In this document: piece after piece, positions 1 to 58,516 of the stretch
Layout of the letters: the number at the start of each line of letters is the position of its first letter
How positions within the stretch are numbered: position 1 is the stretch's first letter
Source of the DNA: an uncultured Candidatus Saccharibacteria bacterium
Lineage (GTDB): Bacteria; Patescibacteriota; Doudnabacteria; UBA920
Direction of reading: 5' to 3'
Length of the DNA: 58,516 nucleotides
Assembly (NCBI GenBank): GCA_964484145.1
Contig: CAZAED010000003.1
Span: 1 to 58,516 of the forward strand
Notes under the pieces: generated by a model
Seen by the model: the letters and a program-made list of their open reading frames with translations, nothing else
What the model was told of the DNA's origin: nothing
Database searches by the model: none
Program-made: the position numbers and the translations under genes

Positions 1-306
1 CCATATATTGATGAGCGAGTTATGAAAAAGGTGTTAGGTGCAAAGAAAGGCCAGCAAATTAAAACCTGGTCCAGAGCTTGCACTATTGCGCCTGAATTCG
101 TAGGCTTTACTTTTATGGTGCATAACGGTAAGACTTTTTTACCAGTATTCGTTACTGAAAACATGGTAGGACATAAGTTAGGTGAGTTTGCTTTAACCAG
201 AAAATTCCACAGACATGGCGGTAAGATGGCTAAAGACCAGGAAGCAGCAGCAGCTGCGGCAGAAAGCGCTAAACTTAAGGCCGCTAAAGAACCCGTAAAG
301 AAATAG
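1..306 (+). CDS. rpsS: 30S ribosomal protein S19, 5' end outside window
   Basis: The frame is open from nt 1 ([11 protein letters not shown]...). S19 core motifs are present: [14 protein letters not shown] and [23 protein letters not shown]. Sits directly upstream of L22. Has an Ala/Lys-rich C-terminal tail. Confidence 0.93.
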
Positions 307-359
307 TTTCAAGTTTATAAAGTTCATCAAGTTATAAAGTAGACACATATATTAATTAA

Positions 360-923
360 ATGACTAAGTCCAATACAACAGAACAGAAAGTTATAAAGGC
401 ATCTGCCCTAAATCTTCGGATTTCTCCGCGTAAGATGCGTCTTTTAACTGACTTAGTTAGAGGTATGTATGTTGACCAGGCTGTAACGGCTTTAGAATAT
501 GCGCCACAAAAAGGCGCGGAATTTTTACTCAGAGCTATAAAATCTGCAGCCGCGAACGCCGTAAATAATTTTGCTTTAAAACCGGAAAATTTGTATGTAA
601 AAACCGTTACCTGCGATATGGGAAGAGTTATGAAACGCTATTTTCCAAGAGCTCGCGGCAGCGCGTTTGTTATAAAGCGCAAAATGGCTCACGTAAATGT
701 TGAACTTTCAGAAAAGGCGCGTGGTGGTAAAGCAGCTTCCCGTTTAGAACTTTTTAAGAAAAAACAGTCTGAAAATTTAGCAAGTGAAGACAAGAAGGAT
801 GCTACAGAAAAGAAGACCGAAAGCCCGAAAATTAAACAGCATACAGTTAAGACCGACGAACAGGTTAAAATGAACAAAGCTCAAAACAAGAGAAGACTAT
901 TTAATAGAAAGAGCGGAGAGTAA
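360..923 (+). CDS. rplV: 50S ribosomal protein L22 with long Lys/Glu-rich C-terminal extension
   Basis: The L22 core (ISPRKMRLLTDLVRG, RARGSAFVIKRKMAHV) occupies the first ~115 aa. Operon position fits. The remaining ~70 aa are low-complexity K/E-rich sequence. Confidence 0.93.
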   Translation: MTKSNTTEQKVIKASALNLRISPRKMRLLTDLVRGMYVDQAVTALEYAPQKGAEFLLRAIKSAAANAVNNFALKPENLYVKTVTCDMGRVMKRYFPRARGSAFVIKRKMAHVNVELSEKARGGKAASRLELFKKKQSENLASEDKKDATEKKTESPKIKQHTVKTDEQVKMNKAQNKRRLFNRKSGE

Positions 924-1004
924 TATAAAATTTAGGATATAAGATGTAAGATTTAGTTTGCATACTTATATCATAAATCCTAAATCATAAATCTTACATT
1001 TATT
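921..1004 (+). repeat. stop-to-start word-hairpin, family B (TAGGATATAAGATGTAAGA / TCTTACAT..TATCCTA)
   Basis: The 5' block 921-960 contains no C and the 3' block 961-1004 contains no G. ATGTAAGATTTA pairs with TAAATCTTACAT. Confidence 0.85.
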
Positions 1005-1700
1005 ATGGGACATAAGATTAATCCAACTTCATTTAGGCTTAAAGTAACCGACACGTGGAAATCGCGCTGGTTTGTTAAGCGAGGCTTTCAAAAAGCATTA
1101 GCTGAAGACGTTGCCATTCGCGCCTACTTAGAGCAGCACTTAAAAAAGGCCGGTCTAGTTAGGCTTGAAATTGAACGCGGCGGTACCGGTCAAATTACTA
1201 TTACTGTTAAAACTACTAAACCCGGGTTAATAATTGGAAAAGGCGGCGCGGGTATAGAGGAGCTTAAAAAGAAGATTAAACAGAAGCTAAGAATTAGAAA
1301 AGAATTGCGTGTAAATATTGAAGAAGTAAGGGATATAAACTTGCAGGCACAGGTTATAGCAGACGGCATAAGTGAACAAATTGAAAAACGCGTTGCTTTT
1401 AGAAAGCTTATGAAGCAGTCGTTAGAGCAAATTATGCAGGCTGGGGCTAAGGGTGCCAAAGTTTCTATAGGCGGAAGACTTAACGGAGCAGATATAGCAA
1501 GAACAGAGCATTTGTCACAAGGCAAAATCCCACTTCATACCATTAGAGCTGATATAGATTTTGCAAGAAGTACAGCTTTTACTACCTACGGCACTGTAGG
1601 TATAAAAGTATGGATATACAGAGGAGATGTATTTGAGGAAAAGAAGTCAGTAGCAGTAAATAAACCAGCGATTGAGCCGGTTATCGCAAAAGTTAAGTAA
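1005..1700 (+). CDS. rpsC: 30S ribosomal protein S3
   Basis: MGHKINP-FRL N-terminus, KH-domain GKGG motif, operon order. Confidence 0.96.
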   Translation: MGHKINPTSFRLKVTDTWKSRWFVKRGFQKALAEDVAIRAYLEQHLKKAGLVRLEIERGGTGQITITVKTTKPGLIIGKGGAGIEELKKKIKQKLRIRKELRVNIEEVRDINLQAQVIADGISEQIEKRVAFRKLMKQSLEQIMQAGAKGAKVSIGGRLNGADIARTEHLSQGKIPLHTIRADIDFARSTAFTTYGTVGIKVWIYRGDVFEEKKSVAVNKPAIEPVIAKVK

Positions 1701-1726
1701 AGTATTTATTAATTTACTAATTAGTT

Positions 1727-2131
1727 ATGTTCATTCCGTCTAAACTTAAACACCGCAAGCATCATCGCGGTCATACAAAGGGTGTGGCTACTGCGGGTAC
1801 CAACATAGACTTTGGCCAATTTGCCTTAAAGTCTTTGGAAAATGCTTGGGTAACTGCCAGACAAATCGAGTCCGCAAGAAGAGCGATGACCCGTTACGTT
1901 CAGCGCGGCGGTAAAATTTGGATCCGCCTTTTTGCCGACAAGCCAATTACAGTTCACGGAAACGAAAGTCCTATGGGTGGCGGTAAAGGCGCGGTTGACC
2001 ACTTTGTATGTGTGGTAAAGAAAGGTAAGATTTTGTTTGAAATGGACGGCGTAACTAGAGAGCAAGCGCAAGAAGCTATGAGATTGGCAAGTTATAAGTT
2101 ACCGGTTAAGACAAAGTTTTTATCAAAGTAA
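1727..2131 (+). CDS. rplP: 50S ribosomal protein L16
   Basis: [22 protein letters not shown] and MGGGKG motifs; operon order. Confidence 0.96.
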
Positions 2132-2138
2132 TTTATTT

Positions 2139-2226
2139 TACGGATTACGGACAGAGTACGGATATACGGATCATAATAAACCCGTTATCTACGTATCCGT
2201 ATATCCGTAAGAATCCGTAATCAGTA
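2139..2226 (+). repeat. stop-to-start word-hairpin, family A ((TACGGAT)n / (ATCCGTA)n)
   Basis: Four TACGGA(T/C) words at 2139-2171 face ATCCGTA words at 2193-2220. Confidence 0.88.
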
Positions 2227-2231
2227 AAGAT

Positions 2232-2423
2232 ATGAAGTTTAAAGAACTTACAACTAAATCTGAAGCAGAGCTTAAGAAAATGCTAGAAGAATTGCGCCAC
2301 GAAGCTCATGGTCTGAAAATGAAGCTTCGCTTGAATGAATCTAAGCACAGCCATAAGCTAGCTGGAATGAAGAAAGATATCGCTAGAATATTAACTCATT
2401 TACACACGAAAACAGCGAAATAG
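2232..2423 (+). CDS. rpmC: 50S ribosomal protein L29
   Basis: 63-aa helical protein (ELR-E...LRL) between L16 and S17. Confidence 0.9.
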   Translation: MKFKELTTKSEAELKKMLEELRHEAHGLKMKLRLNESKHSHKLAGMKKDIARILTHLHTKTAK

Positions 2424-2495
2424 AAAATTAGAGAAGTAGAGAAGCAGTATCGACTAACTTTCTAATTCTCTAATTCACTAACTATCTAAATTTAT
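2424..2495 (+). repeat. stop-to-start word-hairpin, family C (TTAGAGAA / TTCTCTAA)
   Basis: ATTAGAGAAGTAGAGAAG faces CTTTCTAATTCTCTAATTC. Confidence 0.85.
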
Positions 2496-2738
2496 ATGAC
2501 ATCAGATTCTAAAAAACAGCAAATGACCGGCGAAGTGGTTTCCACCAAAATGATGAAAACCGTGGTTGTTAAGGTAGACTCAAGAAAACGCCATCCTAAA
2601 TATAAGAAAGCTTATACAGTTTCAAAGCGCTTTAAAGCCCATACAGAAGAAAAGTTTGTAGTAGGGGACAAAGTAATTATTGAAGCCTGTAAGCCAATTA
2701 GCAAAGATAAGAGATTTAAAGTAATATCTAAAGCTTAA
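2496..2738 (+). CDS. rpsQ: 30S ribosomal protein S17
   Basis: G-VVS-KM-KTVVV-V and HPKYKK motifs; operon order. Confidence 0.93.
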   Translation: MTSDSKKQQMTGEVVSTKMMKTVVVKVDSRKRHPKYKKAYTVSKRFKAHTEEKFVVGDKVIIEACKPISKDKRFKVISKA

Positions 2739-2816
2739 GAGAAATAGAAAATTTGAGAAAAAGAGAAATGGAATTAACTAACTCTCTAATTCTCTAACTC
2801 ACTAACTATCTAATTT
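2739..2816 (+). repeat. stop-to-start word-hairpin, family C
   Basis: A C-free GAGAAATAGAAAATTTGAGAAAAAGAGAAATGGAATT block is followed by a G-free AACTAACTCTCTAATTCTCTAACTCACTAACTATCTAATTT block. Confidence 0.85.
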
Positions 2817-3218
2817 ATGTTACAAGTAAGATCCTGGATTAAAATAGCAGACAATACCGGCGTTAAAATCGCTAATATTTTTGGCGGTAGCGGAAAAAAT
2901 CGCAGCCGTTTTGTTAGAGTTGGAGACGTTGTCTCAGCTTCCGCAAAACAGGTAGCGCCTAACGGCAACTACAAAAAGGGCGACAAAATTAAGGTAGCTA
3001 TAGTTAGAACCAGAAAAGAAATGCGCAGGAGTGACGGGTCTTATATTAGATTTGATGAAAATGCCGGAGTGCTTGTAAAGAAAGACGCGAAAGGTAATTT
3101 TGAAATAATCGGTACTCGTATATTCGGTCCTATTCCAAGAGAAATTCGTGATATGGCAAGTGGGTATTATGAAGATGCTTATAAGAAAATAGTATCATTA
3201 GCTCCAGAAGTTATATAG
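2817..3218 (+). CDS. rplN: 50S ribosomal protein L14
   Basis: ADNTG, VRTRKE-RR-DGSYIRFD-NA and GTRIFGPIPRE motifs ending in SLAPEVI. Slightly longer than the usual ~122 aa. Confidence 0.95.
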   Translation: MLQVRSWIKIADNTGVKIANIFGGSGKNRSRFVRVGDVVSASAKQVAPNGNYKKGDKIKVAIVRTRKEMRRSDGSYIRFDENAGVLVKKDAKGNFEIIGTRIFGPIPREIRDMASGYYEDAYKKIVSLAPEVI

Positions 3219-3303
3219 CAGATTACAGATTAAAGATTATAGATTCCAGTAAAAGCTGTATCTAAATCTGAAATCTGAAATCTGAAATCTTTAATCTATA
3301 TTT
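3219..3303 (+). repeat. stop-to-start word-hairpin, family D (CAGATTA / (AAATCTGA)n)
   Basis: CAGATTACAGATTAAAGATTATAGATT faces TCTAAATCTGAAATCTGAAATCTGAAATCTTTAATCTA. Confidence 0.88.
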
Positions 3304-3621
3304 ATGAACAAACTCAGAATTAAAAAAGGCGATACAGTAAAAGTGCTTTCCGGCAAAGACAAAGGCAAAACCGGCAAGGTTATTTCGGTAATGCCAAAAC
3401 TTGGTAAGGTTGTTGTAGAAAACGCCAATATGCATACTCGTTTTGAAAAGGCTAAAAAAGCCGGCGAGAAAGGTAAAAAAGTTACTTTTTCTTCCCCTAT
3501 GCAAATTTCGAAAGTCCAGTTAATAGATCCGCATTCAGGTAATCCAACAAGAGTAAACTATACTTTTTTAGAAAACGGTAACAAGCAAAGAACAGCTAAG
3601 GCCAGTGGAAAGGCAGTATAA
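3304..3621 (+). CDS. rplX: 50S ribosomal protein L24
   Basis: KOW motif KKGDTVKVLSGKDKGKTGKV; operon order. Confidence 0.94.
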   Translation: MNKLRIKKGDTVKVLSGKDKGKTGKVISVMPKLGKVVVENANMHTRFEKAKKAGEKGKKVTFSSPMQISKVQLIDPHSGNPTRVNYTFLENGNKQRTAKASGKAV

Positions 3622-3693
3622 TGTACGGAAGTACAGATAATACGGATCATGTGGATCTGTAAAATCTGTAAGATCCGTAATTCTGTAAATTAT
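3622..3693 (+). repeat. ~70-nt hairpin repeat, copy 1 of 3 (GTACGGAAGTACAGATAATACGGATCAT...GGATCTGTAAAATCTGTAAGATCCGTAATTCTGTA)
   Basis: Near-identical to 4234-4304 and 4977-5051. Confidence 0.92.
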
Positions 3694-4233
3694 ATGGAAA
3701 GATTACAAGAAAAATATAATAAGGAAATTGTTAAAGCTTTGAAAGAAAAGTTTGGCTTTAAGAATGTAATGGAAGTACCAAGAATTTTGAAAGTTGTTAT
3801 TAATGTGGGCGTTGGAAAAATTAAGGAAGATAAGAAGCGTATAGATTTAGTAGTTGAAGATATTGCCAAAATTGCAGGACAGGCTCCGGTAAAGAATTTG
3901 TCCCGCAAGTCTATTTCAGGTTTTAAAGTAAGACAAAACCAAATTGTAGGTTTAAGTGTTACTTTAAGAGGATATAGAATGTATAGCTTTTTAGACAAGT
4001 TGGTCAATGTGGCCTTACCAAGAGTAAGAGATTTCCAGGGTATAAGCAAAAAAGGTTTCGACGGCCGTGGTAATTATCACTTGGGAATGAAAGAGCAAAT
4101 AGTTTTTCCGGAAGTTTCTCCGGATTCTCTAGAAAATATATTCGGCTTGGAAATTTCGGTAGTCACCAACGCTAAAAGAGACGATACAGCATATGAACTT
4201 TTAAAATTAATGAAATTCCCGTTTAAAGATTAA
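3694..4233 (+). CDS. rplE: 50S ribosomal protein L5
   Basis: The L5 sequence begins at MERLQEKYNKEIV. The 15 upstream codons of the tracked ORF (from 3649) read through the intergenic repeat. NLSRKSISGFKVR and RDFQG motifs are present. Confidence 0.93.
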   Translation: MERLQEKYNKEIVKALKEKFGFKNVMEVPRILKVVINVGVGKIKEDKKRIDLVVEDIAKIAGQAPVKNLSRKSISGFKVRQNQIVGLSVTLRGYRMYSFLDKLVNVALPRVRDFQGISKKGFDGRGNYHLGMKEQIVFPEVSPDSLENIFGLEISVVTNAKRDDTAYELLKLMKFPFKD

Positions 4234-4304
4234 TGTACGGAAGTACAGATAGTACGGATCATAGGGATCTGTAAAATCTGTAGAATCCGTAATTCTGTAA
4301 ATTT
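4234..4304 (+). repeat. ~70-nt hairpin repeat, copy 2 of 3
   Basis: Differs from copy 1 at a handful of positions. Confidence 0.92.
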
Positions 4305-4499
4305 ATGGCTACAGTAGCACACATTGTCAGAGCAAAACGAAGTAGAACCAAGGCAAAATTTTCCAGTAGGATAATTCGCCGTTGTTTTCGCTGCGGTAGA
4401 AAAGCTGCTTATATTCGAGATTTTGACCTTTGTAGAATTTGTTTTAGAGAATTAGCCAGTAAGGGAGAAATCCCTGGTGTTTCAAAAGCTTCCTGGTAA
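4305..4499 (+). CDS. rpsN: 30S ribosomal protein S14, zinc-binding type Z
   Basis: 64 aa, CxxC...CxxC (CFRCGR...CRICFRE), ends in W; operon order. Confidence 0.94.
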
Positions 4500-4583
4500 A
4501 TTTTATAAATTCGTAATCCCGACAAATATCTTTAAATAATCGATAATTAGTATATTAGTATCAATTAGTATTTAGTAAAGAAT

Positions 4584-4976
4584 ATGTATACAGACCCAAT
4601 CTCAGACATGCTAACCAGAATCCGCAACGCGTTGTCCGCAAAAAAGGATGACCTTGTTTTGCCATATTCAAAGTTTAAAAAGAACTTGGCGGATTTGCTG
4701 ATGCAAGAGGGTTTTGTGGCCGGAGTAAACGAATTAGAAGGTGACCATAAAATGCTCCAAATAAATTTAAAATATTCAGGCGCGGGCGAACCGGTAATTG
4801 CAGGAATAAAGCGCGTAAGTAAACCGGGGCAGAGAATTTATTTGTCTAAAGACAGCTTGCCTAGAACTAACAGCGGCCTTGGTCTTACTGTAGTTTCTAC
4901 TTCTAAAGGTTTAATGTCAGACAGAAAAGCAAGAAAAGAAAAAGTTGGCGGAGAAGTAATATGCCAGGTTTGGTAA
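4584..4976 (+). CDS. rpsH: 30S ribosomal protein S8
   Basis: DPISDMLTRIRNA N-terminus and GGEVICQVW C-terminus. Confidence 0.96.
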   Translation: MYTDPISDMLTRIRNALSAKKDDLVLPYSKFKKNLADLLMQEGFVAGVNELEGDHKMLQINLKYSGAGEPVIAGIKRVSKPGQRIYLSKDSLPRTNSGLGLTVVSTSKGLMSDRKARKEKVGGEVICQVW

Positions 4977-5051
4977 TTAACGTACGGAAGTACAGATAAT
5001 ACGGATCATACGGATCTGTAAAATCTGTAGAATCCGTAATTCAGTATATTT
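4977..5051 (+). repeat. ~70-nt hairpin repeat, copy 3 of 3
   Basis: Same sequence family as copies 1 and 2, between rpsH and rplF. Confidence 0.92.
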
Positions 5052-5606
5052 ATGTCAAGAATTGGAAAAAAACCCATAAGCATTCCTAGCGGAGTAAAGG
5101 TAGAAAAAACTGCCGGTCTTTTAAAGGTGTCCGGTCCGAAAGGTAATTTGCAGCAGGAGATTCATCCGCTTGTAACTGTTAATATTGTAGAAAACGAAGT
5201 TACTGTTGATGTTGTAAAGAAAGAAGACAAAAAACAGAGAGCATTGTGGGGTTTGTTCCGCTCTTTAGTTTTTAATATGATAGAAGGTGTTACAAAAGGT
5301 TTTGAAAAAAAGCTCGAAGTAAATGGCGTAGGCTTTAAGGTAGCATCTCAACCTGGTAAAATAGTTATGTCCTTGGGTTTTTCTCACCCGGTTGAAGTTA
5401 CGGTTCCAAAAGATTTACAGGCTGTTGTAGAAAAGAACTTAATTACTATTACCGGAGCAGACAAACAGAGAGTTGGACAATTTGCAGCTGAAATTAGAGA
5501 GTTGAAAAAACCTGAGCCGTATAAAGGTAAAGGTATTAAATATATAGACGAAGTTATTGTTAAGAAAGCGGGTAAAGTGGTTAAAGTAGTTGGTGGAGGC
5601 AAGTAA
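5052..5606 (+). CDS. rplF: 50S ribosomal protein L6
   Basis: MSRIGKKPI-IP-GV and PEPYKGKGI-Y motifs. Confidence 0.96.
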   Translation: MSRIGKKPISIPSGVKVEKTAGLLKVSGPKGNLQQEIHPLVTVNIVENEVTVDVVKKEDKKQRALWGLFRSLVFNMIEGVTKGFEKKLEVNGVGFKVASQPGKIVMSLGFSHPVEVTVPKDLQAVVEKNLITITGADKQRVGQFAAEIRELKKPEPYKGKGIKYIDEVIVKKAGKVVKVVGGGK

Positions 5607-5687
5607 ATATAAAATTTAGGATATAAGATGTAAAATGTTAGAGCTTAGTATATCCTAAATCCTAAATCATAAACCCTATATTTTTTT
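5604..5687 (+). repeat. stop-to-start word-hairpin, family B, second copy
   Basis: The first ~30 nt are essentially identical to 921-950. The 3' block is G-poor (TATCCTAAATCCTAAATCATAAACCC). Confidence 0.88.
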
Positions 5688-6041
5688 ATGGACAAGAACA
5701 AGCACAAAATAATAAAGCGAAATGTAAGGCATAGCAGAGTTCGCGCAAAAATTTCCGGTACTGAAAAGCGCCCTCGTTTAAGCGTATACAGAAGTTTGGC
5801 AGGTATTTACGCCCAGTTAATAGACGACTCAAACGGAAAAACTTTGGCTTTTGCATCAGCGAAAGAAATTAAGTCAAAGGCAAAAAAGACCGACATTTCC
5901 AAAGAAGTTGGAAAATTATTGGCACAAAAAGCAGTCGCAAAAAAAATATCTGAATGTGTATTCGATAGAGGCGGCTTTGCCTATCATGGCAGAGTAAAAG
6001 CTTTGGCAGAAGGCGCCAGAGAAGGCGGGCTTAAATTTTAA
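5688..6041 (+). CDS. rplR: 50S ribosomal protein L18
   Basis: [17 protein letters not shown] and [23 protein letters not shown] motifs. Confidence 0.96.
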
Positions 6042-6059
6042 TTAACTTATTTTACTATT

Positions 6060-6563
6060 ATGGCTTTTGAAAAAAGACGAAGACAATCTAGGGACGGGGA
6101 ACGCGAAGTTAGAGAGTTTGACCAAAAGACGGTAGAGGTCAAGCGTGTTACTCGTGTGGTTGCCGGCGGAAAAAGAATGCGTTTTCGCGCACTGGTTGTT
6201 ATTGGCGACCATAAAGGTAAAGTAGGTATGGGTTTAAGAAAAGGTGCAGACGTTTCTGAAAGTGTAAACAAAGCAGTTAACGCAGCTAAGAAGAACATGA
6301 TTACCTTGCCGCTCATTAACGGAACTATCCCTCACGGAATTAATGTAAAGTATAAGTCTTCTAAGTTAATGTTAAAACCAGCCAGACCAGGTACCGGTGT
6401 TATTGCGGGTGGGGCAGTTCGTCAGGTTTTTGAATTAGCCGGAGTTAAGAATGTTGTTTCTAAGATGCTTGGTTCAAATAACAAAGTTAATAATATTAAA
6501 GCTGTTTTTGAAGCTTTTACTAAAATGAAGAGCAAGGAAGTATTAGCAAAGATGCGCAAGTAA
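6060..6563 (+). CDS. rpsE: 30S ribosomal protein S5
   Basis: V-RVTRVVAGGKRMRFRALVV-GD-KG-VG-G and GTGVIAGG-VR motifs. Confidence 0.96.
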   Translation: MAFEKRRRQSRDGEREVREFDQKTVEVKRVTRVVAGGKRMRFRALVVIGDHKGKVGMGLRKGADVSESVNKAVNAAKKNMITLPLINGTIPHGINVKYKSSKLMLKPARPGTGVIAGGAVRQVFELAGVKNVVSKMLGSNNKVNNIKAVFEAFTKMKSKEVLAKMRK

Positions 6564-6630
6564 ATAGCTAATAAGCGAATGAGCAATTCAGCTTATAAGC
6601 TTACTAACTTATCTGCTTATTACTAAATTT
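6564..6630 (+). repeat. stop-to-start word-hairpin, family I (AAGC..TAAGC, central AGCTTATAAGCT palindrome)
   Basis: Shares AGCTTATAAGCT with 47648-47712. Confidence 0.75.
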
Positions 6631-7107
6631 ATGTTAAAACTCCATAACCTAAAAAAACATCCTAAGTCTACACATCGCCGCAAAGTTGTTGGTCGCGGTC
6701 TTGGCAGTGGTCACGGTACATATTCCACTCGTGGTGGTAAAGGCCAAACAGCCAGAACTGGTCATAGTAAAATGCCTGCTGGTTTTGAAGGTGGTCGTCA
6801 GCCAATAGTAAGACAGTTGCCAAAACTTAGAGGCTTTAGAGCCTTAACTGCTAAGCCTTTTGCTTTGTCTCTTTCTAAATTTGACGTTTTTGCGGATGGA
6901 GCAACTGTGGATATTAAATCTTTAATTGAAAAGGGTATAATAGAAAAAGGCCAGAGTGTTAAAGTTTTGGCCGGTGAAATAAAAAAGAAATTGAATATAA
7001 AGCTTCCTGTTTCAGCATCGGCTAAAGCGGTTATAGAAAAAGCTGGCGGAACAGTAATAGAACAGAATAACACAGAAGAAAAAACAGATAAACACGGAAG
7101 TAAGTAA
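6631..7107 (+). CDS. rplO: 50S ribosomal protein L15
   Basis: VGRG-GSGHG-YSTRG-KGQ-AR-G and FEGGRQP motifs. Follows S5 directly, with no L30 between them. Confidence 0.95.
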   Translation: MLKLHNLKKHPKSTHRRKVVGRGLGSGHGTYSTRGGKGQTARTGHSKMPAGFEGGRQPIVRQLPKLRGFRALTAKPFALSLSKFDVFADGATVDIKSLIEKGIIEKGQSVKVLAGEIKKKLNIKLPVSASAKAVIEKAGGTVIEQNNTEEKTDKHGSK

Positions 7108-7166
7108 TAGTGATTGTAGTTTAGATCCGTGCCTTTCTGTAAGTATCAGTGTTAATCAGTAACGAT

Positions 7167-8456
7167 ATGAATAAAATCTTACTTATTTGGAAAACCAAGG
7201 ACTTGCGCAATAAAATTTTAATTGTGCTAGGTCTTTTGTTAATTACCCGTGTTTTAACCCATGTTCCTATTCCCGGTATTGACCCAACCGGACTTAAGGC
7301 TTTCTTTCAGAATAGCCAGTTTTTGAATTTACTTGATGTTTTTTCCGGTGGTGGTTTAACGAATTTTTCCATAGCTATGCTCGGCGTAGGTCCTTATATT
7401 ACGGCCAGTATTATTATGCAGCTTCTTACTATAATAATACCGAGTTTTGCAGAAATGCAAAAAGAAGGTGGGGAAGCAGGAAGAGCTCAGCTTAACCAGT
7501 ATACCCGATATTTAACTATTCCTTTAGCACCGCTTCAGGCTTTTGGCACAATTAGACTTCTTTCCAGCCAAGGTGCCGGTGCGATTTTAGGCAGTTTTTC
7601 ACCATTTCAATGGTTCTTGGTTTTGCTTTCAGTAACTGCTGGTACCATGCTGATAATGTGGATAGGCGAAATAATGTCTGAATTTGATATTGGAAATGGT
7701 ATTTCTTTGGTAATTTTTGCTGGTATTGTAGCAAGGGTTCCAAGCGCTATTTCACAGGCCTATCAAATCTATCAGGGTAATCCAAATGCCGTTCCAACTT
7801 TGGTTGGGTTCGTATTAGTATTTCTTGCTGTAATTGCTGGTGTTGTGCTGGTTACTGAGGCACAAAGAAATATTCCTGTGGCGTACGCAAAACGTGTGCG
7901 TGGTAACAGACTTTTTGGTGGCGTTAATACCCATTTGCCCTTAAGACTTAACCAAGCAGGAGTTATTCCAATAATTTTTGCAATTTCTATAATGCTTTTT
8001 CCGGCTATGATAGCGCAGTTTTTTGTGAACGCAAAAAGCGCTCTTATTGCTAATTATGCGCAAAAGATTATTGCCTTATTTAATGACACAGGTACATGGT
8101 TTTACGGTATTATATACTTTGTTATGATATTAGGTTTTACTTATTTCTATACCGCGGTTGTATTTAACCCTGAAGAAATTGCGGAAAATGTGCAAAAAAA
8201 TGGTGGTTTTATACCAGGACTAAGACCCGGAGCTCAGACCGCAGACTACTTGTCTTCTGTGCTAAACCGTATTACTTTAGCCGGCGCTGTATTCTTGGCT
8301 ATAATTGCTATTTTGCCGCTTGTTGCTCAAAATTTAACCGACACTAAAGCCTTAACCCTAGGCGGCACATCTCTCTTAATTGTGGTGTCCGTAGTTATTG
8401 AAATTATAAAGAAAATAGAAGCCCAGTTAACCATGCATGATTACGAAGGCTTTTAG
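7167..8456 (+). CDS. secY: preprotein translocase subunit SecY
   Basis: Ten-TM profile with SecY motifs (GVGPYITASIIMQLL, GGFIPG-RPG). The ATG at 7167 is preferred over the upstream GTG at 7149, which lies inside the intergenic repeat. Confidence 0.94.
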   Translation: MNKILLIWKTKDLRNKILIVLGLLLITRVLTHVPIPGIDPTGLKAFFQNSQFLNLLDVFSGGGLTNFSIAMLGVGPYITASIIMQLLTIIIPSFAEMQKEGGEAGRAQLNQYTRYLTIPLAPLQAFGTIRLLSSQGAGAILGSFSPFQWFLVLLSVTAGTMLIMWIGEIMSEFDIGNGISLVIFAGIVARVPSAISQAYQIYQGNPNAVPTLVGFVLVFLAVIAGVVLVTEAQRNIPVAYAKRVRGNRLFGGVNTHLPLRLNQAGVIPIIFAISIMLFPAMIAQFFVNAKSALIANYAQKIIALFNDTGTWFYGIIYFVMILGFTYFYTAVVFNPEEIAENVQKNGGFIPGLRPGAQTADYLSSVLNRITLAGAVFLAIIAILPLVAQNLTDTKALTLGGTSLLIVVSVVIEIIKKIEAQLTMHDYEGF

Positions 8457-8499
8457 TAGGTTATAGGTGTTAGCTTTTAGGTTTTAGGAATGATACAAT

Positions 8500-8534
8500 A
8501 AACCTGCCCACACGGGCAGGTTTTAAATTTTTTT
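8500..8534 (+). terminator. intrinsic terminator after secY
   Basis: AAACCTGCCC-ACAC-GGGCAGGTTTT followed by a T-rich run. Confidence 0.85.
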
Positions 8535-9161
8535 ATGATAAAAGTTATTTTGTTTGATTGCGATGGTCCTATAATAAAGCGCACTAAATACTTTAGCCAA
8601 AGAATAGAGGAAGAAAAAGCTCTTAAAATTGACCACAAAAGGCAAAAAGAGTTTTTTGATGGAGAATTTTTGGAATGTGAAGTCGGTAAAAAAGATTTAA
8701 AAGAAATATTGCCCGCATGGTTACCTACATGGGGTTGGCAAGGTACTGTAGAAGAATTGCTTAAGTATTGGTTTGAGGGCGAGGCTGAGGTAGATATTAA
8801 AATGCTTAAATACATTAAGGAATTCAGAAATAAGGATATTAAATGTTATTTAACTACCAATCAGGAAAAGTACAGAGCTGAATATCTATGGAATGTAGTA
8901 GGTTTAAATAAACATTTGGACGACATCTTCGCTTCTTGTTACGTGGGCTATATGAAGCCAAAAAAAGAATTTTGGCAGGAAGTTTCTAAAAATTTTTCGG
9001 GAATAAATAAGTCCGAGGTTTTAGTTTTAGATGACGACCAAGATATTGTGAAATCGGCCCAAGATTTTGGTTTTAACGCGGAGTTCTATACAGATTTTAA
9101 TACTTTTCGTAATCAATTAACGAAATATGAAATATTTGACAATTACTCCAATACTATCTAG
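8535..9161 (+). CDS. HAD-superfamily hydrolase
   Basis: N-terminal DxD motif (ILFDCDG) and a later DD acidic motif (VLVLDDD). The last five codons and the stop codon lie in a palindrome. Confidence 0.8.
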   Translation: MIKVILFDCDGPIIKRTKYFSQRIEEEKALKIDHKRQKEFFDGEFLECEVGKKDLKEILPAWLPTWGWQGTVEELLKYWFEGEAEVDIKMLKYIKEFRNKDIKCYLTTNQEKYRAEYLWNVVGLNKHLDDIFASCYVGYMKPKKEFWQEVSKNFSGINKSEVLVLDDDQDIVKSAQDFGFNAEFYTDFNTFRNQLTKYEIFDNYSNTI

Positions 9162-9174
9162 TATTGGAGTAATT
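9141..9174. repeat. 34-nt near-perfect palindrome spanning the HAD stop codon
   Basis: AATTACTCCAATACTA-TC-TAGTATTGGAGTAATT has 16-nt arms. The TAG stop lies at 9159-9161, inside the right arm. Confidence 0.9.
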
Positions 9175-9187
9175 GTAGTATATTAAT

Positions 9188-9721
9188 ATGGGAAAATTTA
9201 CCAACACAAGAAGGCTGTCAAAAGATCAGCAAAATGAATTGTTTATTCGTTTTTCTAAGGCTTTGGCCGCCGTGAAAAATCCAGTAGAAGCTGCTAATTT
9301 TATAAAAGATTTGTTTTCCGAGCAGGAGGCGTTAATGTTAGCACGCAGATTACAGATTGCTGAGCTATTAAATGATGGATTAACTTACGAAGATATTCGA
9401 AAGGCAATGAAGGTAAGTCATACTACAATTGCTAAGGTTCAAACTTGGTTAAGCTTGTATGGGGAGGGGTATAGGATGGTATTAAAACGAACAACGGAAA
9501 AAACAAAAAATTCTGAATTGAGTCGTCCTTGGCGAACTTTAAAGAAGAGTTACCCTATGTATTTTTGGCCGCAATTGCTTTTAGAAGAAATTGTTAAAAC
9601 AGCAAATAAGAGAGAGAAACAAAAGCTATTGAATGTTGTAAATGGTTTAAGAGAAAAAACTAAGCTCTCTAATGAACTTTTGAAGATTTTAAAATTCGAC
9701 CAAAACTCCAATACTATCTAG
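9188..9721 (+). CDS. YerC/YecD-like (TrpR-family) DNA-binding protein with C-terminal extension
   Basis: The N-terminal ~100 aa look like the TrpR-related YerC/YecD family (FF-DLFS-QE--ML--RLQIA-LL--G-TY-DI---M-VS-TTI--V). The assignment is by eye. Confidence 0.7.
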   Translation: MGKFTNTRRLSKDQQNELFIRFSKALAAVKNPVEAANFIKDLFSEQEALMLARRLQIAELLNDGLTYEDIRKAMKVSHTTIAKVQTWLSLYGEGYRMVLKRTTEKTKNSELSRPWRTLKKSYPMYFWPQLLLEEIVKTANKREKQKLLNVVNGLREKTKLSNELLKILKFDQNSNTI

Positions 9722-9730
9722 TATTGGAGA
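9705..9730. repeat. second copy of the palindrome spanning the yerC-like stop codon
   Basis: CTCCAATACTA-TC-TAGTATTGGAG has 11-nt arms. Both genes end in ...SNTI-stop. Confidence 0.9.
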
Positions 9731-9747
9731 AATAGCAGTTTTTAATT

Positions 9748-10113
9748 ATGTTAAACGAAGAATTTGAAAATTTAATAAGTGAGGCGGTGGCGGCTTTGCC
9801 CCAGAATATTCGTGAAAAGCTAAATAATGTTTCTATTACTATGGAAGAAGGGGATTCGCCGAACAATAGTTTGTTTGGTTTGTATCATGGTGTGTCGCAA
9901 ATAAAGCGCGGGTCAAGTTATGGGATGGGCGCAACGCTACCTGACAAAATTACTATTTATAAAGGCACAATAGAAAAATTTGCCGGTGATCCTTTAAACA
10001 TACCAAATATGGTTCGCCGAGTGGTTTGGCATGAAATAGGCCACCATTTTGGTTTTGACGAAGCTGGGGTTAGGCGTCTTGAAGAAAAATGGGCAAAAGA
10101 AGGGAAGATATAA
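9748..10113 (+). CDS. zincin-like metallopeptidase (small HExxH protein)
   Basis: 121 aa with HEIGHHFG near the C-terminus. Resembles the DUF1025/zincin_1 type. Confidence 0.7.
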   Translation: MLNEEFENLISEAVAALPQNIREKLNNVSITMEEGDSPNNSLFGLYHGVSQIKRGSSYGMGATLPDKITIYKGTIEKFAGDPLNIPNMVRRVVWHEIGHHFGFDEAGVRRLEEKWAKEGKI

Positions 10114-10118
10114 ATACG

Positions 10119-10147
10119 TTGACAAAAATAAAAAAAAGTGACATAAT
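10119..10147 (+). promoter_or_regulatory. sigma70-like promoter
   Basis: TTGACA-17 nt-CATAAT. Confidence 0.6.
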
Positions 10148-10182
10148 GTTTGGTTGCAGTATGATATAATTAAACTAACTAT

Positions 10183-10578
10183 ATGGCTTTAGGCAAAGCA
10201 AAAGAATTTACAATAGAACCGGATGGTAACGAGGCTAAAATTGATTATAATAGCCCCGAGTTTAAACGTGCTCTTGAGTTAGCAAGGAAAGAGGTTTTAG
10301 AAAAAAAATCTGAAGAACTACCTGAAGATAATTCTGTTTCATTAAAACCAGGCTCTGAGCAAACGGTTCAGGATTTCAGGTCGGATTCCGAATTTAAAAA
10401 GTCAGTAAGTCTAGACTCCTCAGATATGGTAGAGGTCAGAAAAAAAATACTTGGTAGAGCCCTTGAAATTTTACAAGGTAATATTCAATTAAGTCGGGAC
10501 TCAAAAGGCGAGCATACACCATATGACGTAGTGAATGACTTAATGAAACTTCAAGAATCTTTGCAAGAAAAGAAATAA
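10183..10578 (+). CDS. hypothetical acidic protein
   Basis: Intact ORF downstream of a TTGACA-17-CATAAT promoter. No recognisable motif. Confidence 0.6.
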   Translation: MALGKAKEFTIEPDGNEAKIDYNSPEFKRALELARKEVLEKKSEELPEDNSVSLKPGSEQTVQDFRSDSEFKKSVSLDSSDMVEVRKKILGRALEILQGNIQLSRDSKGEHTPYDVVNDLMKLQESLQEKK

Positions 10579-10603
10579 TTTTACTTTAAAAAAACAAAAA
10601 TAA

Positions 10604-13156
10604 ATGTCGTTTGAAATAAATACTTTTAATATAGTGCTTTTGGTATTTGTCGGCCTTTTGATTGTTTTTGTGGCCGTGTTTTTTTATTTTTACAAAAGGC
10701 ATAGGTTTCATTTAGGCCATGTTATACCCAGAACTATGGACTGGGTGTTTTTGGAAATTCAAATGCCTAAAGAAAGTAGCGAGGACAAAGACCAGCAAAA
10801 ACCAAAAAGTGAGGAAGAAAAAAAACATTTAATTGGTATAGCTGAGCAGCTATTTACAACCCTGTCCGAAAGCGGCCATAACAAAGGCTGGCTGTTAGGT
10901 AAGGACTATTATAGTTTTGAAATTGCCTGCACAGACAAAAAAATTAGCTTTTATATTAACTGCCCAAAACATTTGCAGGAATTAGTGGAGAAGCAACTTC
11001 AGGCGCAGTACCCGCACGCGTTTGTGGAAGCAGTTAAGGGGTATAACCCTTTCCAAAAAGGCGGGCAAGTGGAAGCGGAAGAGTTGGTGTTAAATAAAAA
11101 ATACTACTACCCATTTAGGACTTACAAGACTATGGAGTCCGACCCTTTAAATTCCATTACAAACGCAATGAGTAAGCTGCTGGAAAATGAGGGGGCGGCT
11201 GTGCAGTTTATATTAAGCCCGGCAGGAACAAGTTGGCAGGGAAAACCTAGGCATATGGCGCTCGAAGTTCAGCAGGGTAAGAATCCTGAACTAGTTGAGC
11301 GTGGACATTTTTACAGGGCTGTTATAGGCATGCTTAGGGGTTTGGGAGGTATTGCGTCTGGTACGAAACGAAGTCCGCAAGGGGGTTCTCATACTCATAA
11401 AGATTTAAGCGGATATTATTCGCCTATTTCGTTAACTCCAATGCAGCAGGAGATTGTAAAAAAGCTTGAAGAAAAAGCCAGCAGGCCCGGCTATAAAGTA
11501 AATGTAAGACTTGTAACTTCATCTACCACGCCTGGGCAGGCTCATAGTCATATGCGTAATTTAATGGGCGCGTTTTTACAGTACAACATGCCTCCGTTTA
11601 ACGGATTTAAGCATAAAAAAAGAAGCAAAGAAGAAATTATTAAAGATTATATTTTTAGAGTTTTTAGAGACTATGGCTCTAAAACTATTTTAAATACCGA
11701 AGAACTGGCAAGTTTATGGCATTTGCCAACGCCGTACATAGAAACGCCAAACATAAAGTGGCTTATTTCCAAAAAAGCTCCGCCGCCTTTAAATATTCAC
11801 ACGGAAGGTTTGTTAATAGGAAAAAATATTTATAGGGGAGTGGAGACGCCAATTTTTATGGGTAGGGAAGACAGGCGCAGACATACTTATGTGCTTGGTC
11901 GTACCGGGAGCGGTAAATCTGTTTTGCTGGCGAATATGGCAATACAGGATATTCGCAATGGCGAGGGTTTGTGCGTTATAGACCCTCATGGCGACTTAAT
12001 ACAAGATATTTTACAAAATGTTCCAAAGGAAAGAGCCGAAGACATTATTGTGTTTGAGCCGTTTGATATGGACAGGCCACTTGGGCTTAATATGCTAGAG
12101 GTAGATAGCGAGGAGCAAAAAGATTTTGCCGTTCAGGAAATGATATCTATTTTCTATAAATTAGTTACCGACCCTGCAATGCTTGGGCCTATGTTTGAGC
12201 ATAATATGCGTAACGCTATGCTTACACTTATGGCAGACGAAGAACACCCAGGTACTATAACGGACATCCCGAGAATTTTTACAGATACCGACTTTCAAAA
12301 ATACAAAGTGGAAAAACTTAAAGACCCGGTTGTAAAACTTTTTTGGGAAAAAGAAATGGCTAAAACTTCTGACTTCCATAAGAGCGAAATGCTTGGATAT
12401 TTAATTTCCAAAGTCGGGCGTTTTGTGGAAAATACTATGATGCGCAATATAGTTGGTCAAAGTAAAAGTGGTTTTAACTTTAGAAAAGTTATGGACGAAG
12501 GAAAGGTTTTACTGGTGAATTTGTCCAAAGGAAGGACAGGTGAAATTAACGCAAAGCTTTTGGGGCTTATACTTGTTTCTAAAATTCAAATGGCTGCGCT
12601 TTCTCGGGCAGATATACCAGAAGAAAAAAGAAAAGACTTTTATTTGTATGTAGACGAGTTTCAAAACTTTATTACGGACGCTTTTTCTTCTATTCTTTCT
12701 GAAGCCAGAAAATATAAATTAAATCTCATCATCGCGCACCAATACTTAGGGCAATTAGAAACTCAGGCCGGAGCCCAGGGGGCTGCGAGTAAGGATTTGC
12801 GTAACGCGGTGTTTGGCAACGTAGGCACCATGGTGGTCTTTAGAACCGGCGCCGAAGACAGCGAAGTTTTAGGTAAAGAATTCGCGCCTACCTTTAACCA
12901 GTTTGATTTAGTAAACATAGACCGCTATAACGCCTACGTTAGGCTTATGGTAAATGGAACTGCTAGTAAACCCTTTAACATGGCAACAATGCCGCCGCAA
13001 AAACTGGGCACAGAAGAGTTGGCAGAAAGCATACGACAGCTTTCTAGGCTTAAGCACGGAAGGCCCCGCGCGGAAGTAGAAGAAGAATTACTCGAAGCCG
13101 GTAATGTGGCTGAAAGTATGGCGGAGGGCTTGCCCGATGTGGAAAGAGGATTGTAG
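10604..13156 (+). CDS. membrane-anchored VirD4/TraD/TraG-like P-loop ATPase (type IV coupling protein-like)
   Basis: N-terminal TM helix, Walker A GRTGSGKS, DPHGDL, Walker B YLYVDEFQNF and AHQYLGQL motifs. The N-terminal ~400 aa have no recognisable domain. Confidence 0.75.
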   Translation: MSFEINTFNIVLLVFVGLLIVFVAVFFYFYKRHRFHLGHVIPRTMDWVFLEIQMPKESSEDKDQQKPKSEEEKKHLIGIAEQLFTTLSESGHNKGWLLGKDYYSFEIACTDKKISFYINCPKHLQELVEKQLQAQYPHAFVEAVKGYNPFQKGGQVEAEELVLNKKYYYPFRTYKTMESDPLNSITNAMSKLLENEGAAVQFILSPAGTSWQGKPRHMALEVQQGKNPELVERGHFYRAVIGMLRGLGGIASGTKRSPQGGSHTHKDLSGYYSPISLTPMQQEIVKKLEEKASRPGYKVNVRLVTSSTTPGQAHSHMRNLMGAFLQYNMPPFNGFKHKKRSKEEIIKDYIFRVFRDYGSKTILNTEELASLWHLPTPYIETPNIKWLISKKAPPPLNIHTEGLLIGKNIYRGVETPIFMGREDRRRHTYVLGRTGSGKSVLLANMAIQDIRNGEGLCVIDPHGDLIQDILQNVPKERAEDIIVFEPFDMDRPLGLNMLEVDSEEQKDFAVQEMISIFYKLVTDPAMLGPMFEHNMRNAMLTLMADEEHPGTITDIPRIFTDTDFQKYKVEKLKDPVVKLFWEKEMAKTSDFHKSEMLGYLISKVGRFVENTMMRNIVGQSKSGFNFRKVMDEGKVLLVNLSKGRTGEINAKLLGLILVSKIQMAALSRADIPEEKRKDFYLYVDEFQNFITDAFSSILSEARKYKLNLIIAHQYLGQLETQAGAQGAASKDLRNAVFGNVGTMVVFRTGAEDSEVLGKEFAPTFNQFDLVNIDRYNAYVRLMVNGTASKPFNMATMPPQKLGTEELAESIRQLSRLKHGRPRAEVEEELLEAGNVAESMAEGLPDVERGL

Positions 13157-13205
13157 CGCGCCGATTTATCGGCCAGCTAAGGACGCCCATAAATGGGCAC
13201 GCTAC
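13153..13205 (+). repeat. two-hairpin element, copy 1, overlapping stop codon of the ATPase gene
   Basis: The outer pair is GTAGCG...CGCTAC. It encloses hairpins GCCGAT-TT-ATCGGC and GCCCAT-AA-ATGGGC. The TAG stop is at 13154-13156. Confidence 0.88.
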
Positions 13206-13240
13206 GCATAGGTCAGAGATGAAATAAATAAGTCAAAGGC

Positions 13241-13269
13241 TTGTAGAATATATTAAGAAATAGTATAAT
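13241..13269 (+). promoter_or_regulatory. sigma70-like promoter
   Basis: TTGTAG-17 nt-TATAAT. Confidence 0.55.
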
Positions 13270-13311
13270 ATAAGCGAAATATTTAGCTTATATTAAGGAA
13301 AGGGAATTTAT

Positions 13312-13545
13312 ATGTCAGTTGAGACTCATAAACCTTCGGGTGAAAATAAAAAAGGTTTTGTTGTTGGTATTGTAGAAGACTTTTTTTTTGGTCATCATGG
13401 TGTGGCTGAAACGGCATCTGAAGTCGGAGCAGATTTAAAAGCGGGCGAGAAAACAGTAAAAGCAGTTGGCGGGGCAGTTTTAGGGGGTTTTGCTGATATT
13501 TCTGAAGGTGGCGATACTAGTTCTGCTGGACATGGGCATCATTAA
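13312..13545 (+). CDS. hypothetical small Gly/His-rich protein
   Basis: AAGGAAAGGG RBS-like purine tract and a TTGTAG-17-TATAAT promoter upstream. Ends in GHGHH. Confidence 0.55.
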   Translation: MSVETHKPSGENKKGFVVGIVEDFFFGHHGVAETASEVGADLKAGEKTVKAVGGAVLGGFADISEGGDTSSAGHGHH

Positions 13546-13620
13546 TCCACTTTTGCATAATTTTTTAGGTGTGTTATAATATATTAAATAGCTTAAAGGC
13601 TTTTTGAAACAAAAAATAAA

Positions 13621-13722
13621 ATCACTGATACACGGATAACACTGATGCCACAGATGCCTATAAATTAGGTTTATCACAAGTTTTAGAATCTGTGATATCT
13701 GTGCAATCAGTGTATCTGTGAA
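13621..13722 (+). repeat. word-hairpin, family G (CACGGATA/CACTGAT/CACAGAT vs ATCTGTG/ATCAGTG)
   Basis: The 5' arm 13621-13658 faces the 3' arm 13686-13722, which ends 6 nt before the ATG. Confidence 0.85.
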
Positions 13723-13728
13723 TATAAT

Positions 13729-14346
13729 ATGGACCAAATTTCGAATCTAGCTTTAATAGTGCAGGCAATTGAGTCAGCGGAAAAAAGTATTCAAACCGCT
13801 AAAAATTTATTGCGCGACGTAATGGGTATGCCCAATGCCAAACAGGCTTTAGAAACTTTTGCGAGTAAAGCCGGGACTTTAACTATGTCTGAGGGTGGCA
13901 AAGTAATAGAAGGTGTGTTTGACGGTCAAAATATGATAGGACCGGACAAAAAACAATACCCAGTACCGGCAAACTATGCTTCAAAGTCCAAGCTTGTTGA
14001 GGGCGACGTTCTTAAGCTTACAATTTCCGACGACGGTTCGTTTATATACAAACAAATTGGTCCGGTTGAGCGCACAAAAATGCTTGGCATTTTAATGCTT
14101 GACGACAAAGGCGACTTTAGAGTTATGGCCGAAGGTAAGCCTTATAAAATTTTACTTGCTTCTTTAACCTATTTTAAATCTGAGCCCGGCGACGAAGTTA
14201 CTATTATAGTGCCCGAAGGGCATGATTCAGATTGGGCAGCTGTGGAAAACGTTATTAAGAAGGGCTCGGGAACAAGTCATACCGATATGGAGATGGCTGA
14301 ATCCACAGGCAGAAAAATTAAGCTAGATGAAGACGAAGAAATGTAA
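13729..14346 (+). CDS. hypothetical protein
   Basis: 205-aa ORF preceded by a word-hairpin. No motif recognised. Confidence 0.7.
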   Translation: MDQISNLALIVQAIESAEKSIQTAKNLLRDVMGMPNAKQALETFASKAGTLTMSEGGKVIEGVFDGQNMIGPDKKQYPVPANYASKSKLVEGDVLKLTISDDGSFIYKQIGPVERTKMLGILMLDDKGDFRVMAEGKPYKILLASLTYFKSEPGDEVTIIVPEGHDSDWAAVENVIKKGSGTSHTDMEMAESTGRKIKLDEDEEM

Positions 14347-14470
14347 TTCACCGATACACTGATAACACAAATATCGCAGATGCTAAAAAAATATTAAACG
14401 CGGAAGCGTAGCTGAAGAAAGAAACGCTGAAGGGGTACGGAACTAAAATATTACTCGTAGTTATTTTAAT

Positions 14471-15139
14471 ATGGAAAGTGCTATAAACAATCAGTCACAG
14501 TCAAATACTTTTCAAGCTAAAGTCACAGGTTTTTTGGAAAAACAGCCTGTGATTTATCAGTTTTTACGGTTTGCTTGCATTGGGTTTTTAAATACCGCTT
14601 TAAATTTTTTAATTTTAAATTCAGTTTCAAAATTTTTGCATATTGAAAGAGGTTGGTCTTTGGGCGGAGTTTCTGCGGTTTCTTTTTGCGCCGCTGTTAT
14701 ACAAAGCTATATTTGGAACAGAACCTGGACTTTTGGCAGCGAAACAGGTGTAACTATTTGGAAAAATGTAACTAGGCTTATTTTAGTCGGGGCTTTAGGG
14801 TTTATAGGTGTAATTTTTGTTTTAATTGGTTCACGTTTTTCCGCACCGGCTATTTTTTACACTATGGCATTGGTTGTTTATTTAATTTTTGAAAGCGTCT
14901 TATGGAAGGGTTTTGGTTTTCATTTGTCGGATTGGGACCATGAAGGACATTCATTTTTAATATTTTTTGTGGTTACTTTAATAGGGCTCGGAATTAATGT
15001 TTCTTTAATATCTGTAATTTCCGCTAATTTACATTTAACCGGCTCTGATTTAGATAAAAATATAGCAGCTGCTTTAGCTACCGGCGTTTCACTGTTTTGG
15101 AATTTTGTGGGCTATAAAGTAGTAGTTTTTCGTAAATAA
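14471..15139 (+). CDS. GtrA-like family membrane protein
   Basis: FLRFACIGFLNTALNFLILN N-terminal motif, four or more TM segments, WNFVGYK-VVF C-terminal motif. Confidence 0.75.
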   Translation: MESAINNQSQSNTFQAKVTGFLEKQPVIYQFLRFACIGFLNTALNFLILNSVSKFLHIERGWSLGGVSAVSFCAAVIQSYIWNRTWTFGSETGVTIWKNVTRLILVGALGFIGVIFVLIGSRFSAPAIFYTMALVVYLIFESVLWKGFGFHLSDWDHEGHSFLIFFVVTLIGLGINVSLISVISANLHLTGSDLDKNIAAALATGVSLFWNFVGYKVVVFRK

Positions 15140-15171
15140 ATAGGTACTAAATAATGGTTATTTAATATACT

Positions 15172-15201
15172 AAACCCAAGATTTATGGGTTTTTTGTTTT
15201 T
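15172..15201 (+). terminator. intrinsic terminator after GtrA-like gene
   Basis: AAACCCA-AGATTT-ATGGGTTTTTTGTTTTT. Confidence 0.75.
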
Positions 15202-15313
15202 ATTGGAAGCGGTGGTATAATAGTATTGGCATAAATGACTTAAATGACAAAATTGAGCATAATTTATATGCAAAATGCATTTTAAATTTTGATCAATTTT
15301 GATCAATTGACTT

Positions 15314-16831
15314 ATGGCTGTATTATACAGAAAATATAGGCCCCAAACTTTTGCCCAAATTGTCGGGCAAAAGCCAATAGTCCGCACATTGCAAAATCAA
15401 ATTGCGAGCGGAGTTTTTGCTCATGCTTATTTGTTTACGGGAAGTAGAGGGGTGGGCAAGACTAGCGTTGCTAGAATATTTGCAAAGGCGGTAAATTGTG
15501 AAAGAAGAGAATTAGAGAAAGAGAGAAATAGTGAATTGGTCGGGGATGCGTGCGGGGAGTGTGCGGTTTGTAAGGCTATTGAGGCAGGTAACTTTATTGA
15601 CCTTATAGAAATTGACGCGGCTTCCAATACCGGAGTAGATAACGTTCGCGACATTATAGACCACGTAAAATTTTCGCCATCTTTAGGTAAGTATAAAGTT
15701 TTTATTATAGACGAAGTTCATATGCTCTCTAAGGGCGCTTTTAACGCGCTATTAAAAACCATAGAAGAGCCGCCCAAGCACGCTATATTTATTTTAGCTA
15801 CCACTGAAATTCAAAAAGTACCCGCAACTATAATTTCTCGAACCCAGCGGTTTGATTTTAAAGCTTATTCTGGGGCAGATATTAAAGAACATTTAAAAAC
15901 AATAATTCAAAAAGAAGGCTTGAATTATTCTGACGAGATTTTAGAATTAGTAGCCCAAAATGCCGGTGGCGGTATGCGTGATGCCTTGTCTATATTAGAC
16001 AAAATAACCACGCTAGGTCAAAGCGCAGAGGCAAGCGATGTTAGAGCGGTCTTAGGCATAACAGACGGGGCGCTGTTAAAACAAATAGTTGAACTTATTG
16101 GAGGTGGTAAGGCTCAGGAAATACCTGCTTTTTTTGAACTTCTGTTGGAAAAAGGTACAGATTTTTCTAGCTTTAATAAAGACTTGTTAGAATATTTAAG
16201 AAAGCTTTTGGTGCAAAAAATAACCGGTCAAGCAACAGAGGTTCTGGAAAATTTAACAGTGAATGATTTAATATTTGTTATTAGACTCTTTTTAAAGTCT
16301 TTTAAAGATCTGCAAACCTCGCCCAGTCCGGAAATTCCGCTATTACTTTCTGCTGTGGAGGCGGCCTTAAAAAAAAAGCCCAGTAATACACCAGCTGTAG
16401 CTCCTTTGTCTAAACCTGTAGTTACACAGCAGCCTGTTGTGAGGGTTTCCGAGCAAGCTTCCGCGGCTGTTTTAGAGCCAGTAAGTATTACCGCTTCTTA
16501 CGATGAGGCCGTCACAATAGAAGAGGTTAAAGTTTTTTGGCCAAAAGTTGTTTCAAAAATAAAAGACCAAAATGGTCCGTTAGGCAGCCTGTTAAGAGCA
16601 GCTCAAATTATAGCTATAAAGAATGGAAAAATTGTTGTTTGTGTTAAGTATCAGTTTGATATAAAAACAATAGAAAAAAATATGAGTTTTATAATCCAGG
16701 TAATTACAGAAATTAGTGGTAGAAATTTGGGCGTTGTAGGTGAATTGCCTGATAAATCGGCTGAAGCTCAAAATCCAGTCGCTGCTTTGAGTGATGCGCT
16801 TAAGATATTTGGAGGGGAAATAGTAGAATGA
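15314..16831 (+). CDS. dnaX: DNA polymerase III subunit gamma/tau
   Basis: YRP--F--IVGQ, Walker A GSRGVGKTS, a Cys cluster and DEVHMLS motifs. Carries a word-repeat insertion in the zinc module. Confidence 0.93.
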   Translation: MAVLYRKYRPQTFAQIVGQKPIVRTLQNQIASGVFAHAYLFTGSRGVGKTSVARIFAKAVNCERRELEKERNSELVGDACGECAVCKAIEAGNFIDLIEIDAASNTGVDNVRDIIDHVKFSPSLGKYKVFIIDEVHMLSKGAFNALLKTIEEPPKHAIFILATTEIQKVPATIISRTQRFDFKAYSGADIKEHLKTIIQKEGLNYSDEILELVAQNAGGGMRDALSILDKITTLGQSAEASDVRAVLGITDGALLKQIVELIGGGKAQEIPAFFELLLEKGTDFSSFNKDLLEYLRKLLVQKITGQATEVLENLTVNDLIFVIRLFLKSFKDLQTSPSPEIPLLLSAVEAALKKKPSNTPAVAPLSKPVVTQQPVVRVSEQASAAVLEPVSITASYDEAVTIEEVKVFWPKVVSKIKDQNGPLGSLLRAAQIIAIKNGKIVVCVKYQFDIKTIEKNMSFIIQVITEISGRNLGVVGELPDKSAEAQNPVAALSDALKIFGGEIVE

Positions 16832-16940
16832 CAAGAATGAGCAAGATTGACATGAATGACATGAATAGAATACACTATTAATAGACATTAATAAATTCTT
16901 GACAATCTTGTTCGATCATTTAAATCTTGTCAATTAAACT
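16826..16940 (+). repeat. word-hairpin, family E (GACAAGAAT/GAGCAAGATT vs ATTCTTGAC/ATCTTGTC), includes dnaX stop codon
   Basis: The 23-mer GAATGACAAGAATGAGCAAGATT (16826-16848) recurs exactly at 51957-51979. The 3' arm is AATTCTTGACAATCTTGTTCGATCATTTAAATCTTGTCAATT. Confidence 0.88.
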
Positions 16941-18608
16941 GTGCTTGAAACAAAAGAACAAAAACAATACTTTGGAATAGTTGTGGTACTAATAATTTCT
17001 TTAATTGGCGTTTCGGTTTGGAACCGCACGTCTTTTACCTTTACAGACAAAAAGAATTACACGAATCAGAATAGTGAGGTTGAAATGGCCCGCAAGTATT
17101 TGGCCTACGTAAATAGTTTGCCTATAGACAAGGCTGCTAGTAAAGACTTATTCCAAACAATAATTACAGACAAAGAAATAAAACAGGAAGTTGTAATGGC
17201 TTTAGGGTCAGACAAGCCTGTTAATATGCCCGCGGTGGATTCTAGTAGTTTTAAAATACAGCAAGTTTCAGGTAAGCCCGCCATGGAAAAATATTTAAGC
17301 GATACGGTAAGTAAGACTTTAGATTTTAATACTCAAGCCACGCAAATTCAAACCGCGCTTTTTACCGGGGACCAAAATAGTTTAGAAAAAGCAAAAACGC
17401 TTTATAATGCTTATAAACAAGAGTTGCTAGCTGTGGAAGTTCCTAAAGAAGCTCAAAATTTACATGAAAATTTAGTTTTAACCATGGAGAGTTATGGAAA
17501 ATTGCTGAATACTTCTCAAAATTATGACCCTGGGGATTATACAAAAAATGACGCGATTTGGCCTGAAGTGTACCAAAATTACGCAGTTATAAATAATGCG
17601 GCAAAAAATTATGTCGAAGGTTTAACAAAATTAACCACTAAGTATCAAATAGCGGAAATTAATATACCGCTAAATATTGTCGACTCCTCATTGCCAACGA
17701 AAAATCCGTTTATAAAAACCGCGAACGCATTTTTAGGTATTGGCGACGTAACTGTTACAGTCGGCGACATACCAAGAATTATTATGGACGCGATAAAAGA
17801 AGGGCTTAGAAGCGCCTTTGTTTCTTTTATGGGTACTATGCTTAACAAGCTAATTGCCAAAATTGAGAGCAATTATATGATTGCCAATTTTTTGTACTAC
17901 TCGGATGCGCTCGTGGCCGGCCAGTACACCGACGACTACTTAAATAAGTATGTTGCGCTGCAGTCTGACAGGCAAATAATAAAGCGGTTTATACCTCAGT
18001 TTTCCTGTGGAAGAAATACAGCAGACTTACGCCCTGTTTTTGAAGCACAAGCTAAAGATTATTTGGGTTTTGTTCCTCAAAATATTAGCCCCAATGACCC
18101 GGATTATTATTCCAAAATGGCAAAAGTAGGGGATTTTATGGCCTCTCCAACCGGCTGGCAGGTTTATTATCAGGATATTGCTGACGAGGCTGAAGCTGAA
18201 GCGGAAAAAAATGCGGACAGGGAATTAACAAGTTCCGGACTTAAGGCAGCCAGAGACCAGCTAAAAAGTGGTTTAGCTAAGTCCGTAAGCAGTTTAGTTA
18301 GCGCGCAAAGAGCTAGTTTTACTTCGCTTTTACAGTTAGGGGCTCAGAACGCGGATGGGATAATTAGCGGTTTTGTTAGTCAGCTTACTCAAACTTTAAT
18401 TAATAACTTCGTTTTTAAAGGAGTTACCGGGGGACCTGCTTCCGGGGTGGGTGTATTAAAAGAACAAGCGACTTGTGTTGCAGTGGCTCAAATTCAGCCA
18501 ATTTTAGCTTTAGATCAGACAGAGTACATACAGCCTCCTCCTCCGCCAACGACAGACCAGATATTTTGTCAGGAAAACCCTGCTGATTCAAGGTGTTCTC
18601 CCAGATAA
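16941..18608 (+). CDS. hypothetical membrane-anchored protein
   Basis: GTG start, one N-terminal TM helix, Pro-rich Cys-containing C-terminus, terminator downstream. Confidence 0.65.
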   Translation: MLETKEQKQYFGIVVVLIISLIGVSVWNRTSFTFTDKKNYTNQNSEVEMARKYLAYVNSLPIDKAASKDLFQTIITDKEIKQEVVMALGSDKPVNMPAVDSSSFKIQQVSGKPAMEKYLSDTVSKTLDFNTQATQIQTALFTGDQNSLEKAKTLYNAYKQELLAVEVPKEAQNLHENLVLTMESYGKLLNTSQNYDPGDYTKNDAIWPEVYQNYAVINNAAKNYVEGLTKLTTKYQIAEINIPLNIVDSSLPTKNPFIKTANAFLGIGDVTVTVGDIPRIIMDAIKEGLRSAFVSFMGTMLNKLIAKIESNYMIANFLYYSDALVAGQYTDDYLNKYVALQSDRQIIKRFIPQFSCGRNTADLRPVFEAQAKDYLGFVPQNISPNDPDYYSKMAKVGDFMASPTGWQVYYQDIADEAEAEAEKNADRELTSSGLKAARDQLKSGLAKSVSSLVSAQRASFTSLLQLGAQNADGIISGFVSQLTQTLINNFVFKGVTGGPASGVGVLKEQATCVAVAQIQPILALDQTEYIQPPPPPTTDQIFCQENPADSRCSPR

Positions 18609-18621
18609 TATATATTTTTAC

Positions 18622-18650
18622 AAAAAACCGCTGTAAATGGCGGTTTTTGT
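18622..18650 (+). terminator. intrinsic terminator
   Basis: AAAAACCGC-TGTAAATG-GCGGTTTTTGT. Confidence 0.85.
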
Positions 18651-18741
18651 GTTATAATATGTATAAGTTTAATTATTTTTTGTAATAAGCCTTGTTAATA
18701 TTTTGTATAATAAATACAAAATAATTAACTAAAAAGATTCT

Positions 18742-20022
18742 ATGGAAAATCCTTCAGAAATAAAGGAATTTGAAAATTCTAATCCTGCTCCGGAGCATAA
18801 AGTTACCGAAACAAAACAAGTTCCGCCCCACCACCATAATTCGCTTTTTGTGGTGGTTATTGTTTTAAGTTTGTTGTTTGGCTCAATTGGAGGTTCGGCT
18901 AGTACAATGTTTTTAATAAAAAACGGCAAGCTAATAGGAACGGACAAAACTGGTATTCTAAGTAGTAAAAAAGTTACTCTACAAGAAGATTCTGCAATTA
19001 TAGATGTAGTTAAGAAATCCAGACCGGCTGTAGTTTCTATAGTTATAAGTAAAGATTTAAGTAAATTGCCGGGTTATGGAATGAACCCGTTTGGTAACGA
19101 CTTCTTTTCTCCAATTTTTGGTTTTCCTTCTTCTGGTAATAATTCGGGCGGACCCGATGTTCAGCAAGTTGGAGCAGGAAGCGGATTTTTTGTTTCAGCC
19201 GACGGACTTATTTTAACTAACAGGCATGTGGTGGAAGATACCTCGGCTAGTTATACGGTTTTAACTAATGACGGCAAAAAATACGACGCCACTGTTTTAG
19301 CGCGCGACCCTGTTAATGACTTAGCAATTGTAAAAATAGATATTAAGGACGCGGCATTTTTACAACTTTCAGATTCGTCTAAATTGGAGGTGGGTCAGCA
19401 CGTGGTAGCTATTGGTAATGCTTTGGGTGAATATCAGAATTCGGTAACTAGCGGTATAGTTAGCGGTATTGGCCGCAGTATAACCGCAGGCGGAGAAAGT
19501 GGTAGTGAGAGTTTAGAAGGTGTTATTCAAACAGATGCGGCCATAAACCCCGGTAATAGCGGAGGACCGCTTTTAGATTTAGATGGGCAAGTGGTAGGCA
19601 TAAACACAGCCGTTGACCAACAAGGTCAATTGGTAGGTTTTGCTATACCTTCAAACGACGCGCAAAAAGATTTAACCAGCTTTCAAAAAAACGGTAAAAT
19701 TAGCAGGCCAATGTTAGGGGTTAGATATATTATGATAACCCAGGCTTTGGCAGACAGCCAAAAATTACCCCGTTCTTACGGCGCTTTAGTTGTAAGAGGT
19801 GAAAAGGTAACAGATTTTTCTGTTTTGCCCGGCAGTCCCGCGGACAAAGCCGGAATAGTTGAGAACGATATTATTTTAGCAGTCGGCGGAGTTAAAGTAG
19901 ACGGTGAAAATACTTTAGCCAAGCTTTTAAAACCGTTTAATACCGGGGACGAGATTACTTTAAAAATTTATCATAAAGGGGACGAGAAGACTATTAAGGT
20001 GAAGCTTGAGGATAGCAAGTAA
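18742..20022 (+). CDS. htrA: HtrA/DegP-family serine protease with PDZ domain
   Basis: Catalytic-triad contexts TNRHVV, DLAIVK and GNSGGPL, plus a C-terminal PDZ-like region. Confidence 0.9.
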   Translation: MENPSEIKEFENSNPAPEHKVTETKQVPPHHHNSLFVVVIVLSLLFGSIGGSASTMFLIKNGKLIGTDKTGILSSKKVTLQEDSAIIDVVKKSRPAVVSIVISKDLSKLPGYGMNPFGNDFFSPIFGFPSSGNNSGGPDVQQVGAGSGFFVSADGLILTNRHVVEDTSASYTVLTNDGKKYDATVLARDPVNDLAIVKIDIKDAAFLQLSDSSKLEVGQHVVAIGNALGEYQNSVTSGIVSGIGRSITAGGESGSESLEGVIQTDAAINPGNSGGPLLDLDGQVVGINTAVDQQGQLVGFAIPSNDAQKDLTSFQKNGKISRPMLGVRYIMITQALADSQKLPRSYGALVVRGEKVTDFSVLPGSPADKAGIVENDIILAVGGVKVDGENTLAKLLKPFNTGDEITLKIYHKGDEKTIKVKLEDSK

Positions 20023-20075
20023 AATTATTTTAATTAACCTAATTATTCTAAATAATTTCTAAATACTAATTTCTA

Positions 20076-20462
20076 ATGTCTAAAACCCTAGGGATCGACT
20101 ATGGCACAAAGAGGATTGGTTTGGCGATTTCTGATGAGTCGCAGACTTTTGCGCGGGAGCTTAGTATACTTTCACCAAAGGAGTTTTGGGATAAAATCTT
20201 GGCTATTATTGAAGAACATCAGATTACCCAAATCGTCCTTGGTTGGCCGCTTAATATGAGTGGGGAAATGACTAAAAAAACCAAAGAAGTGGAAAATTTT
20301 AAACAGAAATTAGAGAAAATGGTGGAAATTAAAGTGGTAATTATAGACGAGCGTTTATCATCGACTTTTGCTCAAAACATCAGCGGCAGTAAAAAAAACT
20401 TAGACAGCTTCGCTGCACAAATATTACTTCAAAATTATTTGAATAAACAAAAAACTAAATGA
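20076..20462 (+). CDS. ruvX: Holliday junction resolvase-like RuvX/YqgF
   Basis: LGIDYGTKRIGLAISD N-terminus, DERLSS motif, ~130 aa. Confidence 0.88.
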   Translation: MSKTLGIDYGTKRIGLAISDESQTFARELSILSPKEFWDKILAIIEEHQITQIVLGWPLNMSGEMTKKTKEVENFKQKLEKMVEIKVVIIDERLSSTFAQNISGSKKNLDSFAAQILLQNYLNKQKTK

Positions 20463-20905
20463 GTTTAAATTTAGGATCGCAAAAACAGAATAGTGATTTG
20501 CAGAAATACCCTAATAAAATAATAGATAACACAACGCATAATTTTGTCTCATTCTTTTATATTTTATTCGTTATACTTTTTGCTTTTTTTGTTGATGGAA
20601 GCCCGGCGTCGTATGACGGGAATTGGTGGGGAATTGGCAGAACTGTAACTTTTTGGTCTGTGCTTTTTGTAAACATAATCACGGGACTTATTTTAACTAA
20701 TATATTGGCGCCTTTGAGAAGGCGGATATTTAATGAGGTATTAATATTATTTATTTATTTGGTAATAATTATATTAAAATTTGGACCGTTGTCTTTATAC
20801 TCGAATTATTACTCAAACGAGTATATAAATTATTTACTCGCAGGAATTCCTTTTTTGTTAGTTTTATTAGTCTCAACGTTCAAATATTTTTTCAGAAATA
20901 AATAA
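20459..20905 (+). CDS. hypothetical membrane protein
   Basis: ATGA overlap with ruvX; four predicted TM helices. Confidence 0.65.
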   Translation: MSLNLGSQKQNSDLQKYPNKIIDNTTHNFVSFFYILFVILFAFFVDGSPASYDGNWWGIGRTVTFWSVLFVNIITGLILTNILAPLRRRIFNEVLILFIYLVIIILKFGPLSLYSNYYSNEYINYLLAGIPFLLVLLVSTFKYFFRNK

Positions 20906-21973
20906 ATGTCAGAATTTCGACAAAATCCAATAACTAAATCTTGGGTGCTTGTAGCCCCGGGGCGTAATAAGCGGCCGGATCAGTATAAGACTTACAGTGT
21001 TATGCATGGTGTGCCGGAATACGACGAAAAATGTGTTTTTTGTCCTGGAAACGAAAATTTAAACCCAGAAATTGAAAGATTTAGTTTTAATGGAGATTTG
21101 TTACCATCACCACGCCAGCCCTCCTTCGCCAAGGCTTCGGAGGGCACTCCGTCTTTAAAAAATTTTGGTATGTCGGAGTGGGAAATTCGTATTATCCCAA
21201 ATAAATTTGCGTCACTTGAACATTCTGCCAGTTATAGCCATAAAGAATTTTATATTTCGCACAGTGGCGACGGCGACCACGAAGTTATTATTACCAGAAA
21301 ACACAACGAACCTGTTGCGCTCCAGTCTATTGGCTTAGTAGAAAGCACTTTAAAAGTTTTTATAAGAAGAATAAATGAATTAGACAAGCATAAAGAATTA
21401 GCCTACATACAGCTTTTTCACAACCATGGTCGCGACGCCGGGGCAAGTATAATTCACCCTCACTACCAGCTTATGGCTACGCCAATAGTGCCTTCCCATA
21501 TTCACGACGAAATAGTTGGGTGTCAGCATTATTTTGGGGTTCATGGTACAGACATTTACGGCGATATGCTCAAAGAGGAGTTAAAAGTAAAAGACAGAAT
21601 TTTGTATGAAAGCGACCACTTTGTAGTTTTGTCCGCTTATGCCTCACGTCAGCCTTTTGAAACTTGGATTATTCCAAAGCGCCAGTCCGCTAGGTTTGAA
21701 GAAATGACACCTGACGAAATTAAACACCTTTCTTTTGTGCTAAAAGTAACACTTGGGCAACTATACACCAAACTTTCCGACCCGCCGCTTAATTTTTATG
21801 TTCACAACATGCCGCTTAGACGCGAAAGTAAAACTTACAACGAACACGCTTACCGTTGGCACCTTACAATTTTTCCGAGAATTACCATGTGGGCCGGCTT
21901 CGAATTCGCAACCGGCATTCCCGTAAACCCTATTCCACCCGAGGTAACGGCTAAGTTTTTGAAAGGGGAATAA
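20906..21973 (+). CDS. galT: galactose-1-phosphate uridylyltransferase-family (HIT-like) nucleotidyltransferase
   Basis: CVFCPGNE zinc motif and HPHYQL (HxHxQ) active-site motif. Contains a GC-rich hairpin insertion. Confidence 0.8.
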   Translation: MSEFRQNPITKSWVLVAPGRNKRPDQYKTYSVMHGVPEYDEKCVFCPGNENLNPEIERFSFNGDLLPSPRQPSFAKASEGTPSLKNFGMSEWEIRIIPNKFASLEHSASYSHKEFYISHSGDGDHEVIITRKHNEPVALQSIGLVESTLKVFIRRINELDKHKELAYIQLFHNHGRDAGASIIHPHYQLMATPIVPSHIHDEIVGCQHYFGVHGTDIYGDMLKEELKVKDRILYESDHFVVLSAYASRQPFETWIIPKRQSARFEEMTPDEIKHLSFVLKVTLGQLYTKLSDPPLNFYVHNMPLRRESKTYNEHAYRWHLTIFPRITMWAGFEFATGIPVNPIPPEVTAKFLKGE

Positions 21974-22013
21974 GCAGAACAATTAACAATTGACGATTAA
22001 CAATTAACATAAA
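21974..22013 (+). repeat. family F words (ACAATTAACAATTGACGATTAACAATTAAC), 5'-type block only
   Basis: The same words follow tktN (24734-24768) and overlap the pfkB stop (29707-29737). Their complement precedes dinB (43066-43098). Confidence 0.8.
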
Positions 22014-22697
22014 ATGAAAAAATTAATTATTGCTAACTGGAAACTTAATCCAACCACTTTAAAAGAAGCACAGAAACTTGCTGCTGCTATTCAAAGAACA
22101 AAAAAGAATACTGTAGTTTTGTGTCCGCCGACAATTTATTTATCGCAAATTCAATACCCTTTAGTTGGGTCGCAAGATTCTTTTTGGGAAGAGAAGGGGG
22201 CTTTTACCGGACAGGTCAGCCCCTTACAGTTAAAAACACTTAAAATAAAATACTCTATAATCGGCCATAGTGAAAAACGAGCAACTGGGGAGAGTGATGA
22301 AATGGTAAACGCAAAAGTTAAGGCAGCACTTTTGCATGGTATTATACCTGTACTATGCGTTGGTTTTGGAACAACAGTAGAGCAAGATGACCTTGAAGTG
22401 ACCGATGTTTTAAAACAGCAACTTGATATAGATTTAAAAGGTATAGATGCTACGAAGGTAGTGGTAGCATATGAGCCTGTCTGGGCAATTGGTACAGGCA
22501 AAGTCGCAAGTCCGGAACACGCGGAGACCGTAGGGCTTTTTATAAAAAATCGCTATGGTGTAAAAAAAGTTTTGTACGGCGGCAGTGTTAGCCCTACTAA
22601 CGCCAAAGGCTTTTTAGACCAGAGAAATGTAGATGGACTTTTGGTTGGTGGTGCGAGTTTGGTACCTATGTACTTTAATACTATTATTAACTTGTAG
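22014..22697 (+). CDS. tpiA: triosephosphate isomerase
   Basis: ANWK, GHSE-R and AYEPVWAIGTG motifs. Confidence 0.93.
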   Translation: MKKLIIANWKLNPTTLKEAQKLAAAIQRTKKNTVVLCPPTIYLSQIQYPLVGSQDSFWEEKGAFTGQVSPLQLKTLKIKYSIIGHSEKRATGESDEMVNAKVKAALLHGIIPVLCVGFGTTVEQDDLEVTDVLKQQLDIDLKGIDATKVVVAYEPVWAIGTGKVASPEHAETVGLFIKNRYGVKKVLYGGSVSPTNAKGFLDQRNVDGLLVGGASLVPMYFNTIINL

Positions 22698-22748
22698 TGC
22701 GCCGATTTATCGGCCATTATCAGCAAGGCCCATAAATGGGCACGCTAC
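22694..22748 (+). repeat. two-hairpin element, copy 2, overlapping tpiA stop codon
   Basis: GTAGTGCGCCGATTTATCGGCC...GGCCCATAAATGGGCACGCTAC, with the TAG stop at 22695-22697. The C-to-T change in the outer stem keeps pairing as G-U. Confidence 0.88.
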
Positions 22749-22757
22749 ACATACAAT

Positions 22758-23204
22758 ATGATATATATAGCCTCGGATCATGCTGGTTACGAGTTAAAAA
22801 ACAAAATTATCAGCCACTTAAAAGAAACCGGGCAGGAAGTTGAAGATTGCGGACCTTTTGTGTTTGACAAAGACGACGATTACCCGGATTTTTGCTACCC
22901 TTGTGCTGTTAAGGTAGGTCAAAATCCAGGCAGTATGGGAATAGTTTTGGGTATGAGTGGTAACGGCGAAGCTATTGTTGCAAATAAAGCCAAAGGGGTC
23001 AGAGCCGCACATTATTACGGCGGGCATGAAGAAATTGTAAAATTAGCGCGTCAGCACAACAACGCAAACGTACTTTCTATAGGCGCAAAGTTTATTTCTG
23101 AGGACGAAGTTTTAAGAGCGGTGGACTTGTTTATAGAAACCGGGTTTGAAGGTGGAAGACACAAAAGAAGAATTGACAAGATTGACATTCTTGAACAAGA
23201 ATGA
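22758..23204 (+). CDS. rpiB: ribose-5-phosphate isomerase B
   Basis: IYIASDHAGYELK N-terminus and GGRH-RRI-KI C-terminal motif. Confidence 0.92.
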   Translation: MIYIASDHAGYELKNKIISHLKETGQEVEDCGPFVFDKDDDYPDFCYPCAVKVGQNPGSMGIVLGMSGNGEAIVANKAKGVRAAHYYGGHEEIVKLARQHNNANVLSIGAKFISEDEVLRAVDLFIETGFEGGRHKRRIDKIDILEQE

Positions 23205-23229
23205 CAAGAATGACAAACTAATTACACAT

Positions 23230-23868
23230 ATGGCTATTATCCTTCCAGCGATTTTAGAAAAAACTAAGGAAGCTTTTGAACAAAGGCTTGCTTTGGTTTG
23301 TAAAATCCCGGGTGTTACAAAAATTCAGGTAGATTTTGGGGATGGGGAATTTATAGAAAATAAGCTTTTAGAAGCAGGAGAGATGGATACTTTAAACCCG
23401 GCCTTTGAATGGGAAGCGCATTTAATGGTAAAAAATCCTAACGACTTTTTAGACTATCAAATTTGCGGGTTTAAAACTTTAATTGTGCATTATGAGGCTT
23501 TTGAAAATTCGGACGATCTTAAAAAATCGTTGGCCGATATTAAGGGTATGGGCTTTAAAACCGGTGTTGCAATTAATCCAGACACAATGGTAAATGTTTT
23601 AAAAGAAGTGTCAGCTGACCAATATCTTATTATGTCTGTTGTTCCAGGCAAGCAAGGTCAAGCGTTTTTACCATCTACAATAGATAGAATAAAAGAATTA
23701 CGCGCCATTTACCCCCATGCTATAATAGAAGTAGACGGCGGAGTAAACGAAACCAACATAAAAAGTATAAAACAAGCCGGTGCGGATTTAATATGCGTAG
23801 GCTCGGCTTTAGTAAAGGCGGAGAATTTAAACATTGCTTATGAAAGTTTAAATAAAATGATGGTGTAA
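23230..23868 (+). CDS. rpe: ribulose-phosphate 3-epimerase-like
   Basis: HLMV, NPDT, MSVVPGKQGQAF and VDGGVN motifs. The ATG at 23230 avoids the overlap with rpiB that the tracked ORF start (23146) implies. Confidence 0.8.
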   Translation: MAIILPAILEKTKEAFEQRLALVCKIPGVTKIQVDFGDGEFIENKLLEAGEMDTLNPAFEWEAHLMVKNPNDFLDYQICGFKTLIVHYEAFENSDDLKKSLADIKGMGFKTGVAINPDTMVNVLKEVSADQYLIMSVVPGKQGQAFLPSTIDRIKELRAIYPHAIIEVDGGVNETNIKSIKQAGADLICVGSALVKAENLNIAYESLNKMMV

Positions 23869-23878
23869 AAATCAAAAA

Positions 23879-24733
23879 ATGCAAAAATTGGGGGTTAACG
23901 AATTAAAATACAAATCAAACGACATTAGGCAGGATATTATAGAAATGTTGCTTGCCGCGGGGAGCGGACACAGTGCCGGGCCTTTAGGTATGGCCGATGT
24001 TTTTGCTTGCTTGTATTTTAATGTAATGGAGCATGACCCTCGGGATCCTAAACTGGAAAACCGTGACCGTTTAATACTTTCGTGTGGGCATATAAATCCG
24101 GTTTTGTATGCAAGCTTAGCCGAGGCCGGATATTTTAGAAAAGAAGAACTTTTAACTTTAAGAAAATTTGGTACCAGGCTTCACGGACACCCACATAATT
24201 TAGCTTTGCCCGGCATAGAAACATCGTCCGGTCCTTTGGCGCAAGGCACCAGCCAAGCCTGCGGAATGGCTTACGGACTTTTAATGGATAGGAAAAAATC
24301 CCAAAGAATTTATTTAATTATGTCCGACGGTGAACAGCAGGAAGGCCAAACCTGGGAAGCGGTTATGTTTGCCGGTAAATATAAACTTCATAACATAACC
24401 GCAATAATGGATAGGAATAATATTCAAATAGATGGTTATACCGAAGATGTTATGCCTTTAGAAAAACTTAAAGAAAAATACGAAGCTTTTAACTGGCATG
24501 TGCTTGAAGTAGACGGGCATAACCACCAGCAAATTATAGACGCCTGCAATGAAGCAAAAGCTATTTACGAAAAACCAACGTTGATCATTGCGCATACTAT
24601 ACCCGGCAAAGGGGTAGATTTTATGGAATACGACTACAAGTGGCACGGCACTCCACCGAACAAAGAACAGGCAAAAATAGCGCTAGATGAACTTAGAACT
24701 TTGCGGGGGCAAATAACTAGCGAACATCAGTAG
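23879..24733 (+). CDS. transketolase, N-terminal (TPP-binding PP domain) subunit
   Basis: GSGHSAGPLGMADV, GHP and SDGE-QEGQ-WEA motifs. 284 aa, the size of a split transketolase N half. Confidence 0.9.
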   Translation: MQKLGVNELKYKSNDIRQDIIEMLLAAGSGHSAGPLGMADVFACLYFNVMEHDPRDPKLENRDRLILSCGHINPVLYASLAEAGYFRKEELLTLRKFGTRLHGHPHNLALPGIETSSGPLAQGTSQACGMAYGLLMDRKKSQRIYLIMSDGEQQEGQTWEAVMFAGKYKLHNITAIMDRNNIQIDGYTEDVMPLEKLKEKYEAFNWHVLEVDGHNHQQIIDACNEAKAIYEKPTLIIAHTIPGKGVDFMEYDYKWHGTPPNKEQAKIALDELRTLRGQITSEHQ

Positions 24734-24839
24734 AGAACAATTAACAATTAACGATTGACAATTAACTCTAAGCAAAGCGTGTTACCTAGTTTGCTTTGCG
24801 ATCGCTAATATCTAAAATCTATCAACTAACAACTAATCT

Positions 24840-27029
24840 ATGGAAATTCTATTATTTCTTCTCGTTGTAATTTTGATTTTTTGGTTGCTTTCTGTAAGCA
24901 GCCGAGTTTCTGCGTTGGAAAAAAAGCTTTCGGGTAAGTATGTGCAAGAGGCGGAAAAAAAACCTGCAGAAGCGGTGCATTCTGCGGCTTTGCCAAAATG
25001 GTCAGATGTAAAATCTTTTGCAGCCGAAACTAAAAATACAGCCTTTAGCCAAACTTCGGACAGTATAGAAATAAAACAGCCAGAGAGAATAGAAACTCAT
25101 AAAAAGACAGATGCCGAACAAACTGAAGATGCCGTAGGCTGGCTTAATAAAATTGGCGTGGTGGCGTTGGTTTTAGGTATGGGTTTCTTTTTTAAATATG
25201 CCATTGACCAGGGCTGGATAAACGAGTGGACAAGAATTATTATAGGCTTTATTTTTAGCGGTTTGCTAGTTTATTTGGGAGAATTATGGAAAGGCAAATT
25301 TGGTAGCAAGGCTCACGCGCTTGTGGGTGGCGGCATTGCATTGTTTTATTTTACAATTTACGCAGGATATAATTTTTACCATATTTTTCCCCAAATTATT
25401 GCTTTCGCTTTAATGCTTGGCGTGGCCGCAATGTCGGTTTGGCTTTCTTTTAAAAATTCTTCATTGGTTTTGGGAATTTTAGGCTTTTTTGGGGCATATG
25501 GAGCGCCGCCGCTTTTAGGTACCGGCACAAACCAGCAGACACAACTATTTGTATTTTTAACTGTTATGAACTTGGCAGCACTTGCAATTGGCTTAAGAAA
25601 ATATTGGATGGAACTCTTAGCTTTAGCTTTGGTTGGTAGTACAATAGATTTTGGGCTTTGGGGTATGGCATATTCAAACCAGGCTAATACTTTAACCAGT
25701 GTATTTTTTGTAATTATTACGACTCTTATTTTGGTAGTAGGCAGCGCAGGGTTAACTAAGTATCACAGCGAAAAGAAAACTTTACCAAATGGGGTAGATA
25801 ACAATTTAGGCGTTTTCGGGTTTTTAGCCGGTTTATTTTATTTTACTTCCATTGTGCTTTTACTTAACGAAAATTTTCATAGCCTATTAGCGCCCATAGC
25901 TTTGCTTGGTAGCGTAATTTTCTTTTTTAGTTATGCGTTGGTGGATAGGCTTGAGTATAAAACGGCTAACTTTTTACTTTCGTTTGTTGCTTCCACGTTT
26001 TTAGTTAGCGCGGCTATTTGGCATTTTGACGGCAAGGCGCTCGGCCTTTGTTTGCTAGCAATTAGCCTTCTTGGCTCTACAATTGGAACTTTAGTTAAGA
26101 GAGAAGAGCTTAGAACTTGGAGTCTTTTAGTTTTATTTATTGCATTATTTAAGTCCTTAATTGAACCCTATGGTGCTGACGAAAAAACTTTTCTGTTTAA
26201 CGCCAAGTTTGGTTTAATGTTTGCTAATACTTTAGGCCTTTTGTTTATAGGTTGGCTTTATGAAAAAGTTAATGTTTCGGAAAATGAAAAAAAATTAGAA
26301 ACTGGCCTTCAAATAGCAGCGGCTGTTGCTTTGTGGGTAGCTTTGTCTTGGGACATTAGTTCTTCTTTTAAGTCCGCCGGCAGTTTGGCCGCCAGTCAGT
26401 ATATGACTTTGTGGTGGGTGGTTTACCCAGGAGCCTTAGCTTTTGCCGCGGCTTCAGCAAAAAGAAAAGGACTTTTTTCGGTCGCTATAATTATGCTCGC
26501 AGCGGCTTTCTTTAAAGTTCTATTTTTGGACTATTCACCGGAGCCACTTTTGTTTTACAACGGCAAATTCGCACTTATGGTTTTAACTTCTGTGGTTATG
26601 CTTTTCTGCGCTAGTCTTTACGCTAAGTTTGACGAAAAGGACCAGAGTATAGACGTACTTAAAGTTATTGCCAGTTTGCTTTTTTGGTTTGCGGTTTCCT
26701 GGGAAATAGTAAAACACTATGAGCTAGCAACTTCCCAAAATGCGCGCAATTTGTACTTAAGCCTTTGGTGGATAGTTTACGCCGTGTTCTTAATGTTTTT
26801 AAGTAATATGGCTAAATCCGGCGTATTTAGAAAAGTGGCGATTTTGCTTTTCGGCTTTAGTATAGTAAAAGTATTTTTGTACGACGTACAGGCTTTAGAC
26901 ACCGCTTACCGCATAATTTCTTTTGTTGCCTTAGGCGCAATTTTGTTAGGAGTTTCCTTTACCTACAAAAGAAATAAAGAAAAAATCACGCATTTTTTGG
27001 AAGGGGAGAATGAAAAAAACGAGCCTTAA
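24840..27029 (+). CDS. large polytopic membrane protein (DUF2339-like)
   Basis: N-terminal TM helix, a soluble linker, then about 20 TM helices. The family name is a by-eye guess. Confidence 0.7.
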   Translation: MEILLFLLVVILIFWLLSVSSRVSALEKKLSGKYVQEAEKKPAEAVHSAALPKWSDVKSFAAETKNTAFSQTSDSIEIKQPERIETHKKTDAEQTEDAVGWLNKIGVVALVLGMGFFFKYAIDQGWINEWTRIIIGFIFSGLLVYLGELWKGKFGSKAHALVGGGIALFYFTIYAGYNFYHIFPQIIAFALMLGVAAMSVWLSFKNSSLVLGILGFFGAYGAPPLLGTGTNQQTQLFVFLTVMNLAALAIGLRKYWMELLALALVGSTIDFGLWGMAYSNQANTLTSVFFVIITTLILVVGSAGLTKYHSEKKTLPNGVDNNLGVFGFLAGLFYFTSIVLLLNENFHSLLAPIALLGSVIFFFSYALVDRLEYKTANFLLSFVASTFLVSAAIWHFDGKALGLCLLAISLLGSTIGTLVKREELRTWSLLVLFIALFKSLIEPYGADEKTFLFNAKFGLMFANTLGLLFIGWLYEKVNVSENEKKLETGLQIAAAVALWVALSWDISSSFKSAGSLAASQYMTLWWVVYPGALAFAAASAKRKGLFSVAIIMLAAAFFKVLFLDYSPEPLLFYNGKFALMVLTSVVMLFCASLYAKFDEKDQSIDVLKVIASLLFWFAVSWEIVKHYELATSQNARNLYLSLWWIVYAVFLMFLSNMAKSGVFRKVAILLFGFSIVKVFLYDVQALDTAYRIISFVALGAILLGVSFTYKRNKEKITHFLEGENEKNEP

Positions 27030-27038
27030 TATAAAACA

Positions 27039-27329
27039 ATGCCAGAAAAAAAGATACTAAATATGGAAGATATGCCCGACAAAAACCGGCGTGAAGAGGC
27101 GGAAAAAGTGGCTTTAATATATCTTATTGCGTTACAAGCCAAAGAATTGAAGGTTGGCCAGGAACAATATGACGAATTTATGAAAATATTTCATAAAGCC
27201 CCAGGTATTAAAGCAAAGTTAGGTTGTTTTGAAACAGAGCAGGCAAAATTAGCGGGTTTTAAAAAGCCCTCAAGTCAGGAATTAAAAAGCGAAACAATAA
27301 AATTTTATCACTCAGTATCAGATTTATAA
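27039..27329 (+). CDS. hypothetical protein
   Basis: 96-aa ORF whose TAATG overlaps the next gene. Confidence 0.6.
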   Translation: MPEKKILNMEDMPDKNRREEAEKVALIYLIALQAKELKVGQEQYDEFMKIFHKAPGIKAKLGCFETEQAKLAGFKKPSSQELKSETIKFYHSVSDL

Positions 27330-28303
27330 TGCATCTAAATCCAAAAATCGGAAAAACAGATATCGAACAAGAACCAACTCGTAAAGGGTATGGTTTGGGT
27401 GTTTTGGATTTGGGCGCGGAAGACCAAAATATTGTTGTGCTTACGGCAGACTTGGCAGAGAGTACTATGGTTTTGGATTTTGCAAAAAAATATCCGGAAA
27501 GGTTTGTTGAGTGCGGAGTAGCAGAACAGAATATGATGGGCGTGGCAGCGGGGCTTGCTCTTTATGGCAAAACTGCTTTTGTCTCAAGTTATGCAACTTT
27601 TTCCCCAGGCCGCAGTTGGGATCAGCTTAGAGTTAGTGTCTGCTACAGCATGGCTAATGTAAAGGTTGCCGGCGCGCATACGGGTATTTCAGTCGGTCCT
27701 GACGGCGCAACACATCAGGCTTTAGAGGACGTGGCTATGACAAGGGTATTACCAAATTTAACCGTAGTCGTGCCGTGCGACTCCATAGAAGCCCGTAAAG
27801 CCACAGTTACTTTGGGAAGAATGGTAGGGCCGGCTTATTTTAGACTTGGAAGGTCTAAAACTCCGGTTATTACAACAGAAGAAACTGCTTTTAAAGTTGG
27901 TAAAGCGGAAGTGTTTAGGGAAGGAAAAGACGTCGCTATAATTGCTTCGGGTCCTGTTTTGTACAACGGGCTGTTAGCCGCAATAGAACTAGAGAAAGAA
28001 GGACTAAGTGTTATGGTAGTTAACAACCACACAATAAAGCCAATTGATGCTGAAACAATCATTACTGCTGCAAAAAAATGCGGAGCAGTAGTAACTTTAG
28101 AAGAACACCAAACCCAAGGCGGCTGTGGTAGCGCTGTGTGTGAAGTTCTTGCTATGAACTACCCTGTGCCGGTTGAAATGATAGGTATGCCAAACAGCTT
28201 TGGCGAGTCCGGCCAGCCGGAAGAGTTAATAGAAAAATATGGAATGGGGGTTAAGAGTATTAATGAAGCGGTGAGGAGAGTAATAAAGAGGAAGGTAGAA
28301 TAA
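27329..28303 (+). CDS. transketolase, C-terminal (Pyr + C-terminal domain) subunit
   Basis: ECGVAEQNMMGVAAG and GPDGATHQALEDVAM motifs. Confidence 0.92.
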   Translation: MHLNPKIGKTDIEQEPTRKGYGLGVLDLGAEDQNIVVLTADLAESTMVLDFAKKYPERFVECGVAEQNMMGVAAGLALYGKTAFVSSYATFSPGRSWDQLRVSVCYSMANVKVAGAHTGISVGPDGATHQALEDVAMTRVLPNLTVVVPCDSIEARKATVTLGRMVGPAYFRLGRSKTPVITTEETAFKVGKAEVFREGKDVAIIASGPVLYNGLLAAIELEKEGLSVMVVNNHTIKPIDAETIITAAKKCGAVVTLEEHQTQGGCGSAVCEVLAMNYPVPVEMIGMPNSFGESGQPEELIEKYGMGVKSINEAVRRVIKRKVE

Positions 28304-28354
28304 TTTCTAATAACTAATTTGTAATTTTAACTAATTTGTATTTTCTAAAAAAGA

Positions 28355-28660
28355 GTGAAAATTTTTTCCTTACAAACAAAAAAGCATTTGATGGGATGGA
28401 GTGCGGTTTTGGGAGTTGTGATCCTAAAAATTATTAATAACAATGTAAAAATACCAGCTTTGTGTGAATCAGATGTTTTGGGTCTTTTTGACGAATGCAC
28501 CGCGTTTGGGTGGCCAATCCGGACAAAGTTTGGGGGTGTGATGCTAGGATACGATTTAGTACCGAGTATATTAAATTTTATATTTTGGTTTTTTATAAGC
28601 TTAATCATTTTATCTTTAACTAGACATTTTAGAAAAAATAAGGAAGTAAAGAGTAAATAA
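28355..28660 (+). CDS. hypothetical small membrane protein
   Basis: GTG-start ORF on the gene-dense strand with a hydrophobic C-terminal segment. An equally long antisense ORF exists. Confidence 0.4.
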   Translation: MKIFSLQTKKHLMGWSAVLGVVILKIINNNVKIPALCESDVLGLFDECTAFGWPIRTKFGGVMLGYDLVPSILNFIFWFFISLIILSLTRHFRKNKEVKSK

Positions 28661-28695
28661 TATTTAGCTGTTAGGCTACTTACTACTTACCCCCT

Positions 28696-29712
28696 ATGTT
28701 CGACATTATCTCCATCGGCGACGCGACAATAGACACATTCCTTTTTATTCACGATATTGAAATAAAAGATATCGAAGGCAAAAAAAAGGCGCTTTTGAAT
28801 TGGGGAGACAAATTGCCGGTAGACGAAATGTATAAGTCAGTGGCCGGTAATGCTGCTAACAATGCCGTAGGAAGCGCAAAATTGGGGCTTAGGACAGCGT
28901 ATTACACGGTACTTGCACACGACGTAGGCGGCAGAGAAATTATTCATAAAATGCAAAAAGAGGGTGTGTCTACCCGCTATATTGTTATAGATGAAAAACA
29001 CAGCACAAACGCTTCTTTTGTTTTAAGTTTTAAGGGGGAGCGGACTATTTTTGTTTACCATCAACATAGAAAATATAAATTGCCTAATTTTGTGCATTCA
29101 AATTGGGTATATTTAACCAGCATGGGTCAGAATTTTGAAAGCATATATAAAGATTTAGCAAAATATTTAGACCGCTTTCGTGTAAAGTTAGGCTTTAACC
29201 CGGGTACTTTTCAGTTAAGGGCCGGTGTAAAAGCCAATGAATTAATGCTTAAACGCACCAATGTGCTATCATTAAATGTAGAGGAAGCGCAAGGATGGGT
29301 AGGAGAATGCGGGCGGGATCCGGAAGAATTATGCCGCAAACTTTCTAAACTTGGGCCAAAAGCTATTGCGCTAACCGATGGTCGCCGCGGGGCTTATTCC
29401 TATAGCGCCGAGGGTTTCTATTATATTTCGGAATACCCAGGCCCGCGGTTAGAGGCCACCGGAGCGGGGGATAGTTTTACTACCGCGTATATTGCAGCTT
29501 TAAACCATGGGCTTTCTCACCACGATGCTTTAATGTGGGGGCCGGTTAATGCCGGAAGTGTGGTACAAAAAGTAGGACCGCAAGCCGGGCTATTAACTCG
29601 CCATGAAATAGAAATGAAACTAAAAAAATTAAAAAGTTTTAAGCCAATTGCTATAACTAATGACAAAATAAAAAAGAAGGTAGAGGATATAGTTAAGGGG
29701 AAGGACGATTAA
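28696..29712 (+). CDS. PfkB-family carbohydrate kinase
   Basis: GD-T-D N-terminus, NN (AANNAVG), and TGAGDSFTTAYIAAL anion-hole motif. Confidence 0.88.
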   Translation: MFDIISIGDATIDTFLFIHDIEIKDIEGKKKALLNWGDKLPVDEMYKSVAGNAANNAVGSAKLGLRTAYYTVLAHDVGGREIIHKMQKEGVSTRYIVIDEKHSTNASFVLSFKGERTIFVYHQHRKYKLPNFVHSNWVYLTSMGQNFESIYKDLAKYLDRFRVKLGFNPGTFQLRAGVKANELMLKRTNVLSLNVEEAQGWVGECGRDPEELCRKLSKLGPKAIALTDGRRGAYSYSAEGFYYISEYPGPRLEATGAGDSFTTAYIAALNHGLSHHDALMWGPVNAGSVVQKVGPQAGLLTRHEIEMKLKKLKSFKPIAITNDKIKKKVEDIVKGKDD

Positions 29713-29757
29713 CAATTAACTATTGACGATTAACTAGCCGCACGTTGTCATTTTACA

Positions 29758-30357
29758 ATGACAAAAAATATGAAAAACAAAATTACCCCAATAGTTTTAG
29801 GAGCAATTTCAGGGTTCGCTTCGTATTATTTACCAAAGGTCCTTGGTGTTGGCGAGGAATGGGCAGCTTACGTTTTCTTTTCCCTTCCGGGATTTATTTT
29901 CGGAGTTTGCTTATACATTTTTTTGTCTAGAAGAATTTGGGAGAAGTCAGTAAAAATTTTAAAGCTGATTGGGTTTGCGCTTATTTGCGGATTGGCTTAT
30001 TATTTAGCTGTTATTACAACAATTAAGACTTCGGACGAATATACGAATTATACAAATTTTTTTATAGGGGGGATGGTAGGGGGTTTGGTTACTTTAATTG
30101 CTTATAATTTTTTAATTATTCGCGTCAAAGGAAGCCAGTTTTTGTATGCTGTTGTGTTAAGTGGTATTTTGTCAGTGGGTTGGCCTTTAAGTGAGGTTAT
30201 TGATAAAATTATTTATGGCAATAATTTTGGTTTTGACATAGCGTATAAAGGTTTTAATGAAGAGTTAGCTTATATTTGTCTGTTTTTAGTTTGGCAAACC
30301 GGTATGTTTTGGGCTTTAAGTTATATATTTGAAAAAAATAATAAAACGGTTAATTAA
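29758..30357 (+). CDS. hypothetical membrane protein
   Basis: 199 aa with five or six TM helices. Confidence 0.7.
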   Translation: MTKNMKNKITPIVLGAISGFASYYLPKVLGVGEEWAAYVFFSLPGFIFGVCLYIFLSRRIWEKSVKILKLIGFALICGLAYYLAVITTIKTSDEYTNYTNFFIGGMVGGLVTLIAYNFLIIRVKGSQFLYAVVLSGILSVGWPLSEVIDKIIYGNNFGFDIAYKGFNEELAYICLFLVWQTGMFWALSYIFEKNNKTVN

Positions 30358-30363
30358 AACAAA

Positions 30364-31389
30364 ATGAACAAAATAAAACTCGCAATAAATGGTTTTGGGA
30401 GAATTGGCAGACAGGCTTTTAAAATTGCCATTGAAAAACCGGAAATAGAAGTGGTGGGTATTAATGACTTAACTTCAACCGAAGTTTTGGCACATTTACT
30501 TCAGTACGACAGCAATTACGGAAAATTTAAGCATAAAGTTTCTTTTGACTCAAATCATATAATTGCAGACGGCATAAAGTATCCGGTTTTTACGGAAAAA
30601 GAGCCGCAAGCTTTGCCCTGGGGCCGTTTACAGGTAGACGTTGTTATAGAATCTACCGGCCGTTTTACAGACAGCGAAAAAGCTTCGGCGCACATAAAAG
30701 CCGGAGCTAAAAAAGTTATAATATCCGCCCCTGCTAAAGACGAAGGCATTACCCCAACTATTGTACTTGGCGTAAACCAAGAAGACTACCATAAACAAAA
30801 CATAATTAGTAACGCTTCTTGCACAACAAACTGCATAACTCCGGTGTTAGATGTTTTGCATAAAAAATTTGGTGTGGAAAAAGCATTTATGTCCACTATT
30901 CACAGCTACACGGCTGAACAGAATTTGGTAGACGGCCCGCCGCCTGGTGGTAAGAGTACCGATTTACGTAGAGCCCGCGCAGCTGCAGTAAATATAATTC
31001 CTACTTCAACCGGCGCGGCAATATCGGCTACCCAGGCTATACCAAGCCTTAAAGGAAAGTTTGACGGCATTGCGTTTAGAGTTCCAACTCCGGTAGGTAG
31101 TCTTTCTGATTTTACCTTGCTCCTTAAGAAAAACACCACCAAAGAAGAAGTCAACGAAGCTTTTGAAGAAGCTGCAGAATTACCGCACTACAAAGGTATT
31201 TTAATTGCATCGCGTGATCAGCTAGTTTTACAGGACATAGTCGGCAACCCAGCTTCGTCTATTGTAGACCTTTCTCTTACCCAAGTTATTGACGGAAATT
31301 TTGTAAAAGTAATTGCTTGGTATGACAATGAGTTTGGGTATAGTAACAGGTTGGTTGAAGAAGTTGTGTTAGTGGGAAAAAATAAATAA
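30364..31389 (+). CDS. gap: glyceraldehyde-3-phosphate dehydrogenase
   Basis: INGFGRIGR, SNASCTTNC and WYDNE-GYS motifs. Confidence 0.96.
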   Translation: MNKIKLAINGFGRIGRQAFKIAIEKPEIEVVGINDLTSTEVLAHLLQYDSNYGKFKHKVSFDSNHIIADGIKYPVFTEKEPQALPWGRLQVDVVIESTGRFTDSEKASAHIKAGAKKVIISAPAKDEGITPTIVLGVNQEDYHKQNIISNASCTTNCITPVLDVLHKKFGVEKAFMSTIHSYTAEQNLVDGPPPGGKSTDLRRARAAAVNIIPTSTGAAISATQAIPSLKGKFDGIAFRVPTPVGSLSDFTLLLKKNTTKEEVNEAFEEAAELPHYKGILIASRDQLVLQDIVGNPASSIVDLSLTQVIDGNFVKVIAWYDNEFGYSNRLVEEVVLVGKNK

Positions 31390-31474
31390 TTGACAAAAAT
31401 GACAAAAATAAGCTGCAGTTTGCATAAATAATCTTGTCAATCTTTTAATTCTTTTATATCTTGTCAATCAATCT
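31390..31474 (+). repeat. word-hairpin, family E with CTGCAG-containing loop
   Basis: TTGACAAAAATGACAAAAATAAG-CTGCAG-...ATCTTGTCAATC...ATCTTGTCAATC. Confidence 0.85.
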
Positions 31475-32692
31475 ATGGCCATAAAATATTTAAAATCCTC
31501 TTCAATAAAAAATAAAACCGTACTTTTACGGGTTGACGTTAACGTGCCTATTGAAAATGGCAAGGTTAGCGACAGTTTTAGAATTGAGCAGGTTGTGCCA
31601 ACCATAAAACATTTACTTAAAAACAAAAATAAAGTTATAGTCTGCGGGCATTTGGGCAGGCCAAAGGGTAAGTGGAACGAAGAGTTTACTTTAAAACCCG
31701 CGGCAAAGCTTATGGCAGACTTGCTAGAACTTAAGTTTGTGGAAACAGACCACCGCGTTCCTGACTACAACATTTCTCATTTAATTTTTTACACCGGAAA
31801 ACTTATAGAAGACAAACATCAGAAGCAAATAAAAGCCATTTCGGAAAAAGATGTGGTGTTTTTAGAGAATTTGCGTTTTTACGAAGGCGAAGAAGAGAAC
31901 GACGCAATGTTTGCCAAGAAATTATCTAGTCTGGCTGACGTTTATGTAAACGACGCTTTTGGCGTAGACCATAGGGCCGCTGCTTCAGTGGTCGGCATAA
32001 CCAAATATTTAACGCCTTATTGTGGGTTACTTCTTGAAACTGAGATAAAATCGCTGGACGCGCTTATAAAACATCCAAAAAGTCCATTTGTGGTTATGAC
32101 CGGCGGGATAAAACTTTCAGAAAAAGTGGGGGCACTTGAAAATTTGGGTAAAAAGGCGGACAAAATTTTAGTTAGCGGGGGAGTGGCAAACCTAATTTTT
32201 AAAACCAAAGGTTTTGAAATTGGAATTTCGCGGGTAGAAGAAAGTATGGAAAAGGTTGCTATGCAAATTGCTAAGAATTATAAAAATAAATTGGTTTTGC
32301 CGCTGGACGTAGTTGTTGCCAACAAAAATTTAGAAAATATTCGTTCTTGCGCCCCTTACGAGGTTAGAGAAAACGAGCAAATTCTAGACGCCGGACCTAA
32401 AACTATTTTGGAATTCTCTAAACATATAAAAGCGGCTAAAACCATAGTTTGGAGCGGGCCCTTAGGGCTTTTTGAAAAAAAGCCTTTTCACCATGCAACT
32501 TTTGCTTTAGCTAGGCTTATTGGTGGTCGGGGTAAAGGCAAAGCATTTGTAGTAGCCGGAGGGGGCGACACAGTAGACGCAATACGGCAAGCTCACCAAT
32601 TTGAAAATATAGACCACGTCTCCACCGGCGGCGGAGCTATGCTTGAATACCTAGCCGGTAAAAAACTGCCAGGGATAGAAGCGTTGAAATAA
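31475..32692 (+). CDS. pgk: phosphoglycerate kinase
   Basis: LLRVD-NVP, HLGRPKG, NLRF and STGGGA-LE-L-GK-LPG motifs. Confidence 0.95.
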   Translation: MAIKYLKSSSIKNKTVLLRVDVNVPIENGKVSDSFRIEQVVPTIKHLLKNKNKVIVCGHLGRPKGKWNEEFTLKPAAKLMADLLELKFVETDHRVPDYNISHLIFYTGKLIEDKHQKQIKAISEKDVVFLENLRFYEGEEENDAMFAKKLSSLADVYVNDAFGVDHRAAASVVGITKYLTPYCGLLLETEIKSLDALIKHPKSPFVVMTGGIKLSEKVGALENLGKKADKILVSGGVANLIFKTKGFEIGISRVEESMEKVAMQIAKNYKNKLVLPLDVVVANKNLENIRSCAPYEVRENEQILDAGPKTILEFSKHIKAAKTIVWSGPLGLFEKKPFHHATFALARLIGGRGKGKAFVVAGGGDTVDAIRQAHQFENIDHVSTGGGAMLEYLAGKKLPGIEALK

Positions 32693-32699
32693 AAATAAA

Positions 32700-34403
32700 G
32701 TGTTTAAATTTATAAAAAAAATAAGGGTTGTTTTAAGATTAAACCACATAATTTTTGTGTTTTTTAAAGCTGGGTTTTCGGGTTTAATATCACGCTATGG
32801 TTTTAAAAGGCATGTGCACCCATTAAAAAGGCATAAAGGTAAAGAAGAAGAGCAGGAGTTGGTTTTAGCGTTAAATTTTAGGCTTGCTTTAGAATCTTTG
32901 GGCCCGGTTTTTGTAAAGTTCGGACAAATTTTGAGCACGAGGTCAGATTTTTTGCCTAAAACTTTTATTAATCAGTTAGAAAAATTACAGGCAAAAGTTC
33001 CGCCTTTTAAATATGAAAAAGCTGTTGAAACTATTGAAAACGAGTTCCAAAAACCGTTAAAAAAACTTTTTAAAGAGTTTGGTGAAAAACCATTTGCATC
33101 TGCCTCACTCGGCCAAGTCTACAAAGCTAAACTACATACCGGCGAAGTAGTTGCGGTAAAGGTGCAAAGACCAAAGGCAAAAGAGCAAATTCTGCTAGAC
33201 ACTGAAGTGCTTTTAGCTATCGCTCATATAGCGGAAAAATATTCCTCCGATGCTAAAAAATTTAATTTGCTGGAAACAGTACAGGAATTTAGGCGCTGGA
33301 CTTTAAACGAACTAGACTATAGAAAAGAAGCCACCAACTGCGAAATTTTTACCAACTTTTTTAAAAAAGACAAAAATATTTACGGACCTAAAGTTTTTTG
33401 GGATTATACTTCGGAAAGCGTGTTGTGTCTTGAATTTGTGGAAGGTAAGCAAGTTTCCGAGGTAATTAAGGATTTAGATTATCCACAAGAAGAAAAGGCC
33501 CAGCTAGCCAGACACGTTGCTGACGCGTTTATACGCCAATTTTTTGAATATGGTTTCTTTCACGCTGACCCGCATCCGGGCAATGTTTTTGTTTTGCCGG
33601 ACAATAAAATTTTATTTTTAGACTTTGGCATGGTCGGATTTTTAGATGAAAGCTTAACTGCGCTTGGCTCTGCTATGTTTTTGGCCTTGATTCAGAAAGA
33701 CACTCAAAACCTGGTAGACTTGTTTATAAAAATGGAAGAAAACTACGACGAAAGATTAAAGGAACAAAAGGTAGAAGATTTGGTAAATATTAACAACCTA
33801 AGGAAAGAATTAAACGTACTTATTCTGCAGTGGTCTTCTGGCATGTCCGGACAGGGTAATAATTTTACCAAACTATTTTCAGAAATGCTTAATATTGCAG
33901 TGCAAAATGGTATTAGCGTGCCAACAGACTTAACTATGATGGGTAAAGCAATTGTTACTTTAGATGTTGTGGCAAAACAATTAAGTAGCGACTTTAAAAT
34001 AGAGGAGTGGGAAAAATCTACCCTACAAAGAATTGTTAAACGAAAGCTTTCGGCAAAAAATTTGCAATCACGTGCCCAGAATATGGGACTAATTATAGAA
34101 GACTTAATTAAGCGTTTGCCGGCCAGCTCTTCTTCTATTGTAAGTAATATAGAAAAGGGTCGTTTTGGTATGGAAATAAACACTCAGCAGTTAGTAGACT
34201 ATGAAAGGCTTTTAAACGCAAATTCTAAAATTAGTAGCTATGGCACGTTGCTCGGTGCTATTATTTTAGCCTCAGCTTTAATTTATCAGGTCACAAACCA
34301 ACCCAAATTTTTTGGCTTTACCATAGCTCAAATAGGGCTTTATGGAAGTGTTATTTTAATTGCTTTATTTTTTCTTGGCAATCTAAAAAAAGGAAATGAC
34401 TAA
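32700..34403 (+). CDS. ABC1/UbiB-family atypical kinase
   Basis: LGP-FVKFGQ-LSTR-D, ASLGQVYKA and HADPHPGN motifs; C-terminal TM helices; GTG start. Confidence 0.88.
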   Translation: MFKFIKKIRVVLRLNHIIFVFFKAGFSGLISRYGFKRHVHPLKRHKGKEEEQELVLALNFRLALESLGPVFVKFGQILSTRSDFLPKTFINQLEKLQAKVPPFKYEKAVETIENEFQKPLKKLFKEFGEKPFASASLGQVYKAKLHTGEVVAVKVQRPKAKEQILLDTEVLLAIAHIAEKYSSDAKKFNLLETVQEFRRWTLNELDYRKEATNCEIFTNFFKKDKNIYGPKVFWDYTSESVLCLEFVEGKQVSEVIKDLDYPQEEKAQLARHVADAFIRQFFEYGFFHADPHPGNVFVLPDNKILFLDFGMVGFLDESLTALGSAMFLALIQKDTQNLVDLFIKMEENYDERLKEQKVEDLVNINNLRKELNVLILQWSSGMSGQGNNFTKLFSEMLNIAVQNGISVPTDLTMMGKAIVTLDVVAKQLSSDFKIEEWEKSTLQRIVKRKLSAKNLQSRAQNMGLIIEDLIKRLPASSSSIVSNIEKGRFGMEINTQQLVDYERLLNANSKISSYGTLLGAIILASALIYQVTNQPKFFGFTIAQIGLYGSVILIALFFLGNLKKGND

Positions 34404-36373
34404 TGCAGAATGATGATTTAAAAATTCCCAAACCTCATAAAATTGGCAATATGTCTTTTTCTGTTTCTAAAGTTAATGCAGAAAAAAAAGATATACAACC
34501 ATTGGTACAAAAAGATGGGGCTGCTTTGCCGGTAAATAATCTTGCAAAGCCGGTGGCAGCGCAGCCGGTTTTTAAACCTGTGGTGGCTAACAACATTCCA
34601 CAAAGAGTTTTGCGACCACAGGCTAACCCTTTAATTGTTCGCGAGCCAATGCCCAAGCCCAAAGTTTTACAGCCACTCTCAAACACCCTTGCGCCCCAAA
34701 CTCCTGTGCCGCATCCACATACCGAATCACTGCCGCCGGTTTTTCCTAAGCACGAACAATCTCAAGATTCACTTATAAAAAAAACAACAACCAAAAAAGT
34801 TGTGTTGGTTATTTTAGACGGTTTTGGAGTGGCGCCTGCTGCTACCGGTAATGCTATTTTTAGAGCCCGTATTCCTAATTTAAATAACATGGTAAATAAT
34901 TACCCTTCTTTAACTCTGCAGGCCAGCGGCCCTTTAGTTGGTCTTCCTTGGGGCCAAATGGGTAATAGCGAAAGCGGGCATTTAAATATTGGAGCGGGTA
35001 GAATTGTGGGCGAAGACTTGCCGCGCATAACTATGGCTATACAAAACGGCGAGTTTTTTAAAAATCCGGTATTGCGTGGAGCTATTGAACACGCCAAAAA
35101 GAACAATTCAAAATTGCATTTGTTAGGTTTGGTGAGCGGCGGCGGAGTGCATAGTTTAGACGAACATATGTTCGCGCTTTTAGGCCTTTCGGCGGAAATG
35201 AACTTAAGCCGAATTTTTATTCATATGTTTACCGACGGTCGCGACACAGCGGAAAGGGTGGCTATGGAAGAGCTAGGTAAAGTTAAAGAAAGAATAAACC
35301 GAATTGGCGTTGGGGTAATCGCATCTGTTGGCGGCCGGTTTTATACTATGGATAGGGGAGGACACTGGAACCAAACTGAAAGTACTTACCAGGTTTTGGT
35401 AAACGGTAATGGCCCTAAGGCTGCTTCGGCCGAAGAAGTTATTTCAAATTCTTACCAAAAACAAATTTTTGACGAAATGATAGTGCCTACGGTTATAACT
35501 AATTTTGATCAAAAACCAGTGGCGCAAATTGAGGACAACGACGCGGTTATTTTCTTTAATTTTCGTCAGGACAGAGCACTACAATTAACGGAAATGTTTT
35601 TAGCGCCGCAAAATGTGCCGACTGAATTTAGGCATCCGGCTTTGCAAAATTTGTATTTTTGCACCATGACAGAATATTCGCAAAATTTGCAAACAGCAAA
35701 AATTGCTTTCCCACCAATGGATTTAAAAAATAATTTAGCCGAAGTACTTTCTAAAAACCATTTTACTCAGTTTCATATTGCGGAGAGCGAAAAGTACGCA
35801 CACGTAACTTCGTTTTTTAACTGCGGTAAAACAGACCCTTACCCAGGTGAAGAAAGGCATATTGTCACAAGTCCTAATAATGCGCGTAATTATACCGATA
35901 GTCCTCAAATGTCTGCTGAGGAACTGACCGATATACTCACCCAAAAAATTACCGGCACAAATACTAATTTTTTTGTGGCTAATTATGCAAATTGCGATAT
36001 GGTGGGCCATACGGGTAATTTACAGGCCTCAATTAAAGCTGTAGAGTTTATAGATCAATGTATAAAACAAGTTATGGACGCGGCGCTTTTAACAGATGCT
36101 ACATTAATTATTACGGCAGATCATGGCAACGTAGAAGAAATGATATCTTCACAAACCGGAGAAATAGATAAAGATCATACCACTAACCCAGTGCCTTGCC
36201 TTTTAATTAGCAATAGTTTAAAGTTTAAGAGTCCTTTAGGCCTTAATTTTGAAAGTTTGTCCGGGGAGATGCCAAATGGCGTAATTTCCGACATTGCCCC
36301 GACTATATTAGGATTATTAGACTTAGAAAAGCCGGAAGAAATGACGGGGATAAATTTATTGGAAATTATTTAG
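34403..36373 (+). CDS. gpmI: 2,3-bisphosphoglycerate-independent phosphoglycerate mutase with ~130-aa Pro-rich N-terminal extension
   Basis: The iPGM core starts at VVLVILDGFG. NSE-GH-N-GAGR and ADHGN motifs are present. The TAATG overlap with the upstream gene supports the far-upstream start. Confidence 0.88.
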   Translation: MQNDDLKIPKPHKIGNMSFSVSKVNAEKKDIQPLVQKDGAALPVNNLAKPVAAQPVFKPVVANNIPQRVLRPQANPLIVREPMPKPKVLQPLSNTLAPQTPVPHPHTESLPPVFPKHEQSQDSLIKKTTTKKVVLVILDGFGVAPAATGNAIFRARIPNLNNMVNNYPSLTLQASGPLVGLPWGQMGNSESGHLNIGAGRIVGEDLPRITMAIQNGEFFKNPVLRGAIEHAKKNNSKLHLLGLVSGGGVHSLDEHMFALLGLSAEMNLSRIFIHMFTDGRDTAERVAMEELGKVKERINRIGVGVIASVGGRFYTMDRGGHWNQTESTYQVLVNGNGPKAASAEEVISNSYQKQIFDEMIVPTVITNFDQKPVAQIEDNDAVIFFNFRQDRALQLTEMFLAPQNVPTEFRHPALQNLYFCTMTEYSQNLQTAKIAFPPMDLKNNLAEVLSKNHFTQFHIAESEKYAHVTSFFNCGKTDPYPGEERHIVTSPNNARNYTDSPQMSAEELTDILTQKITGTNTNFFVANYANCDMVGHTGNLQASIKAVEFIDQCIKQVMDAALLTDATLIITADHGNVEEMISSQTGEIDKDHTTNPVPCLLISNSLKFKSPLGLNFESLSGEMPNGVISDIAPTILGLLDLEKPEEMTGINLLEII

Positions 36374-36445
36374 TTGGTAGTAAATAGTAGGTAGTAAGTA
36401 GCCTGCATGACTACCAACTACCCACTACCAACTACTTACTAACCT
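36374..36445 (+). repeat. word-hairpin, family H (GGTAGTAAGTAG / CTACTTACTACC-type)
   Basis: A C-free 5' arm faces a G-free 3' arm, ACTACCAACTACCCACTACCAACTACTTACTAACC. Confidence 0.88.
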
Positions 36446-38161
36446 ATGAAAATTTGGAAACTAAAAAATACTATACCTGCCGAACTATCGGAAATATACA
36501 AAGATTACCCAACCTTGCTTGCCCAATTGCTTTTTGATAGAGGGCTTAGGGAAAAAGAAGAAATTCAAAAATTTATTACTGCTAATTACCAAGAGGGCTT
36601 AAACAGCCCCTTTTTGTTCGGTGATATGGAAAAAGCGGTTAACAGAATTTGGCAGGCTATAGAAAGTAACGAAAAAATTACTATTTACGGGGACTATGAC
36701 GCAGATGCTGTAACAGCAAACGCTGTTCTTAGGCAGACTTTTAGTTATTTGGGAGCAAATGCGGATAGCTATATTCCGGACAGATTTGCGGAAGGTTATG
36801 GGGTTAACTTAGAAGCACTTTTTAAAATTAAGGCCAACGGGACTTCTTTAATTATTACAGTAGATTGTGGGACTAACTCTGTAGATGCGGCCGAATGGGC
36901 GAAAGAAAACGGAGTCGATTTTATAATTACCGACCACCACGAAATAATTGGAGAAACGCCAAAAGCTTTTGCGCTAATAAACCCTAAAAACCCAAATGAC
37001 AAGTATCCAGACGACCAAATTGTAGGCGTGGGGGTTGCGTTCAAAATCGCTCAAGCGATTTTGACAAGTGAAAAGTGTAAAGTGCAAAGTAAAAAGTACA
37101 TCGAAGGCTATGAAAAGTGGCTACTTGATTTAGTGGCGATTGGTACGGTGGCGGACTGCCATAAACTTTTGGGGGAGAATAGGGTTTTTGTAAAATACGG
37201 CCTAAAAGTTTTGCAAAAAACCAAATGGGTTGGTCTTAAGGCGCTTATTGAATCTTCAAAGTTGGATTTTAGTAAGCAGCCGCCTGACACCTACAGTTTG
37301 GGTTTTGTTATAGCACCGCGGCTTAACGCGGCCGGACGACTTGAACATGCTAACGTAGCCTTAAATTTGTTGCTCGAAGCTGACCCTGAAAAAGCAAAAG
37401 AAATGGCGCAAAATTTAGAAGAAATAAATTTGCGAAGGCAGGAAATAACCGCGCGCATTATGAGCGAGGCCAGAGAGCAGGCAGAAACTATAAAGCATAG
37501 AAAAGTTTTGGTAATGATGTCTCAGGGCTGGCATAAGGGGGTGGTAGGCTTGGTAGCCGGCAAGATAGCAGAAGAGTTTTATAAGCCCACAATAGTTTTA
37601 GAAAAGGGTGAGGTTGAGGCTACCGGTTCAGCTAGAAGTGTAGGTGAATTTAATGTGGTAGAAGCTTTAAAGTATTCAAGTAGCCACTTAATTCGTTTTG
37701 GTGGACATAAGCAAGCGGCTGGACTTACGCTGAATATAGAAAATTTTGAAATATTCTACCAAACTCTTCTGGATTTTGCTGAGAATAATGCTAATGGCGA
37801 CCAAGGTCCTGTTTTATATCTTGATTCTGAACTTTCCGCGGAAGACTTACAACTTACAACTTACAACTTAATAACTGCTCTGGAGCCTTTTGGAGTTGGT
37901 AACCCCAAGCCCAAATTTTTAGTAAAAAATGTTAAAATAATAAGTAAGAAAACAGTAGGGCAAAAAGCTCAGCATTTACAATTACAAATTTTAGCTGGTG
38001 AAAAACAAATATCTTGCATTGCCTTTAATTTCGGCGACAGATCAAATAGCTTAAATATACACGACGAAATAGATTTGGCTTGCGAGCTTTTGCTCGACAG
38101 TTGGAACGGTCGGGAAAATTTAAAATTAAGAATAATAGATATTAGAAATAATTTAAATTAA
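36446..38161 (+). CDS. recJ: single-stranded-DNA-specific exonuclease RecJ
   Basis: DHH-family motifs (GDYDADAV, VDCG, ITDHHE), GGH--AAG and GVGNPKP motifs. Confidence 0.93.
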   Translation: MKIWKLKNTIPAELSEIYKDYPTLLAQLLFDRGLREKEEIQKFITANYQEGLNSPFLFGDMEKAVNRIWQAIESNEKITIYGDYDADAVTANAVLRQTFSYLGANADSYIPDRFAEGYGVNLEALFKIKANGTSLIITVDCGTNSVDAAEWAKENGVDFIITDHHEIIGETPKAFALINPKNPNDKYPDDQIVGVGVAFKIAQAILTSEKCKVQSKKYIEGYEKWLLDLVAIGTVADCHKLLGENRVFVKYGLKVLQKTKWVGLKALIESSKLDFSKQPPDTYSLGFVIAPRLNAAGRLEHANVALNLLLEADPEKAKEMAQNLEEINLRRQEITARIMSEAREQAETIKHRKVLVMMSQGWHKGVVGLVAGKIAEEFYKPTIVLEKGEVEATGSARSVGEFNVVEALKYSSSHLIRFGGHKQAAGLTLNIENFEIFYQTLLDFAENNANGDQGPVLYLDSELSAEDLQLTTYNLITALEPFGVGNPKPKFLVKNVKIISKKTVGQKAQHLQLQILAGEKQISCIAFNFGDRSNSLNIHDEIDLACELLLDSWNGRENLKLRIIDIRNNLN

Positions 38162-38240
38162 TTTAAGCATATAAACATCTAAGCATACAAGCATGCGAAG
38201 TTACTTCTATGATTAAATGCTTTAATGTTTATATGTTTTA
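38162..38240 (+). repeat. word-hairpin (AAGCATATAAACAT / ATGTTTATATG)
   Basis: AAGCATATAAACATCTAAGCAT faces ATGCTTTAATGTTTATATGTTTT. Confidence 0.8.
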
Positions 38241-38672
38241 ATGAACACAATGAAACTAATTATAAATACAGACGGTGGTTCCAGAGGCAACCCTGGCCCT
38301 TCGGGCATTGGGGTGGTAATTCGAGATGAAAAAGGTATGGTTATTAGCGAGCACAAAAAATATATTGGCGAAACCACAAATAATCAGGCGGAATACAAAG
38401 CACTAATATTGGGCTTAGAAGAAGTTGGGAAAATATCCAATATCCAATATCCAATATCCAATCTTGAAGTTCGAATGGATAGTGAGCTTATAGTTAGGCA
38501 AATGCAAGGCCGTTATAAAATAAAAGACCAAGGGCTTAAACCCTTAGCTGACATTGTTTTAAAACTTTGTAAAAATTTTGAAAAAGTTGAATTTTGCCAC
38601 GTGCCAAGAGCGCAGAATTCAGACGCTGACAGGCTGGTAAATGAGGCTATAGACGAAGAGAAAAACAATTGA
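38241..38672 (+). CDS. rnhA: RNase H (type 1, RNase HI-like)
   Basis: TDGGSRGNPGPSG, NNQAEY-AL, DSEL and NS-AD-L motifs. Contains an (ATATCCA)4 tandem repeat in frame. Confidence 0.85.
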   Translation: MNTMKLIINTDGGSRGNPGPSGIGVVIRDEKGMVISEHKKYIGETTNNQAEYKALILGLEEVGKISNIQYPISNLEVRMDSELIVRQMQGRYKIKDQGLKPLADIVLKLCKNFEKVEFCHVPRAQNSDADRLVNEAIDEEKNN

Positions 38673-38750
38673 CATTTGAACATTAACAATGTTAATGCCT
38701 AGAAACTAAACGTTATATGTTAAATGTCAAAGGTAAAATGTTTGAAATAA

Positions 38751-40040
38751 CTATCGTATTTCAATTACCTTTAATTCCTCGCCGTCTAATATAAATAGCC
38801 GCCGATTTTCTTGATCGGCCATTATTTTTTTTATATTTTGTCCTTGGTACAAGACACAACTATTTTGCGCGTCGCGAGAGTCGAGTTCAAGGGCTTCAAC
38901 AACTTGATTTTTTTGCCAAATAGCGTAACCTAGGTTGCTGGCAATCAGAGGGTGGTGAATTTTTTCGCTGGTTCGAGAAATTAGCTTTTGTTGGTTTGAG
39001 CCAAAATCAAAAAAATCGATTTCGCCATTTCCATAATAAATTAAATTTGGACTGCTTTGGTCAAAGCCTATTTCTTGGGCTGCGCCTAATACTTTTGTCG
39101 TGAGCCCTACTTGGTGTAATTGTCCGTCGCCCAAAACAAAAATTTGTTTTTGTTCGGTAATAAATAGCTTTGCTTCCGAAAATTTTGGAAGTTCAGCTAT
39201 TTTGTTTATTTGGCTCGGACTATTTATTGCAAAGTTTAGTAAGATTGAACTATTTTCTTCTTTGCTTAGCACGTAACCGTCTCCAGAAAGTAAGCTAAAA
39301 TCCAGAATATTTGTAAATAATGGGTTTTTAATACCAGTTTTGGGCTCGAAGGAATATAGGGTATTTTTAGACAAAATAAAATAACTGCCACCAAGTCCAA
39401 GTATTTTATTTACATCTTTATTGTCACCGGGGATTTCTTTAATGCTGCCGCTATTTTGTTCAAATACAGAAAATTGTCTTGCCGAGGCAGAATATTCAGA
39501 ATTAATTAAATACTCTGAATCGTTGCTAAGTAGTGTAATATTTGTCCCGAGGTCTGTTAGAGGGTATTTTTTATTGCTTAAATTTTTTAAAGAAATTACA
39601 TTCAAACTGTCAGGTTTTAAGGTTAGAACTGAATTATTTTTGTAATAAAAATCTATAACGCCGGTATCTAGTTGTTTAGCTTCCGGTAAGTATTTTAGTA
39701 AATAAATTTTTCCGTCAAACGGACTGGCCCAAGTTACTTCGCCTGGGTTTACCGGCAGACGTTTTTGCCAAGAACAGTAAGTAGGGAATTCAAATTTTAA
39801 GCTGTAGTCTTTTGGTTTTAAAAAACGTAGAGTATTTACAGGTTGTTTTTTGAGTGAGCCATCCAAAAAAATATTTGGTTCTTTGGGTTCGGTTATAAAG
39901 GCCAAAATACCGGTTTTTGTTAGCGTACCTTTATGCCAATTGAAATCTAATCCCATAGAATAAAAAATTGTTGCCGGCGCTAATACTGCAAACAAAATTA
40001 GGCATATGAAAATTAGTAAGTACCTTGAGCGTTTGGACAT
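38751..40040 (-). CDS. membrane-anchored PEGA-domain-like protein
   Basis: The start is set at MSKRSRYLLIF (ATG at 40040-40038). The longer tracked ORF would overlap mreB and its promoter. Has a TM anchor followed by a PEGA-like segment (I-TEPKEPNIFLDG). Confidence 0.7.
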   Translation of the reverse strand: MSKRSRYLLIFICLILFAVLAPATIFYSMGLDFNWHKGTLTKTGILAFITEPKEPNIFLDGSLKKQPVNTLRFLKPKDYSLKFEFPTYCSWQKRLPVNPGEVTWASPFDGKIYLLKYLPEAKQLDTGVIDFYYKNNSVLTLKPDSLNVISLKNLSNKKYPLTDLGTNITLLSNDSEYLINSEYSASARQFSVFEQNSGSIKEIPGDNKDVNKILGLGGSYFILSKNTLYSFEPKTGIKNPLFTNILDFSLLSGDGYVLSKEENSSILLNFAINSPSQINKIAELPKFSEAKLFITEQKQIFVLGDGQLHQVGLTTKVLGAAQEIGFDQSSPNLIYYGNGEIDFFDFGSNQQKLISRTSEKIHHPLIASNLGYAIWQKNQVVEALELDSRDAQNSCVLYQGQNIKKIMADQENRRLFILDGEELKVIEIR

Positions 40041-40069
40041 ATACCCTAATTTTAGCCTAAAACAGGCAG

Positions 40070-40098
40070 TTGTTACAAATCCGAATGTTGTATATAAT
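40070..40098 (+). promoter_or_regulatory. sigma70-like promoter for mreB
   Basis: TTGTTA-17 nt-TATAAT. Confidence 0.6.
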
Positions 40099-40200
40099 AG
40101 ATCGGTAGCAATACTAATCATTGACAAAATTGAGCAAGATTGACATGACTGACAAGATTTGGTCATTCCTAATCTTTTAAATTTTCTCAATCTTACCACC

Positions 40201-41208
40201 TTGTTTGAATCTAAAGTCGGCATAGATTTAGGTACGGCCAACACCTTAGTTTATTTGCCTAAAAAAGGAATAATAATAAACGAACCAACAGTTGTGGCAA
40301 TTTCTTTGGCTGACAATAAAGTTTTAGCCGTGGGCCAGGAAGCTAAAGAAATGCTTGGACGAACTCCTGAAACCATAGTAGCGAGCAGGCCTATGAAGGA
40401 CGGAGTAATTGCCGACTACCGCGTGACGGAAGCCATGCTAAGGTATTTTATAAATAAAGCTTTGGGCAAGGTTCGGTTTTTTAGGCCGGAAGTTATGATT
40501 TCGGTCCCAGGTGGAATTACTTCTACTGAGCGTAGAGCAGTTATAGAAGCAGCCCAGGCCGCAGGCGCGCGCGCAGCGTACGTAATAAAAGAAACTGTAG
40601 CGGCAGCCATTGGCGCCGGAATTCCCATTGCAGAAGCTAGGGGTAATTTAATTATTGACATAGGCGGAGGCACAACAGACGTTGCCGTACTTTCTTTGGG
40701 TGGTATTGTTAATTCGACTTCGGTAAGGGTAGCTGGTAACCGTTTAGACCAGGCAATAATTGAGTACGTTAGAAAAAAACAGGGTATAGCCATTGGCGAC
40801 AGAACCGCCGAAGAAATTAAAATAAATATTGGTAGCGCTTTGCCGGTAAAAGAAGAAGAGATTATGGAAATAAAAGGGCGTGATATGGTAACTGGCCTAC
40901 CAAAGACAGTAAATGTTTCCACAAACGAAATTGTGGATGCGCTTAACGAAGAGTTGTACGAAATTGCGCGCGCAGTAAAAACCGTACTTCAGGATACTCC
41001 GCCAGAGCTTGCTTCCGACATTATAGAAAAAGGTATGGTCATGACAGGAGGTAGCGCCCTGCTTAGGAATTTAGACAAGTACATAAGCCAAAGTGTTGGT
41101 GTTCCTTGCTATGTTGCCGAAGAAGCGCTTTTGTGCGTAGCTAAAGGAACTGGCGTAGCTTTAGACAACTTAGATAGTTATAAGCGAAGTATATTGAGTG
41201 TAAGATAA
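40201..41208 (+). CDS. mreB: rod shape-determining protein MreB
   Basis: IGIDLGTANTLVY, DIGGGTTD and MTGGSALL motifs. There is no in-frame ATG near the N-terminus. A TTG at 40201 gives a canonical (M)FESKVGIDLG start. Confidence 0.9.
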   Translation: MFESKVGIDLGTANTLVYLPKKGIIINEPTVVAISLADNKVLAVGQEAKEMLGRTPETIVASRPMKDGVIADYRVTEAMLRYFINKALGKVRFFRPEVMISVPGGITSTERRAVIEAAQAAGARAAYVIKETVAAAIGAGIPIAEARGNLIIDIGGGTTDVAVLSLGGIVNSTSVRVAGNRLDQAIIEYVRKKQGIAIGDRTAEEIKINIGSALPVKEEEIMEIKGRDMVTGLPKTVNVSTNEIVDALNEELYEIARAVKTVLQDTPPELASDIIEKGMVMTGGSALLRNLDKYISQSVGVPCYVAEEALLCVAKGTGVALDNLDSYKRSILSVR

Positions 41209-41292
41209 AATAAATGACAAAAACATAACTGCAGATGTATCTAAATTTTTGTCATTTTTGCTCATTTTTTTAATTTTTGTCATTTGTTTGTC
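41209..41292 (+). repeat. word-hairpin, family E with CTGCAG loop
   Basis: AAATGACAAAAACATAA-CTGCAG-ATG...TTTTTGTCATTTTTGCTCATTTTTTTAATTTTTGTCATTTG. Confidence 0.85.
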
Positions 41293-41308
41293 TTACTTTT
41301 CCACAGAT

Positions 41309-41340
41309 ATAAAATTGCCAAACTGGCAATTTTATTTTAT
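41309..41340 (+). terminator. intrinsic terminator after mreB
   Basis: AAAATTGCCA-AAC-TGGCAATTTTATTTT. Confidence 0.8.
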
Positions 41341-41379
41341 AATAAATATAAATTCAAACACTTATAAAATCAAAATAAA

Positions 41380-41889
41380 ATGATTAACGCATTTAGGAGA
41401 TCGGCGTACTTGTTTCTTTCTGGCCTTATGGGCTTGTTAATGTTTTTTATTCTTCACAGAATAGCTGTATTTTTTTATTTGCTTTTTGCTACCTTTAGCG
41501 ACACCGCTTTTGCTTACTACAGTTTTATTTTTTGGGACTATATAACATTAAGTGTTGCCTTAATTGTCGGCGCTATTTATGGAATTTGGGTCGGCAGATA
41601 TTGGTACAAGTCCGTGTACCATGAAAATGCGCATGGAGGTTTGGTTTCGTATATTAATGCCTGGATGTGGAATGACAAGCCGGTAAAAATAGAAGTCTAT
41701 AAACATAAGCTAGAAGAGGCAACAGCAAGAATAGAGGCAGATTTGCTTAAGCTAGAAAGAGTTGAACAAGAATTTCCAATTGTCTTAAAGCCTAAAGCTA
41801 TAAAAAGAACTTTGGCTTCAGCAAAGAAACCGGCAGTAAAGCGAACTTTGAGAGCTAAAACTGTCTCTAAAGCTAAGGTTAAGGCGTAA
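41380..41889 (+). CDS. hypothetical membrane protein with Lys-rich tail
   Basis: Three TM helices, then a coiled/basic C-terminus. Confidence 0.65.
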   Translation: MINAFRRSAYLFLSGLMGLLMFFILHRIAVFFYLLFATFSDTAFAYYSFIFWDYITLSVALIVGAIYGIWVGRYWYKSVYHENAHGGLVSYINAWMWNDKPVKIEVYKHKLEEATARIEADLLKLERVEQEFPIVLKPKAIKRTLASAKKPAVKRTLRAKTVSKAKVKA

Positions 41890-41918
41890 TTTTAAAAGGC
41901 GCCAAAAGCATTCGCCAA

Positions 41919-42296
41919 ATGACACTAAAAAGCTTTTTTTTTATAACACTTTTGTCCTTTGTAGGACTTTTTGCTCTAAAATATTTTTACTTTCAGGGTA
42001 GTTTTGGTCAAGGGGAAACAGGGTACTATATTTATTTTGGATTGGTATTTTTTTTAAGTCTGGTGCTTGCCAGGCGCATAGGTGTTATAACATTTTTGGA
42101 AGCCGCGTTCGTGGCTTTTTTTTGGTTCGTGGTGTTTTTGTTTTTAGACCTGTTAATTACATCGGCATTTTTAGGGACTGTCATATTTAAGTCTTGGGAG
42201 TTTTGGATAGGGCATTTAGTTGCTTCCGGGGTTGTATTTTTATTCCATAAAAAGCGCTACATTGAAACCCGTAAAAAAATGCACGCCCACCACTAA
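41919..42296 (+). CDS. hypothetical membrane protein
   Basis: Four TM helices. Confidence 0.65.
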   Translation: MTLKSFFFITLLSFVGLFALKYFYFQGSFGQGETGYYIYFGLVFFLSLVLARRIGVITFLEAAFVAFFWFVVFLFLDLLITSAFLGTVIFKSWEFWIGHLVASGVVFLFHKKRYIETRKKMHAHH

Positions 42297-42327
42297 TAAG
42301 TAACCTTTGGTAATTGACAACATTGAT

Positions 42328-42355
42328 TTGACATTCTGACTAAAGGTGGTAAACT
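42328..42355 (+). promoter_or_regulatory. sigma70-like promoter with extended -10
   Basis: TTGACA-16 nt (ending in TGG)-TAAACT. Confidence 0.5.
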
Positions 42356-42363
42356 AGCTATAA

Positions 42364-42604
42364 TAAAATATTATAAAGCACTAAACATTCGGCCTCGCAC
42401 GCCGAAACGCTGGCAGGGGAATATCTTGCACGGTCAGCCTACGCCGTAGAAATAGGTAAAAAGAGTTCGCTATTGTTGTCTGATCGCCTATTAATCGGCA
42501 CGCTACAACATAAGTGAAAATCGAGGTGGTACCGCGGAAGCGATAATATATCGTAAACCCGACCTTGAAAACAATTTTTTGTTTTTGGGGACGGGTTTTT
42601 GTTT
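42364..42604 (+). promoter_or_regulatory. T-box-like transcription-attenuation leader
   Basis: GAGGTGGTACCGCGG at 42523-42537 matches the T-box core GGGTGGNACCGCG. The flanks UCGAGG and CCUUGA can close an antiterminator around a UGGUACC bulge. CCUUGA is also part of the 5' strand of the terminator at 42555-42598. Confidence 0.5.
42555..42604 (+). terminator. intrinsic terminator of the leader
   Basis: AAACCCGACCTTGAAAACA...TGTTTTTGGGGACGGGTTT followed by TTGTTT. Confidence 0.7.
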
Positions 42605-42634
42605 GGAAAATCTATAATTAGGGAGAAGGGATAA

Positions 42635-42901
42635 ATGTGGCATCATCATAAGGAGCCGCTGAGGGTGGGACTCTTTGGGTATGATTGGAGAGATAGAATT
42701 GTTCAGGAATTGGCAAGAGTTAGGGGGCATCAGGTTATTTGGATTGCCCATATCCACCAGGCAGGGATTGTTTTGGACTTTTTATTGGACGACCCGCCGG
42801 ACATCCTAGTTGTCCACCCTTTAGCGCGTGTTAATTTCCCTCTGCTATTGTCCCCCCAGGCGGTAGTAGTAATCGGCCCGTCTCGGGCCAAAACAAGGTG
42901 A
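42635..42901 (+). CDS. orphan 88-aa protein in high-GC island 1
   Basis: Strong RBS GGGAGAAGGG at 42621-42630, four nt before the ATG. An intrinsic terminator lies directly downstream. Composition is R/P/W/H-rich, unlike the neighbouring genes. Confidence 0.55.
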   Translation: MWHHHKEPLRVGLFGYDWRDRIVQELARVRGHQVIWIAHIHQAGIVLDFLLDDPPDILVVHPLARVNFPLLLSPQAVVVIGPSRAKTR

Positions 42902-42909
42902 CGCAAAGG

Positions 42910-42955
42910 GCGCCGTGAAGGGTTATTATGTACCCGCGCGGCGCTTGTTTTTGTT
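42910..42955 (+). terminator. intrinsic terminator after island-1 ORF
   Basis: GCGCCG...CGGCGC stem followed by TTGTTTTTGTT. Confidence 0.75.
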
Positions 42956-42982
42956 GACATAAGGTGAACTATCGTTTACTAT
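42954..42982 (+). promoter_or_regulatory. sigma70-like promoter for dinB
   Basis: TTGACA-17 nt-TACTAT. Confidence 0.5.
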
Positions 42983-43098
42983 AATATTATGAAACGAACT
43001 GGATCCTGGATATTTTTGCGGCCTTAGATGATCCTAAGCGTAAAAAATTCCGGGATAACAAAGGTGAGTTAATTGTTAATCGTAAATTGTTAATTGTT

Positions 43099-44487
43099 AT
43101 GACCCCAGTTATTATTCATTTAGATATGAACAGCTATTTTGCTTCGGTTGAGCAGCAGGACAACAAAGAATACCGAGGCAAGGTTTTGGGCGTGTGTGAG
43201 CATTTGGGCGGGATTATAATAGCCGCCAGCATAGAAGCCAAGCGTTGGGGTATAAAAACCGGTACGCCGGTTTGGGAAGCTAAAAAGCTGTATCCTAAAA
43301 TTATCCTCGTTCATACCCGCGCGGATGCTTACAGGGAGTATCACCGCAGGTTTTTAAAAGTAATGCGGGATTACAGTAATTTTGTAGAGCCGGCAAGTAT
43401 AGACGAGGCGTATGCGGACATAACAAGGGTGTGCAATATAAGATGTAAGAATGAAGATGTAAGATATGGGGACTGCTCAGAAATCTTACATCCTAAATCT
43501 TATATCTTAAATTCATTCGTTAATCCTTTTGAAGAAGCTGTAAAGGTGGCTTTGGAAATTAAGCAAAGGATGAAAAAAGAAGTGGGGGATTATTTAACTT
43601 GCTCTATAGGCATTGCGGAGAACAAACTCCTGGCAAAAATTGCGAGTGACTTAAAAAAGCCAGATGGAGTTGTAGTAGTGACGGGTGACGAGTTACGAGT
43701 TACGAGTGGGGAAGCCGAACATTTTACTATTAGTGATCTTTATAACAAGCTTAAACTAACCGACATACCGGGTATAGCTAAGCGTCAGGAAAAAAGGCTA
43801 AACGCGCTTGGAATAAAAACTTTAAAGGAGCTGCGCGATTACCCTTTAAGCAAGCTAGTGCGCGTTTTTGGCATTAACGGTTACCATTTGCACCATATGG
43901 GACAACTTAGCGGCAGCTGGAAAGCCAAAGTTAATTTTGACGAATCTATTAAATCAATCGGCCATATGTATACGCTACCTAAGGAATACAGAAAACCGGA
44001 ATTTTTTGAGCCGGTTTTGTACAAACTTTGCGAAATGGTGGGGGAGAGGCTTAGAAGGAAAAAGTTAATGGGAAATATTGTGGTGGCTTACGTGCGAGAC
44101 GGTAATTATAATTCTTATGGACATTCTGTAAAGTTATCTAACGACATTTTTGACGCAAGGGATTTGTTTTGGGAAAGTAGATATATAATAAAGAATTATC
44201 CGGATATAAATAAAATTATTGCCAATTGTAAACTTATTGGCGTAACAGTAGCAGGACTAAAGCCTTTTGTTTTGCAGCAGTCTTTGTTTAAAAAACAAAC
44301 CGCCCAGGCCTCGCTTACCCGCGCGGTAGATGTAATAAACGCCAAATATGGCAAATTTACCCTCTCCTACGCTCCTGTGTTAAAGGCAGGTAAAGTATTC
44401 CGCGATTCAGTTGGGTTTGGTAGGGTTAAAGAAGTTGGTAATGATGCCGATATTTCCATAAGGCCTGGGAAGAGTTTTAAAAGATAG
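43099..44487 (+). CDS. dinB: DNA polymerase IV (Y-family)
   Basis: IIHLDMNSYFASVEQ, SIDEAYADIT, SIGIA-NKLLAKIASD-KKPDG and the ending of the family are present. About 100 aa longer than usual because of repeat-word insertions. Confidence 0.9.
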   Translation: MTPVIIHLDMNSYFASVEQQDNKEYRGKVLGVCEHLGGIIIAASIEAKRWGIKTGTPVWEAKKLYPKIILVHTRADAYREYHRRFLKVMRDYSNFVEPASIDEAYADITRVCNIRCKNEDVRYGDCSEILHPKSYILNSFVNPFEEAVKVALEIKQRMKKEVGDYLTCSIGIAENKLLAKIASDLKKPDGVVVVTGDELRVTSGEAEHFTISDLYNKLKLTDIPGIAKRQEKRLNALGIKTLKELRDYPLSKLVRVFGINGYHLHHMGQLSGSWKAKVNFDESIKSIGHMYTLPKEYRKPEFFEPVLYKLCEMVGERLRRKKLMGNIVVAYVRDGNYNSYGHSVKLSNDIFDARDLFWESRYIIKNYPDINKIIANCKLIGVTVAGLKPFVLQQSLFKKQTAQASLTRAVDVINAKYGKFTLSYAPVLKAGKVFRDSVGFGRVKEVGNDADISIRPGKSFKR

Positions 44488-44526
44488 CTAAATTGACATA
44501 TAAAAGAGCCGGAGTATAATTAATTT

Positions 44527-44856
44527 ATGAATGCTAATAAGCAAAAAGAAACAACTTTAGACGACTTGGCAATTATGGTTGCCGAGGGTTTTATGGGTGT
44601 GAATGGGAGATTAGATAAAGTAGAAGGTAGATTGGAAAAGGTAGAAAAAGATATTACAGAAGTAAAAGAAGAAATGGGAGAATTAAAGCATAAAATGGAA
44701 GCTTTGGATTCAACAGTGAGAAATTATTTAGAATTGTCGGAAAAGCGGTATTTTGAGTTAAAAAATCGTCAGGACGTTATTGTGTCTTGGGTAAAAACCA
44801 TAGCGGATAAAACCGGAGTAAAAATAGACTTCCAAGAATTGGAAAAAATAGTTTAA
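44527..44856 (+). CDS. hypothetical coiled-coil protein
   Basis: 109-aa heptad-rich ORF followed by a strong terminator. Confidence 0.65.
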   Translation: MNANKQKETTLDDLAIMVAEGFMGVNGRLDKVEGRLEKVEKDITEVKEEMGELKHKMEALDSTVRNYLELSEKRYFELKNRQDVIVSWVKTIADKTGVKIDFQELEKIV

Positions 44857-44863
44857 AATATTT

Positions 44864-44905
44864 AAAAAACGCCAAAATGCGCCTTATGCCAGACGGCGTT
44901 TTTTA
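44864..44905 (+). terminator. intrinsic terminator
   Basis: AAAAAACGCC...GGCGTTTTTT. Confidence 0.85.
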
Positions 44906-45031
44906 AATATAAGAAAATATGGTATAATAAGTTATCTAAATTACCTAAATTTAAAATCATCAACCTCTCCCTAACCTTCTCCAAGTCTTGGAGAGGGAAA
45001 CTAAAAAGGTTAGAGCTAAGGAAACAAAAAT

Positions 45032-45298
45032 ATGCCAGACCAAGCGGAATACAAAAAAATGCTTACGGACTTAATTCAAAAGCAAATGGTGGTTTTAGGT
45101 CCCAATATTGCACTCGACAAAGCCAGGAAAGTTCCGGGTGTTAAAATAGCCGACGACGGTACGGTTTTAGACATGGACGGTAATCCGCCCATGGTACTTA
45201 AAGGCGTGGCTAACGAGTATATGGCACTGTCCGGACAAATCGCGCAAATGACATTAAACAGTCTTTTGGAAAAGTATCCTTCAATAAAAGCGCTCTAA
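45032..45298 (+). CDS. hypothetical small protein
   Basis: 88-aa ORF downstream of an extended -10 element and a structured leader. Confidence 0.6.
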   Translation: MPDQAEYKKMLTDLIQKQMVVLGPNIALDKARKVPGVKIADDGTVLDMDGNPPMVLKGVANEYMALSGQIAQMTLNSLLEKYPSIKAL

Positions 45299-45339
45299 TG
45301 TAGTTTATATTTTCTAAAACAAACATCAAAATTTAGTTA

Positions 45340-47013
45340 ATGATCATAAATATTTTACTTGTCGTTGATTTTATTATTCTTGCCATTGTTGTAACATGGT
45401 ATGTTTTTCGTTCGCTAAAAGAGCGCGATGTTTTAAGAAAACGCTTAAGCCAGAGCTTGCAGCTGCAGCAAAAAGTCTACCAAGCGCAGGTTTTAAAAGA
45501 AATTAGCGAACGTATTGGTTATAGTTTAGACACAAACAAGGTGGTAGAAATTATTACCAACTCTTTAGGTAATTTGCTGGAATACGACACGGTTTCGTAT
45601 ATGGTTTTGTCGGAAGACCATAAGGTAGTTTTTAAATGCCATGTGGAAAATACGGTTAACCATGAATTTACTTCGGAAGTTAAAGAAAAAATGCTAGCAG
45701 CTTTTTCCGCTATTTTAAACGAAGAAATAAAACCTCAAAAAATTGACGAAAGCATAACGGGAAATATTTTAGACGACAATATAAATGTTGTGGTTAAATC
45801 GTATTTTAATTTACCTGTGGTTATTGGTGAAAAATTAATTGGGCTTATAAACGTAGCTTCTTCGGAAGCAGGTCGCTATGGCGACGAGCAGGCTTCTATT
45901 TTATATACCATAACTAACCAAGCGGCTACTGCTGTAACTAAACTGCAGGCGGTTTTACATTCGGAAAAAGGCAAGCTTGAGGCTGTTATAGACTCTATTG
46001 CAGACGGAATTATTAACGTGGATTTAAACCATCAACTTTTAATTGCTAATCCGGCGGTTAAAGAAATTTTAGAAATAAACAACTTAAAGCCCGGAGAGGC
46101 TCTTACTATGTTCGACATAGTAGACGCACTTGCAGGTAAAACCGACCTTAGGACTAAAATTGACCAGGCTTTAAGCGAAGACAAAGCAATTTTTGTGCCT
46201 GACGTTGTTTTAAAAAACAAAGCTTTAGAAATTACCATTACTCCAGTTAAAACAGAAAAAAATGAAAAAATTGGCACTAACGTAGTTTTTCATGACATTA
46301 CTACTGAAAAATCTTTAGAAAAACTTCGTCAGGAATTTACTGCTATGATGGTGCACGAACTACGCGCGCCTCTAACCGCGGTTCGCTGGTCAAGCGAGTC
46401 AATGATAAAAACCTTAGCCGCTGCACAAGGCACGGACCCAGGCAAGCTTAAGGACACCTTTTTAACTATAGAAACAGCGTCGAACAATATGCTCGAGTTA
46501 GTTAACGACTTGCTAGATGTAGCAAAAATAGAAGCCGGTAAATTTGAGCTAAACATTCAAGACTACGATTTAGTAGAAACTTTAAAGCAGCAAGTTGAGG
46601 CATTTAAACCCCAGGCCGAAGCTAAGCATTTAACAATTAAATTTACTTCCCCGGAAAAGTTTAAATGTAAGTTTGACCGAGTGCGCGTGGCTCAGGTTTT
46701 GGGTAATTTAATAAGCAATGCTATAAAATATAGTGACGCAGGTGAAATTTCGGTAAATATTAACCCGGAAACAAATGCTAAGCGAGTTGTAATTGGCGTA
46801 AAAGACAACGGTATAGGAATATCGCCGGAAGATTTGCCTGTACTGTTTTCTAAGTTTAAGCAGCTTAAAAGCGGCGACAGAAGCCGTAAAGGAACTGGCC
46901 TTGGTTTGGTGGTGACTAAAGGTATAGTCGAATCTCATGGCGGTCAGGTTTGGGTAGAGAGCCAGGGGGAAAATTTAGGTTCAACATTCTACTTTTCTTT
47001 GCCGACGGAGTAA
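45340..47013 (+). CDS. sensor histidine kinase (TM-GAF-PAS-HisKA-HATPase)
   Basis: H-box MVHELRAPLT, N-box LISNAIKY, G-boxes DNGIGI and GTGLGL. Confidence 0.92.
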   Translation: MIINILLVVDFIILAIVVTWYVFRSLKERDVLRKRLSQSLQLQQKVYQAQVLKEISERIGYSLDTNKVVEIITNSLGNLLEYDTVSYMVLSEDHKVVFKCHVENTVNHEFTSEVKEKMLAAFSAILNEEIKPQKIDESITGNILDDNINVVVKSYFNLPVVIGEKLIGLINVASSEAGRYGDEQASILYTITNQAATAVTKLQAVLHSEKGKLEAVIDSIADGIINVDLNHQLLIANPAVKEILEINNLKPGEALTMFDIVDALAGKTDLRTKIDQALSEDKAIFVPDVVLKNKALEITITPVKTEKNEKIGTNVVFHDITTEKSLEKLRQEFTAMMVHELRAPLTAVRWSSESMIKTLAAAQGTDPGKLKDTFLTIETASNNMLELVNDLLDVAKIEAGKFELNIQDYDLVETLKQQVEAFKPQAEAKHLTIKFTSPEKFKCKFDRVRVAQVLGNLISNAIKYSDAGEISVNINPETNAKRVVIGVKDNGIGISPEDLPVLFSKFKQLKSGDRSRKGTGLGLVVTKGIVESHGGQVWVESQGENLGSTFYFSLPTE

Positions 47014-47017
47014 TAAT

Positions 47018-47192
47018 ATTGACAAAATCGACAGAATTGACAAAATTAGGGGGCAACTGCGGTGGAATTATGTCAATTATTTAATTATTCCCGCCTGCCA
47101 AAATTAGTCTGTTTTACATCGCCGACTTATGATTATCAATAATCTTTTATAAGATAAAGATTTGGCGGGCCGGTAAATTTTGTTCAATCCTG
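47018..47192 (+). repeat. ~175-nt dispersed structured element, copy A
   Basis: Aligns along its length with 55308-55491 with only scattered substitutions. It has a family-E hairpin, then a long-range stem CCCGCCTGCCAAA / TTTGGCGGGCCGG enclosing about 55 nt. Confidence 0.9.
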
Positions 47193-47263
47193 TTTTTTCT
47201 GCTATTATATTACTAACTAATCCCCTTAATTAAGGGAAAAATTTATAAAATAATATATTTTTT

Positions 47264-47647
47264 ATGGTAAAAATACTTGTTGCTGAGGACGATAAACTTA
47301 TTTCCGCGTCTTTATGCGATGCCTTAAAGCAAAATGGTTATGAAGCCACTCCTGCCTACGACGGCGAGGAAGCTGTTGCAAAGGCAAAGGAGCTTAAGCC
47401 CGATTTGCTACTTTTAGACATAATGATGCCAAAACTAGATGGCATTTCGGTTTTATGGGAATTAAAAAGCAATGAAGAAACAAAAAAAGTTGCGGTGGTG
47501 GTTTTAACTAATATGGGTGATATGGAAACTATTAGTAAAATTTTAGAAGCTGGTGCTACTGACTATTTACTTAAGAGCGACCAGTCCATAGACGAAGTTA
47601 TGAAAAAGGTAAGAGATGTGTTAAGTAGGGACGTAAAGCTAAGCTAA
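47264..47647 (+). CDS. single-domain response regulator (CheY-like receiver)
   Basis: ILVAEDD, LLLLDIMMP and LTN-G motifs plus the conserved K context. No output domain. Confidence 0.92.
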   Translation: MVKILVAEDDKLISASLCDALKQNGYEATPAYDGEEAVAKAKELKPDLLLLDIMMPKLDGISVLWELKSNEETKKVAVVVLTNMGDMETISKILEAGATDYLLKSDQSIDEVMKKVRDVLSRDVKLS

Positions 47648-47712
47648 TAAGAAGCACATAAGCATTTCAGCTGGTAAGCTTATAAGCTGACTTGCTTACT
47701 GCTTGTAAATCT
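47648..47712 (+). repeat. word-hairpin, family I
   Basis: AAGAAGCACATAAGCATTTCAGC...GCTGACTTGCTTACTGCTTG around AAGCTTATAAGCT. Confidence 0.8.
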
Positions 47713-48132
47713 ATGAAAATAATCCTCAAAGACGGTCGCCGCTATATTATTCGTTTTGACAAGGGCGAAGAAGTACTAACTAAGCTCGCTGAATTTATGC
47801 AAACTGAGCAGGTCGGTGCCTGTAGTTTTAGCGGGTTAGGCGCTATTACTGACCTCGAAATGGGGTATTACAATACGCATGTTAAAGACTATAGGAAGAA
47901 AGTATTTTTAGAAGATTTTGAAATTGTTTCTTTAAATGGTAACGGCAGTATTGTGGAAGGTAAGCCTTTCATTCACGCTCATGGTATGTTTGGCCGTAAC
48001 GATTTTACCACTGTGGGCGGCCATGTTTTTAAACTCGTAGTTTCTGTTACTTGCGAAATATTTTTAATTAAGCTTGACGGTATAATGCAAAGAAAAAATG
48101 TCGAAGAGTTTAATTTAAAGCTGTTAGACTAG
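47713..48132 (+). CDS. PPC/DUF296-domain protein
   Basis: G-EV---L--F-------A-FSGLGA and HAH motifs. The ATG at 47713 is preferred over the upstream TTG inside the repeat. Confidence 0.65.
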   Translation: MKIILKDGRRYIIRFDKGEEVLTKLAEFMQTEQVGACSFSGLGAITDLEMGYYNTHVKDYRKKVFLEDFEIVSLNGNGSIVEGKPFIHAHGMFGRNDFTTVGGHVFKLVVSVTCEIFLIKLDGIMQRKNVEEFNLKLLD

Positions 48133-48169
48133 CGGGGAGTGAGTAGTAAGTAGTAGATGGTATAAAAAA

Positions 48170-48832
48170 ATGGAAAACCAAAATCAACAACAAACACAGG
48201 TCTCTCAAGTTCCGGAACTCCATAAACGCCATTTTAAGTCTTTTTGGCCAATAGTTATAATTGCCGTTCTTTCCGCCTTAGTGGGCGGAATTTTGGTTTT
48301 TCTTTTATTTAACCAAGGCTTAGACGAAGAGCTAAACAGCCTCTTGCCGGGCTCCAGCTATCGCCAAACGCACGAGCAGGTAAAAGATAAGGAAAATAAT
48401 GTCCCTACCTGGCAGACTTATAAAAATGAGGAGTATGGGTTTGAATTGAAATATCCTGGAGATTGGGGCGTAATAAAAGTTTATGATGAAGATTTTTTAG
48501 TACAGCCTGATAAGGAGGGTTGTAGAAATGCTTCTACCATAACAGTTAATTGTGTAAGACTAGAGATTAATTTTAATGTTCAAACGTTCGTAGATTACGA
48601 AGCCTCTGGTAATACATTTAAGGTTATAGACCCTGAGAAATTAAAAGTCTCTGTCTTAAATAATAATTCTTTTTGGGTGCTAGAAGACGAAGCAGAAGGA
48701 ATGGAATTTAAACAGTTTATCATTAAGGATAAATACAAAAGATATTATAGTTTTACCTCTCGTATGGATGTTGATAATAAAGAGCAGCAACTTATAGACC
48801 AAATCCTTTCCACTTTTAAATTTATTGAATAA
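48170..48832 (+). CDS. hypothetical membrane-anchored protein
   Basis: One TM helix, then a beta-rich ectodomain (YKNEEYGFELKYP). Confidence 0.65.
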   Translation: MENQNQQQTQVSQVPELHKRHFKSFWPIVIIAVLSALVGGILVFLLFNQGLDEELNSLLPGSSYRQTHEQVKDKENNVPTWQTYKNEEYGFELKYPGDWGVIKVYDEDFLVQPDKEGCRNASTITVNCVRLEINFNVQTFVDYEASGNTFKVIDPEKLKVSVLNNNSFWVLEDEAEGMEFKQFIIKDKYKRYYSFTSRMDVDNKEQQLIDQILSTFKFIE

Positions 48833-48885
48833 GAGTTTTGGCTTTAAAATCTTACATCTTATATCCTAAATCTTAAATTTCTAAA

Positions 48886-49431
48886 ATGGACACTTTAGCC
48901 CACGGACTTTGGAGTAATATTATTGTTTATAAAAAGTACCCACAGAACAGCAAAATGCGCTGGGTGGCAGTGGCTTTTGGTATGCTGCCTGACTTAATTC
49001 CTTTCGCTCCTTTGTTTATTTATACTTTTTTAACCGGCAGGTTTGGCGGGCCTGAAAACTGGAACTTTAACCACTGGTCTTTAAACTGGGCGCCTTTTGC
49101 CTACAACTATACTCATTCGCTGGTAATTTTTGCTTTTACAGCTTTTTGTGTAGCACTGTATAGGAAAATCAAATACAAAGCCCAAGGTTTTAATTTGTTT
49201 TACTTTCCGATGCTTGCGTGGGGCTTTCATATTTTGCTAGACATGCCAACTCACCCGAATTTTTACAATACCCCGTTTTTGTTCCCAATTTCAGACTACA
49301 AATTAAGTTGGGGTCTTAGTTGGGGGCATTGGGCAATTTTAATTCCGCAATATGTCTTTTTTGCGGTTTGGTACAGCTGGTGGTTCCTACAGAAACGTAA
49401 AAAATCGACAAATCCTATGAGTAATAGTTAG
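48886..49431 (+). CDS. hypothetical membrane protein (possibly YdjM/DUF457-like)
   Basis: MDTLAHGLW start, His-containing TM segments. The family guess is weak. Confidence 0.6.
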   Translation: MDTLAHGLWSNIIVYKKYPQNSKMRWVAVAFGMLPDLIPFAPLFIYTFLTGRFGGPENWNFNHWSLNWAPFAYNYTHSLVIFAFTAFCVALYRKIKYKAQGFNLFYFPMLAWGFHILLDMPTHPNFYNTPFLFPISDYKLSWGLSWGHWAILIPQYVFFAVWYSWWFLQKRKKSTNPMSNS

Positions 49432-49516
49432 GTAATTCTACAGAAAACTACAGAATCTAAAAACAAAGTTTTGTGGCGCGATTCTGTAGTTTTCTGTAGT
49501 GTATTTATGTTGTTGT
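49432..49516 (+). repeat. word-hairpin, family K (CTACAGAA / TTCTGTAG)
   Basis: ATTCTACAGAAAACTACAGAATC faces GATTCTGTAGTTTTCTGTAG. Confidence 0.88.
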
Positions 49517-49990
49517 ATGTTTTATGTAGTCGCTCACAACATCCGTTCACTTTTTAATGTTGGCTCGTTGTTTCGCACAGCCGACGCTTTTTCTGTAAGT
49601 AAGATATATTTAACCGGTTATACGCCAACGCCGGAAATTTTCAAACACAGAATTAAAATAAACAAAACCGCGCTCGGAGCGGAAGAGTTCGTACCTTGGG
49701 AACATAAAATTTCGCCTGTAAGAGTAATAAAAGATTTAAAACGAAAAAATAAAAAAATTCAAATTATTGCGTTGGAAAATAACATAAAAGGTAAAACTGT
49801 AAAGTTAAATAAATTTAAACCCAAATTTCCCTTAGTGTTAATATTAGGCGAGGAAGTGGGTGGTGTGGATAAATCTTTGCTTAAAATGGCAGACAAAGTG
49901 GTAGAAATTCCTATGTTTGGTAAAAAAGAAAGCTTAAATGTTTCTGTGGCTTTTGGTGTCGCGGCTTACCATATTGCAACAAGCCGGTAA
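49517..49990 (+). CDS. SpoU/TrmH-family RNA 2'-O-methyltransferase
   Basis: HNIRS-FN-GS-FRTADAF, LILG-E--G and IPM-G--ESLNVSVA motifs. The ATG at 49517 lies after the repeat arm. Confidence 0.85.
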   Translation: MFYVVAHNIRSLFNVGSLFRTADAFSVSKIYLTGYTPTPEIFKHRIKINKTALGAEEFVPWEHKISPVRVIKDLKRKNKKIQIIALENNIKGKTVKLNKFKPKFPLVLILGEEVGGVDKSLLKMADKVVEIPMFGKKESLNVSVAFGVAAYHIATSR

Positions 49991-50050
49991 TAAACACTAA
50001 TATTTTAAAGGCTCAATCGAATGAGTCTTTAAAAATTCTCAAATTATGCC

Positions 50051-50079
50051 TTGAAAGAAGGCTTTTTTTAATGTAGAAT
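50051..50079 (+). promoter_or_regulatory. sigma70-like promoter in front of high-GC island 2
   Basis: TTGAAA-17 nt-TAGAAT. Confidence 0.6.
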
Positions 50080-50106
50080 TACAATCACATTCCAGGGAGG
50101 AAGATT

Positions 50107-50163
50107 ATGAAAATGGATCTAAATCCCGGAAAATTTAGTGTAAAGGACGTGCTATGGATGTAA
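50107..50163 (+). CDS. candidate 18-codon upstream ORF (MKMDLNPGKFSVKDVLWM)
   Basis: GGGAGGA at 50095-50101 sits five nt upstream of this ATG. Its stop overlaps the start of the 290-aa ORF (ATGGATGTAA). Confidence 0.35.
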   Translation: MKMDLNPGKFSVKDVLWM

Positions 50164-51026
50164 ACCAAAGACATTCTGTTGCCGTGTATGGCGCCGTACA
50201 GGCAACTTTCTCCGAGGAGACTGTGGAATTGCTGAGGAGTGGAGTGGCGTTTGTCGGAGCATCTCATGAAATCAGGTCGGGGTTTAATCTCCCGCCAACT
50301 GCCAGGGTCGTGGTGTATTGTAGTAAAGAGCTTGGACAACCCCGAGTCAACTTGCTCAAAAATGCCGCGGCCAAAATGCCCAATGTGCAATTGGTGGAAG
50401 CGTTCCACCAATCTGATATGGAGACGAAGCTTCAGGGGGTGTTGAGTCCCGTTTTAACACCGCCACTCAGACCTGATGGTGGATTGCAGGCAGATGCTCC
50501 TAGCGTACCAACAACATCACTCCCTTCACCAACACCGCCGCCGCCTTCTAACGGCAAACCGGAGCTCAAGCTCCCACCGCACGGACTGAGATGGAGTTTG
50601 ACTGAGTTCGTGTTCAATAATCTTGACAGGGACTTTCGTTCTGTTGGTGGCGAGGTCGAGCGTCTGTTTGGCCTTGCGAAACAGAACGGTTACCCTGAAG
50701 CTACTGAAAGCGGAGTCGGACAAGCTTTTCGCAAATTCCGCCAGGCAAATGGGTTGTCACAGCCCCGTCCCCGGCGCGGCAAGCTGGCTCAAGCACCGGT
50801 CTTGGTAGATTTGGGATACGTCGAAGTACCGGCGGTTGCTGAATTTTTACAGGACATTCAGAAGATGGGCCAAGGTCTCGCCGTTTTTGTGTCAGCGCTC
50901 GAAAAGGAGCGCGCGGGGAACAAGCGGACCATCGAGGAACTCGAGAGACGGATTAAGATACTTGAGGGAAAACTCGAGAATGCCAAGCAGGCCGCCGATC
51001 TGCTGGCAGCACTTCGGGGGCAATAG
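50154..51026 (+). CDS. orphan 290-aa protein in high-GC island 2 (alpha/beta N-domain, Pro-rich linker, C-terminal coiled coil)
   Basis: This is the only ORF spanning the island. A TTGAAA-17-TAGAAT promoter lies upstream and a strong terminator downstream. The nested alternative-frame ORFs are typical GC-rich shadows. Confidence 0.65.
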   Translation: MDVNQRHSVAVYGAVQATFSEETVELLRSGVAFVGASHEIRSGFNLPPTARVVVYCSKELGQPRVNLLKNAAAKMPNVQLVEAFHQSDMETKLQGVLSPVLTPPLRPDGGLQADAPSVPTTSLPSPTPPPPSNGKPELKLPPHGLRWSLTEFVFNNLDRDFRSVGGEVERLFGLAKQNGYPEATESGVGQAFRKFRQANGLSQPRPRRGKLAQAPVLVDLGYVEVPAVAEFLQDIQKMGQGLAVFVSALEKERAGNKRTIEELERRIKILEGKLENAKQAADLLAALRGQ

Positions 51027-51052
51027 AAGTTGCTTCAGATCCACAAACAACC

Positions 51053-51094
51053 GAAACGAGCGTGCTATATGGAGGAATAGCACGCCGTTTTTAT
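51053..51094 (+). terminator. intrinsic terminator after island-2 ORF
   Basis: AACG-A-GCGTGCTA...TAGCACGC-CGTTTTTATTT. Confidence 0.85.
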
Positions 51095-51211
51095 TTGGAA
51101 ATGTTAAAAAATTTCGTTAAAACAAATAAATATGTTGTAATTAATTGTTTGCTATTTAACCCCAGATATTCTTTTAGGTTTTTTTATTTTGTCTGTGGAT
51201 AGAATATTCAG

Positions 51212-51237
51212 ATATTGGATATTGGATATTGGATATT
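51212..51237. repeat. (ATATTGG)3.7 tandem repeat, reverse complement of the (ATATCCA)4 repeat inside rnhA
   Basis: Exact 7-nt periodicity. Confidence 0.9.
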
Positions 51238-51281
51238 AAGAAAGACCAATAAAATGGCTATTTTTTTGTTTGTAAATAGTT

Positions 51282-51310
51282 TTGACCGGTGTTAAAAGGT
51301 GGGGTATAAT
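51282..51310 (+). promoter_or_regulatory. sigma70-like promoter of the dcw cluster
   Basis: TTGACC-17 nt-TATAAT. Confidence 0.65.
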
Positions 51311-51316
51311 TGTTTT

Positions 51317-51521
51317 AGATGTTTAAAAGTGGTATTTGGTGGGAAAAAGTGGGGAATATGGTGGAAAACCCCCAGTACCAGTCGCTACGACATAAATGTC
51401 GGCTCCGGTACGGGGCGCTACGCGAACTAAAACATCTTAAATTTGTAGTCATTTTTGGCTTCCAGCCCTGGCTTTTTAAGAAAACCGGGGCTGGTCTCTC
51501 CTTTAAAAAGACACGGTTAAT
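51317..51521 (+). promoter_or_regulatory. ~200-nt GC-rich structured leader of mraZ
   Basis: A G-tract region at 51338-51368, hairpin 51370-51415 (CCCC-A-GTACC.../GGTACGGGG with inner CGACA-TAAA-TGTCG), and a 10-bp hairpin 51462-51494 (CCAGCCCTGG / CCGGGGCTGG). Confidence 0.6.
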
Positions 51522-51953
51522 ATGTTTATAGGTGAATACCAAGCAAGTATAGACGAAAAAGGCAGAATTTCAGTTCCCGCCAAATTTAGAACAGAACTTA
51601 AAAAGAAAGTGGTGGTTACAAGAGGCTTAGACAATTCTTTATTCCTTTATTCAATGGACGAATGGAAGAAGCTTGCCGAGAAATTATCTGGACTACCTAT
51701 AGCGAAAGCCAACACCAGAGCATTTAGCCGTTTAATGCTTGCCGGAGCTATGGACTGCGAAATAGACAAACAGGGCAGAATTATTTTACCAAACTACTTA
51801 AAAGAATTTGCGAAAATAGGCAAGAAGGCAATTATAGCAGGACTCTATAACCGTATAGAAATTTGGAGTGAAGAGTTGTGGACAGCGTACAAACAGCAGA
51901 CAGAAGCTGCGAGTAACCAAATAGCAGAACAGTTGGGAAGTTTAGGAGTGTAG
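51522..51953 (+). CDS. mraZ: transcriptional regulator MraZ
   Basis: MFIGEY---D-KGR-S-PAKFR and a second DKQGRI-LP repeat. Confidence 0.93.
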   Translation: MFIGEYQASIDEKGRISVPAKFRTELKKKVVVTRGLDNSLFLYSMDEWKKLAEKLSGLPIAKANTRAFSRLMLAGAMDCEIDKQGRIILPNYLKEFAKIGKKAIIAGLYNRIEIWSEELWTAYKQQTEAASNQIAEQLGSLGV

Positions 51954-52026
51954 GATGAATGACAAGAATGAGCAAGATTTAAATGATTGACAAGATTTAA
52001 TACAAATCCGGCCCAATTTTAATTCA

Positions 52027-52974
52027 ATGACTTATGAACATATTCCAGTATTACTTAATGAGGTTATATTTTACCTTCAGCCTAAGGCCGGTGAGAATTT
52101 TGTGGACGCGACGCTAGGAGGGGGTGGGTACACAAGGGCTATACTAGACAAAATTCAGCCAGGGGGCAGGGTGCTGGCTATAGATCTTGATAAAGACGCC
52201 TTAAAGAATACAGAAGTGGGAATGCAGAATGCAGAATTAGAGAAAAACTTAGTTTTACATCACGGGAACTTTCAAAACATAAACAAAATAACAAAAGAAC
52301 ATGTATTTAGTAATATTTCAGGCATTGTGGCAGATTTGGGACTTTCGTCATATGAACTTGACCAATCTACCCGAGGATTTAGTTTTCAAAAAAAAGAACC
52401 GCTAGATATGCGGTTTGACCAGAGTCAGCCGGAAGACGCGAAATACATTTTAAATAACTACGACGAAGAAAGATTAAGAAAAATTTTTGAAGACTACGGA
52501 GAGGAAAAGTTTAGTCGCCAGATAGCAAGAAGGGTGACGAGTGACAGGTTACGGGTGACTGGGGGTATAAAACACACCCATGAGTTATATCAAATTATCC
52601 AAGATGCCTTACCAAAACCGGTTAAACATAAGGCAGACGACAGTGCTAGAAGAATATTCCAGGCTTTAAGAATAGCAGTTAACCATGAATTAGCTTCGCT
52701 CGAGGAATTTTTACCTAAAGCATTCGACATTTTAAACCCAGGCGGCAGGCTAGTAATAGTAAGCTTCCATTCTTTAGAAGACAGGCAGGTAAAACAGTAT
52801 TTTAACAGTTTAACAAAAGGATGTGTTTGTCCAATAGATTTCCCTCAGTGTGTGTGCGGTAAAAATCCGCAAGGAAAATTATTAACTAAGAAAATTGTTA
52901 CGGCTTCCGAGCAAGAATTGTTAGATAACCCAAGGTCTAAGCCGGCAAAATTAAGAGCAATAGTTAAATTATAA
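52027..52974 (+). CDS. rsmH: 16S rRNA (cytosine1402-N4)-methyltransferase RsmH
   Basis: H-PVL--E, DATLGGGGY, DLG-SS-QLD, FSF and SFHSLEDR-VK motifs. Confidence 0.94.
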   Translation: MTYEHIPVLLNEVIFYLQPKAGENFVDATLGGGGYTRAILDKIQPGGRVLAIDLDKDALKNTEVGMQNAELEKNLVLHHGNFQNINKITKEHVFSNISGIVADLGLSSYELDQSTRGFSFQKKEPLDMRFDQSQPEDAKYILNNYDEERLRKIFEDYGEEKFSRQIARRVTSDRLRVTGGIKHTHELYQIIQDALPKPVKHKADDSARRIFQALRIAVNHELASLEEFLPKAFDILNPGGRLVIVSFHSLEDRQVKQYFNSLTKGCVCPIDFPQCVCGKNPQGKLLTKKIVTASEQELLDNPRSKPAKLRAIVKL

Positions 52975-53081
52975 CTGATTATTGATAATTAATAACTTAT
53001 AACATCCGCCAAAAGCTCAAAAGGGAGCATTTAGGCGGATCCGCCTCTGGCGGAAAAAACCAAAATAAAAACAAAAAATAT

Positions 53082-53450
53082 ATGATAAAAACAGACGTTT
53101 TACAAAATTTATTTCTTCAAACTCGCCCACAACTCTCCGCATCTAAAAGAAATTTTGGCGTAGAGCAACAAGCCAGGCCTTGGCTAGTTTACGCAGTAAT
53201 CGCGGTTAATGCAGCCTTACTTTTAAGCTATTTATTGGGAGTTAATGCAAGGGCTTCTACTGGGTACGAAATAAAAGAAATGCAAAAGCAAGTTTTAAAA
53301 TTAAACGAAGAGCAAAAGGCTCTTAATTTAAAACTTTCTGAGGCCACAGCTATTTCGGTATTAACTGACGATTTTTCTAGAAATGGTTTTGTGCAGGCCG
53401 GCGCGCCGATTTTTGTAACAATGCAGGCTCCTGCTACCGCAATGAAATAA
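53082..53450 (+). CDS. FtsL-like cell-division protein
   Basis: Position between rsmH and ftsI; a single TM helix followed by a coiled coil. Confidence 0.6.
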   Translation: MIKTDVLQNLFLQTRPQLSASKRNFGVEQQARPWLVYAVIAVNAALLLSYLLGVNARASTGYEIKEMQKQVLKLNEEQKALNLKLSEATAISVLTDDFSRNGFVQAGAPIFVTMQAPATAMK

Positions 53451-53452
53451 TA

Positions 53453-53563
53453 TTCACGGATAGACGAATTACACTGATGACACAGATACTATGATAAAAC
53501 GGGTTCATAGATGGGGTTGTAATAAGAATCTGTGGAATTTGTGGTATCCGTGTATTTGTGAAT
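53453..53563 (+). repeat. word-hairpin, family G
   Basis: TTCACGGATAGACGAATTACACTGATGACACAGATACT faces GAATCTGTGGAATTTGTGGTATCCGTGTATTTGTGAAT. Confidence 0.88.
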
Positions 53564-53571
53564 AATAATCT

Positions 53572-55311
53572 ATGGCGCTACGAAAAATAAAAAATCCATT
53601 AGACACAAGAAGCAGTTTATTGGCTGCTTTTTTTATACTGTGTTTTTTTGTAATTTTACTTCGGTTGGCTAATTTGCAAATTTTGCACGGCTCAGAAAAC
53701 AAAAGCAAGGCGGAGTCACAAAGAAATATGGTATTAAAGCTTTTGCCTACCAGAGGTGAAATAAACTTAGTTGAAAGTTCAACGCAGCAACTTTTGCCGG
53801 TAGCTACCAACATAGAAAAACCTTTGGTTTATGGTGTGCCCGCGGATGTGCAAAATCCGGTTTTAGCTGCCGCAAGCCTTTCTGCAATTTTAAATGTAGA
53901 TCAAAATGAGTTGTTAACTAAGTTAGCTAACAAGCAAAAAAAATATGTAGTTTTAAAAAAACAGTTAAGCGAGGAAGAAGTAAATAAAATTAAGGAGCTT
54001 AAATTAAGCGGTATTTTTTTTGACGGCGAAGGTTTTAGGTTATACCCGCAAGGCAATTTGCTCTCGCAGGTTTTGGGTTTTGTAGGGTATAAAGGCGACA
54101 CAAAGCAAGGGGTTTATGGTCTTGAAAGTTATTTTGAAAGCGAACTTTCCGGCAAAGAAGGTCTGCTTAAGCAAGAAGGTGATATAAGCGGCGCTTGGAT
54201 ATTTGGTGGAAACAGGCAAATAGAGGAAGCTAAAGATGGCGACTCTTTAATTTTAACTATAGACAAAAATATTCAGTACGAAGCGCAGAAAGTTTTAAAA
54301 GACACTGTTGAAAAAAATGAAGCTGACAGCGGAACCGTAATTATTGCGGACCCAAAAACCGGCAAAATTTTAGCCATGGCTGGGTTTCCGGATTTTGACC
54401 CAAACAAATTTAACGAAGTAACCGACCCCGCTGCCTTTAACAACGAAGCCACGAGCGGCGTGTATGAACCGGGTAGCGTGTTTAAACCTTTAACCATGGC
54501 CGCGGCAATAAACGAAGGTAAAATTACACCGGACACCACTTTTGTAGACGAAGGGTTTGTTAAAATAGACGACAAAACCATAAAGAATTCAGACCCAAAG
54601 CCTAGAGGATTGCAAACAATGACTCAGGCGTTAGAGGAGTCTTTAAACACAGGTTTAATATTTGCCAAAGACCAAATCGGTAACCAAAAGTTTTTAGAAT
54701 ATGTAAAGCGTTTTGGTTTTGGCGAAAAAACCGGTATTGAATTAATGGAAAAGAAGGGGAATTTAGACAACTTAAAAGCAAATATTAATGTAAACTATGC
54801 GACTGCAAGTTTTGGTCAGGGTTTAACAGTAACGCCTATTCAGCTAATACAAGCTTTTTCGGTTTTTTCTAATAGCGGAAAAATGATAAAACCCTATATT
54901 GTGGCAAGTAAAATTTCACCCGAGGGGCAAAGGAAAGACATAAAACCTACTGTGGTTAGGGAAGTAATTTCTCCTCAGACCGCTAATACAGTTACCGCAA
55001 TGATGGTAAATGTAGTAGAAAATGGCCATGGCAAAAGAGCCGGGGTGCCCGGGTACTATATTGCAGGTAAAACTGGCACAGCTCAAGTGTCGAGACAAAA
55101 TGGTCTTGGTTATGAAGAGAATGTTAACATTGGTACCTTTATAGGTTTTGGACCGGTGGAAGACCCGAGATTTTTAATGCTGGTTCGTGTAGACAAACCT
55201 AAGACGGTCAAGTTCGCGGAAAGTACGGCTGCGCCGGCTTTTGGACAACTTGCACAGTATCTTTTAAACTATTATCAGGTACCACCGACAAGAGAAATAA
55301 AGAAGAAATGA
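53572..55311 (+). CDS. ftsI: penicillin-binding protein (FtsI/PBP2-type transpeptidase)
   Basis: TM anchor, PBP dimerisation region, SVFKP (SxxK), SLN (SxN-like) and KTGTA motifs. Confidence 0.9.
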   Translation: MALRKIKNPLDTRSSLLAAFFILCFFVILLRLANLQILHGSENKSKAESQRNMVLKLLPTRGEINLVESSTQQLLPVATNIEKPLVYGVPADVQNPVLAAASLSAILNVDQNELLTKLANKQKKYVVLKKQLSEEEVNKIKELKLSGIFFDGEGFRLYPQGNLLSQVLGFVGYKGDTKQGVYGLESYFESELSGKEGLLKQEGDISGAWIFGGNRQIEEAKDGDSLILTIDKNIQYEAQKVLKDTVEKNEADSGTVIIADPKTGKILAMAGFPDFDPNKFNEVTDPAAFNNEATSGVYEPGSVFKPLTMAAAINEGKITPDTTFVDEGFVKIDDKTIKNSDPKPRGLQTMTQALEESLNTGLIFAKDQIGNQKFLEYVKRFGFGEKTGIELMEKKGNLDNLKANINVNYATASFGQGLTVTPIQLIQAFSVFSNSGKMIKPYIVASKISPEGQRKDIKPTVVREVISPQTANTVTAMMVNVVENGHGKRAGVPGYYIAGKTGTAQVSRQNGLGYEENVNIGTFIGFGPVEDPRFLMLVRVDKPKTVKFAESTAAPAFGQLAQYLLNYYQVPPTREIKKK

Positions 55312-55491
55312 CAAAATTGACATAATCGACGGAATTGACAAAATTAGGGGCACAACTGCAGTGTAATTATGTCAATTTTTTAAATTATTCCCGCCTGCCA
55401 AAATTAGTCTTTTTACATCGCCGACTTATGACTATCAATAATCTTTTATAAGATAAACATTTGGCGGGCAGGTAAATTTTGTCTATTCTGG
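55308..55491 (+). repeat. ~175-nt dispersed structured element, copy B (includes ftsI stop codon)
   Basis: See copy A. The loop carries CTGCAG at 55356-55361. The stem is CCCGCCTGCCAAA / TTTGGCGGGCAGG. Confidence 0.9.
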
Positions 55492-55555
55492 CGGCGACGC
55501 TTGCTAAAGCCAATAAAGTTTGTTAATATCAACAAAACATTATTAAAAAATTCTT

Positions 55556-56545
55556 GTGCCTCAAAAAATATTTAAACAACACGTTGAATTACATTCCCAT
55601 TTGGGTTCAGCCGTACATCCTTCCATACTGTGGGCAATTTCCCATAGGCAAGGTATAAAACTTCCTACTAAAAGCTATTGGGAGTTTGAAGATATGATAA
55701 CTATGACGGGGGAAGAAAAAAATAAAAATCTTGACCAAATGGACAAGAATTTTTTTCATTGGACAGAGCTTATTCAGTCTTCGCCGGAAGCTATAGAAGA
55801 GTCGGTTAAAGGCACTATTGCCGGCGGGTTTAGAAAAAGTAATATTGTACTACACGAACTTAGGTTTAACCCTATGAAACGTAACCGCGGGGGCGAGAGG
55901 GATTTAGACCATATTATTTTTTCCGGACTTTGGGGCGCGCAAAAAGCAACTTTGGAATACCCTCAGGTGAAAGCGGGAATAATTTTAATGATGGGCAGAA
56001 GTTTAAGCTTTAGTCAGAACGAAATTATTACTAGCAAAGCTATAAAATATAAGCACGAAGGCATAATTGGTCTAGATATTGCAGACCCTGAAAGAAAAAC
56101 TTTTTCTATGAAAAAGCATAAGGTCTTGTTTGAAAGAGCCAGAGAAGCGGGTCTTGGTGTTACAATACATACCGGCGAAGCAGGTTCGCTCGATGAGCTT
56201 AAATATGTAGTAAGGGAAATAAAGCCAAACCGAATAGGGCATGGTATTTTGTGCGTAAAGGACAAAAAGCTTATGGAAGATATTGTCGCAAATAATATTA
56301 CTTTGGAAATTTGTCCTACTTCGAATCTTCGTAATAGCGTAGTTAAAAATGTTACTGAACTAAAAAATATTATTCACACTTTGTTAAAGCATAGCGTAAA
56401 GTTTACTATAAATACCGACGGTCCTGAAATGTACAAAAGCAATATTGTTCACGAAGAAGAATTTTTGTTAAAAAATGGTATACTTACCCAAACTCAGCTA
56501 GACCAATGCACCAAATGGGCATTTGAAGCCAGCTTTATAAAATAA
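55556..56545 (+). CDS. add: adenosine deaminase-family amidohydrolase
   Basis: ELHSHLGS, HTGE, GHG and TINTD motifs; GTG start. Confidence 0.82.
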   Translation: MPQKIFKQHVELHSHLGSAVHPSILWAISHRQGIKLPTKSYWEFEDMITMTGEEKNKNLDQMDKNFFHWTELIQSSPEAIEESVKGTIAGGFRKSNIVLHELRFNPMKRNRGGERDLDHIIFSGLWGAQKATLEYPQVKAGIILMMGRSLSFSQNEIITSKAIKYKHEGIIGLDIADPERKTFSMKKHKVLFERAREAGLGVTIHTGEAGSLDELKYVVREIKPNRIGHGILCVKDKKLMEDIVANNITLEICPTSNLRNSVVKNVTELKNIIHTLLKHSVKFTINTDGPEMYKSNIVHEEEFLLKNGILTQTQLDQCTKWAFEASFIK

Positions 56546-56609
56546 AACCTTATGCTCTACTGTACTAGTACGCTAAAGCAAAAGGGTTAGGCGAAAATGA
56601 AATGAATTG

Positions 56610-56640
56610 AGCGCGGCAACCAAGGTTGGTTGCCGCGCTC
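56610..56640. terminator. bidirectional hairpin terminator between convergent add and the island-3 ORF
   Basis: GAGCGCGGCAACCAA-G-GTTGGTTGCCGCGCTC is a nearly perfect 15-bp stem. T-rich runs follow it on both strands. Confidence 0.85.
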
Positions 56641-56649
56641 TTTGATGCG

Positions 56650-57075
56650 TTACTTGGGCCGGGGCATTTCCATATACCCCAGTTTTTTCCACTCTGGTGG
56701 GAGTGGGTTGCTTACGAAGCGGAATCCGCCATTGCTTTTTGTGCTGTGCTCGACCAGCCAAATCACGGCGGGGAGATCCCTATCTCTATTGGTCGGTTCG
56801 TCGTGACGTGGTTTTTCCCCTATGGGAAACTGGTTCCGATGGAACACATGCCACCGCTTAGTTCCCCACCCTTTTTGAGGCCTGAATTCTTTGCCGACTG
56901 GCACAGCCCAACAGCGTTGTTGGGATTCGTCCGTGCAAGCGATCAGGAGAATTTTGTCCCCACGATCTTCCGCCGAGGTTACAAAACCCTCGGTAAGCCC
57001 CGAAGTGTTTTTCGGTTGCTCGGTTTGGGCGAACAGTCCGCCCAGAAAAAAACAAAAAGACGCGATCAGTTTCAT
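56650..57075 (-). CDS. orphan secreted 141-aa protein in high-GC island 3
   Basis: GAGGAGG RBS at 57087-57081, five nt from the ATG. Signal-peptide-like N-terminus MKLIASFCFFLGGLFAQ. A perfect hairpin terminator follows the stop. Confidence 0.6.
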   Translation of the reverse strand: MKLIASFCFFLGGLFAQTEQPKNTSGLTEGFVTSAEDRGDKILLIACTDESQQRCWAVPVGKEFRPQKGWGTKRWHVFHRNQFPIGEKPRHDEPTNRDRDLPAVIWLVEHSTKSNGGFRFVSNPLPPEWKKLGYMEMPRPK

Positions 57076-57116
57076 AGCGTCCTCCTCGCAAGGAGTTTAA
57101 CAGTTATAAAGGTATT

Positions 57117-57992
57117 TTACAAGGGTTTTTTGTTTGGTTTGGTAATTATTATTATGCCAAAAAATAGAGGGATAATTGCTAGTAGTTGCCACGGAGTAGG
57201 GGACTGGCGTAAAAATAAGTAGGCAAAAAATATTGTAAACAAAGGGCCAATGCAGGTTATGGCGTTAGCTTTAACTACCGGAATGCGGTGAATAGATTCC
57301 AGCCATAAAACTTTAGAAAGGCCAAAGAGCAAAATGCCGTTTATGGCTAATAGCCACCAACTACTGGCTATTTGAGGTAATGTAAAGCCTTGGTTTAACA
57401 AAAAAGCCGAAAGTAGTATGACCGGAAAGCTTATAGCAGTCCGCAGAAAAATTATGGTGTAACTGCTCGCGGTTTTGCGTGCTCTTTGCTGAAAAATATT
57501 GCCAATGGGGGAAAGTGCGGTTGAAGCTAAAAGCAGTAAATCGCCTTTGTTAACGTGCGAGCTTTTTGGTAAAAGTAAAATTAGCGCGCCTATTAACATA
57601 AGTATGGCGCCAAAAATATGTTTGCTGTCTAAATATTCTTTTTTCCAAACATTAAATACCAAATAGCTAAAGAATATTTCCATTTGAAGTATTACAGCCG
57701 CGTTGCCTGCAGTGGTGTATTTAAGTCCTATAAACTGTATAAAGTAAGAAAGTATGGAAATAAAAAAAGCGCCCCAAAATACGTCTATTAAAGTGCGCTT
57801 AACAAAAATTTGCGACCAAAGTTTTTTGTAAGTTAATATACCGGCAAAAAATACAGAAGCGGTTAAATAGCTTAAGGCTAAAGACGCCAGCGGTTTTAAA
57901 TTGGTAAATGACAGAATGGTTATAACAGGAAAAAGACTCCAAAGTATAGCCTCGGAAAGTATGTAAATTTCGCCTTTGCGGGATTCGGTCAT
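57117..57992 (-). CDS. EamA/DMT-family transporter
   Basis: Ten TM helices in two repeated halves, ~290 aa. Confidence 0.8.
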   Translation of the reverse strand: MTESRKGEIYILSEAILWSLFPVITILSFTNLKPLASLALSYLTASVFFAGILTYKKLWSQIFVKRTLIDVFWGAFFISILSYFIQFIGLKYTTAGNAAVILQMEIFFSYLVFNVWKKEYLDSKHIFGAILMLIGALILLLPKSSHVNKGDLLLLASTALSPIGNIFQQRARKTASSYTIIFLRTAISFPVILLSAFLLNQGFTLPQIASSWWLLAINGILLFGLSKVLWLESIHRIPVVKANAITCIGPLFTIFFAYLFLRQSPTPWQLLAIIPLFFGIIIITKPNKKPL

Positions 57993-58089
57993 AAAAGTTT
58001 ACGAAGTACGAATGGGTACGAACATACGAATATAAGTTAGCGGCAGTTATTTTTGTTTCGTAAGTTCGTAAAATTTCGTACTTCGTAAA
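57993..58089 (-). repeat. word-hairpin, family J ((TACGAA)n / (TTCGTA)n) upstream of the EamA gene
   Basis: TACGAAGTACGAATGGGTACGAACATACGAAT faces TTTCGTAAGTTCGTAAAATTTCGTACTTCGTAAA. Same stop-to-start layout, on the minus strand. Confidence 0.88.
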
Positions 58090-58516
58090 TTATTGAAATG
58101 TAATTACCACAATTTCCGGGTTGTTGCCAACGCGCTGGGGAGGGCCCCAAACGCCTGCTCCGGTTGTTGTATATACTTGGGTTTTATTTAAACTGTTAAG
58201 GCCAGTATGGAACTTGCCGTAAATTTTTTTGGTTATGTAGTTTAACGGCCAGACTTGACCTAAGTGGGTGTGGCCGGAAAGTTGCAGGGAAATGCCGGCT
58301 TCTGCCGCAACGTCTATATGAGAAGGCTCGTGCTTAATAAAAATACTCGGCTTTAATGAGTTTATTTTTAAATTTTTAAGTACGCCCTGCTCTTGTTCTT
58401 TTCTATGCGCCGCGCCAAAACCTACGCCAATAATTTGTACCCCGTCTACTTCTACCATCTCGTTGTTTAAAACTTTAATCCCAGCTTTGTGGAGCGCGTC
58501 AAAAAAAGGTTTTGGG
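58090..58516 (-). CDS. metallophosphoesterase, N-terminus outside window
   Basis: GHTH-GQ motif. The frame stays open upstream of the tracked Met to the window edge (...FDALHKAGIKVLNNEMVEVDG). Confidence 0.8.
   Translation of the reverse strand, partial: PKPFFDALHKAGIKVLNNEMVEVDGVQIIGVGFGAAHRKEQEQGVLKNLKINSLKPSIFIKHEPSHIDVAAEAGISLQLSGHTHLGQVWPLNYITKKIYGKFHTGLNSLNKTQVYTTTGAGVWGPPQRVGNNPEIVVITFQ

Follow-up and report, generated by a model that had tools for sequence, protein, structure and literature searches.

The window analysed here, a stretch of 58,516 nucleotides from a Doudnabacteria-like CPR bacterium, contains an intact coding sequence for DNA polymerase IV (dinB, 43102..44487, forward strand; alternative TTG start at 43087). 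The assignment is based on the open reading frame list, the Pfam domains IMS (8e-39), IMS_C and IMS_HHH_1, a Pol IV match in the PDB (E = 5e-49) and an AlphaFold2 model. The IMS palm/finger, thumb HhH and little-finger domains together with the catalytic D..(S)IDE motif place the product among the Y-family Pol IV enzymes. The model aligns with Dpo4 at a TM score of 0.72-0.75, and its Foldseek probability to both Dpo4 and Pol kappa is 1.0 despite the insert. The view of the initial annotation that dinB carries no other disruptions agrees with the unbroken reading frame and the three Pfam domains.

Inside dinB lies a hairpin (43435-43513) that, in an ungapped stem scan, is the top-scoring one of the whole window and the only one located entirely within a CDS. 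Its two 31-nt arms are 84 % complementary and enclose a 17-nt loop: the 5' arm (43435..43465, forward strand) is built of the words TATAAGA, TGTAAGA, ATGAAGA and TGTAAGA and codes for NIRCKNEDVR, the loop (43466..43482) codes for YGDCSE and varies across orthologues, and the 3' arm (43483..43513) consists of ATCTTAC, ATCCTAA, ATCTTAT and ATCTTAA, coding for ILHPKSYILN. The minimum free energy of the RNA is -31.8 kcal/mol vs -15.45 ± 2.62 kcal/mol for 200 dinucleotide shuffles (z = -6.24), none of which (0/200) matched it, confirming the complete hairpin that had been proposed for this gene. As likewise predicted, the segment can be read without stops (as NIRCKNEDVRYGDCSEILHPKSYILN); this holds for one of the six frames, namely that of dinB, and the period of the repeat is 7, not 3. 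Judging from the integrity of the reading frame and from stop avoidance, the hairpin is evidently translated.

The hairpin-encoded stretch directly follows the catalytic SIDE strand, the next structural element being a helix, and is absent from some orthologues, in line with the insertion point originally assigned. Compared with PDB entry 7yll, DinB is ~32 residues longer at the hairpin and 12 residues longer at a second block further downstream. The insert appears in the AlphaFold model as a coil (pLDDT 48-67) between E103-107 and H143-162, while the 10-residue blocks flanking it reach mean pLDDT values of ~90 or above. The surface loop for which the initial annotation proposed a check is found both as a hypervariable region in the orthologue alignment and as a low-pLDDT coil in the model, and the insert is predicted to form a floppy, structurally permissive surface loop.

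The 58 kb available from this organism, to which all copy counts refer, hold three full-length copies and one partial copy of the repeat, hereafter family B. Besides the dinB copy, full-length hairpins are located in the rplV/rpsC spacer (922..1002, forward strand) and in the rplF/rplR spacer (5606..5684, forward strand), the 5' arm of the latter being 97 % identical to 922-952. A one-armed array of family-B words occupies another intergenic spacer (48846..48878, reverse strand). Family-B elements measure 79-81 nt at a GC content of 19-28 % and consist of degenerate 7-nt units (NTARGAT) in short tandem arrays forming each arm; what distinguishes one copy from another is the order and number of its words, not point changes away from a single consensus. 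With at most one mismatch, GATGTAAGAT occurs 12 times (2.96 ± 1.88 expected), the matches lying at 936-1000 (rplV/rpsC), 5620-5636 (rplF/rplR), 48849-48865 and in dinB. The family-B model R1 was trained on the dinB and spacer copies, so that their scores of 66-91 bits (73.9 for rplV/rpsC, 74 for rplF/rplR) are expected by construction; as it contains no more than 5 consensus pairs, it works like a sequence profile, and its further matches are weak, including one at 48812-48881. The dinB hairpin aligns with both spacer hairpins over the full length (68-77 % mean column identity), which supports the earlier proposal that all three belong to the same repeat family. In contrast to the dinB copy, the spacer copies contain stops in six of six frames. 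The dinB segment is a copy of a dispersed ~80-nt inverted repeat, evidently translated as ~26 extra, probably disordered residues.

Word-built DNA is not restricted to family B. The window contains 62 arrays of period 7-9 (~7 in shuffles), a word-built hairpin in nearly every r-protein spacer, and another repeat family with three 79-nt copies of 86-94 % identity. The second block in dinB (43677..43711, forward strand), forming a hypervariable loop at the palm-thumb junction, indeed codes for VVTGDELRVTSGE as initially read, but is a one-armed array of five AGTGACG-family words (TRF period 7, 4.6 copies) rather than a hairpin. The similar words noted in rsmH (52531..52565, forward strand) also belong to the AGTGACG family and code for RVTSDRLRVTGG; this block, too, is a one-armed period-7 array, and since it is merely 2-5 residues longer than the corresponding region of orthologues, it mostly overwrites the loop rather than being inserted into it. 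The names of rplV, rpsC, rplF, rplR and rsmH were confirmed by NCBIfam. An AGTGNAA-family array (37062..37097, forward strand; coding for LTSEKCKVQSKK) resides in frame in a gene for a 571-aa protein (36446-38161), a putative RecJ as judged from synteny with the related loci L081 and L083. An IS1595 transposase is also present in L083. Perfect heptamer arrays are found in two other genes (37845-37870, 38432-38462).

All five imperfect in-CDS arrays share one property: a consensus array would create one in-frame stop, and the word actually present at that position is a variant. The third word of the dinB 5' arm (ATGAAGA) exemplifies this by a change from TAA to GAA, and the array at 43677-43711 by TGA to TTA variants; both dinB arrays are imperfect, with 73-88 % matches. 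The two perfect in-CDS arrays are built of stop-free words. This word usage shows that translation has shaped the in-CDS arrays.

Among ~190 Doudnabacteria DinB orthologue entries (107 proteins and 88 DNA loci, the sets partly overlapping), all of them in frame, two loops are hypervariable. Loop 1, the site of the hairpin, comprises only 7-16 residues and no DNA hairpin in many lineages (e.g., CNVKGVN in L026/P0118; CNIRGYKDGVLQKLD), and elsewhere extends to as many as 127 residues, containing either one-armed heptamer arrays or hairpins whose energies range from -20 to -170 kcal/mol. Loop 2 has 15 residues in one clade vs 26-78 in the clade of the window. This comparison supports the dinB hairpin being an in-frame insertion relative to orthologues without it. 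The family-B peptide RCKNEDVRY...ILHPKSYILN recurs in 10 of the 107 orthologues, i.e., in the window and in nine scattered others that are 66-69 % identical to it on conserved columns, whereas its closest relatives (95 % identical) carry unrelated sequence at loop 1. Four unrelated cassettes, each beginning directly after TGYAAY, are distributed over five close relatives whose flanks are nearly identical. In the shallow clade of the window, L003 and L088 have a RVTS cassette in common, and the AGTGNAA word family of the putative recJ also fills loop 1 in these two and in P0008. A variant of the family-B peptide (RCMNEDV) is common to P0016, P0017 and P0020, which form a sub-clade and by this shared variant show vertical inheritance; loop 1 of P0020 is chimeric, joining family B to another family. 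The aligned loci show that repeats in loop 1 are exchanged among related species at a pace far above that at which the remainder of dinB evolves.

The recurrence of the peptide, which had been named as a finding that would speak against a mobile insertion, raises the possibility of a functional, conserved protein segment of this DinB lineage in which the palindromic DNA is incidental. Seven orthologues, whose synonymous sites are near saturation in the rest of the gene, were compared by a codon-identity test with a codon-usage control. Nucleotide identity is 0.85 in the arms vs 0.63 in the rest of dinB and 0.48 in the hairpin loop. Where the same residue is found in the arms, the same codon is used at a frequency of 0.925 vs 0.41 expected from codon usage (rest of dinB, 0.45 vs 0.39), which shows that the nucleotides rather than the amino acids of the arms are conserved. 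Given this codon identity and the absence of the peptide from the closest relatives, its recurrence in nine other orthologues does not count as a refutation. Conservation of the insert at the protein level was rejected on the basis of this test, and since some orthologues also lack any insert and the segment is modelled as a low-pLDDT coil, a protein-level function is highly improbable. The conserved arm nucleotides, including synonymous sites, and the strong predicted fold could instead reflect a functional RNA-level element that, e.g., pauses translation of the dinB mRNA, stabilises it or binds a regulator. However, alignment folding yielded no compensatory changes (0/20 pairs), and pairing does not involve the most invariant block (GAATGAAGAT), whose invariance is explained by stop avoidance. 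Across 22 hairpins of the window, sense and antisense energies are nearly equal (mean difference -0.46 kcal/mol, Wilcoxon p = 0.40), with 36 vs 46 G-U pairs, respectively. Sister species possess one-armed arrays or nothing at this site, and the dinB hairpin has neither an Rfam match nor a terminator-like tail. Selection on RNA structure was rejected on account of the missing compensatory pairs, the equal sense and antisense energies, and the lack of an Rfam match and of a terminator-like tail; an RNA element is accordingly regarded as unlikely. If the repeat were only a passenger, there would be no explanation for arms that are conserved without any compensatory change.

The initial annotation linked the hairpins to a mobile element class, and independent insertion of a transposase-mobilised, non-autonomous transposon (MITE or RPE type) into dinB of each lineage would account for the dispersed copies of fixed length (~79-81 nt), their high within-genome identity and the patchy distribution of the dinB copy; moreover, RPEs are known to insert in frame, according to the review PMC10969869. 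The mobility implied by this link is not supported: comparison of the dinB junctions with empty or otherwise filled sites reveals no target-site duplication, no terminal signature of the repeat was found, and ~850 kb of related DNA contain few further family-B copies, all of them weak. The dinB-specific core AAGAATGAAGATGTAAGAT was detected, among 131 loci, only in dinB of the window, L083 and L084, with no further match in the window at up to three mismatches and none in viral contigs; a donor outside dinB was found neither in the window, nor in 16-21 kb around three other carriers, nor in the ~850 kb of related loci. A metagenome scan for AAGATGTAAGAT..ATCTTACATC retrieved 43 loci of varied GC content, mostly intergenic and many with word-built arms, none of them a dinB copy, which shows that family-B-type words are widespread and says nothing on their origin. 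Also at odds with a transposon are the variation of copies by word order and number, the occurrence of one-armed arrays and partial overwrites, and the site specificity that repeated arrival at an identical codon would demand, making this explanation improbable as well. That the junction, frame and orientation are the same in 10 of 10 carriers could also be understood from a single insertion in an early Doudnabacteria ancestor, inherited vertically under a nucleotide-level dual constraint (complementarity plus coding in both arms) or a sequence-specific function, and overwritten or lost dozens of times. The variants of P0016, P0017 and P0020 and the chimeric loop of the latter are consistent with descent and stepwise overwriting, and family-B-like hairpins in the rplV/rpsC spacer of the window, L134 and L135 indicate that a position can persist; the orthologous spacers around dinB in distant relatives mostly contain other hairpins or none and at that divergence carry no positional information. 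Against this stand the 36-44 independent losses that a single gain would need for the 10 carriers among 107 orthologues (9-10 changes by Fitch parsimony), and the RVTS cassette within the window's shallow clade, since one site cannot hold both cassettes ancestrally. Furthermore, one family-B arm (33 nt) is 100 % identical between the window and L083, despite near-saturated synonymous sites elsewhere in the gene. An ancient insertion is therefore a serious, albeit not the favoured, explanation.

Our preferred reading, with a probability of roughly two in three, is that a family-B repeat resides in a permissive loop of DinB as a DNA-level entity tolerated by the protein, its cassettes being turned over by templated copying. 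Selection on the repeat would be limited to keeping the frame open, with the consequence that a stop-free variant is required at every third word. Loop 1 and the palm-thumb loop 2 of Doudnabacteria DinB behave as cassette sites: the turnover of hairpins and arrays built from words, by gain, partial overwriting and loss, greatly outpaces change in the codons on either side. The data show the in-frame insertion, its kinship with the spacer hairpins, its position in a loop, conservation of nucleotides rather than of protein, stop avoidance and fast turnover. We infer that a cassette is acquired or refreshed when other members of the family serve as copying templates, possibly via gene conversion or template-switch repair at a hairpin-prone site, in addition to slippage, and that transposase-mediated transposition is the less likely route. 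Beyond this, one may speculate that Doudnabacteria, and possibly other CPR, contain a hitherto undescribed genome-wide class of hairpin repeats made of 7-9-nt words, actively copied by a templated and possibly site-directed process into spacers and permissive protein loops, with the same ~75-nt cassette reappearing at the same dinB codon across saturated synonymous divergence; this extension is doubtful at present. If such active copying occurs, cassettes would be exchanged out of a conserved repertoire, or the words would be recognised by a machinery acting in trans. Literature on repeats and hairpins of CPR, Patescibacteria and Doudnabacteria yielded nothing describing such elements.

If the preferred reading is correct, CPR would represent the second clear case, after Rickettsia, of palindromic repeat DNA written into conserved enzymes and read through, with a different architecture of 7-nt words, a stop-avoidance rule and cassette-like turnover at fixed loops. 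It would constitute a natural experiment in which proteins gain disordered loops from non-coding repeat DNA. For annotation, RVTS.., KFQISN and RCKNEDV peptides in CPR proteins would have to be regarded as repeat-derived. Nucleotide-level conservation of cassettes beside very fast turnover is a puzzle that may point to a copying or recognition mechanism in these minimal-repair organisms.

Among known systems, bacterial MITEs and REP/BIME palindromes (ERIC, BOX, REP) resemble family B as short hairpin repeats between operon genes with occasional in-frame intragenic copies (PMC10969869, PMC3733652). MITEs, however, are defined by terminal inverted repeats flanked by a target-site duplication, whereas the whole family-B element is one long inverted repeat, with no such duplication visible at the dinB junctions. 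REP/BIME elements are GC-rich palindromes of 20-40 nt with a GTAG/CGTC head, in contrast to ~80 nt at 19-28 % GC and no such head in family B, and an internal tandem architecture of 7-9-nt words is not a feature of ERIC, BOX, REP or MITE families. Phase-variable simple-sequence contingency loci are characterised by a perfect short tandem repeat in a CDS, in which a change in copy number shifts the frame and turns the gene on or off, while the dinB arrays are imperfect and the orthologues all in frame. The tandem repeats of Borgs are, as described, likewise fast-evolving, arise independently in intergenic and coding regions and add disordered protein segments (PMC9879509). They differ from family B, in which the unit is 7 nt, every third unit is mutated to avoid a stop and an array usually faces an inverted partner. 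Genic Borg repeat units are reportedly multiples of three and arranged as direct repeats. PARCELs share coding DNA with dyad symmetry, a punctate distribution and suggested movement between and within genomes, but are 25-residue protein-domain repeats that follow one another in tandem in membrane-associated ORFs whose function is unknown; a protein HMM defines them, and they do not interrupt loops of conserved enzymes. Quasipalindrome template-switch mutagenesis and slipped-strand mispairing would explain how arms keep their complementarity through the addition, loss or replacement of words, and why hairpin-prone sites are hotspots; they represent a mechanism rather than an element family and alone leave the recurrence of a ~75-nt cassette in distant lineages unexplained.

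The closest parallel is provided by the RPEs of Rickettsia, consensus elements of ~100-150 bp (Ogata et al. 2000, summarised in the review PMC10969869), to which the initial annotation had compared the dinB insert. These are dispersed palindromes of several families per genome that occupy intergenic regions as well as conserved housekeeping genes, in which they lie in frame and add to the protein a surface segment that its fold accommodates. Family B is equally a multi-copy dispersed repeat, forms a stable palindromic hairpin and is inserted in frame at a fold-compatible surface position. By description, it is set apart through its 79-81 nt of variable, degenerate 7-nt words instead of a fixed consensus (~150 bp according to the review) homologous to RPE-1 to RPE-10, through the occurrence of one-armed arrays, and through its CPR host. 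In DinB, moreover, different repeat families occupy the same codon in sister species. As an analogy, the comparison with RPEs thus holds for behaviour, not for membership.

The dinB gene of the window (43102–44487, + strand) is intact, encodes the full set of Y-family domains and contains an inverted repeat at 43435–43513. The arms of this repeat (31 nt each) are 84 % complementary and enclose a loop of 17 nt. As RNA, this hairpin folds with -31.8 kcal/mol vs. -15.45 ± 2.62 kcal/mol in 200 shuffles that preserve dinucleotides (z = -6.24; no shuffle folded as well). In an ungapped stem scan it ranked top in the 58.5-kb window and was the only hairpin located wholly within a coding sequence. It is stop-free in one of six frames, namely that of dinB; the spacer copies of the same repeat family (family B) have stops in all six. 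The in-frame hairpin described in the initial annotation is confirmed, and the translation given there was also correct.

GATGTAAGAT (at most one mismatch) occurs 12 times in the window vs. 3 times expected, with matches in the rplV|rpsC and rplF|rplR spacers, a third spacer (48.85 kb) and dinB; the identities of rplV, rpsC, rplF, rplR and rsmH were confirmed by NCBIfam. The dinB hairpin aligns over its full length with the rplV|rpsC and rplF|rplR hairpins of the window as well as with those located between rplV and rpsC in genomes L134 and L135, and all of these hairpins have the architecture four words, loop, four words. Full-length alignment and common word architecture bear out the earlier proposal that the dinB hairpin is the same element as those in the two ribosomal spacers. 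A family-B model, built from 11 copies and searched against ~850 kb of DNA from Doudnabacteria, gave 66–91 bits for its own training copies (expected by construction), further matches being all weak. Judged from sequence, the dinB hairpin is a member of a real dispersed repeat family.

Other repeat families show similar behaviour. A hairpin built from TACGGAA/ATCTGTAAA words is present in three 79-nt copies (86–94 % identical) before rplE (3617–3695), in the rplE–rpsN spacer (4229–4307) and in the rpsH–rplF spacer (4976–5054); the first copy led to rplE being called with a too early start (MWICKICKIRNSVNY...). Tandem arrays of period 7–9 number 62 in the window vs. about 7 in shuffled sequence, 35 of them in non-coding DNA (10.6 % of the window) and 19 within genes. 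In a comparison of the window with four relatives (L132–L135), nearly all S10/spc operon spacers contain a hairpin made of words in part of the genomes and are almost empty in the rest. The rplP|rpmC spacer measures 103 nt in the window vs. 6–30 nt in these relatives, and at some positions several genomes have the same word family (AGCTTAT at rpsE|rplO of the window, L132 and L133). The rplV product (360–923; 187 aa) matches the 103-position L22 model with residues 15–115 alone; its C-terminal extension of ~70 residues is also present in L132–L135 (187–193 aa). Metagenome contigs L089–L131 carry hairpins with arms of GTAAGAT-type heptamer words and, since their GC content spans 0.27 to 0.58, the word-hairpin architecture may reach well beyond Doudnabacteria.

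Residues 111–147 of the window DinB have just five counterparts in the solved Pol IV structure 7yll, and 43678–43711 encodes a further 12 residues extra to it. In an AlphaFold2 model (input alignment of 39 orthologues, mean pLDDT 79.9), the first insert is predicted as coil (pLDDT 48–67) between strand 103–107 and helix 143–162, its flanking 10-residue blocks averaging ~90 or more, and the second as coil of moderate confidence (pLDDT about 85). The model with inserts still superposes on Dpo4 (TM 0.72–0.75) and Pol kappa. Structure comparison and model show the dinB hairpin as an insert in a loop that is permissive.

A survey of DinB covered 120 homologous proteins, 80 species-representative genomic loci and eight further contigs; source names of homologues identify the host as a Candidatus Doudnabacteria-like CPR bacterium. 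Loop 1 (C-N-[IV] to [ND]-P-[FW]-x-E-A) comprises 7–16 residues without DNA structure in many lineages (e.g., CNVKGVN, CNIRGYKDGVLQKLD) and up to 127 residues in others, the long inserts forming either strong hairpins in the DNA (-20 to -170 kcal/mol) or tandem 7-nt word arrays with a single arm. Loop 2 (KP[DN]G to L-x-L-x-D-[IV]-P-G) has a constant length of 15 residues throughout one large clade (LVVVRPEDKDSLYDR-like) and 26–78 residues in that of the window, the latter consisting of word arrays or perfect GC-rich hairpins. The two Doudnabacteria DinB loops act as cassette sites. Loop 2 of the window DinB holds a second block, AGTGACG words encoding VVTGDELRVTSGE. In two close relatives, L088 and L003, this word family fills loop 1; in the window it is also found in frame in rsmH and a 571-aa gene (36446–38161; recJ by synteny with L081/L083). 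Since the rsmH block is merely 2–5 residues longer than in orthologues, it mostly overwrites existing codons. In-frame repeats extend to two DinB loops across the candidate phylum and to other window genes.

As a 7-nt word does not divide into whole codons, the words of an array are read in each of the three phases in turn. Five imperfect in-gene arrays were examined; had they been perfect repeats of the consensus word, each would have exactly one in-frame stop, and the word at this position is a variant in all five: TAA to GAA and TAA to TAT in the 5' and 3' arms of dinB, respectively, TGA to TTA in dinB loop 2 and in rsmH, and TGA to TGT in the RecJ-like gene. The words of two perfect in-gene arrays (ACTTACA, AATATCC) are stop-free in every phase. 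From this stop-avoidance rule and the integrity of the ORFs we infer that in-gene word arrays are translated. Stop avoidance also accounts for the finding that, within the dinB hairpin, the block with the least variation, GAATGAAGAT, is the unpaired internal bulge. The perfect heptamer arrays, ACTTACA ×3.7 (37845–37870, RecJ-like gene) and AATATCC ×4.4 (38432–38462, 143-aa gene), are candidate slippage-prone sites, since one unit more or less would cause a frameshift.

The same hairpin recurs in at least six further sequenced dinB orthologues (DinB identity 58–63 %), with codon position, frame and orientation unchanged. In the alignment of orthologues, conservation stops sharply at the ends of the element, and nucleotide identity is 0.85 in the arms, 0.48 in the loop and 0.63 in the rest of the gene. 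Given the same residue, the same codon is used at a frequency of 0.925 in the arms (0.41 expected from codon usage) vs. 0.45 in the rest of the gene (0.39 expected). The presence of the family-B cassette in 10 of 107 DinB proteins seemingly points to protein-level conservation of the segment in distant orthologues, which the initial annotation had regarded as contradicting its reading, but the codon data show conservation at the nucleotide level. The dinB repeat is thus kept as DNA, not as protein. Since none of 20 pairs in the dinB hairpin displayed compensatory covariation, and sense and antisense folding were equally good for 22 window hairpins, the analysis gave no evidence for selection on RNA structure.

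The window and four close relatives (L088, L001, L002, L003) share nearly identical flanks, yet contain four unrelated loop-1 cassettes, bounded directly after TGYAAY and before AATCC. Family-B carriers are scattered on (crude) neighbour-joining trees of gap-free columns; the 10 carriers require 9–10 state changes by Fitch parsimony, or 36–44 losses under a single gain, counts that were stable across 10 bootstrap resamplings. In conserved columns, the window DinB is 95 % identical to a homologue with another cassette (P0002), the nearest carrier reaching only 69 %. Cassette turnover is thus fast and the distribution of the family patchy. Within sub-clades, variant RCMNEDV, common to homologues P0016, P0017 and P0020, and the chimeric cassette of P0020, the 3' half of which matches that of P0023/P0028, provide evidence of vertical descent.

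Recurrent templated re-acquisition of the dinB cassette from other family members fits these data. L003 and L088 share another cassette within the shallow clade of the window, and a single site cannot hold both cassettes ancestrally; moreover, the window and L083 have an identical 33-nt arm, although synonymous divergence is close to saturation. However, the junctions are identical in all carriers, and searches for a donor copy containing the dinB-specific core found none in the window (58 kb of this genome), in 16–21 kb around three carriers, in 131 loci or in viral contigs. A single ancient insertion into dinB, unchanged in nucleotide sequence but replaced by overwriting on dozens of occasions, fits as well. 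The combination of nucleotide-level conservation with rapid turnover of cassettes is a puzzle.

The 790 nt upstream of dinB (42297–43086) have a higher GC content and a very stable predicted fold (-249 kcal/mol); no convincing ORF or Rfam match was found, and this region could be a decayed gene or RNA. In L088, an acetyltransferase gene and an ORF of 102 aa occupy the corresponding space. Directly upstream of dinB in the family-B carrier L084, a gene (9579–9965) has 23S_rRNA_IVP/bAvd-like Pfam matches, bAvd-like proteins being accessory proteins of diversity-generating retroelements. A GC-rich motif with one or two short hairpins (GCCGATTTATCGGC, GCCCATAAATGGGC) is located at three intergenic sites (13157–13215, 22698–22757, 42470–42520), closed at each by the exact decamer GGCACGCTAC, which is weakly enriched (5 matches with one mismatch vs. 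1.7 expected; reached by 4 of 100 shuffles). A repeat of ~180 nt (84–96 % identical; no Rfam match) follows a histidine-kinase gene (47004–47183) and the gene at 53572–55311 (55302–55482); it starts with a TTGACA-containing word array (promoter -35-like), followed by a GC-rich structured part.

The initial interpretation is thus supported in part, namely with respect to insertion, repeat family and behaviour resembling Rickettsia palindromic elements (RPEs), but not with respect to mobility in the transposon sense, no target-site duplication being seen. Hallmarks of MITEs and REPs were not found for the family-B element, nor was a description of such repeats from CPR, Patescibacteria or Doudnabacteria in the literature searched. 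RPEs are dispersed palindromic repeats inserted in frame at surface positions of conserved genes (PMC10969869). The dinB repeat behaves likewise, being a dispersed palindrome in frame at a surface position of a conserved gene, but membership is not supported, as it differs from RPEs in length, word architecture, variable word order, the existence of one-armed forms and host.

Follow-up and report, generated by a model that had tools for sequence, protein, structure and literature searches.

REP, BIME and REPIN elements are mobilised by RAYT transposases; their inverted pairs can enclose a spacer, they are likely to be transcribed in 3' UTRs and, in the case of REP and REPIN, they reach tens to hundreds of copies per genome alongside a RAYT gene. 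The REP/BIME elements of E. coli act as intercistronic terminator, insulator or 3'-end stabiliser. Ogata and colleagues reportedly described, in 2000, the Rickettsia palindromic elements (RPE), palindromic selfish DNA in an AT-rich reduced genome; these are said to be some 100-150 bp long, to be restricted to one genus and to occur in spacers as well as in-frame in protein genes, present or absent between orthologs. The small dispersed repeats of cyanobacteria, reportedly treated by Elhai and colleagues in 2008, and the GC clusters of yeast mitochondria, which are GC-rich islands in AT-rich spacers, are hairpin units of 20-40 nt that insert into coding and non-coding DNA and nest mutually; we know of no established mechanism for either. 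REPs are short, GC-rich imperfect palindromes with G.T pairs, found mostly after genes, between co-directional ORFs, and sometimes within genes, and their hallmark is a conserved terminal tetranucleotide, GTAG or CGTC, on one side (PMC3733652). Correia, ERIC and the Coxiella MITEs exemplify the MITEs (review PMC10969869).

We analysed a non-coding repeat in a 58,516-nucleotide stretch of DNA, hereafter the window, whose lineage according to the kinase protein that it encodes is Candidatus Doudnabacteria (CPR), from wastewater and sludge. This repeat is best read as selfish or duplicative DNA and not as an RNA gene in its own right. We consider it probable that a selfish palindrome of the REP, MITE or RPE type came to lie within an ordinary spacer hairpin and that the resulting composite was then copied to a second spacer.

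Two copies of a composite repeat

The dispersed element reported in the preliminary description is a true repeat, a 166-base composite present twice in the same orientation. Copy A (47018..47183, + strand) lies in the spacer between a histidine kinase and a response regulator gene and copy B (55316..55482, + strand) in the spacer between ftsI and the adenosine deaminase gene (add). Their local alignment comprises 156 matches, 9 mismatches and 3 gap columns, an identity of 92.9% over 168 columns; the likeness ends at both borders, with unrelated flanks beyond. By part, the copies agree at 66/74 positions in the word-hairpin part and 82/86 in the module, both described below. Gene coordinates bear out the neighbours named before: at site A the histidine kinase occupies 45340-47013 and the response regulator 47264-47647, at site B PBP/FtsI occupies 53572-55311 and adenosine deaminase 55556-56545, where the Pfam labels of the flanking genes were taken from syntenic loci. 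An exact-product look-up of the response regulator of the window returned no record.

Among the well-conserved non-coding repeats of the window the composite is indeed the longest. Its supposed GC-richness relative to the surroundings applies only to the arms of the module; GC content is 26% in the interior and 35% in the element as a whole, compared with 38.5% in the window. Neither a third copy nor an empty-site allele was found in eight DNA metagenomes holding the organism, only A and B, and a loose end at 55384 in this search was a trivial 21-nt match. Two copies were counted, in 58 kb of genome and the contigs of the eight metagenomes.

Structure of the composite

Each copy has two parts, a word hairpin and, following it, an 86-nt module of the form CCCGCCTGCCAAA-N57/58-TTTGGCGGGC(A/C)GGTA. 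In the folds, the word hairpin of copy A (47019..47078, + strand) has a stem of 47035-47047 with 47066-47078 and that of copy B (55317..55377, + strand) a stem of 55333-55345 with 55365-55377; the order in copy A is a tandem of 9-nt words, TTGACAAAA, TCGACAGAA and TTGACAAAA, then a loop and the inverted word AATTATGTCAATT. The hairpin AATTGACAAAATT...AATTATGTCAATT described earlier is found at 47035-47078 and 55333-55377.

The GC-armed palindromic module spans 47090..47175 in copy A and 55390..55474 in copy B, both on the + strand, with scores of 92.4 and 91.5 bits under covariance model R1. In copy A the 5' arm (47090-47102, CCCGCCTGCCAAA) is followed by an AT-rich interior of 58 nt, the 3' arm (47161-47173, TTTGGCGGGCCGG) and TA; in copy B the 5' arm (55390-55402) is followed by an interior of 57 nt, the 3' arm (55460-55472, TTTGGCGGGCAGG, the consensus form) and TA. 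The arms CCCGCCTGCCAAA and TTTGGCGGGC(C/A)GG of the preliminary description could be located in both copies, whereas its interior of 55 nt is too short, and only one of the two arm positions said to vary does so, with C in A and A in B. Its 13-bp stem has 13 pairs, but 11 of these are Watson-Crick, one is U.G and one is a mismatch (C.C in A, C.A in B). The two inner hairpins belong to the minimum-energy fold of A only and are lost in homologues, whereas the GC-rich long-range arms are, as had been proposed, the conserved feature, being identical in other Doudnabacteria modules with diverged interiors.

In each copy a further inverted word behind the module closes the unit, a 166-nt composite bounded by inverted words TTGACAAAAT. 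In copy A this closing word is AATTTTGTTCAA (47176..47187, + strand), which in the minimum-energy fold pairs with TTGACAAAAT at 47019-47028 and so joins both ends. The TTGACAAAAT word is over-represented threefold in the window (38 matches vs 12 expected). AATTTTGTTCAA overlaps a promoter-like -35 element, TTGTTC at 47180-47185, separated by 17 nt from TATTAT at 47203-47208; the closest relative, L013, also has the site, and the alignment of copy A with L013 is conserved from TTTTGTTCA onwards. The arrangement TTGTTC-17-TATTAT may represent a promoter.

Other hairpins in the window

Folding of all spacers revealed that nearly every gene of the almost one-stranded window is followed by a word hairpin, composed of tandem 7-9-nt words and their inverted copies, examples being 924-1004, 4977-5051, 5607-5687, 36374-36445, 38162-38240, 49432-49498, 53451-53571 and 57993-58089. 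Each word family recurs at several spacers, for instance 3617-3695, 4229-4307 and 4976-5054, with 86-94% identity. In another Doudnabacteria MAG (L006, L009) the modules are flanked by the same TACGAAGTACGAA words that make up the hairpin at 57993-58089.

A related motif had been noted at 53004-53053. It exists, but shares with the module only a CCGCC-AAA/TTT-GGCGG flavour and goes unseen by covariance model R1; we rejected it as a member of the module family and treat it as a separate double hairpin. This structure, at 53004-53060 in the rsmH-ftsL spacer, consists of two GC-stemmed hairpins (TCCGCC..GGCGGA twice) followed by an A-run; it is kept in L013 with compensatory changes in both inner stems, and L017 and L018 are without it. 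A look-alike at 49025-49058 (family D11) was likewise discarded as a relic, being conserved YdjM-like coding sequence.

Another GC-rich motif occurs at 13157-13210, 22698-22753, 42470-42511 and possibly 51385-51440. It comprises a single or double hairpin whose loop is ATAAAT or ATTTAT (GCCGATTTATCGGC, GCCCATAAATGGGC), with ACGCTAC behind it and without an Rfam match; 13185-13210 and 22728-22753 are 96% identical, and the copy near 42486-42511 is about 69% identical. The region 42297-43086 comprises 790 nt without an ORF of at least 110 aa, has an unusually high GC content (0.44) and shows the strongest folding per base among the long spacers. It gave no Rfam match and may hold short ORFs or an unrecognised RNA.

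Orthologous spacers of close relatives

Both spacers were compared with those of five syntenic Doudnabacteria loci (L013-L016, L017, L018, L019 and L020), whose kinases are 69-91% identical. Between kinase and regulator these relatives have spacers of 50-136 nt, where the window has 250 nt; between ftsI and add they have 18-170 nt, where the window has 244 nt. The covariance model of the module found no trace of it in the five relatives, at either spacer or elsewhere in their approximately 125 kb. At site A, the hairpin of L013 also belongs to the TGACAAAAA word family but holds no module, and no clean empty site can be delimited there because the spacer has diverged; at site B it carries a hairpin from another word family, and the spacer of L017-L020 is just 18-104 nt long. 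Orthologous spacers of the relatives carry other word families, so the word hairpins turn over quickly. From this comparison the composite repeat appears to be a recent, lineage-specific insertion, missing from its closest relatives.

Modules elsewhere in Doudnabacteria

Additional copies, for which a search had been suggested, are present in other genomes. A pattern scan of one genome per species yielded three more Doudnabacteria modules, one in L002 and two, L006 and L009, in a single MAG. Their arms are identical to those of the window over 13+15 nt, the following TA included, and six of these bases (CAGGTA) lay outside the search pattern; their flanks and interiors differ, and the interiors of L002, L006, L009 and the window share only a weak GATWAT..ATCAATGC core. 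Each of the three sits in a word hairpin made of its own genome's words. The module of palsa_1336 (L006), in a Sua5-MFS spacer, is missing from relatives (L224-L229) with a 79-89% identical MFS protein, and none was found in the 112 kb of these relatives. Four of the five Doudnabacteria modules are co-oriented with the neighbouring genes, which leaves room for selection at the RNA level; that of L002 is antisense to both of its neighbours.

In Doudnabacteria, purH orthologs differ by several other in-frame GC-rich palindromic insertions (L224 18430-18510 and 6040-6110; L226 about 19750-19840 and about 20200-20300; purH of L228), one of which recurs at an intergenic site of the same genome. Because of these differences, the invasion of spacers and genes by GC-rich palindromes seems to be a trait of Doudnabacteria.

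The same arms outside the phylum

Across Doudnabacteria, Elusimicrobia, Omnitrophota and phage instances the arms recur in the same imperfect form, in which a C.A mismatch and a T.G wobble are constant. Beyond Doudnabacteria they form a core, CCCGCCTGCC-loop-GGCGGGCAGG, of 20-36 nt. In an Elusimicrobia spacer (L003) the arms enclose a 19-nt loop. A further GC hairpin (CCCCCGCC-TTT-GGCGGGGG) lies at the same locus, at 7720-7760 and its flanks, together with extended tracts of tandem words of the CTTTTCA type; since this spacer has both, the pairing of GC palindrome and word repeat is not confined to Doudnabacteria. In the LeuRS gene of Omnitrophota the arms lie in-frame: a 71-nt copy is common to the orthologs (L010 2750-2820, L012 648-718, L005 268-338), and a second copy of 27 nt (L010 2439-2465), flanked by CTGTCCT tandem words, occurs in L010 only, its ortholog L012 being without it.

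In viral contigs the hairpin CCCGCCTGCC-N0-30-GGCGGGCAGG was found in 62 instances at 52 loci. Since GC-rich 20-mers are common in GC-rich phages, four composition-matched control patterns were run, two of perfect complement, one shuffled perfect hairpin and one shuffled imperfect hairpin. The controls hit 30-43 loci each, so that the raw count of the core hairpin is only about 1.5-fold above them; the signal resides in the low-GC, multi-copy and in-frame subsets. Contigs below 50% GC held 14 instances (controls 0-3), lengths were multiples of three in 52/62 (controls 3-33%), and nine loci were multi-copy (controls 0). About 13 of the phage loci represent one clade of related phages, and an apparent enrichment of a protein family near the hairpins was dismissed, as it only reflects that clade of about 13 related contigs. 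The lengths of the phage hairpins are nearly always multiples of three even where they are apparently intergenic.

Many phage instances are in-frame within long ORFs that encode true phage proteins (portal, large terminase and one that is YQBQ-like), and inside coding sequences the arms occur in either orientation. A 27-nt insertion in the portal gene is present in L043 (4994-5020), L059, L038 and L052 and absent from the ortholog of L053 (about 656-670). Nesting is also seen, with a 27-nt unit within the loop of a 33-nt unit (L032 and L062 vs L068) and no target duplication. Phage contigs may hold the hairpin two or three times each, L057, L029, L069, L030 and L061 being among the loci listed. 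In eight phage loci no transposase was found among the best 25 of 39 Pfam families.

Variant copies carry the paired changes CTCGCC..GGCGAG and CCTGTC..GACAGG, which fit two overlapping 6-bp helices and not a 10-bp register. The two offset helices, CCCGCC/GGCGGG and CCTGCC/GGCAGG, are each backed by such compensatory double changes, which suggests that an offset double helix may be the recognised structure.

RNA features and rival explanations

The preliminary description had seen in the repeat a small RNA or regulatory module. It lacks an Rfam match, a terminator, covariation and an association with particular genes, and it is absent in relatives, which does not favour that proposal. Rfam gave nothing in the window at gathering thresholds and nothing at the modules of L002, L006 and L009 at E<=1; the window is also devoid of genes for tRNA and tmRNA. 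Compared with shuffled sequences the folding is weak (z of -1.2 for A and -2.4 for B), and the centroid structures retain little. The stem shows no covariation, 12/13 pairs being invariant and one never paired, although the homologues were found with exact-arm patterns, which biases towards invariance and makes it partly an artefact. No substitution breaking the 13-pair stem, which the preliminary description would have taken as a refutation, was seen among homologues, where exact-arm retrieval would have hidden one. The single arm substitution between A and B sits at the already mismatched position, and the substitutions between the copies are otherwise uninformative or disruptive, one in copy B breaking the central palindrome GATTAT/ATAATC. 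Terminator activity between the kinase and regulator genes, as had been envisaged, is not favoured by the scan of both spacers, in which no terminator-like site was found; the stem has a loop of 57-58 nt and the tail UAAAUUUUGU, without a U-run. The TTGACA...CAAAAT promoter-like match at the 5' end of both copies coincides with the repeated TTGACAAAA word, at a frequency no higher than in shuffles. A small ORF was rejected because indels break the conservation of frame between the copies, whose frames differ, and a riboswitch or leader because the genes downstream of the Doudnabacteria modules have nothing in common.

We regard it as rather unlikely that the element is a cis-acting RNA under selection, with stem and word hairpin serving as an intercistronic terminator, insulator or 3'-end stabiliser that breaks the coupling of kinase with regulator and of ftsI with add. 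Each copy stands between co-directional genes, right after the stop codon; copy A precedes the promoter-like site shared with L013, and the co-orientation of 4/5 modules fits as well. The stem is the most stable feature in these AT-rich spacers, and conservation is much higher in the arms than in the interior. Set against this are the missing U-run and terminator-like site, the weak z-scores without covariation, the antisense module of L002, the broken GATTAT/ATAATC palindrome of copy B and the arms in coding sequences in either orientation; moreover, all relatives examined lack the element at these spacers, where ordinary hairpins suffice. A role of this kind would be compatible with a selfish origin through later use of the element, and any RNA role, such as 3'-end stabilisation, would be secondary. 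That the element is a small RNA gene of about 100-180 nt, transcribed on its own and present as two paralogs, is scarcely credible to us. The closing stem, the good conservation of the copies and the promoter-like match at their 5' ends would suit such a gene, but the match is the TTGACAAAA word and does not exceed shuffles, no terminator or Rfam family accompanies it, no inner structure is kept among homologues, relatives are without the element, and no contig over it was obtained from one shallow RNA run, a look-up for the 10-kb region listing no RNA run.

The arms could also be a DNA site for a protein, such as operator half-sites, an attC- or dif-like recombination site or a nucleoid or segregation site, given that they are strictly conserved, with fixed asymmetry, while the spacer between them varies. 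Their distance ranges from 0 to 60 nt, though, and is ill-suited to a dimer on duplex DNA; they lack the AAC/GTT of the integron attC core sites (RYYYAAC / GTTRRRY), reading GCCAAAN / NTTTGGC; and they are flanked by syntenic housekeeping genes and not by cassettes, are sporadic among relatives and are found inside phage structural genes. We find a protein site very improbable, and attC, dif and operator were rejected on core sequence, variable spacing and context. A plain local duplication or gene conversion of the spacer, with coincidental likeness of the arms elsewhere, would suit the extent of the duplication, which takes in the entire composite up to its outer inverted words, and other word hairpins in the window are multi-copy too. 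It would leave to chance the identity of the arms over 13+15 nt at three other Doudnabacteria loci, six bases beyond the search pattern included, as well as the same mismatch and wobble asymmetry everywhere, and according to the controls the low-GC, multi-copy and in-frame features are specific to the pattern. This explanation is in our opinion very unlikely.

Relation to described elements

By analogy, composite and module would behave like REP/REPIN, MITE and RPE, and we file them with the small palindromic selfish repeats as a group, because the defining features of REP (the GTAG or CGTC tag, a high copy number) and of MITE (a target duplication) were not found and because the sequence is absent both from a text search with arm 10-mers and from a REP survey paper. 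In that search the 10-mers gave unrelated eukaryotic matches only, and the survey paper is without these strings.

As in REP, the core elsewhere is a GC-rich imperfect palindrome of 20-40 nt, the arms in the window being 57-58 nt apart, and formally it can be read as a tagged REP, a 6-bp hairpin with a flanking tetranucleotide (CCCG or CAGG). Unlike in REP, there is no GTAG or CGTC tag, the module ending ...CCCGCC and ...GGCAGG-TA; two copies are seen here and the core occurs in phage structural genes and across phyla; and the arms of Doudnabacteria enclose an AT-rich interior of 57-60 nt. With MITEs the element shares its non-coding nature, its length of 85-175 nt, an AT-rich inside, terminal inverted repeats (the 13-nt arms), a hairpin fold and its presence or absence among relatives. 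It differs from them in its very low copy number, in the fixed asymmetry of the inverted repeats of the module, in lacking a target-site duplication and, apparently, in lacking a parent insertion sequence with matching ends; no direct repeat flanks A, B, L002, L006 or L009.

The likeness to RPE lies in the in-frame core palindrome that is present or absent between orthologs, in LeuRS (L010 vs L012) and in the portal gene (L043 vs L053). The element in the window, in contrast, is only intergenic, the in-frame cases being those of L010, L043, L026, L046 and L069, and it is presumably unrelated to RPEs in sequence. Small hairpin units, insertion and nesting are also features of small dispersed repeats and GC clusters, but sequences and hosts differ.

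Proposed origin and implications

Judged from sequence comparison, the following observations carry the selfish or duplicative reading. The module is absent at the orthologous sites of close relatives while its arms, with fixed mismatch and wobble, cross lineages, and the core palindrome exhibits clean presence/absence differences and nesting. Several points speak against a selfish element. Two copies per genome are seen, far below typical REP or MITE families; target-site duplications are absent; and no transposase or RAYT was identified in the 58 kb of genome or among the best 25 of 39 Pfam families of the eight phage loci. What was duplicated here is the composite of 166 nt and not the module alone, so that mobility of the module in this genome is inferred from other genomes. 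The diverged spacer of L013 at site A, the co-orientation of 4/5 modules, the modest raw excess in viral contigs and the retrieval of homologues by exact arms also count against it.

We propose the following layers. The outer one would be the word hairpin, probably 3'-end or terminator-like, drawn from multi-copy families, with the 86-nt palindromic module nested in its 3' half. The arms CCCGCCTGCCAAA / TTTGGCGGGCAGG with TA would be the conserved, recognised part, and the AT-rich interior would drift. These arms would belong to a family of small GC-rich palindromes, with the core CCCGCCTGCC-loop-GGCGGGCAGG, that inserts into spacers and, in-frame, into genes of several phyla and phages. In the most parsimonious history the module would have entered the hairpin of the kinase-regulator spacer in the lineage of the window, and the whole 166-nt composite would then have been copied to the ftsI-add spacer, replacing the resident hairpin. 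The mover may have been a putative trans-acting, hairpin-recognising enzyme (HUH/RAYT-like), or copying may have been templated between hairpins. If transcribed, the element would add a strong stem between cistrons as REP does, a by-product of its presence.

A broader reading is possible, which we put forward tentatively. The arms may define an undescribed family of mobile GC-rich palindromes of very small size (20-36 nt core) that crosses phyla, travels with phages and has reached the genomes of CPR, Omnitrophota and Elusimicrobia. Its members would insert into spacer hairpins and in-frame into essential genes, would be recognised not as a simple hairpin but as two overlapping 6-bp helices offset by 4 nt, and would be mobilised by a putative hairpin-specific enzyme; the 86-nt module would be a long-loop derivative.

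For the annotation of the window, the selfish or duplicative reading means one attractive small-RNA or regulator candidate fewer. More widely, AT-rich reduced CPR genomes would appear to be colonised by GC-rich palindromes in spacers and genes, much as Rickettsia is by RPEs. The exact imperfect arms of one palindrome are common to phage structural genes and other phyla, and it is this spread over phyla and phages that merits further study. If the family is truly mobile, it would be among the smallest mobile DNA units known, would provide a handle on the mobilising enzyme, possibly a phage-borne one, and could be used to trace how DNA passes between phages and bacteria that are uncultivated.

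Follow-up and report, generated by a model that had tools for sequence, protein, structure and literature searches.

When a GC-rich island turns up in an AT-rich genome, it is commonly taken for DNA of recent foreign origin, but this reading can be wrong. For the island described here, found in a member of Candidatus Doudnabacteria (Patescibacteria), the analysis shows that the anomalous composition belongs stably to a gene family that keeps to one locus while its alleles swap. The island lies in a window of 58.5 kb (58,516 nt, the whole stretch of DNA that was analyzed) and carries a single gene between those for a SpoU-type methyltransferase and MraZ. On balance we think it probable that this is a polymorphic accessory locus, the alleles of which are exchanged by recombination and encode a modular cytoplasmic coiled-coil protein. 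Within this reading, what we say of the evolution and anatomy of the locus is the firmer part, in which we have considerable confidence.

The gene, its signals, and its relatives

The gene is the open reading frame at positions 50154–51026 of the forward strand, which starts with ATG, encodes 290 amino acids, and has its own Shine-Dalgarno (SD) sequence, AAAGGA, at 50142–50147. It is a genuine coding gene (dN/dS about 0.25), and the first-pass annotation had correctly placed a 290-aa frame in the GC-rich island between SpoU and mraZ. In what follows, W denotes the allele of this window, and L001, L005, L007, L008, L009, L010, and L020 are related loci.

The region is a monocistronic accessory gene unit, composed of a promoter, a conserved leader with a short upstream reading frame (uORF), the CDS, and a terminator. 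By pattern match and conservation, the sequence at 50051–50079 is promoter-like: it reads as a putative sigma-70 promoter (TTGAAA-17-TAGAAT, 10 of 12 matches in the scan), and the region is confined to carrier genomes. Its -35 hexamer overlaps a terminator-like hairpin of the upstream SpoU-type gene, GCCTTGAAAGAAGGC followed by a T-run (50048–50062, forward strand), which is kept in L007 and L010 and partly in L020; over positions 50048–50107, W is 98% identical to L007 and 93% to L010. On the other side of the CDS, an intrinsic-terminator-like hairpin, GCGTGCTATATGGAGGAATAGCACGC followed by a T-run (stem at 51060–51085, whole element at 51060–51095, forward strand), is also the conserved 3′ arm. 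It is kept in W, L001, L007, and L010, with 98% identity to L007, and is not kept in L020. Both sites thus agree with the promoter and the terminator (claimed at 51053–51094) that had been attributed to the gene. The conserved leader and terminator arms are present only in carrier genomes; remnants of either were sought in gene-less genomes and none was found, so that scars of loss are not visible there.

How widespread is this gene? An exhaustive search of 1.84 billion representative proteins returned five relatives only, and a survey anchored on MraZ added the copy in L010. A second profile search, scans with peptide patterns across contigs from genomes, viruses, and metagenomes, scans with the leader DNA, and exact look-ups of the MraZ and SpoU of the window gave nothing beyond L010. 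The term "orphan", used at first, is therefore nearly true, with the reservation that five relatives exist. Those with a readable context are Doudnabacteria dcw-type loci, and in at least four lineages, which form part of a small subclade of Doudnabacteria, the gene occupies the SpoU–mraZ gap. The order HisKA-RR-PCC-YdjM-SpoU-gene-MraZ-RsmH-PBP is found in L005/L020 and in L007, and in L001, L008, and L010 the gene lies upstream of mraZ. It is present at the same site in the nearest relatives (L001/L008, L007, and L010) and in the more distant L020; among the 39 representatives of Doudnabacteria species for which the sequence upstream was long enough, 37 lack it and two carry it, and its absence is confined to more distant Doudnabacteria. 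The gap is a variable hotspot: in other species it contains a DNA methylase with an uncharacterized partner, an IS1595 transposase, an M50 peptidase, a glutaredoxin, or nothing. Among the titles and abstracts listed by a literature search on Doudnabacteria, none deals with the SpoU–mraZ locus.

Allele types and the origin of the high GC

Across the five lineages on which the allele comparison rests, the copies belong to type A (W and L001/L008), type B (L007 and L010), type C (L020), or type D (L009, which is frameshifted). Between types, the proteins are only 33–39% identical and the DNA has no blastn similarity, whereas the flanks are 83–99% identical. The history of the gene differs from that of its flanks, as had been proposed: W (type A) and L007 (type B) share 94% of their SpoU residues and 33% of the target protein, and L001 (type A) and L010 (type B) share 99% of MraZ and 36% of the target protein. 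This last pair (L001/L008 versus L010, from different samples) is the one population pair in which dimorphism within a species is seen. Within a type, identity is 68% for L007 and L010, the SpoU proteins of which are 84% identical, and 64% for W and L001. The distribution of the types contradicts that of the flanking genes, and the divergence is limited to the CDS between the leader and terminator arms. The gene is thus not a common, vertically inherited gene of the lineage, in which it is rare, with alleles whose relationships disagree with those of the flanks.

With regard to composition, GC is 0.540 in the CDS and 0.522 over 50085–51095, and windows of 300 nt across the island range from 51 to 57%. 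The first estimate of 55–60% was slightly high for the island overall (52–54%), although the line counted by hand, 50461–50520, is at exactly 0.55; the background, put at ~35%, measures 36–38% (0.36 in the immediate flanks and 0.385 in the whole window). The claim that composition and codon style are unlike those of the neighbors was well founded, since the CDS is an extreme outlier with respect to the 62 other ORFs of the window, both in GC (54% versus 38%, z=4.8) and in GC3 (0.536 versus 0.345, z=4.4). Its codons depart from the background in the same manner: CTC 0.30 versus 0.03, GTC 0.26 versus 0.05, GAG 0.59 versus 0.24, and TTA 0.06 versus 0.41. The surroundings are AT-rich, with a GC of 0.31 in the leader and a GC3 of 0.31 in SpoU and 0.38 in mraZ. 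The data bear out the view of a self-contained accessory gene with a foreign composition. Two further GC-rich ORFs occur in the window, at 42635–42901 (island 1) and 56650–57075 (island 3).

Was the gene acquired horizontally and recently from a donor of high GC, such as the host of an episymbiont, so that its GC is an un-ameliorated signature? This was the origin suggested by the first-pass annotation, and several observations point toward it: composition and codon usage are strongly atypical, most Doudnabacteria are without the gene, the window has its two other GC-rich ORFs (with no homologues found for island 3, which is absent from relatives), and our own simple amelioration estimate leaves room for a higher-GC start of each type. 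The Lawrence-Ochman amelioration framework deals with cases of this kind, compositionally atypical ORFans and genomic islets derived from horizontal transfer. The target resembles them in its GC and codons, in having its own promoter and terminator, in its patchy spread, and in its location in a variable hotspot. It differs from them in that mobility genes, tRNA, att repeats, and an identifiable donor lineage are missing, and in that the locus is filled in several species by divergent alleles, all of high GC.

These differences make a recent import unlikely in our judgment. At least four lineages have the gene at this one locus, with proteins that are 33–39% identical between types, and its syntenic relatives are equally GC-rich: GC3 is 0.51–0.62 in the copies of every lineage versus 0.29–0.44 in the flanks, an excess over the genome of +0.13 to +0.22, and in all versions each of the three codon positions is GC-rich and the protein has an excess of Arg, Pro, Ala, and Gly. 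Because every version is GC-rich, the high GC is a long-standing property of the family rather than the scar of a fresh transfer. No homologue was found outside the lineage among the 1.84 billion representatives and three contig collections, and consequently no donor can be named. As for signs of mobility, there is no integrase nearby, ARAGORN found no tRNA or tmRNA in the window, and the only flanking direct repeats in the window are short and at chance level. In addition, allele types have their promoter, leader, and terminator in common, and these elements are AT-rich.

Another possible source of the high GC is GC-biased gene conversion (gBGC), to which the higher GC linked to intragenic recombination in bacteria has been attributed (Lassalle et al. 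2015, PMC4450053). Like the genes of that study, the target shows clear signs of intragenic and allelic recombination and has a GC3 above that of its genome; unlike them, its GC3 excess is very large, reaches the amino-acid composition, and is limited to the CDS. The case for gBGC is weak, because the recombining arms and the neighboring genes are not GC-enriched and the GC3 excess, at +0.19, is so large. Two other sources were considered and rejected: an overlapping or antisense gene, since no other frame is consistently open across the alleles, and mRNA structure, since a strong folding z is seen only in W and not in four other alleles.

Exchange of the alleles

The boundaries of the exchanged segment are sharp. 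Between W and L007, DNA similarity (83–92%) stops at W 50147, 7 nt before the ATG, and returns at W 51046, 20 nt past the stop codon; the replaceable segment is accordingly 50148–51045 on the forward strand, with no detectable nucleotide similarity between types and conserved arms on both sides. Between L001 and L010, similarity returns 17 nt past the stop, and ∼1.4 kb of flank is identical at 98.5–99.2% in L001/L008 and L010, with 93% further downstream. The CDS is itself a mosaic: W and L001 share 70–78% of the C-module and 25% of the N-domain. Hypervariability is concentrated in the N-domain; the C-module is exchanged on its own, and the two parts join within the Pro-rich linker. Within types, synonymous divergence is below that of the flanks (pS 0.44–0.53 versus 0.63–0.71), and therefore a later transfer between species or a constraint on codons fits better than a strict trans-species polymorphism; the two are inseparable here.

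We propose that alleles swap by homologous recombination through the conserved arms, and that selection, either balancing or diversifying, or repeated replacement may preserve their diversity. A DGR target or antigenic-variation cassette was rejected, as searches of the 58.5-kb window with the CDS (blastn and tblastn) returned only the gene itself and the divergence spans the whole CDS.

Alternatively, the gene might be the cargo of a site-specific system, integron-like or recombinase-driven, inserted as a ready-made cassette between a fixed promoter-leader and a conserved 3′ hairpin that would serve as the recombination site. It is true that the breakpoints coincide with the ends of the CDS, that the variable part is followed immediately on its 3′ side by an imperfect, conserved hairpin, and that the gap is an insertion hotspot with an IS1595 transposase in other species; moreover, in W the motif CGTGCTAT occurs both at the 5′ boundary (50147–50154) and in the left arm of the hairpin (51061–51068). 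However, this motif is not common to L007 or L010, the 3′ end differs in L020, and the hairpin, followed by a T-run, looks like an ordinary intrinsic terminator. No recombinase is present among the called genes within 10 kb in L005, and neither integrase nor recombinase was found at that distance in L005/L020 or in the neighborhood of the window. Finally, the intragenic mosaicism indicates homologous rather than site-specific exchange. We rate a site-specific system as a little less likely still than a recent import.

In a third explanation, the gene is vertically inherited and evolves extremely fast in this lineage, with the types arising by divergence in place. A dN/dS that is 10–15 times the mraZ value and the conserved synteny would suit such a history, but in L001 and L010 flanks of 98.5–99.2% identity surround CDSs without nucleotide similarity (protein 36%), while L007 and L010 share 68% although their flanks place them further apart (SpoU 84%). 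Point mutation in place cannot yield this pattern, and the explanation is very unlikely.

High-GC islands of AT-rich genomes are often RNAs, so that a structured noncoding RNA or a DNA-level element, in which the ORF is incidental, was also considered. W does fold better than its shuffles (z=-5.3, -4.6, and -5.1), an excess that is missing in the other alleles (z -0.3 to -1.7) and that possibly denotes a local mRNA structure specific to W. There is no Rfam match, either for the whole window at gathering score or for the three GC islands at E≤1, and ARAGORN gave none for tRNA or tmRNA. Conversely, the frame stays open in four lineages, and a fifth copy (L009) is recoverable across two frameshifts; substitutions are biased to the third position (codon-position differences of 25/25/57 for W versus L001), and dN/dS is 0.24 for this pair and 0.25 for L007 versus L010. 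Such an element is extremely improbable. An assembly chimera, or a contaminant joined into an AT-rich contig, can be practically dismissed: the abrupt shift in composition might evoke it, but the SpoU-gene-terminator span is reproduced at 99.2–100% across both junctions, which are therefore real, in three Logan assemblies that are independent and come from different runs, and other species show the same arrangement.

The protein and its possible role

AlphaFold2 models (pLDDT 70.6 for the full-length protein and 75.1 for the C-module) predict five parts, all encoded on the forward strand: an N-terminal alpha/beta domain (aa 8–101, nt 50175–50456); a Pro-rich disordered linker (aa 102–136, also given as 101–136, nt 50457–50561); a three-helix bundle (aa 149–198, nt 50598–50747); a basic disordered arm with PRPRRGK (aa 203–225, nt 50760–50828); and a helix of 64 residues, probably a coiled coil (aa 226–289, nt 50829–51020). 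This agrees with the division into N-domain, linker, basic middle region, and C-terminal coiled coil made from the sequence at first sight. In the N-domain, S8, G13, I40, Q86, L93, and L97 are invariant. The resemblance of this domain to the island-1 ORF did not hold up (BLASTP E=13), and the family HMM finds nothing else in the window.

As anticipated, the family is not recognizable by motif. Pfam, PHROGs, PADLOC, and NCBIfam searched with all members, and a profile searched against PDB sequences, produced only coiled-coil noise (Striatin, BST2, SMC, LmuB, PbeC). In PADLOC-DB the window protein is unmatched, and the matches of other members (PbeC, LmuB; E 0.001–0.01) occur in at most two of the seven members and resemble the same noise. 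Foldseek of the models against PDB and BFVD gave best E values of 0.024, 0.034, and 0.66, and hence no fold assignment. The PADLOC and fold searches thus lend no support to the roles first put forward, a regulator or an anti-host/anti-phage factor. An HTH regulator of the RsfA/YlbO or NarL type was rejected: the RsfA/YlbO matches cover the coiled coil only (profile positions 80–136), and for the C-module, with its three-helix domain, the best Foldseek E is 0.66 and HTH matches appear at E>4.

The model has something of a response regulator in its N-terminal alpha/beta domain of ∼100 aa, its flexible linker, and its small helical C-terminal domain, and there are nonsignificant Foldseek matches to the receivers AdeR, ETR1, and CsgD (E 0.25–0.38). 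It differs in having no Pfam Response_reg match, no conserved acidic pocket, and a long C-terminal coiled coil. A receiver domain was rejected: hhalign against the receivers encoded by this genome gives a probability of 0.5%, and there is no invariant Asp.

What might such a protein do? No signal peptide or TM segment was seen in it, and the presumably cytoplasmic protein would dimerize or oligomerize via its long C-terminal helix. The variable N-domain could then provide specificity or recognition while attached to a conserved helical module, and the latter, with its three-helix bundle and PRPRRGK arm, may bind nucleic acid. We tentatively suggest a role as a specificity determinant in genetic conflict or partner recognition, for instance in immunity, defence, or incompatibility, and we consider a housekeeping function in cell division less likely. 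A bolder proposal, which we regard as doubtful, is a long-lived trans-species balanced polymorphism: a new family of self/nonself, immunity, or host-partner specificity determinants of ultra-small episymbionts, with alleles recombining as modules (a recognition N-domain that varies and a coiled-coil C-module that is conserved), in which a recombination-tied process, or selection on DNA or mRNA, would maintain the high GC against the AT bias.

Polymorphic specificity loci with idiomorph-like alleles are known from other bacteria, such as comCD of Streptococcus pneumoniae, comQXP of Bacillus subtilis, and agr of Staphylococcus aureus. The likeness is in the deeply divergent allele classes with sharp boundaries to conserved flanks, in their incongruence with the phylogeny of strains or species, and in the occurrence of different alleles in near-identical backgrounds. 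The differences are that the target is one cytoplasmic protein without a secreted peptide/receptor pair, that its alleles are GC-rich compared to the genome, and that the family has no known relatives. A pherotype (quorum-sensing) locus was rejected, this being a single gene between SpoU and mraZ with no signal peptide and a uORF peptide that is not conserved (18 aa in W and 4 aa in L007 and L010).

If selection maintains the polymorphism, the locus would be among the earliest candidates for a specificity or conflict locus to be described from Doudnabacteria or other CPR bacteria, for which cultivation-free evidence on partner recognition and immunity is scarce. It would also be a compact test case (∼0.9 kb, with conserved arms) for what keeps individual genes rich in GC in AT-biased genomes, and for whether biased gene conversion is able to act on so local a scale. 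If it is simply a fast-evolving hypothetical protein, its value is modest: a documented SpoU–mraZ hotspot, and a caution for calls of horizontal transfer based on composition.

Two smaller features deserve mention. The frameshifted copy in L009, which lies elsewhere, may be a pseudogene or an assembly artifact. The other is the uORF, which was absent from the first description. The strongest Shine-Dalgarno sequence of the leader, GGGAGG (50095–50100, forward strand), precedes not the main CDS but this frame of 18 codons (50107–50163, MKMDLNPGKFSVKDVLWM), which overlaps the main ATG; its stop overlaps the main start, ATGGATGTAA, an arrangement that suggests translational coupling of the two. 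This SD and the uORF ATG are invariant in all allele types, the frame being 4 codons long in L007 and L010, and in L020 the same ATG serves as the in-frame start of the protein.

A self-contained gene in the SpoU-mraZ gap

The gap between the SpoU methyltransferase gene and mraZ holds a real, self-contained accessory gene: an ORF of 290 aa with an ATG start, at 50154-51026 on the forward strand. A promoter-like site (TTGAAA-17-TAGAAT, 50051-50079) and a terminator-like hairpin with a T-run (51060-51085), both on the same strand, were recovered by motif scan, as the first-pass annotation had proposed. A further feature (50095-50163), missing from that annotation, lies in the leader: the strongest Shine-Dalgarno (SD) sequence, GGGAGG (50095-50100, +), precedes an 18-codon uORF (50107-50163, +), the stop of which shares bases with the main ATG (ATGGATGTAA), and the main ORF has its own SD, AAAGGA (50142-50147, +).

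With regard to composition, the GC-rich island described earlier is essentially right and its GC slightly overstated: 0.540 for the CDS and 0.522 for 50085-51095, instead of 55-60%, with exactly 0.55 in the hand-counted line 50461-50520. The window mean is 0.385, and the immediate flanks stand at 0.36. Compared with the 62 other ORFs of the window, the gene is the most extreme of all, in GC (z=4.8) as in GC3 (0.536 vs 0.345, z=4.4); its codon use departs from the background (CTC 0.30 vs 0.03, GTC 0.26 vs 0.05, TTA 0.06 vs 0.41), and Arg, Pro, Ala and Gly are over-represented in the protein. The region and both its junctions recur at 99.2-100% in three independent Logan assemblies, so it is not a chimera.

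The region codes for a protein and is not an RNA. Rfam returned zero families, whether at gathering score or with a cutoff of E<=1, and the region has no tRNA or tmRNA. Over the C-terminal 167 codons, the window's copy (W) and its closest relative (locus L001 of another genome) differ at 25/25/57 sites by codon position, with dN/dS 0.24; the value for loci L007 and L010 is 0.25. The gene evolves 10-15 times as fast as mraZ (dN/dS 0.016-0.018).

The AlphaFold2 model, built from a 7-sequence alignment (pLDDT 70.6), shows an alpha/beta N-domain of four strands (aa 8-101, pLDDT 75-91) followed by a disordered linker rich in Pro, a three-helix bundle (aa 149-198), a disordered basic stretch with PRPRRGK (aa 203-225) and a single 64-residue helix; an independent model of the C-module (three-helix part plus coiled coil) is consistent with it. 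By sequence inspection the protein has no apparent signal peptide and no apparent membrane segment. Searching PDB and BFVD with Foldseek returned nothing below E=0.02, and the N-domain bears only a vague likeness to generic flavodoxin- or receiver-like folds. A receiver domain was rejected: hhalign against the genome's own response regulators gave a probability of 0.5%, and the conserved acidic pocket is missing. The proposed likeness of the N-domain to the island-1 protein was not borne out either (BLASTP E=13; the family HMM matches nothing else in the window).

Deeply divergent alleles between conserved arms

The protein belongs to a family without known relatives, as had been anticipated; matches in Pfam, PHROGs, PADLOC, NCBIfam and PDB sequences are coiled-coil noise, and those to RsfA/YlbO fall on the coiled coil. 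Such families are common in CPR genomes. Only a single non-self relative came from a word-indexed search of 5.8 billion clusters; profile searching with HMMER, exhaustive over 1.84 billion representatives, yielded five: a 90-aa fragment, proteins of 298 and 257 aa, and a frameshifted gene in two halves. Their common architecture is N-domain, Pro-rich linker, helical module and long helix. The frameshifted member (L009, 1552-2527) is not in the dcw context and has a SpaA_4/LCAT gene as its neighbour; it is frameshifted twice, in the linker and again near the C-terminus, and is either a pseudogene or an indel-prone assembly.

How widespread is the gene? Scanning GTDB species representatives with MraZ as anchor gave 44 loci (MraZ at least 75% identical), the majority named Candidatus Doudnabacteria and most with SpoU 300-400 bp upstream of mraZ. 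Among the 39 whose upstream sequence extends to 1.5 kb or more, only two (L010, L020) carry the gene. Wherever the gene occupies the gap, the surrounding order is fully conserved: HisKA-RR-PCC-YdjM-SpoU-[gene]-MraZ-RsmH-...-PBP. Other Doudnabacteria hold different genes there, which makes the gap a hotspot of the flexible genome: reading 0.3-2 kb upstream of mraZ revealed in L024 an N6/N4 DNA methylase and an unknown partner of 243 aa, in L019 and L049 an IS1595 transposase together with an unknown gene of 212 aa, in L045 an M50 peptidase, in L022 and L026 a glutaredoxin, and in L012 and L042 unknown ORFs.

The alleles are deeply divergent, always GC-rich and incongruent with their flanks, and conserved arms bound them. 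Each copy exceeds its own genome: GC3 is 0.54 in W (flanking genes 0.31-0.38), 0.51 in L010 (0.34-0.39), 0.52 in L007 (0.29-0.39) and 0.62 in L020 (0.36-0.44); L001 has 0.55, its overall GC being 0.53 for the gene and 0.41 for mraZ. Protein divergence is out of step with the flanks: W and L007 share 94% of SpoU and 33% of the target protein, L001 and L010 99% of MraZ and 36%, L007 and L010 84% of SpoU and 68%, W and L001 94% of MraZ and 64%. L001 and L008 represent one population (99.9% identical); their flanks match those of L010 at 98.5-99.2%, while blastn detects no similarity between the CDSs. Between W and L007, DNA similarity (83-92%) ends at W 50147, 7 nt before the ATG; 20 nt downstream of the stop codon, at 51046, it is back. 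In this pair, identity reaches 98% in the leader (comprising the SpoU terminator, the promoter, the SD and the start of the uORF) and in the terminator, more than in the adjacent coding flanks; both elements are confined to gene-carrying genomes.

The gene is also an intragenic mosaic with a hypervariable N-domain. W and L001, both of allele type A, share 70% of the three-helix module and 78% of the coiled coil, and only 25% of the N-domain, as distant as between types. Synonymous divergence within a type is lower than in the flanks (pS 0.44-0.53 vs 0.63-0.71), which suggests inter-species exchange after the split or constraint on synonymous sites.

A strong SD and ATG persist in the leader of all allele types (L007 3170-3200; L010 4650-4680; L020 about 4760-4775). 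The ATG opens a 4-codon uORF in L007 and L010 (MKIG, MKIS), and in L020 it is the in-frame protein start; this conservation suggests translational coupling or leader-peptide regulation.

Source of the high GC and possible role

Of the explanations for the composition, GC-biased gene conversion has precedent in recombining bacterial genes (PMC4450053); against it, the arms and neighbouring genes are not GC-enriched and the excess is large. A residual donor signature cannot hold across types unless each was imported separately, from a GC-rich reservoir, because synonymous sites are saturated between them; such a reservoir was not found among the 1.84 billion representatives or in genome, viral and metagenome contig scans. 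The earlier interpretation, that the gene came in recently from a high-GC donor or host, is not supported; its other elements stand: an accessory gene, foreign in composition, with a history separate from its flanks. Overlapping genes are not supported, and conserved RNA structure is excluded: the W mRNA is much more stable than shuffles (whole-CDS z=-5.3; -4.6 dinucleotide; -5.1 synonymous-codon; rsmH control +0.3), with the signal at 50274-50453 and 50574-50753 (local z -3.5 and -3.3) and perfect 10-bp hairpins at 50390-50412 and 50663-50685, but the four other alleles give only -0.3 to -1.7, so that structure does not explain the family's composition.

Alleles would be exchanged by homologous recombination through arms and linker, and either selection (balancing or diversifying) or repeated replacement would keep them diverse. 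We hold this evolutionary description as a whole to be probably correct, for a thin dataset of five lineages. Allele swapping is familiar as a phenomenon, and its setting here is new; what is unusual is the added anomaly in composition, which is maintained and does not extend beyond the CDS. In population-genetic terms the pattern is like that of specificity, immunity or pherotype loci, but the molecular parts of such systems are missing. As for function, our guess is a doubtful one: the protein may associate as a dimer or oligomer through its coiled coil, the variable N-domain might recognise something variable, and the conserved helical module with the basic arm may bind nucleic acid.

Other features of the locus and window

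In W, the octamer CGTGCTAT occurs at 50147-50154 (5' cassette edge, overlapping the start codon) and 51061-51068 (left arm of the 3' terminator hairpin), so that the SD-start region 50142-50155 is 86% complementary to the right arm, 51077-51090. The duplication is absent in L007 and L010 and may be chance.

Downstream, a tandem 7-nt repeat (ATATTGG, about 3.5 copies, 51211-51237) separates the terminator from the mraZ promoter; it is common to W and L007 and degenerate in L010 and L001. The promoter, TTGACC-17-TATAAT (11/12 matches, within 51282-51360), is surrounded by four or five direct boxes of the form (A)AGTGG(G/T), one every 10-11 nt or so, presumably the MraZ operator; their columns are invariant in all aligned Doudnabacteria loci, non-carriers included. 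The mraZ 5' UTR contains a ~58-nt GC-richer insertion (51366-51425, CCCCAGTACC...GGTACGGGG), missing in L010 and L001 and partial in L007.

Two other GC-rich spots, islands 1 and 3, differ in kind from the gene and from each other. Island 1 (42328-42901) looks like a T-box-type leader with a small orphan ORF. A promoter-like site (42328-42364) precedes a GC-richer leader of roughly 220 nt with the exact T-box core motif GGTGGTACCGCG (42525-42536), ending in a terminator hairpin (42563-42590) and T-run; with the Rfam T-box model its score is only 16.5 bits (E=0.35), against a gathering score of 93. An SD, GGGAGAAGGG, and an 88-aa ORF (42635-42901, GC 0.51) without a Pfam match follow. Island 3 (56611-57095, minus strand) encodes 141 aa (56650-57075, GC 0.53) without a homologue in 5.8 billion protein clusters. 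The ORF is missing in relatives, where adenosine deaminase and EamA lie 28 bp (L010) or 92 bp (L008) apart. The gene carries a strong SD (GAGGAGG) and its product an N-terminus resembling a signal peptide (MKLIASFCFFLGGLFA/QTEQ); a terminator hairpin lies at 56611-56640.
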